Under the pieces are notes generated by a model, which did not search any database, was not told the DNA's origin, and saw nothing but the letters and a program-made list of their open reading frames with translations. This document shows positions 1-64,000 of a stretch of DNA of 64,000 bases, piece after piece. Position numbers and translations under genes: made by a program. Every line of letters starts with the position of its first letter. Position 1 is the first letter of the stretch. This stretch comes from Prorocentrum cordatum (lineage: Eukaryota), in contig CAUYUJ010000259.1 of assembly GCA_963575745.1 (NCBI GenBank), positions 1 through 64,000 of the forward strand. Reading direction: 5' to 3'.

Positions 1-1893
1 GAGGAGGAGGGCGCAGGAGGAGGAGGAGGAGGAGGAGGAGGAGGAGGGCGGAGGAGGAGAAGGAGGAAGAGGGCGGAGGAGGAGGAGGAGGCGGAGGAGG
101 AGGCGGACGAACAATGATACGACTAATAATAATAATGATGATGATAATAATAATAGTAATAATAATAACAACAATAATACTAATACGAATATTAATAATG
201 TCAATATTAGTATTAATAACAATAATAAAATTAAAATAATAACACTCAAAATAATATTTCATACAACGAAGAATGATACTACGATGAGTAGGAATAGTCA
301 ACTAAAAATAATGCTGTTACGAACTCATAATAATACACATAATGCTGACACTCATACTAATAATCGTAATAATACTACTGATCATAATAATAAGAATAAT
401 AATGCGACTACTCATGATACTAGCAAGAGGATGAGGAGGAGGAGGAGGAGCAGCAGGAGGAGGAGGAAGAGGAGGAGGAGGAGACGGAGAACGAGGAGGA
501 GGAGGAGGAGGAGGACGAGGAGGAGGAGAGTGGGGGGGGTGGAGGAGGGGATGAGAGGACGAGGAGGAGGAGGAGAGGGGGAGAGGAGAGGAGGAGGGGA
601 GGAGGAGGAGGAGAGGAGGAGGAGGAGGAGGAGGAGTCAGGAAGGCAGAGTCGGAGGAGGAGGAGGGCGGAGGAGAAGGAGGAGAGAGAGGAGGGCGGAG
701 AGAGGAGGAGGAGGAGGGCGGAGGAGGAAGAGGAGGAGGAGGGCGGAGGAGGAGGAGGAGGATGAGGAGGGCGGAGGAGGAGGAGGAGGAGGAGGGCGGA
801 GGAGGAGGAAAAGGAGGAGGAGGAAGGGGACGAACAATAATAAGACTAATACTGATAATAGTAATAGTAATAATAATAACATGAAATAAAAAGAAGAAAC
901 ATATTAAGAACACTACGACTAATCAACTACTAATAATAATGCTACGAAATCATAATAATATCAATAATAACAATAATGATAATATTCTTAATCATACTAC
1001 TGATCATCATACTACTAATCATAATAATAATAATACTACGAATGATAACATTGATAATAACAGTATTAATAATAACAATAATACGATTACTACTACTACT
1101 AATAATACGAATACGAATAATAATAGTCATACTAATACTAGCAGTAATAATAACAATCATAATACTAGTAATACTAATAATCACATTCATAATCTTAATA
1201 CTAATCATAATACGAATAATGCTAACAATAATCCGAATCATAATACTAATAATAATGATGATGATCGTATTAATAATGATTACAACGATAATAATTGTGA
1301 TAATAATAATAATTTTACTACTAATAATAATGATGATATTAATAATAACAATAATAATACTAATAATAATACTATAAATAATAATAATACGAATAATACT
1401 ACACCTAATAATAATACCAATAATAATAACCATCATACTAATAGTAACAATGAAAACACTACGAACACTCATAATACTATCAAGAGGAGGAGGAGGAGGA
1501 GGAGGAGGAGGAGGAGGAGGAGGAGATGAGGAGGAGGAGGCGGTGGAGGAGAGAGAACGAGGAGGAGAGAAGGAGCCTGAGTAGGAGGAGGAGGAGGAGG
1601 AGGCATGAGGAGGAGGAGAGGAGGAGGGGAGGGGGAGAGGAGGAGGGAGGAGGAGGAGGAGGAGGAGGAGGAGGAGGAGGAGGAGGAGAGAGGAGGAGAG
1701 GGAAGAGGAGACGAGGAGGAGGAAAACGAGGAGAGGGGACGGAGCGAGGAGCGAATTTGGAGAGGAGGAAGAGCAGGGGCAGAGGAGGAGGAGAGAGGAG
1801 GGAGGAGGGGCGGATGAGGAGGCGGAGGGGAGGAGAGAGAGGAGAGGCGGAGGAGGAAAGAGGGGAGGAGGAGGGGAGAGGAGGAGGAGGAGG
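1..1893. repeat. Alternating degenerate (GGA)n and (AAT)n microsatellite blocks
   Basis: Direct reading: GGA blocks ~1-110, 425-830, 1483-1893; AAT blocks ~111-424, 831-1482. Confidence 0.95.
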
Positions 1894-2446
1894 GTAGCGC
1901 GAGCTGAGACAGCGGCAGTCTGCCTTTGGGGGCGGGGGGGGCCTCCGTCCCCACGGCCGGGCGCAGCTCGGAAGACGAGTGCGCAGCGGAGGTTAACTCG
2001 CGCGCGCGCCCCCCCCCCCCCCTCCACCGGGTAGCGGTGACGATCGTGCGTGGGGGTGGGGGCTGAACACGCCCCCCCCTGACATGCTGGTGCTCGCGCG
2101 CGTATGCGATGTGGCCATCGCAGCGCACCCCCATCCCGACGTGCCCCGCCAACCCGCCCGAGCGTGACGGTGACCTGGGGCCCCCTTCCCCAGGGAGCGG
2201 CCGTTACCGGGGCACAGGGTCCGCCCAAGTGCAGGGTCGGCGTGGCGCAGTGCAAGCGCTAATGGGGAATCGGTGGCAACCGCCAGCGTCGTCGTCGTCG
2301 TCGCGTCTCCTGCCTGCCTCCTCTCTCTCCGCCCTCGCCCAGTAGCAGGGGAAATGGTAGCAGCAGAGCAGGGGGTGTGCGGACGATGAGAAGACTGTAT
2401 CCTTGAGGACTGGAGCTCAGGAGGAAAGTGGTTATTGTATCGAGCG

Positions 2447-2575
2447 TTTCGGGCCGTCTCCGTCAGTTCTCAGCGTTTTCTTTTTTCTTGTTGTTACAAG
2501 TTTTGAGCATTTTTTTTTCAACTTTTTGTCCTTTTGTTATCCAAAATCCGCCTGTAGGGGGGACGCCCGACCTAA
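2447..2575. mobile_element. MITE family A copy (degenerate left end)
   Basis: Right TIR CCTGTAGGGGGGACGCCCGACCTAA intact; left end eroded (TTTCGGGCCGTCTC); flanks ATCGAGCG/CTCCAGCC match 5/8. Confidence 0.65.
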
Positions 2576-2689
2576 CTCCAGCCTCGGACTGCCTCGTCGC
2601 GAGCGGTTCTGGGGGGTTCCCGGATCGTCCCGAACGTCCGCCAGAGACCCGAGGTAGGATCCGATCACCCAGGCCTCGCGCTGTAAACA

Positions 2690-3900
2690 AATCGAGGCGT
2701 GCTTTTTGGTGCTTGTGGTTGGCTCCCCCTGGGCCCTCCCCGAGCCCCCGGGAGCTCTCACGAGGGACTCGGGACGAGAAGCTGGCCCTTCTCGTTGACG
2801 GGACTGGACCTCCTCCTTGGGCGCGAAGGTAACGGCATTTCGATTCGCTCGTCGCGGTCTGGAGTGGGTAGAGCTGTCCTTCTCCTGGGAACTTCGAGGC
2901 TCTTTATCTTCAAACTCCGGCAGGCCTACCGGCACATAGGCTACGCAGAGTTCAGGAGAGACCAACGTACCACTACCACCAACTGCGGGGGTGGCCGCTC
3001 CCTCCCCTCGAGCTGGTGGCACCTCCTTCGAGGAACTCTCTGGGGGCATTGCATAACGGCATGCCTGGAACGAGGTGCCACCAGCTCGAGAGGGTGGGAC
3101 AGCCACCCCCCCCAGCTGGTGGTCGTGGTAGCCTTGTCTCGGGTGAAGAGCGGAGGGGGGGGCCGCACGTGCGGGGGGACCAGGGGAGAGCCAGCAGGAA
3201 GATGTGGATTTTTCACGGAAGGCGGGATTGACGGCTCGTTCGCACGCCGTTTCGGCCCATCGTCGCTTGCAAAGTCGGCGATTTGGTTCCGTCACGTGCT
3301 GCGAGTCGGAGGAGGAGTAGGAGGAGGATATACAGCGGGGGAAGTGAAGGGGGACTCGGTGGGGATGGGGGGAACTCGCATCACGTGACGAAATCCCTCT
3401 GCCCACAAAGGCGGCGGATGGGGGGGAGGGGGGAGGACGAAATGTCATGCCGGTGCATTTGCCAGCCTCTGAAGATCCGACGGCTCGATACAAGTGCAGC
3501 ATTGGTGTAACTTCGCGACTGGAGCTCTATAGGGTCAATCTTTCTGCGGCAGCTTTTTGAACTGGACCGATCGTGATGGCCCCGGGGCCCGATTCGGGGC
3601 CGGATCGATGTGCCTCCACCGAGGGCAGACGATCCTGATCTCGGTGATGGTGTCGTACGAGGATTCCGGCGCGAATCACACACGTCCCCCGGGGTTTGCC
3701 TCCCAGAGGGCCCCGCGAGCGGCCCGAAAGGGCCACCCGAAACCTCTCCATGCCCCGTCTCCTCCAGGAACTTGTTTCAGGGGAACGAGAAAAATGTCAG
3801 AAACAAAAGAACTCGGAGGTCCTTACCAGTTTGAAACATCTCCCTATCCCAGTGTTTGGCATCACCTTACTTCGATACCGATCTTGAGGATTCTCTCCGT
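2690..3900 (-). mobile_element. Possible highly decayed 3' part of a LINE
   Basis: Minus-strand peptide ERFRVALSGRS resembles WSRFRVALQTRS in the RNase H region of the LINE at 47700-50670 (shared AGGGCCACCCGAAA); Cys-containing fragments follow; no intact ORF. Confidence 0.3.
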
Positions 3901-3909
3901 TTCTGAAGT

Positions 3910-4150
3910 CCTATCCCTAAAACATTGTCATCGCTTTGGCTTGCCCATCTCAGGGATAGGGATCAGTTCGAGGCTTGTTAGGTCCGCGCGGATTTCTTGG
4001 ATCCGCGCTGGACCCCCTTCCCTGGCGCGCGGATCGCGCCGGGGGCAGCGCCGGAGGCGCCGCCAGGGCGGTTTAGCCCGGATCCGAGGAGTCCGCGCGG
4101 ACCTATGCGTTTTTTGGTTTATGCCATCTTTCGTTTCCCTTTTTCTCATT
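3910..4150. mobile_element. Hairpin MITE family B copy
   Basis: Inverted arms AGGTCCGCGCGGATTTCTTGGATC / GATCCGAGGAGTCCGCGCGGACCT; homologous to 44985-45170 and 56148-56346. Confidence 0.7.
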
Positions 4151-4239
4151 CCGCGAAAACGGTGGGACGTAGAGATTGAGCGGGCCAAGAGTTCGTTGTC
4201 AAATCAGCACTTCTGCGATCGTGGGCGCCTCTCCCAGTC

Positions 4240-4369
4240 TTAAGTCTGGGAGTCCCTCTACAACAGGAATATTCAAGAATAGTACTTTTGATCCTTCTTT
4301 GAACATTTATTTTTGAGTATTTTTGATTTTTCCTCCAAGATCCGCTCGTAGGGGACATGCCCGACCTAA
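4240..4369. mobile_element. MITE family A copy, 8-bp TSD TCCCAGTC
   Basis: Ends TTAAGTCTGGG...GCCCGACCTAA; perfect TSD at 4232-4239 and 4370-4377. Confidence 0.9.
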
Positions 4370-4399
4370 TCCCAGTCGGACGGGGCTAGGACGAGGATG

Positions 4400-4560
4400 A
4401 ATCCGTTTCAGACCGGTCTGGAACGCTCTCAGAGCGTTCCGGAACGCTCCGAGAAGGCCGCGGCGCCCGAGAGATCTTCCAGGGCCGCCAGATCTGAGAC
4501 ATTCTCGATTTCTCCTCCCCCGATCTTGTCCTCATCCTGGCTTCGTCCTGCCCGGGGCGT
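4400..4560. repeat. Dispersed repeat with AGAGCGTTCCGGAACGCTCT-type palindromes
   Basis: Closely similar copy at ~12030-12180 and a diverged copy at ~6255-6340. Confidence 0.75.
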
Positions 4561-5646
4561 CGGCAGCTCTTCGCCCCGGGGGGCACGAGCTTCCCAGCGC
4601 CCTCGGGGGGGATCGCACCCCTGAGGGCGGGAGAGTTCCTCTCGTGCCGCTCTTGGCCCGCCGAGCTCATGAAGCCCCCTGCTCCTCCCTGTGAGGGGGG
4701 GTGGGAGGCGAGGGGGGGGGTCGAGTCTCCGGTTTCGAGGCGAGGGGGGGGAGGTGAGGGGGGGAGGCGAGGGGGGAGGGGAGGGCGGGGGGGGGGCGAG
4801 GAGGGAGGCGAGGGGTGGGGAGGCGAGGGGTGGGGGGAGGCGAGGGGTTGTTTTGGGGGAAGAATCGATCTCACACGCCGAGGGTCCCACGAGGGGTCGG
4901 CGGAGATCGCTCTTCGCCCGCGGGGCTGCGGGAGGCCCTGCGTCTCTTCTGGGCCCTGGCCTCACTGACTTGGAGCAGCCCCCCGGCCCCGAAGGCGCGA
5001 GCGCCACTGCAAGGCGCAGGCTCCCTGCGATTCTGTTGGGGGAGAGTTCAGGGAAGCCTGCTCCACCTGGGCCCGGGCCTCACCTGCGTTAGACAATCCC
5101 GCAGACCCGAACACGCGAGCGCCACTACGAAGACACAGGCTCCTTGGGATTTGTTCTTGGGGAGGGAGTTCAGGAAACCCTGCTCCTCCTGGACCCTGGC
5201 GTAGCAACCCCCCAAACCCGAAAACGCGAGCGTCATTGCAAGACACAGGCTGCCTGCGATTTTTTGCGGATAGATTTCGGGGTAGGGCTTTGCGCGGGGA
5301 GCAACGGCGAACGCAAGTTATACCCCCAATTCATCTGCCGATTCACGTAACCTCGGTTAATCAGCGATTTCGGGATTGGGATCGTGTCCTCTCGTGGTCA
5401 TGCTCACTTGCCTCCGAGGAGGGAAAGGTGTCCATCCCGCTACCCTTCTCTCGGTTTGGCCCTTCTGGGCCTCCTGGGAGGCACTCGTCGCCACGGTCGG
5501 GTTCGCCTCGAAATCCTGGTGAGAGCGCACCATGGAAGAGGTCCTGGGAGTGGCGGTGTCGGTTACCGGTACCTCACACTTTTCCCACTGTTGGACCCAA
5601 CTTGCTCGACTCCTGGACCCGCCTCCTTCGCGCATGAGAGACAGGC

Positions 5647-5836
5647 TTAAGTCGGGCCTGTCCCCCTACAGGGGGATTTTCGACGAACCAGCAAAAAACA
5701 CAAAAAATGTGCAAAAATAGTCCAAAAATAGCCTGGGGACTATTATTTGAATATTGTTCGACCTTATTGGAATACTTTTGGGGTATTTTTAATTTTTCTT
5801 TGAAAATCCCCCTGTAGGGGGACAGGCCCGACTTAA
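5647..5836. mobile_element. MITE family A copy, perfect 35-bp TIR, 8-bp TSD AGACAGGC
   Basis: TTAAGTCGGGCCTGTCCCCCTACAGGGGGATTTTC is an exact inverted repeat of the right end; TSD at 5639-5646 and 5837-5844; the terminal 9 bp plus TSD is duplicated again at 5845-5861. Confidence 0.95.
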
Positions 5837-5941
5837 AGACAGGCCCGACTTAAAGACAGGCCGGGGCTGGGCAGAGGGAGCCCCTGCGCACGCTGGGCGA
5901 GCCTTCCCCTCCATCCCTCCTTGCGTTCGCCGGCTGGGCAG

Positions 5942-5980
5942 GTGCTGCGCAACGCCATCTCCGGAGCGCAGAGAGCGAAG
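5942..5980 (+). CDS. Candidate micro-exon (VLRNAISGAQRAK), possibly an upstream exon of the host gene
   Basis: CAG|G acceptor, AAG|GT donor, 39 nt, GC3-rich codons; not phase-linked to the next recognised exon. Confidence 0.4.
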
Positions 5981-6479
5981 GTTGGCTCCCCCCAGAGAGC
6001 GAAAGGGGGAGTAGCACGAGGAGGAGAGAGGAGCAAGAGGTAAGGAGGGGGAAGAGGAGCATGAGGAGGAGGAAGACCAAGAGAGGGGGGGATGCGTCCA
6101 GAGATGAGGAGCAGGAGATGGGGAGGAGGAGCAGGATAAGAAGGAGGGACAACGGCTGAGGAAAATGAGACGGCGGAGGAGGAGGAGGAGGAGGTGGTGG
6201 ACGAGAAGGAGCACGAGAGGGGAAAGATCAGGCAATTCTAGGATCAGGATAATTGTTCCAGAGCGTTTCGGAGTGCTCTTAGAGCGGTCTGGAGCCCCCT
6301 CTGGAACGGCCGTGGCGCATGATTCAGAGATTCCCGATCTGTTCATAGATTCCCTCTTCTTAACCTCATCTCCAAGGTGGGGCCAGCGAGGGGGAGGAGG
6401 GTTGGGAGGAACAAGAGAAGGAGAGGGGGACAAGGGGGAGGGCCGGGACAAACATGAAACGAGTGGGACGTTGTGAATG

Positions 6480-6519
6480 AACATGATGATGCTGATGATG
6501 AAGATGCTGATGCTGATGC

Positions 6520-6552
<33 letters not shown>

Positions 6553-6562
6553 CCATGACGGC

Positions 6563-6629
<67 letters not shown>

Positions 6630-6731
6630 TGATGGTGCTGATGATGCCCATGATGATGATGATGATGATGCTGATTATGATGATGGACGGTGATGGTGCT
6701 GCTGACGATGCAGCGGATGATGATTGTGTTG

Positions 6732-6791
<60 letters not shown>

Positions 6792-7334
6792 CTGATGATG
6801 ATGATGATGATGATGATGACGGCGACGATGATGAGGACGATGATCAGGATGATGCTATCGATGATGAGGATGACGGTGACGATGATGATGATGATGATGA
6901 TGGTTATGCTGATACTGCTGCTGATGATGATGGGGATGAGGATGATGTCGATGCTGATGATGATTCTGCTGATGACAATGCTGCTAATGGTGCTGATGCT
7001 GCTGATGATCATGCTGATGATGAGGCTGACGATTAGGGTAATTAATATTGACGATCGTGGGGATGCTGATGCTGATTATGATGCTGATGCTGCTGACGAT
7101 GATGCTGCTGATGATGATGATATTGGTTCATGGCGATGACGACGTAGATGATGCTGATGGTGGCGATGATGATGGTGGTGTTGATGATGCTCATGATGAT
7201 GGCTATGCTGGTGATAATGATAGTGCTGATGAGGAGTGTGATGTTGATGCTGATGCGGCTGCTGCTGATTATGATGATGATGCTGCTGCTACTGCTGCTG
7301 TTGATGATGATGATGTTGATGCATATGCTGATGT

Positions 7335-7376
<42 letters not shown>

Positions 7377-7740
7377 GAATGATGATGGTGATGAGAATGA
7401 TGATGATGGTGGTGATGATGATGAGGATGATGTTGATGATGATGATGATGACGATGGTGTTGATGATGATGATGCTGATGCTGATGATGATGATGATGCT
7501 GATGATGATGATGATGGTGATGCTGATGCTGATGATGGCCGCAACGACCACGCAAACGATGCTCACCGTGATGACGAGTATAACAATGCTGCTGTTGATG
7601 ATGATTATGATGATGCGGATGAGGCAGCTGCCGTCGCTGATGATGATTATGATGCTGTTGTTAATGATGACGATGATAAGGCTGTTGCTGCTGACGACGA
7701 TGTTGGTGATGATGTTCGTGTTGATGATGATGGTGAGAGT
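6480..7740. repeat. Degenerate (GAT)n microsatellite
   Basis: Direct reading. Confidence 0.95.
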
Positions 7741-8261
7741 ACGAGGGTCCCAGTTCTAGTGCGAGCAATCCTCAGCAACGACTTTCGAGGCTGAGGTTCA
7801 GAATCTTCTTGAGAAGGAGGAGGGAGAGGAGGAGGAGGGAGGAGTAGACAGACGAGGCAGTATTGACAAGGGGTAGGATTTGGACGAGGATGGGAGGGAA
7901 AAGGAGGATATGTAGGAGGAGGAGGAGGAGGAGGAGGAGGAAGAAGAATCAGGATGATGCTGTTGCTGAGTAGGAGCATGAGGGAAAGGGGGAAACGCCC
8001 ATGTAGGGAATCGAAAGAATGAGAATAAAAAGGAGAAGCAGGATCATGCTGTGTAGCAGGAAGACCGAGGAGAAAGGGGGTTGGACCTGGATGATGATGA
8101 TGATGAGGAGGAGTGAGAAGGGGTACGATTGAGGAGAGGAAAGCCAGAGGAGGAGTAGGAGGGAGTACCGTGAGGATCATTATTTCCATGCACGTCATCA
8201 CCGTCTTTGTCGTTCTCGTTATGATCATCCTCATCCTCACTTCTATAGCCATGCATATTCA

Positions 8262-8283
8262 TCCGTAGCCGTTTTGGCACAAG
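8262..8283 (+). other. Relict dinoflagellate spliced leader (DinoSL)
   Basis: TCCGTAGCCGTTTTGGCACAAG vs consensus DCCGTAGCCATTTTGGCTCAAG, 20/22; 22 nt upstream of the ATG at 8306. Confidence 0.92.
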
Positions 8284-8305
8284 GCTGCTGTCTGTTGTTT
8301 TCAGG

Positions 8306-11300
8306 ATGGCGCAGACCAGTATATTCGGTGCTGTCTTGCAGGGGGTCGCTGCCGTGCTCCTGGCGATGCAGCCATGGATTTGCCCTGCAATCGTCTCTGC
8401 TTGTCCAGCGACGATGCAAGAGATGCAAGATTTCCACACTCAACTACTCACAAAGAAACAAAGTATGCTGAGACATTATGCCAAGGAGTGGAAGACCACA
8501 AAGAGTACCAAGACAGCATTTTTCCTGGCAATGCTGAAGCAGGATGACCCCGAAACATCTGCAAAGCTCTACGCCAAGGTCCTGAAGGGATTCCCCGACT
8601 GCGTCCATGCCGGCATGCATCGCGGCAAGGCTCTGCTGCAGCGTACGGCCCACACGGCAGCCGAGGAGCACTTTGACAGGACATTCAAGTCGTGGGCGGA
8701 CCGCATCAAGATACCCCCTGATTTCTTCCAAGACTATCCTTAAGTCGGGCCTGTTCCTCTACAGGAGGAATATTCGAGAATAGTCTCAAACATAATATTA
8801 TGTGTTCCATTATTATTTTTGACCATTATTATTTTAGACCATTTTGGCGTATTTTTCCCTCTGCTGGACAATGTTCTACATTGTTCCCTCTACGGGAAGT
8901 TTTCCTTATTATTTTTGACCATTTTGGCGTTTGTTTTTGGATTGTGTCTCATTTTTCGTCCAAAACCCCCCTGTCTAGGGACATGCCCGACCTAAGACTA
9001 TCATGAAGCCACTCGTGCTGCAGCCTTCGCCCGCCCTGGGGGTCCAGGCAACGTCTCTGCAGCCCGCTGGCGCAACATCATCACGTGGCCGAGGCCGGGG
9101 GTCCACATGCGCTCCCTGCCCCTACCCCCCCCCGATTTCTGAGGCAGGGCTGGACCTAAACGCTGTTTTACTGGGCTTCGGCTGTGTTTTGTTCTTCTTT
9201 TTGGGGGGGAGGCACAGGAAATCAGGCAGAGCAAAACGAAAGACAAAGGACAACAAAACGACACATAACGTTTAGGTGCAGCCCCGTTCTTAGGGGGAGG
9301 GTGGGGGAGGGTTCGCAAGTGGCCCCTGGAGGCTGCCAGAGGACGAGCGGTGCTACTTCGCCGCCTCCGCCGCCCAGGTGTACGCGGAGTACCCGGGGTC
9401 TTTTGGTGGCCGCGGGGCCGCCGAGGCTCGCAGGGAGACCTCCCTCGTCGTGCCGCGCAGCGCGTGCGGAGATCTGCCTGGCTGCGAGGAGAGCTATGAG
9501 CTGCAAGGCTCGGATGCAACTCCTGGGAGGTCAAATTCTGATTTTGCCCTGGTCCGAAATCCGGGTTACTCCCGCTTGGTCCCGCTTGATCCGGCGCAGT
9601 CCCGCTCAATCCCGCCTGATCTGGCTTAACCCGAGGCCCACTCCGGCGCAATAGCCCCTCCTCCTCCTCCTCCTCCTCCTGCCTCCTCCTCCGTCCTCCT
9701 CCTCCTCCTCCTCCTCCTCCTCCTCCCTCCTCCCCCTTCCCCCTCCTCTCATCATCCTCCTCCTTCTCCGCCTCCTCCTCCTCCTCCTTCCTCCTCCTCC
9801 TTCTCCTCCTCCTCCTCCTCCTCCTCCTCCTCCTCCTCCTCCTCCTCCTCCTCCCCCTCCCCCTCCCCCTCCGACGAAAGCCTCCCAGTGGTTGCCTCCG
9901 AAGCAAGGCCAGGTGCTCCAGCTCGGGGACCAGCTCTCGTCGCACTGCGACCTTGGCTGGCGCCTCCTGGGCACGCTGAGCATCAACGAGGGCGACGTCG
10001 AGACGGGCTTCCGCTACTATCCTCAGGTCGGGCCTGTCCCTCCGCAGGAGGAATATTCAAGCGTGGTCAAACAATCGTCTGGGGGCGTATTTTTGGGGGT
10101 ATTTGTTTGCGGGTATGCTTTGAGTATTTCTTTTTTTTTCTCATGAAGTCGGGCCTGTCCCTCTACAGGAGGAGCATTCAAACATAGTCATAAAACAGTT
10201 TGGTGACGAATATTTGTGTTGCTAGTTCTGCCCCTTTTGGGGGTATTTGTCTGGAGTATGTTTCAGTTTTCGCCCAGAGTTCCCCTGTAGGAGGACATGC
10301 CCGACCTAATACGATCAGAAGAATGTGGAGTCCATGCGCCACATCGATGCTTCACCTGAGAGAAGTTTGTCGAGGAAAAACCATCTCTCGAGCACCGGCC
10401 GCGTCGCATCCAGGCAGCAGTTGGATCACGATGCAGATCAGCTGGAGTTTCTTGTGGCCAAAGGCATGCTTCCGAAGGAGAAGTATCAGACATGGATAGA
10501 GAAGTTTCGCGCCGTCTCCAATCAGCTCCCCGACGGTGGCAACGTGCAATTGACTGACGATACGTTCCGAGCTATAGATCCCATGTATGGGCGTTTACAT
10601 TATCTGGCAGATGGTGATCGTTTGCCTAAGCAGGTGCTCGCTCAACGGGATCCCTCGGAGTGGGCAGCTTTCGAGACCGCTTTTGCGACTGGCGATGTAA
10701 TCGTCATCGACAATCTTCTCACAGAGGAGGCACTCCATTACGTCCGGAACTGGGCCGTTCACAGCACAATCTATTTCGATGCAAAGGCGCGTGGCTATGT
10801 CGGCAGCTATTCTGAAGACGGTTTCAGTGCTCCCATCATCGCTCAGATTGCTGCAGAGCTTGGTGCCGCATTGCCCAAGGCAACACAAGGCCAGAATGTG
10901 ACGCAGGCGTGGGCCTACAAATACGACAACAAGAAGAATGCTGGTATCCAGTACCATGCAGACATGGCCCTTGTCAACTGCAACTTATGGTTGACGCCAG
11001 ACCACGCAAATCAGTTGAAAGGGAGAGGCGGCTTAGACGTCTTTAAGAAGAAGGTGCCGCTCGAATGGGACTTTGACAGGTACAACTCAGACGAGGGCCT
11101 TCAGGACATGCTGGCGTTCATCGAAGATGCAGAGCTTGTCCGGGTGCCATACCGCGAGAACAGAATGGTTCTGTTCAACAGCCAGTATGTGCATAAGACG
11201 GACGACATCGATTTTAAGCCTGGGTATGAGAATCGTCGCATCAATCTGACACTGCTTTATGGAGACAAATACACTCCAGCGGAAGCATATGCTTTAGCAA

Positions 11301-11362
11301 AAGCAAATTATTTAGATTTGAACACAGATGAGCTTTGGCCTGGAAGCAGGCAGGAGCTATGA
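8306..11362 (+). CDS. TPR-containing 2OG-Fe(II) oxygenase-superfamily protein (~544 aa), retrogene; predicted exons 8306-8731, 8997-9047, 9913-10026, 10319-11362
   Basis: Hydrophobic N-terminus; TPR-like helices (AGMHRGKALLQRTAHTAAEEHF; WRLLGTLSINEGDVETGFRY); C-terminal HxD (YHADM)...H (YVHKTD)...R (RRINLT). Introns GA-AG, GC-AG and GT-AG are all phase 0 and give one open frame; the first junction is the least certain. Confidence 0.8.
8740..8995. mobile_element. MITE family A copy forming predicted intron 1 of the oxygenase gene
   Basis: TTAAGTCGGGCCTG...CATGCCCGACCTAA; TSD GACTATCC (8732-8739) / GACTATCA (8996-9003). Confidence 0.92.
10023..10309. mobile_element. Compound MITE family A copy forming predicted intron 3 of the oxygenase gene
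   Basis: Left TIR variant TCAGGTCGGGCCTG at 10023, second left TIR at ~10144, right TIR ends at 10309; TSD TACTATCC / TACGATCA. Confidence 0.9.
10319..11362 (+). CDS. Terminal exon encoding the 2OG-Fe(II) oxygenase-like domain
   Basis: Uninterrupted 347-codon non-repetitive frame with HADxxxVNCNLWLTPD..N, GGL, PYRENRMVLFNS..VH.TD and GYENRRINLTLLYG motifs. Confidence 0.9.
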   Translation, partial: KNVESMRHIDASPERSLSRKNHLSSTGRVASRQQLDHDADQLEFLVAKGMLPKEKYQTWIEKFRAVSNQLPDGGNVQLTDDTFRAIDPMYGRLHYLADGDRLPKQVLAQRDPSEWAAFETAFATGDVIVIDNLLTEEALHYVRNWAVHSTIYFDAKARGYVGSYSEDGFSAPIIAQIAAELGAALPKATQGQNVTQAWAYKYDNKKNAGIQYHADMALVNCNLWLTPDHANQLKGRGGLDVFKKKVPLEWDFDRYNSDEGLQDMLAFIEDAELVRVPYRENRMVLFNSQYVHKTDDIDFKPGYENRRINLTLLYGDKYTPAEAYALAKANYLDLNTDELWPGSRQEL

Positions 11363-13489
11363 CTACTGGTGATGCGCCCTCCGCCAGTAGACGGACTCGA
11401 GAGGGGCATATGGCAATCGCTCTCAACTGCTCAAACACAACGCTGATGCTTTTACCGATAGTCATGCTACTGCTACTTGCTGCTATTGCATACCGCCAAT
11501 GTTACGGTGATTGCCGTTGCATTGTTTTTTTGTGTCAACCGTTGCCAGGCCTATTTTTCCAGACTGCTGCCCGCGCCTTCTAAGAAGCAGTTTCCTTCTG
11601 AGTGGCCTTCCTCCCTCCCCCTTCGCAGACATACGACGACCGGAAGTCTTCATTACGCGGTCCCCAGGAGTCCCGACCCATTCCCTGGGGCCAGTTTTTC
11701 GTCCCGAGTCGTCGTTTGACGGTCTTGGGGCCCGGCGAGGGCCCCCGAGGCCGAAACGTAGTAGAAGACCTCCCGCCCGGATGTTTTCACGACGCGAGCA
11801 TGTTCGGATCCCCCCCCCTGCGCGCCGCCAATCTGTTGGCGGTTCCCGGCGTTGCCTGCTCGGGTCCCGGCAGCCTTCCCTGATGGCGTTTGGTGCGTTT
11901 GGTCTCCACCGCAGGCGTGTCCCCCATGTCCGCCGCCCTGCAGCCTTGGGAGCAGGAAGCGCACCAACACCACCACCACCACCACCCGATAGGCATTCAG
12001 GATGTCGAACGTGGCTAGGGCGAGGGTGCATTCGTTTCAGAGCGTTCCGGAACGCTCTCAGAGCGTTCTGGAACGCTCTGAAAAGGCCGCGGCGCCCGAG
12101 ACAACCTCCAGAGCCGCTGGATCTCAGATAATCTCGATCTATCCCCGCCCGATCTTGCCCTCGTTTGGGCTTCGTCTTCGGATGGGCCCACCACCCCGGA
12201 CCACCGTCTGCCTCTGGCCGCCAAGGTGCCCTCCTCGTGGGCGGCGGCGCATGGGCGCGGGGACAAATCGCGCGTCGCCCATCGCGGGGCGCGGCGCGCG
12301 AAGAGTTTGGCGACCCAGGGAAATTATCTACATACACACCTCGGCCGCGAGCGAGGGGGGGGAAGTGGCGGGACTTTTCAGAAGCCCTCCATTGAGAAGC
12401 TGTCCGTGTCGTCCAGGCAGTCTCAGAACATTTCTCAGAAGGCTGGGTGACTTCCGAGTCTTGTACGAAGGCCGTCTCCTTCTCCTTCTTATTTCCCCCC
12501 CCGTGCTCGCCGCCGAACATCCTTCTTATGCTTCTCTGGCTGCCGAGCTCTCACGAGGAGGCGGATGCGTCTCCGCCCCTGCGCTCGGGAAGGTGCCTAA
12601 ACCTTGGCTCCCCAGGGGTCCAGGCCAGAACGGATGTGCTTTTTATTGTGGTCCATACGGGCTCCCCAGTCCCTTTCGACCCCCTCCTGGGGACTGGATT
12701 TTCGTCCTGGATCGTCTCTTAATTGTTGCCTGGGGGTCCAGACGTGCCCCCCCCAGAGGCCGACGTAGAAGGCTTTGGAAGACGGCGGAGGTCTGGGACC
12801 AGGCGGCAGGCATCGATCCGCAGACCCCTCCAGAACCTCAGATGGAATCTAATCTAGCCGTAGCCACCCTGAACCTCGGCCTTCGAATCAAGATCCCAGA
12901 CGCCAGGTTTTTTCTGGCTTGGAAGCCCAGAGGTCTCTCCAGGATCCAGTGTTTCGTCCCGGGCCTTTTTTTCGACGGCCCCCCCGGGCCGACGGAGGCC
13001 ACCCAGAGGCCGAACATGTCAAAAGCCTTCCGTCATGAATGTTTCACGATTCGCTGGAGTCTGGTGATCTTGAGGAAGTTCTGGAGGGGAACTTATTTTT
13101 TGCGTCGGTGGCTAGGTAAGGGTCGTCTGCGCTGGCGGACGAATCTAACTAAAGGAGGGGGTAATCACAGGCACAATTACTCGTCGACTCCCAGGAAGAT
13201 TTTGAAGCATCTGGGAAGTGGGGGGAAGACGAAAACTCCAGAATCTATTGGTACATATGGGGAATGCTAAGATTTGTGCCTGTTTATTCAATCGCTTCGC
13301 TTACTCCGCCGGCCCGTATTGCATGATCGCTACTGCTTCGGCGCGGGCTCGGGGCCATTTCGGCGCCGCCGGAAGGAGGAAGATGAGGATGGGGAGGGAG
13401 AGGGGAGGTGGAGAAGAGGATGAGAAGGAACGGAGGAGGATGAAGATAAATATGATGAGGAGGAGGAGGAGGAAGAGGAAATGGCGGAA

Positions 13490-14200
13490 GAGGAAGCCTC
13501 TCGATGGCATTTTGTGGCGCTCTTGGGGCCAAACAGGGCTGTCGTCCAGATGCTTCTTTGGGAGGCCCTGGGGTCTGTTGAGAGGCCGTTCGGGGGCGCC
13601 TGGGAGACATTTTTGAAGCCTTGTAGGGCCTCTTTTGAGCCTCCTTGGAGCCTCCTGGGGTCTCTTGGGGGCCTCTTGGCGGCATCTTGGGCCATTTTGG
13701 GGGCCTCTCGGGGCCTCCTGGGGCCCTCTTGGGGCGGAAGGCTTGAGGTTTCGGTTCGTGGTCCCCATCTTGGGCCCCTCTTGGGGCCGTCTTGGGGCTC
13801 TCTTGGGCCGTCTTGGGCGTCTCTTGGGCCGTCTCGGGGCCCGTTTGGGCTCTCTGGGGGCCTCCTTGGGGGCCTCTTGAGCCGTCTTCGTGCGCTATTG
13901 AGGCCTCTTGGGCCGTCTTGCAGCATCGGAAAGCCGAAAATGCGACAAGGCCAAAATCCTTCCAAAACCATCGTAAAATTGATGATTTTGGCCTCTCGGG
14001 GCGCTCTTGTGAGGCCTCTTGGAGGCCACTTGGAGCGTCTTGGCGGCTTCTTGGGCCGTCTTGGGATCATCTTCGGCGTCTTGGAGCGTCCTTTGGGCGT
14101 CTCGAGGGCCTCTTGGGCAGTCTTGGGGGCCTCTTGGGGCCCTCCTGGCGCGCTCTGGGGGGCCTGAGAGGCGGTACCCAGGAGCGCAACCATCTCTGAG
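13490..14200. repeat. Dispersed repeat built of degenerate CTCTTGGG(G)CC subunits
   Basis: Homologous blocks with a shared A-rich core (TCGGAAAG...GATTTTxGC) at ~18950-19620 and ~62120-62740. Confidence 0.85.
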
Positions 14201-14349
14201 TAGACCTTCCCGGGCTGCGGTCGGGGTACTTTTCGCCGGGGGACCCCCAGGGGCCGCCCCGCGCGCGCGAACTAGAAATATTCTTAAGTAGTTACCGGAG
14301 ATCTTAGCAAGCCTCTGGCCCGTTGGGCCGGCGAATTTGTGTGTCCCAG

Positions 14350-63834
<49,485 letters not shown>

Positions 63835-64000
63835 GCTCCCACCCCGCGCCCGTTCGGCGCGGGGCGGGCGGGAGAGTCCGCCGGGGGACAGCGCCGACGT
63901 CGGCGTTCAAAGGGGGGGGCCGCCCCCCCCCCCCCGCGATGCCATTCCCCCCTCGCTTCCCCGCCCTTGGGACGGGCCGGGCCTGCTCTGCCAGCGCAAC

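What the first reader, a model, noticed from the sequence alone, without database searches (positions are those of the whole stretch)
8240..11362. SL-relict retrogene that is re-acquiring introns
Seen: a 20/22 DinoSL copy lies 22 nt before the ATG, with a pyrimidine-rich AG at 8247-8248 as a candidate new trans-splice acceptor. The gene has a 1-kb uninterrupted exon, whereas the neighbouring host gene has 42-91 nt exons. Two introns are MITEs and the third (9048-9912) has CCAG|G at both ends. Known: dinoflagellate genes are recycled via reverse-transcribed SL-bearing mRNA. Inference: all three introns post-date retroposition, so the locus captures the full intron-loss then intron-gain cycle.
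Basis: partly seen in the sequence, partly recalled or inferred. Interest (0 to 1): 0.75.

Follow-up and report, generated by a model that had tools for sequence, protein, structure and literature searches.

The report
Retrogene refilled with four transposon introns
An expressed dinoflagellate gene with a worn spliced-leader tag in front of it, and so likely copied back from messenger RNA, is interrupted by four small transposon insertions; RNA assemblies lack the first two to the base, and the first has no standard splice signals at any possible cut, so it is likely removed by a non-standard route.

Summary
The relict spliced leader is real (8262-8283, 20/22; 0 of 100 shuffles) and partly kept in the RNA. 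RNA contigs and an 81%-identical homologue support the corrected 620-residue TPR plus 2-oxoglutarate-oxygenase-fold protein. All four introns are hairpin-ended transposons with target duplications, which strengthens 'introns gained after retroposition' (inferred, about 0.8). The 'loss' half is not shown: no parent locus could be searched. Relict leaders and transposon-made introns are both described in dinoflagellates, so that story is ordinary. Non-standard splicing is most likely (0.7); an insertion-free allele or copy is the main rival, since no DNA run was laid. The junctions of introns 3 (acceptor) and 4 were not tested on RNA. This scan reported the same kind of thing before on other DNA of this genome (e1-7625077 and others; unchecked). 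New variant of a known kind; interest 0.5.

The parts
8262..8283 (+). Relict DinoSL, 20 of 22 bases
   Evidence: contig of run X4 starts at 8274 and carries the genomic variant base at 8279
8267..8268 (+). AG inside the relict leader: likely trans-splice acceptor (inferred)
   Evidence: position; pattern described in PMC3229502 and PMC12014239 (passages); not tested on RNA
8247..8248 (+).
   Evidence: sequence only; untested
8306..8732 (+). Exon 1, coding part (hydrophobic N-terminus, TPR-like repeat); 3' border slides between 8729 and 8738
8733..8996 (+). Intron 1, 264 nt: family-1 MITE 8740-8995 plus one copy of an 8-bp target duplication (7/8); no GT/GC/GA-AG cut in 10 registers; in-frame TAA at 8741-8743 if kept
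   Evidence: joint in 3 of 4 runs; registers; repeats; hairpin z -3.87; stop
8997..9093 (+). Exon 2, 97 nt
9094..9331 (+). Intron 2, 238 nt, GC-AG: inverted-repeat element 9095-9329 with a 3-4 bp target duplication that supplies the splice sites; a second element (9145-9286, 8-bp duplication 7/8) is nested in it
   Evidence: joint in 2 of 4 runs; hairpin z -5.0
9332..9507 (+).
   Evidence: covered by contigs of 2 of 4 runs; homologue
9508..9907 (+). Intron 3, 400 nt, GC-AG: inverted-repeat element 9510-9901 (14/17) with an 8-bp target duplication (7/8) that supplies both sites
   Evidence: donor: gene contigs leave the genome at 9509; acceptor from the homologue only
9908..10026 (+). Exon 4, 119 nt (3' border predicted)
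10027..10318 (+). Intron 4, predicted GT-AG, 292 nt: family-1 MITE 10023-10309 with a second left end at 10144 and an 8-bp duplication (6/8); two other cuts (295 nt) fit the protein as well
10319..11362 (+). Exon 5, 1,044 nt to the stop; 2-oxoglutarate/Fe(II) oxygenase fold with invariant His-x-Asp...His
11363..11553 (+).
   Evidence: arithmetic

Best explanation
This is an expressed dinoflagellate gene, likely a reverse-transcribed copy of a trans-spliced mRNA, whose four introns are all small DNA-transposon insertions that likely arrived after the copying, and whose first intron is likely spliced out without standard splice sites. Steps: (1, inferred) a mature leader-capped mRNA was reverse-transcribed and integrated without introns; (2, shown in part) the locus is transcribed and the RNA keeps at least the last 10 bases of the old leader, a fresh leader probably being added at the AG inside it; (3, shown from anatomy) elements of three families landed in the coding sequence; (4) introns 2 and 3 take AG|GC from their target duplications and are ordinary introners; intron 4 is predicted to use a GT inside its terminal repeat, where base changes removed the stop codon that its sister in intron 1 has at the same place; (5, inferred) intron 1 is cut out as element plus one duplication, most likely by the major spliceosome at a near-miss site (GA..AA or AC..AG), helped by the terminal-repeat hairpin that brings the ends together. 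The product is predicted to be a TPR-bearing 2-oxoglutarate/Fe(II) hydroxylase; substrate unknown.
For: Relict leader beyond chance and in the RNA. Open 620-residue frame with 501 identities and 4 gap columns to P0317, so the gene is under selection on both sides of every insertion. Exact joints for intron 1 in 3 of 4 runs from three studies and for intron 2 in 2 of 4; depth is 0 over the interior of intron 1 (8837-8934) in all 4 runs and no contig links exon 1 to the element. Terminal repeats and duplications at all four introns; 4 of the 6 other paired family-1 copies in the window have perfect 8-bp duplications. End-to-end hairpins for introns 1 and 2, weaker for 4. One RNA contig set (X17) matches the window at every base laid and still lacks the element. 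Fold match to PHD2 and BesD (E 2.5e-8).
Against: No DNA run of a strain whose RNA was laid, so presence of element 1 in those cells is not shown; runs X4 and X10 differ from the window at 8367, so they may be another strain. Contigs drop rare forms and cannot show a cut point inside the 9-nt repeat. No parent gene, poly(A) remnant or insertion duplication was found. No tandem leader-plus-relict was seen (contig ends at 8274). Leader decay (2/22) and duplication decay (4 mismatches in 27 positions) are of the same order, so they do not order the events. Published splice-site tables give 0-0.05% other borders for two Symbiodiniaceae and 9.3% for a third (PMC7789003 Table 1), though the pipelines used for free-living species look only for GT/GC/GA donors.
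Confidence: 0.62

Rival explanations
1. Element 1 is not spliced: it is an insertion private to the sequenced strain (or to one of two near-identical gene copies) that kills this copy, and the RNA comes from an insertion-free allele or paralogue.
For: No standard splice site in 10 registers; in-frame TAA at 8741-8743; X4 and X10 differ from the window at 8367; no DNA control.
Against: The rest of the frame is intact and conserved; the duplication already has a mismatch and the element has a private internal expansion; no contig in 4 runs matches its interior at 85% or more, which argues weakly against a young, active subfamily; X17 is identical to the window over 393 + 89 bases.
Confidence: 0.2
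2. The leader relict does not date the introns: the cDNA came from a partly spliced RNA, or replaced only the 5' end of the parent locus, or the gene never had older introns (a late, intron-poor acquisition), so no loss-then-gain cycle is recorded.
For: Song et al. report retrogenes that keep parental introns (PMC5585692, passage). No parent, tail or flanking duplication found. Among hits that carry a name, most are bacterial TPR proteins near 40% identity, so an intron-free origin is possible.
Against: All four introns look like recognisable insertions and no old, decayed intron is left in 1,863 coding bases; a cDNA that reaches the leader has crossed every junction (established reasoning).
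Confidence: 0.2
3. Intron 1 is recognised through a minor-spliceosome-like 5' site: cutting after base 2 of the duplication puts the U12-type core TATCCT(Y) at intron positions 2-8 in both family-1 introns.
For: Both coding insertions have the core at the element's left edge and none of the other 6 paired copies does; both left duplications differ from the right copy at base 8 in the direction that completes it, and the homologue implies the right copy is ancestral. Consensus as quoted in PMC5032977; odd termini are tolerated by the minor spliceosome (PMC3584512).
Against: First base would be C, not a purine; no U12-type branch point seen by eye; the motif is not enriched in the window (12 against 15.8 expected); minor introns or snRNAs are reported absent from alveolates (PMC10639083, PMC11347168, PMC7789003). 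The element and its target bias supply most of the motif; 5 of 49 TA sites in this gene read TATC. 3 of 5 duplication mismatches touch the element end (p about 0.016, post hoc), which could be a transposition by-product (recalled for hAT enzymes; one search did not confirm it).
Confidence: 0.07
4. The joint is an artefact: reverse transcriptase jumps between the 9-nt direct repeats across the hairpin, or the assembly has a wrong base at a real splice site.
For: A direct repeat flanking a stable stem is the usual setting for template switching (own knowledge); one base change would make a standard site; the window shows assembly noise in a nearby duplicated block.
Against: The skipped form is the only one assembled in three studies, a kept element would truncate a conserved protein, and the bases in question match both the other duplication copy and the family's usual end.
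Confidence: 0.08

Closest known systems
Relict-DinoSL retrogenes (mRNA recycling; Slamovits and Keeling 2008, not read, as described in PMC3229502, PMC5585692, PMC12014239; passages read)
   Same: Degenerate leader copy just upstream of the ATG of an expressed gene, retained in the transcript; such genes often have introns.
   Different: Tandem leader plus relict not seen here; no parent found; here every intron can be traced to a transposon.
Introner-like elements of Polarella glacialis and Symbiodinium (Roy et al., bioRxiv 10.1101/2020.10.14.339549; parts 1-2 of 4 read)
   Same: Terminal inverted repeats, 3-8 bp duplications, splice sites recruited from the duplication or the element end, GC/GA donors. 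Introns 2 and 3 match class 14 logic (both sites from the duplication); intron 4 matches class 13's second mode (donor in the element, acceptor from duplication end plus next base).
   Different: In the parts read, every class ends in a normal 3' site. Intron 1 has the geometry of classes 6/8/10 (8-bp duplication starting GA, element end as acceptor) but the element ends in AA.
Non-canonical introns / introner elements of Amoebophrya A25 and A120 (Farhat et al. 2021, PMC7789003; passages read)
   Same: Hairpin-forming inverted repeats, direct repeats over the borders, no standard dinucleotides, exact removal in RNA.
   Different: Host here looks like a free-living, large-genome dinoflagellate whose other introns are GC-AG; the repeat is 8-9 bp, not 3-5; U1 loss is not tested here.
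hAT / Buster-type MITEs (PMC3517528; passages read)
   Same: 8-bp duplication, short terminal repeats, A at target position 5 in 6 of 6 family-1 sites.
   Different: TA at positions 4-5 in only 3 of 6 (CA in the other 3); no transposase partner found.
Euglenid nonconventional introns and Fritillaria MITE-derived introns (review PMC11282704; passages read)
   Same: MITE-like hairpin introns removed without GT-AG.
   Different: Unrelated lineages; border consensus and excision products not tested here.

Membership tests
Relict-DinoSL retrogene | Leader relict in DNA directly upstream of the coding sequence | tested here: met
   20/22 at 8262-8283; 0 of 100 shuffles
Relict-DinoSL retrogene | Transcript shows a fresh leader followed by the truncated relict | tested here: inconclusive
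   Longest contig starts at 8274: relict bases 13-22 are in the RNA, the fresh leader is not reached
Relict-DinoSL retrogene | Parent locus whose introns are missing from the copy | not testable with these tools
   No genome held; metagenome scan found no locus
Relict-DinoSL retrogene | Poly(A) remnant or insertion-site duplication (general retrocopy marks, often lost) | tested here: not met
   No run of 4 A in 11363-11800; best flank repeat 9/10, about chance level by hand estimate
Introner (ILE), introns 2-4 | Terminal inverted repeats and target duplication spanning the whole intron | tested here: met
Introner (ILE), introns 2-4 | Removed from RNA at GT/GC/GA-AG sites drawn from duplication or element | tested here: inconclusive
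Introner (ILE), introns 2-4 | Multi-copy family | tested here: inconclusive
   Met for family 1 (8 paired copies in the window); one partial relative for element 3; none in the window for the outer element 2
Introner (ILE), intron 1 | Standard splice sites | tested here: not met
   0 of 10 registers; the only internal re-splicing option would need a 17-nt intron
Amoebophrya-type non-canonical introner, intron 1 | Inverted repeats forming a hairpin, non-standard borders, exact loss from RNA | tested here: met
   same-strain DNA control missing
Amoebophrya-type non-canonical introner, intron 1 | Direct repeat of 3-5 nt over the borders | tested here: not met
   Repeat is 9 nt (8-bp duplication); works like it, not filed as a member
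hAT/Buster MITE (family 1) | 8-bp target duplication and short terminal repeats | tested here: met
   4 perfect, 7/8 and 6/8 among 8 paired copies; 2 show none
hAT/Buster MITE (family 1) | nnnTAnnn target consensus | tested here: inconclusive
   TA in 3 of 6, CA in 3 of 6
hAT/Buster MITE (family 1) | Autonomous partner with a hAT transposase and the same ends | tested here: inconclusive
   0 matches of the terminal repeat in the metagenome collection; genome not held
U12-type (minor) intron | 5' site RTATCCTY | tested here: not met
   Core present but first base C
U12-type (minor) intron | Minor snRNAs in the genome and a U12 branch point | not testable with these tools
   No genome; reported absent in alveolates
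2OG-Fe(II) oxygenase superfamily (protein) | Double-stranded beta-helix fold with His-x-Asp...His and a distal Arg | tested here: met
   Invariant H216, D218, H295 and near-invariant R309/R310 in 70 sequences; model pLDDT 90; best Foldseek hits PHD2, BesD; activity untested

The most novel reading that the evidence does not exclude
A free-living dinoflagellate removes freshly inserted hAT-type MITEs from pre-mRNA as element plus one target copy without standard splice sites, guided by the terminal hairpin and perhaps by a TATCCT core, and this is the entry stage of intron birth: sister introns 1 and 4 of one once intron-free retrogene would then show the unconverted and the converted (GT-AG) state side by side.
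Probability: 0.25. Interest if true: 0.8.

Novelty: new variant of a known kind. Interest (0 to 1): 0.5.

Why it matters
A relict leader resets a gene's intron history to zero, so such genes give a clean count of how introns come back; here four of four are transposons from three families. That supports, without extending, the published view of dinoflagellate intron gain.

Tried and rejected
GA-AG cut of 265 nt for intron 1: RNA shows 264. Donor inside the left terminal repeat of element 1: gives an in-frame stop. Re-splicing through a one-base exon: needs a 17-nt intron. The AG at 8303-8304 as sole trans-splice acceptor: a contig extends to 8274. A 9/10 repeat at 8245 and 11458 as retro-insertion duplication: chance level and inside the inferred 3' UTR. 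Diverged copy 2403-2575 as a third case of the TATCCT signal: it can be read as an ordinary GT-AG intron, so not counted. Genome search: none held. Metagenome scans for the gene (16 pattern hits, 0 confirmed) and for the element end (0). Protein search for a fragment spanning exon 4 (3 candidates, 0 scored), so the intron 4 junction stays open. Sequence search of solved structures with P0317: 0; with the profile only TPR hits among the 60 shown. Run X19 gave no cover of the exons laid, so it says nothing. Look-ups of earlier findings near this place and by the sequence of element 1 gave nothing. Literature searches for non-standard MITE introns in free-living dinoflagellates returned only Amoebophrya, the introner surveys and reviews; subscription papers, including the final Current Biology version of Roy et al., and the bioRxiv supplements of the P. 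cordatum genome paper (introner tables) were not seen and may bear on novelty.
Full report
Observation. A copy of the dinoflagellate spliced leader with 2 mismatches in 22 lies at 8262-8283, 22 nt before an ATG at 8306. It is the only match in 64 kb at up to 6 mismatches, and 0 of 100 shuffles gave a match at up to 3. The window is repeat-rich and mostly 55-69% GC. No genome is held. Earlier notes of this scan name Prorocentrum cordatum for this genome; I did not test that, though the reported 59.7% GC and introner-rich introns fit (bioRxiv 10.1101/2022.07.25.501386, passages).

Gene model. Twenty of 24 listed runs hold the last exon or part of it. I laid 4 of them on 8200-9650 only. Contigs of X4 and X10 cover 8994-9090 and 9329-9509 and join 9090 to 9329; X17 covers 8994-9082; X19 covers no exon. 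The homologue P0317 (618 residues, from a 2,011-nt contig) aligns to the five-exon protein with 501 identities and 4 gap columns, to the four-exon protein with 436 and 80. The 'intron 9048-9912' therefore holds 222 coding bases and two real introns; its CCAG|G ends are chance.

Protein. Exon 1 has a TPR-like repeat below Pfam's cut-off (E 1.1e-5). Exon 5 has 1,926 relatives at E up to 0.001; those with names are mostly bacterial TPR proteins near 40% identity, with a few eukaryotes. His-x-Asp...His is invariant in 70 aligned sequences, the model is confident (pLDDT 90) and its best structural matches are PHD2 and BesD. It is predicted to be a 2-oxoglutarate/Fe(II) oxygenase; activity and substrate are untested.

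The four introns. Each is a terminal-inverted-repeat element flanked by a target duplication. Introns 1 and 4 belong to one family with 8 paired copies in the window; 4 of the 6 others have perfect 8-bp duplications and 2 have none. An 8-bp duplication points to hAT; the Buster consensus (PMC3517528, passages) is met in 3 of 6 sites, with A at position 5 in all 6. Intron 2 has a 3-4 bp duplication and a nested second element; intron 3 an 8-bp duplication. Introns 2 and 3 draw AG|GC from their duplications, as in Polarella classes described by Roy et al. (bioRxiv 10.1101/2020.10.14.339549, parts 1-2 of 4). For intron 4 three cuts keep the frame: GT to the AG at 10317-10318 (one extra residue against P0317), GT to the next AG, or exact removal without standard sites. 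I favour a standard cut because the left terminal repeat has changed to a CAG|GT where its sister has a stop codon, and because the right duplication copy carries the change that fits the homologue worse; this is inference.

Intron 1. Three of 4 runs, from three studies, join 8729 to 8994, skipping 264 nt with 9 bases of slide; depth over the element's interior is 0 in all 4. P0317 has no gap there. None of the 10 registers is GT/GC/GA-AG; the nearest are GA..AA and AC..AG. Keeping the element, or using the GT in its terminal repeat, stops the frame at 8741-8743. The predicted RNA fold pairs the two ends (z -3.87, 0 of 200 shuffles), as expected of any such element. Against simple acceptance: no DNA run was laid, contigs drop rare forms, and X4 and X10 differ from the window at 8367 while X17 does not. 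I put non-standard splicing at about 0.7, an empty allele or copy at 0.2, and artefact at under 0.1. Within splicing, a relaxed major spliceosome helped by the hairpin is my choice, since GA donors are accepted in dinoflagellates and the downstream exon would begin with the conserved GH, leaving AG to AA at the 3' end as the main departure. A minor-spliceosome-like reading is a lead only: both coding insertions have TATCCT(Y) at the element's edge and none of the 6 other paired copies does, but the motif is not enriched in the window, the first base is wrong, and alveolates are reported to lack the minor system (passages of PMC10639083, PMC11347168, PMC7789003).

Leader and order of events. 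The X4 contig starts at 8274 and matches the genomic relict, including its variant base, so the relict is transcribed and the acceptor lies upstream of 8274. A mature mRNA has no introns, so all four should post-date retroposition (about 0.8). This is reasoning: no parent, poly(A) remnant or insertion duplication was found, decay of leader and duplications is of similar size, and retrogenes with parental introns have been reported (PMC5585692). That any intron was ever lost is not shown. The 'host gene' is unverified.

Novelty. Signal-less hairpin introns are described for the parasite Amoebophrya; four searches of the held library found no such report for a free-living dinoflagellate, with the limits given under Tried and rejected. 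This scan has noted the same kind before on other DNA of this genome, once with the same architecture of a leader-tagged gene with four MITE introns (e1-7625077; also e1-7693921, e1-7629741, e1-7695852, e1-7695824). Those notes are unchecked and are not counted as support. Verdict: real, corrected model, new variant of a known kind, interest 0.5.

Noticed in passing
window 8733-10318: All four introns fall within 21% of the coding length (p about 0.03 for uniform placing, post hoc), and GC at third codon positions is 0.83-0.93 in exons 3-4 against 0.59-0.66 in the others.
   Followed up: partly
window 8739, 10022, 9902: Three of five mismatches in the 8-bp duplications lie on the base touching the element end; both family-1 introns show the same change at base 8 of the left copy. 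Transposition by-product, conversion between the two elements, or selection.
   Followed up: partly
window 8367: T in the window and run X17, C in runs X4 and X10 (changes a codon): strain difference, RNA editing or assembly error.
   Followed up: no
window 8245-8251: Seven bases around the upstream AG match leader positions 5-11; possibly chance, possibly a second leader fragment.
   Followed up: no
window 63417-63631: Family-1 copy with a perfect 8-bp duplication that also starts with GAC and sits in coding-looking sequence; it would face the same lack of standard sites as intron 1.
   Followed up: no
window 5639-5861: Family-1 copy with perfect 25-bp terminal repeats whose duplication contains AG|GC, so it could be a standard intron; its right end is repeated once more.
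   Followed up: partly
window 2395-2583: Diverged family-1 copy whose left edge reads as an exact U12-type 5' consensus; can also be read as an ordinary GT-AG intron near a possible start codon.
   Followed up: partly
window 50839-50916 and 29313-29372: Short + strand pieces with UVR-like motifs (Pfam E 0.00039, just under cut-off, for the first; no hit for the second), probably exons of a long-intron gene.
   Followed up: partly
window 47723-50503, - strand: Broken retroelement-like frames with an RNase H hit (E 0.00021, below cut-off).
   Followed up: partly
window about 14500-18150: Tandem duplication of about 1.85 kb whose second copy differs by many small indels; possible assembly noise.
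   Followed up: no
window 33290-34520 and 39300-40500; N gap 35212-35311: Two arrays of the same satellite unit of about 110-130 nt flank a region with an assembly gap and long - strand coding-like stretches.
   Followed up: no

What the first reader, a model, noticed from the sequence alone, without database searches (positions are those of the whole stretch)
10015..10318. MITE converted into an intron: TIR edits remove an in-frame stop and improve the donor to CAG|GT
Seen: most left ends read TTAAGTCGGG, which here would put TAA in frame. This exon-inserted copy instead reads TCAGGTCGGG, giving CCT CAG|GT. The AG completed by the downstream TSD (TACGATCAG) is a phase-0 acceptor, so intron 10027-10318 yields FRYYPQKNVE versus the empty-site FRY(D/Y)QKNVE, a net gain of one codon. 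Inference: intron gain with the donor from the element and the acceptor from the host/TSD, apparently needing post-insertion rescue mutations rather than splicing perfectly on arrival.
Basis: partly seen in the sequence, partly recalled or inferred. Interest (0 to 1): 0.8.

Follow-up and report, generated by a model that had tools for sequence, protein, structure and literature searches.

The report
Transposon intron removed without GT-AG

Summary
The sequence facts hold. A MITE with TTAAGTCGGG-type inverted ends and an 8-bp target duplication (TACTATCC / TACGATCA) lies at 10023-10309 inside an open reading frame. Its left end reads TCAGG, and a GT (10027) and an AG (10317-18) are present. The element is really 1.7 copies: a partial copy at 10023-10142 and a full copy at 10143-10309.

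In 4 of 4 RNA runs from 4 studies, one contig joins 10018 to 10314. It skips 295 nt, which is 287 nt of element plus 8 nt of duplication. The register is ambiguous by 3 nt. The flanking exons match the window almost perfectly (one difference in one run). The mRNA reads FRYYQKNVE, the empty-site sequence, not FRYYPQKNVE. None of the four possible registers has G[T/C/A]...AG ends. There is no extra codon, and the 'rescue' bases lie inside the removed piece. TTAGG is a common family variant, and TCAGG occurs at a second copy.

Best reading (about 0.75): non-canonical, scar-to-scar removal at the RNA level, as in Amoebophrya introner elements. Main rival (about 0.15): the transcripts come from an identical copy without the insertion. 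This was not excluded, because no DNA reads were laid. Earlier notes of this scan report the same behaviour at other loci of this genome.

The parts
9904..10018 (+). Upstream coding exon (…QGQVLQLGDQLSSHCDLGWRLLGTLSINEGDVETGFRYY). An AG at 9902-9903 precedes it.
   Evidence: RNA contig pieces start at 9903 and run to 10018 in X1 and X5. X1 has 0 other letters here and X5 has 1. X12 and X13 cover it in part (table 8). The frame is open.
10015..10022 (+). Target-site duplication, upstream copy: TACTATCC.
   Evidence: It matches the downstream copy at 6 of 8 positions.
10023..10142 (+). Partial MITE copy: outer left inverted end (TCAGGTCGGGCCTGTCCC…) plus internal sequence, with no right end.
   Evidence: Direct repeat D1 (75% over 76 nt). 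nhmmer hit 10024-10132 to model positions 3-117 of 162.
10143..10309 (+). Complete MITE copy (left end TGAAGTCGGG…, right end …CCCGACCTAA).
   Evidence: nhmmer E=2.6e-43 over model positions 2-162. Inverted repeat I1: 27 nt, 81% complementary.
10310..10317 (+). Target-site duplication, downstream copy: TACGATCA.
10019..10313 (+). Segment absent from mRNA: 295 nt, equal to the 287-nt element plus 8 nt. The register may be shifted by 0 to 3 nt, up to 10022-10316, because ATC occurs on both sides.
   Evidence: table 5: joint 10018>10314 in 4 of 4 runs (depths 23.7, 5.8, 52.6, 4.6; 'both' = 3). Table 8 shows the two pieces contiguous in the contigs.
10314..11362 (+). Downstream coding exon up to the stop codon (conserved C-terminal domain).
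   Evidence: ORF 10310-11362. RNA pieces 10314-11435 and 10314-11441 have 0 other letters. 333 homologues, the best 88% identical.
11363..11441 (+). 3' untranslated end of the transcript contigs.
   Evidence: The contigs end at 11435 (X1) and 11441 (X5) (table 8).
10027..10318 (+). It was not seen in use.
   Evidence: table 5 has no joint 10026>10319 in any of the 4 runs.

Best explanation
A non-autonomous DNA transposon (a MITE with about 25-nt inverted ends and an 8-bp target duplication) inserted into a coding exon of a gene for a conserved but uncharacterised protein. It later became, or already was, a 1.7-copy composite.

The gene still works. After transcription, the cell removes the element together with exactly one duplication's worth of sequence, which restores the pre-insertion message without a scar. 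The cuts fall inside the two copies of the duplication. Bases 1-4 of the mRNA site come from the upstream copy and base 8 from the downstream copy. The cut sites carry no G[T/C/A]…AG signals.

The most likely guide is the stem formed by the inverted ends, which brings the two duplication copies side by side. This is the model proposed for the non-canonical introner elements of Amoebophrya and the nonconventional introns of euglenids.

Shown: the insertion anatomy, exact removal in polyA RNA from 4 studies, and non-canonical borders.
Inferred: that removal happens on RNA from this very locus, that the stem guides it, and which machinery does it (a permissive spliceosome or something else).
For: RNA evidence:
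- In 4 of 4 runs from 4 studies, one contig joins 10018 to 10314, skipping 295 nt, which equals 287 + 8 (table 5).
- The same contigs match the window over 9903-10018 and 10314-11435/41. X1, X12 and X13 have 0 other letters and X5 has 1 (table 8).
- The contigs also break at 9903, just after an AG, so they are processed mRNAs.
- The 20 runs that hold the stretch carry 0.58-0.77 of the sampled words. My arithmetic for exon-only content is 1143 of 1496 possible words, or 0.76.

Sequence argument that the RNA comes from this locus: the two duplication copies differ at 2 of 16 bases, while about 1240 exon bases show at most 1 difference from the RNA. A silent, insertion-bearing copy old enough to have decayed scars would be expected to differ from an expressed paralogue in its exons too.

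If the element were retained, the frame would stop at 10144-10146, before the conserved domain.

Structure: the outer left end and the right end form a duplex of -43.9 kcal/mol. The inverted repeats are 24-27 nt and 79-81% complementary. The whole segment folds better than 100 of 100 shuffles, z = -3.0.

Precedent: Amoebophrya non-canonical introns have 8-20-nt inverted repeats and 3-5-nt direct repeats across their borders (Farhat et al., PMC7789003, passages read).

Leads not checked by me: earlier notes of this scan report the same behaviour at other loci of this genome.
Against: - No DNA reads of any strain were laid, so an identical gene copy or allele without the insertion is not excluded as the source of the RNA.
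- Only assembled contigs were available. Contigs drop rare variants, and table 8 lists only part of the pieces (70 not shown). Absence of an element-retaining transcript is therefore not shown.
- In the minimum-energy fold the right end pairs with the inner left end, not the outer one. The outer closing stem near the cuts is weak in that fold.
- The mRNA site (T at position 4, A at position 8) is also what one would see if it were simply the ancestral empty site.
- This is a single locus. No other copy in the window could be tested for removal.
Confidence: 0.75

Rival explanations
1. The transcripts come from a different, insertion-free allele or near-identical paralogue (an empty site in DNA). 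The window's copy is a transposon-disrupted, silent or decaying copy.
For: The joined form equals a plausible ancestral empty site, TACTATCA. Dinoflagellate genomes are rich in duplicated genes, as stated for P. cordatum in the passages read. No DNA run was laid. Contigs cannot show absence of a retained form (header).
Against: The exons of the window match the RNA of 4 studies almost perfectly (table 8), although the duplication copies of the same locus differ at 2 of 16 bases. The downstream 348-codon frame is intact. tblastn with 7 homologues found only this one copy in the 64-kb window. Unchecked earlier notes report the same exact, signal-free removal at several unrelated genes of this genome. 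That pattern would need an empty twin for each of those genes.
Confidence: 0.15
2. The joined form is a reverse-transcription artefact. The enzyme jumps between the short direct repeats at the base of a stable hairpin, so the real mRNA would retain the element.
For: The geometry fits that artefact: direct repeats (ATC, and 6 of 8 of the duplication) flank a strongly folding segment. The artefact itself is recalled from the literature; I read no paper on it.
Against: The joined form is the assembled path of the whole 1.9-kb transcript at full contig depth in 4 of 4 runs from 4 studies. Artefacts are normally a minority beside the true form. A retained element would end the frame at 10144-10146, before the conserved domain.
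Confidence: 0.04
3. One reading: a canonical GT…AG intron at 10027-10318. The donor was created by two changes in the element's end and the acceptor is completed by the duplication, adding one codon (FRYYPQKNVE).
For: The GT and AG exist and the product would be in frame. Roy et al. describe such element-plus-duplication splice-site recruitment for Polarella introner classes.
Against: No joint 10026>10319 in 4 of 4 runs; all show 10018>10314. The acceptor is followed by AA, not G[A/C/T]. TTAGG is a frequent family variant (4 of 22 ends) and TCAGG recurs at 28536. This form could at most be a rare isoform invisible in contigs.
Confidence: 0.02
4. The element is cut out of the DNA precisely in a large share of cells (somatic excision), and the RNA comes from those cells.
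For: The product is a scarless empty site.
Against: The assembly holds the filled site. If the ancestral site was TACTATCA, both scar copies have since changed, which suggests long residence. I know of no germline/soma split in dinoflagellates (recalled). Most cut-and-paste transposons leave footprints on excision (recalled).
Confidence: 0.01

Closest known systems
Non-canonical introner elements of Amoebophrya strains A25/A120 (Farhat et al. 2021, PMC7789003; passages read)
   Same: A repeated, gene-less element with inverted repeats at both ends and short direct repeats overlapping the exon/intron borders. RNA shows exact removal, the terminal dinucleotides are not conserved, and the border is ambiguous within the direct repeat.
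   Different: The host here is a GC-rich, free-living-type dinoflagellate genome, not the parasite Amoebophrya. The direct repeat is a clear 8-bp target duplication, against 3-5 nt there. The inverted ends are 24-27 nt, against 8-20. This element is a clear MITE family member with target duplications, whereas only 10-31% of Amoebophrya introners could be assigned to MITE families. U1 snRNA status was not examined here.
Introner-like elements of Polarella glacialis and Symbiodinium (Roy et al., bioRxiv 10.1101/2020.10.14.339549; parts 1-2 of 4 read)
   Same: A dinoflagellate MITE that creates an intron on insertion into coding sequence. Several Polarella classes have 8-nt duplications, and one class has ends that vary between TAAG and TAGG, as this family's ends vary between TTAAG and TTAGG.
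   Different: All classes described there use G[T/C/A] at the 5' end and AG at the 3' end, recruited from the element and/or the duplication. Here none of the four possible registers has either. I did not compare sequences with the Polarella classes, because their supplement was not available to me.
Nonconventional introns of euglenids (as summarised in the review PMC11282704; passages read)
   Same: Non-canonical borders, inverted ends thought to bring the intron ends together, duplication-like repeats at the junctions, and a suspected MITE origin.
   Different: The euglenid signature is CAG at +4 to +6 paired with CTG at -8 to -6. Here it is met only on the 5' side, in one register, and not on the 3' side. 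Circular excised RNA was not testable. The lineage is unrelated.

Membership tests
Canonical introner / introner-like element (Roy et al.) | Multi-copy transposable element with inverted ends and a target-site duplication | tested here: met
   12 matches of the end 17-mer against 0.38 expected. About 11 copies or fragments by nhmmer. 8-bp duplications at 6 copies: four 8/8, one 7/8 and this one 6/8.
Canonical introner / introner-like element (Roy et al.) | The element is removed exactly from mRNA | tested here: met
   Joint 10018>10314 in 4 of 4 RNA runs.
Canonical introner / introner-like element (Roy et al.) | Borders G[T/C/A]…AG supplied by the element and/or the duplication | tested here: not met
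   The four registers allowed by the 3-nt ambiguity give AT..CG, TC..GA, CC..AT and CT..TC.
Canonical introner / introner-like element (Roy et al.) | Many family copies are introns of other genes | not testable with these tools
Amoebophrya-type non-canonical introner element (Farhat et al.) | RNA-supported intron without GT-AG | tested here: met
Amoebophrya-type non-canonical introner element (Farhat et al.) | Inverted repeats between the 5' and 3' ends able to form a hairpin | tested here: met
   24-nt (79%) and 27-nt (81%) inverted repeats. Duplex -43.9 kcal/mol. These are longer than the 8-20 nt of the definition.
Amoebophrya-type non-canonical introner element (Farhat et al.) | Short direct repeats overlapping both exon/intron borders | tested here: met
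   8-nt duplication, 6/8 identical, with 3 nt (ATC) shared exactly at the joint. This is longer than the 3-5 nt of the definition.
Amoebophrya-type non-canonical introner element (Farhat et al.) | Removal happens at the RNA level in cells whose DNA keeps the element | not tested
   No DNA run was laid. This is inferred from near-perfect exon identity against 2/16 differences in the duplication.
Euglenid nonconventional intron | CAG at +4 to +6 pairing with CTG at -8 to -6 | tested here: not met
   In register 10021-10315, +4 to +6 is CAG but -8 to -6 is AAT. The motif is as given in the review passages.
U12-type AT-AC intron | AT…AC ends with an ATATCCTT-like 5' site (motif recalled, not from a call) | tested here: not met
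   Register 10019-10313 starts ATCCTC and ends CG. Farhat et al. note the minor spliceosome as absent from alveolates.

The most novel reading that the evidence does not exclude
A free-living, GC-rich dinoflagellate has a splice-signal-independent RNA excision system, so far described in print only for the parasite Amoebophrya. The system recognises the stem made by a transposon's inverted ends and removes the element plus one target duplication without a scar, so even exon insertions are harmless.

This locus adds a detail. Because its two duplication copies differ, the mRNA shows that both cuts lie inside the duplication. That would fit an endonuclease-plus-ligase route guided by structure rather than a spliceosomal one.
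Probability: 0.25. Interest if true: 0.8.

Novelty: new member of a known kind. Interest (0 to 1): 0.55.

Why it matters
If removal is at the RNA level, transposon insertions into coding sequence can be fully neutral in this organism from the moment they land. They would need no splice sites and no 'rescue' mutations. That would help explain how dinoflagellate genes became so intron-rich.

It would also mean that gene models built on the assumption of GT/GC/GA…AG introns are systematically wrong at such sites. The published pipeline for a genome of this kind made that assumption. A GT-AG model at this locus would add a false codon.

In my three searches of the held paper library, I found non-canonical transposon-derived introns described for Amoebophrya, euglenids and the tunicate Fritillaria. 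Nothing I read there describes them for Prorocentrum or other core dinoflagellates. The Current Biology version of Roy et al. and all supplements were not seen.

Tried and rejected
- Whole-genome look-up: no genome is held.
- Full-length protein or junction-spanning fragments: the 'near' search gave 333 homologues, but none covers the junction at high identity (P0001, 88%, starts about 80 residues downstream). The 'longer' and 'shorter' searches found nothing.
- Distant homologues (about 40%) align on both sides of the junction (ARYY…DRNV against FRYY…QKNV, by eye). They cannot decide a one-codon difference.
- Upstream exons: tblastn with 7 homologues found nothing upstream of 10385. The first ~710 nt of the transcript contigs remain unplaced, and I could not test whether the MITE at 8740-8995 is an intron of the same gene.
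- Metagenome scans for relatives of the protein and for an exact 29-nt exon stretch found nothing.
- An open-frame test across five of the six other copies after in-silico removal (the script's flank read-out for 55851 and 63427 shows their boundaries set 1-2 nt off) is uninformative. Long open frames are common in this GC-rich DNA.
- Host gene function: no Pfam, NCBIfam or PDB sequence match.
- U12-type and euglenid-type signatures were considered and not met (see the membership rows).
- Parts of 11450-13600 had little or no RNA contig cover. I draw no conclusion from that.

Full report
WHAT IS THERE

The window is GC-rich (about 0.55-0.64 over most 2-kb bins) and full of microsatellites and short dispersed repeats. 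At 10023-10309 lies an insert with the ends of a MITE family. Intact copies of the family read TTAAGTCGGGCCTGTCCC…GGGACAGGCCCGACTTAA. The 17-mer of the end has 12 matches in the window against 0.38 expected from shuffles. A profile built from six copies finds about 11 copies or fragments.

Flanks read show 8-bp target duplications:
- 4240: TCCCAGTC, 8/8
- 5647: AGACAGGC, 8/8
- 55851: GTCTAAAG, 8/8
- 63428: GACCAGCG, 8/8
- 8740: 7/8
- the copy in question: TACTATCC at 10015-10022 against TACGATCA at 10310-10317, 6/8

A partial copy with a left end but no right end (10023-10142) is followed by a complete copy (10143-10309).

THE HOST GENE

The frame from 10310 to 11362 encodes a conserved domain. 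It has 333 homologues at E<=0.001. The best is 88% identical, and most of the rest are about 40% identical C-terminal domains of bacterial proteins with TPR repeats and of some protist proteins. There is no Pfam, NCBIfam or PDB sequence match. One diatom homologue is named a prolyl 4-hydroxylase-type protein by its source. I did not test that name. The upstream frame (…GDVETGFRYY) continues the protein.

THE RNA TEST

Twenty public runs from 9 studies hold the stretch 9875-11400, with at most 0.77 of the sampled words. Exon-only content would give 0.76 by my arithmetic (1143 of 1496 possible 31-mers).

I laid four runs from four studies. Two are on record as polyA RNA and two are guessed to be RNA. 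In 4 of 4, a contig joins 10018 to 10314 and skips 295 nt. Three letters (ATC) fit either side, so the removed piece is 10019-10313, 10020-10314, 10021-10315 or 10022-10316.

In the two long contigs (1949 and 1968 nt) the pieces 9903-10018 and 10314-11435/11441 are contiguous. They show 0 and 1 other letters respectively. The shorter contigs of the other two runs show 0.

The skipped length, 295, equals the 287-nt element plus 8. The mRNA reads TAC TAT CAG AAG, that is FRYYQKNVE.

The four possible registers give ends AT..CG, TC..GA, CC..AT and CT..TC. None has the G[T/C/A]…AG of dinoflagellate introns described by Roy et al.. The contigs also break at 9903, right after an AG, with about 710 further nucleotides upstream in the contig. 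They are therefore processed mRNAs with an ordinary intron next door.

WHAT THE MISMATCHED DUPLICATION ADDS

The two duplication copies differ at positions 4 (T/G) and 8 (C/A). The mRNA has T at 4 and A at 8. Neither 'upstream duplication plus element' nor 'element plus downstream duplication' is the removed unit. If removal is at the RNA level, both cuts lie inside the duplication: 1-4 nt outside the inverted-repeat stem on the 5' side and 4-7 nt outside it on the 3' side. One register (10019-10313) is symmetric, 4 nt on each side.

RNA LEVEL OR DNA LEVEL?

The joined form is also what an insertion-free copy of the gene would give.

Against the rival:
- The scar copies of this locus differ at 2 of 16 bases, yet about 1240 exon bases differ from the RNA of four studies at 0 or 1 position. 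A dead, insertion-bearing twin old enough to have decayed scars should also differ in its exons.
- The 348-codon downstream frame is intact.
- Only one copy of the gene is in the window.

If the element stayed in the mRNA, the frame would end at 10144-10146, before the conserved domain.

Earlier notes of this scan describe the same signal-free, exact removal at several other genes of the same genome: e1-7693999, e1-7695820, e1-7695824, e1-7695829 and e1-7626498. They are unchecked leads and I did not verify them. If they hold, an empty twin for every such gene is unlikely. I had reached my reading before seeing them (it is stated).

I put RNA-level removal at about 0.75 and the empty-copy rival at about 0.15. 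A reverse-transcriptase template-switch artefact gets about 0.04; the geometry fits, but the joined form is the assembled main path in all four studies.

THE 'RESCUE EDITS'

Both edited bases (10024 C, 10026 G) are inside the removed piece, so a TAA there would never be read.

Among the 22 family ends in the window, 8 read TTAAG and 4 read TTAGG, including this copy's own right end. The G at 10026 pairs with that right end, so it is a subfamily state and not a new change.

Two ends read TCAGG: this one and the minus-strand end at 28536, which belongs to a copy carrying a long (GTT)n array. I do not know whether that copy is exonic.

The proposed acceptor is followed by AA, not by the G[A/C/T] that Roy et al. 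report as strongly conserved after dinoflagellate acceptors. I see no evidence for selection on the end.

HOW IT PROBABLY WORKS

The outer left end and the right end can form a duplex of -43.9 kcal/mol. The inner left end and the right end give -41.0. The whole segment folds better than all of 100 shuffles (z = -3.0). In the minimum-energy fold, however, the right end pairs with the inner left end, and only a weak outer stem closes the removed piece.

The model I favour is the one proposed for Amoebophrya introner elements (Farhat et al., passages) and for euglenid nonconventional introns (review passages). The stem brings the two direct repeats together, and the RNA is cut and rejoined within them, independent of terminal dinucleotides.

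Whether a permissive spliceosome or another machinery does this is unknown here. It is equally unknown in those systems, according to the passages I read.

COMPARISON AND NOVELTY

By anatomy and behaviour, this is a member of the kind 'non-canonical transposon-derived intron'. It is closest to the Amoebophrya elements but has a clear 8-bp duplication and longer inverted ends. It fails the defining border feature of the canonical dinoflagellate introners of Roy et al.

My three searches of the held library and the passages I read from seven papers turned up no description of such introns in Prorocentrum or other core dinoflagellates. The gene-prediction pipeline of the P. cordatum genome paper allowed only GT, GC and GA donors. 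I did not see that paper's supplements, the Current Biology version of Roy et al., or any Polarella element sequences.

It is not a result of my calls.

VERDICT

- Observation: confirmed.
- Interpretation: right that the MITE acts as an intron; wrong about where and how it is removed and about rescue mutations.
- Residual doubt: RNA-level against DNA-level absence. Genomic reads or a gDNA/cDNA PCR would settle this.

Noticed in passing
window 5821-5862: After the MITE at 5647-5836, the last 9 nt of the element plus the 8-bp target duplication are repeated in tandem (17-nt unit, 2.5 copies, 100% identical). This gives a solo end followed by a third copy of the duplication.
   Followed up: partly
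window 15134-15298 and 16986-17148: Two MITE copies lie about 1.85 kb apart in what looks like a tandem segmental duplication (paired tblastn hits at 14605/16434 and 15761/17611). The first is flanked by a 23-nt direct repeat (22/23 identical) instead of an 8-bp duplication. The second shares only the right flank.
   Followed up: partly
window 28229-28540: A MITE copy whose interior is filled by a long (GTT)n/(GCT)n microsatellite. Its right end is the only other TCAGG-type end in the window. No clean 8-bp duplication is seen; a CGACGAT motif recurs on both sides but displaced.
   Followed up: partly
window 12037-12080: A 21-nt unit repeated twice contains a perfect 18-nt palindrome (GAGCGTTCCGGAACGCTC). 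Many RNA contigs of three of the four runs match it at about 85-93% with unrelated flanks (summed depth up to 98). It is probably another short dispersed element carried in many transcripts.
   Followed up: no
window 9657-9872: A 216-nt (CCT)n microsatellite lies directly upstream of the exon that starts at 9903/9904, in what the RNA contigs imply is an ordinary intron ending in AG.
   Followed up: no
window 8740-8995: A MITE copy (duplication 7/8, with an internal 16-nt tandem repeat) ends just before an ATG (…GACTATCATGAAGCCACTC…), about 900 nt upstream of the exon. Whether it belongs to the same gene, and whether it is removed from RNA, could not be tested.
   Followed up: no
window 10310-11362: The host gene's C-terminal domain has hundreds of homologues, mostly fused to TPR repeats in bacteria, but no Pfam, NCBIfam or PDB sequence match. 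It looks like a widespread uncharacterised domain.
   Followed up: partly
window 6483-7537: About 1 kb of degenerate trinucleotide (ATG)n repeat. Strongly G-skewed bins at 1-2000, 6001-8000 and 30001-32000 suggest further long simple repeats.
   Followed up: no
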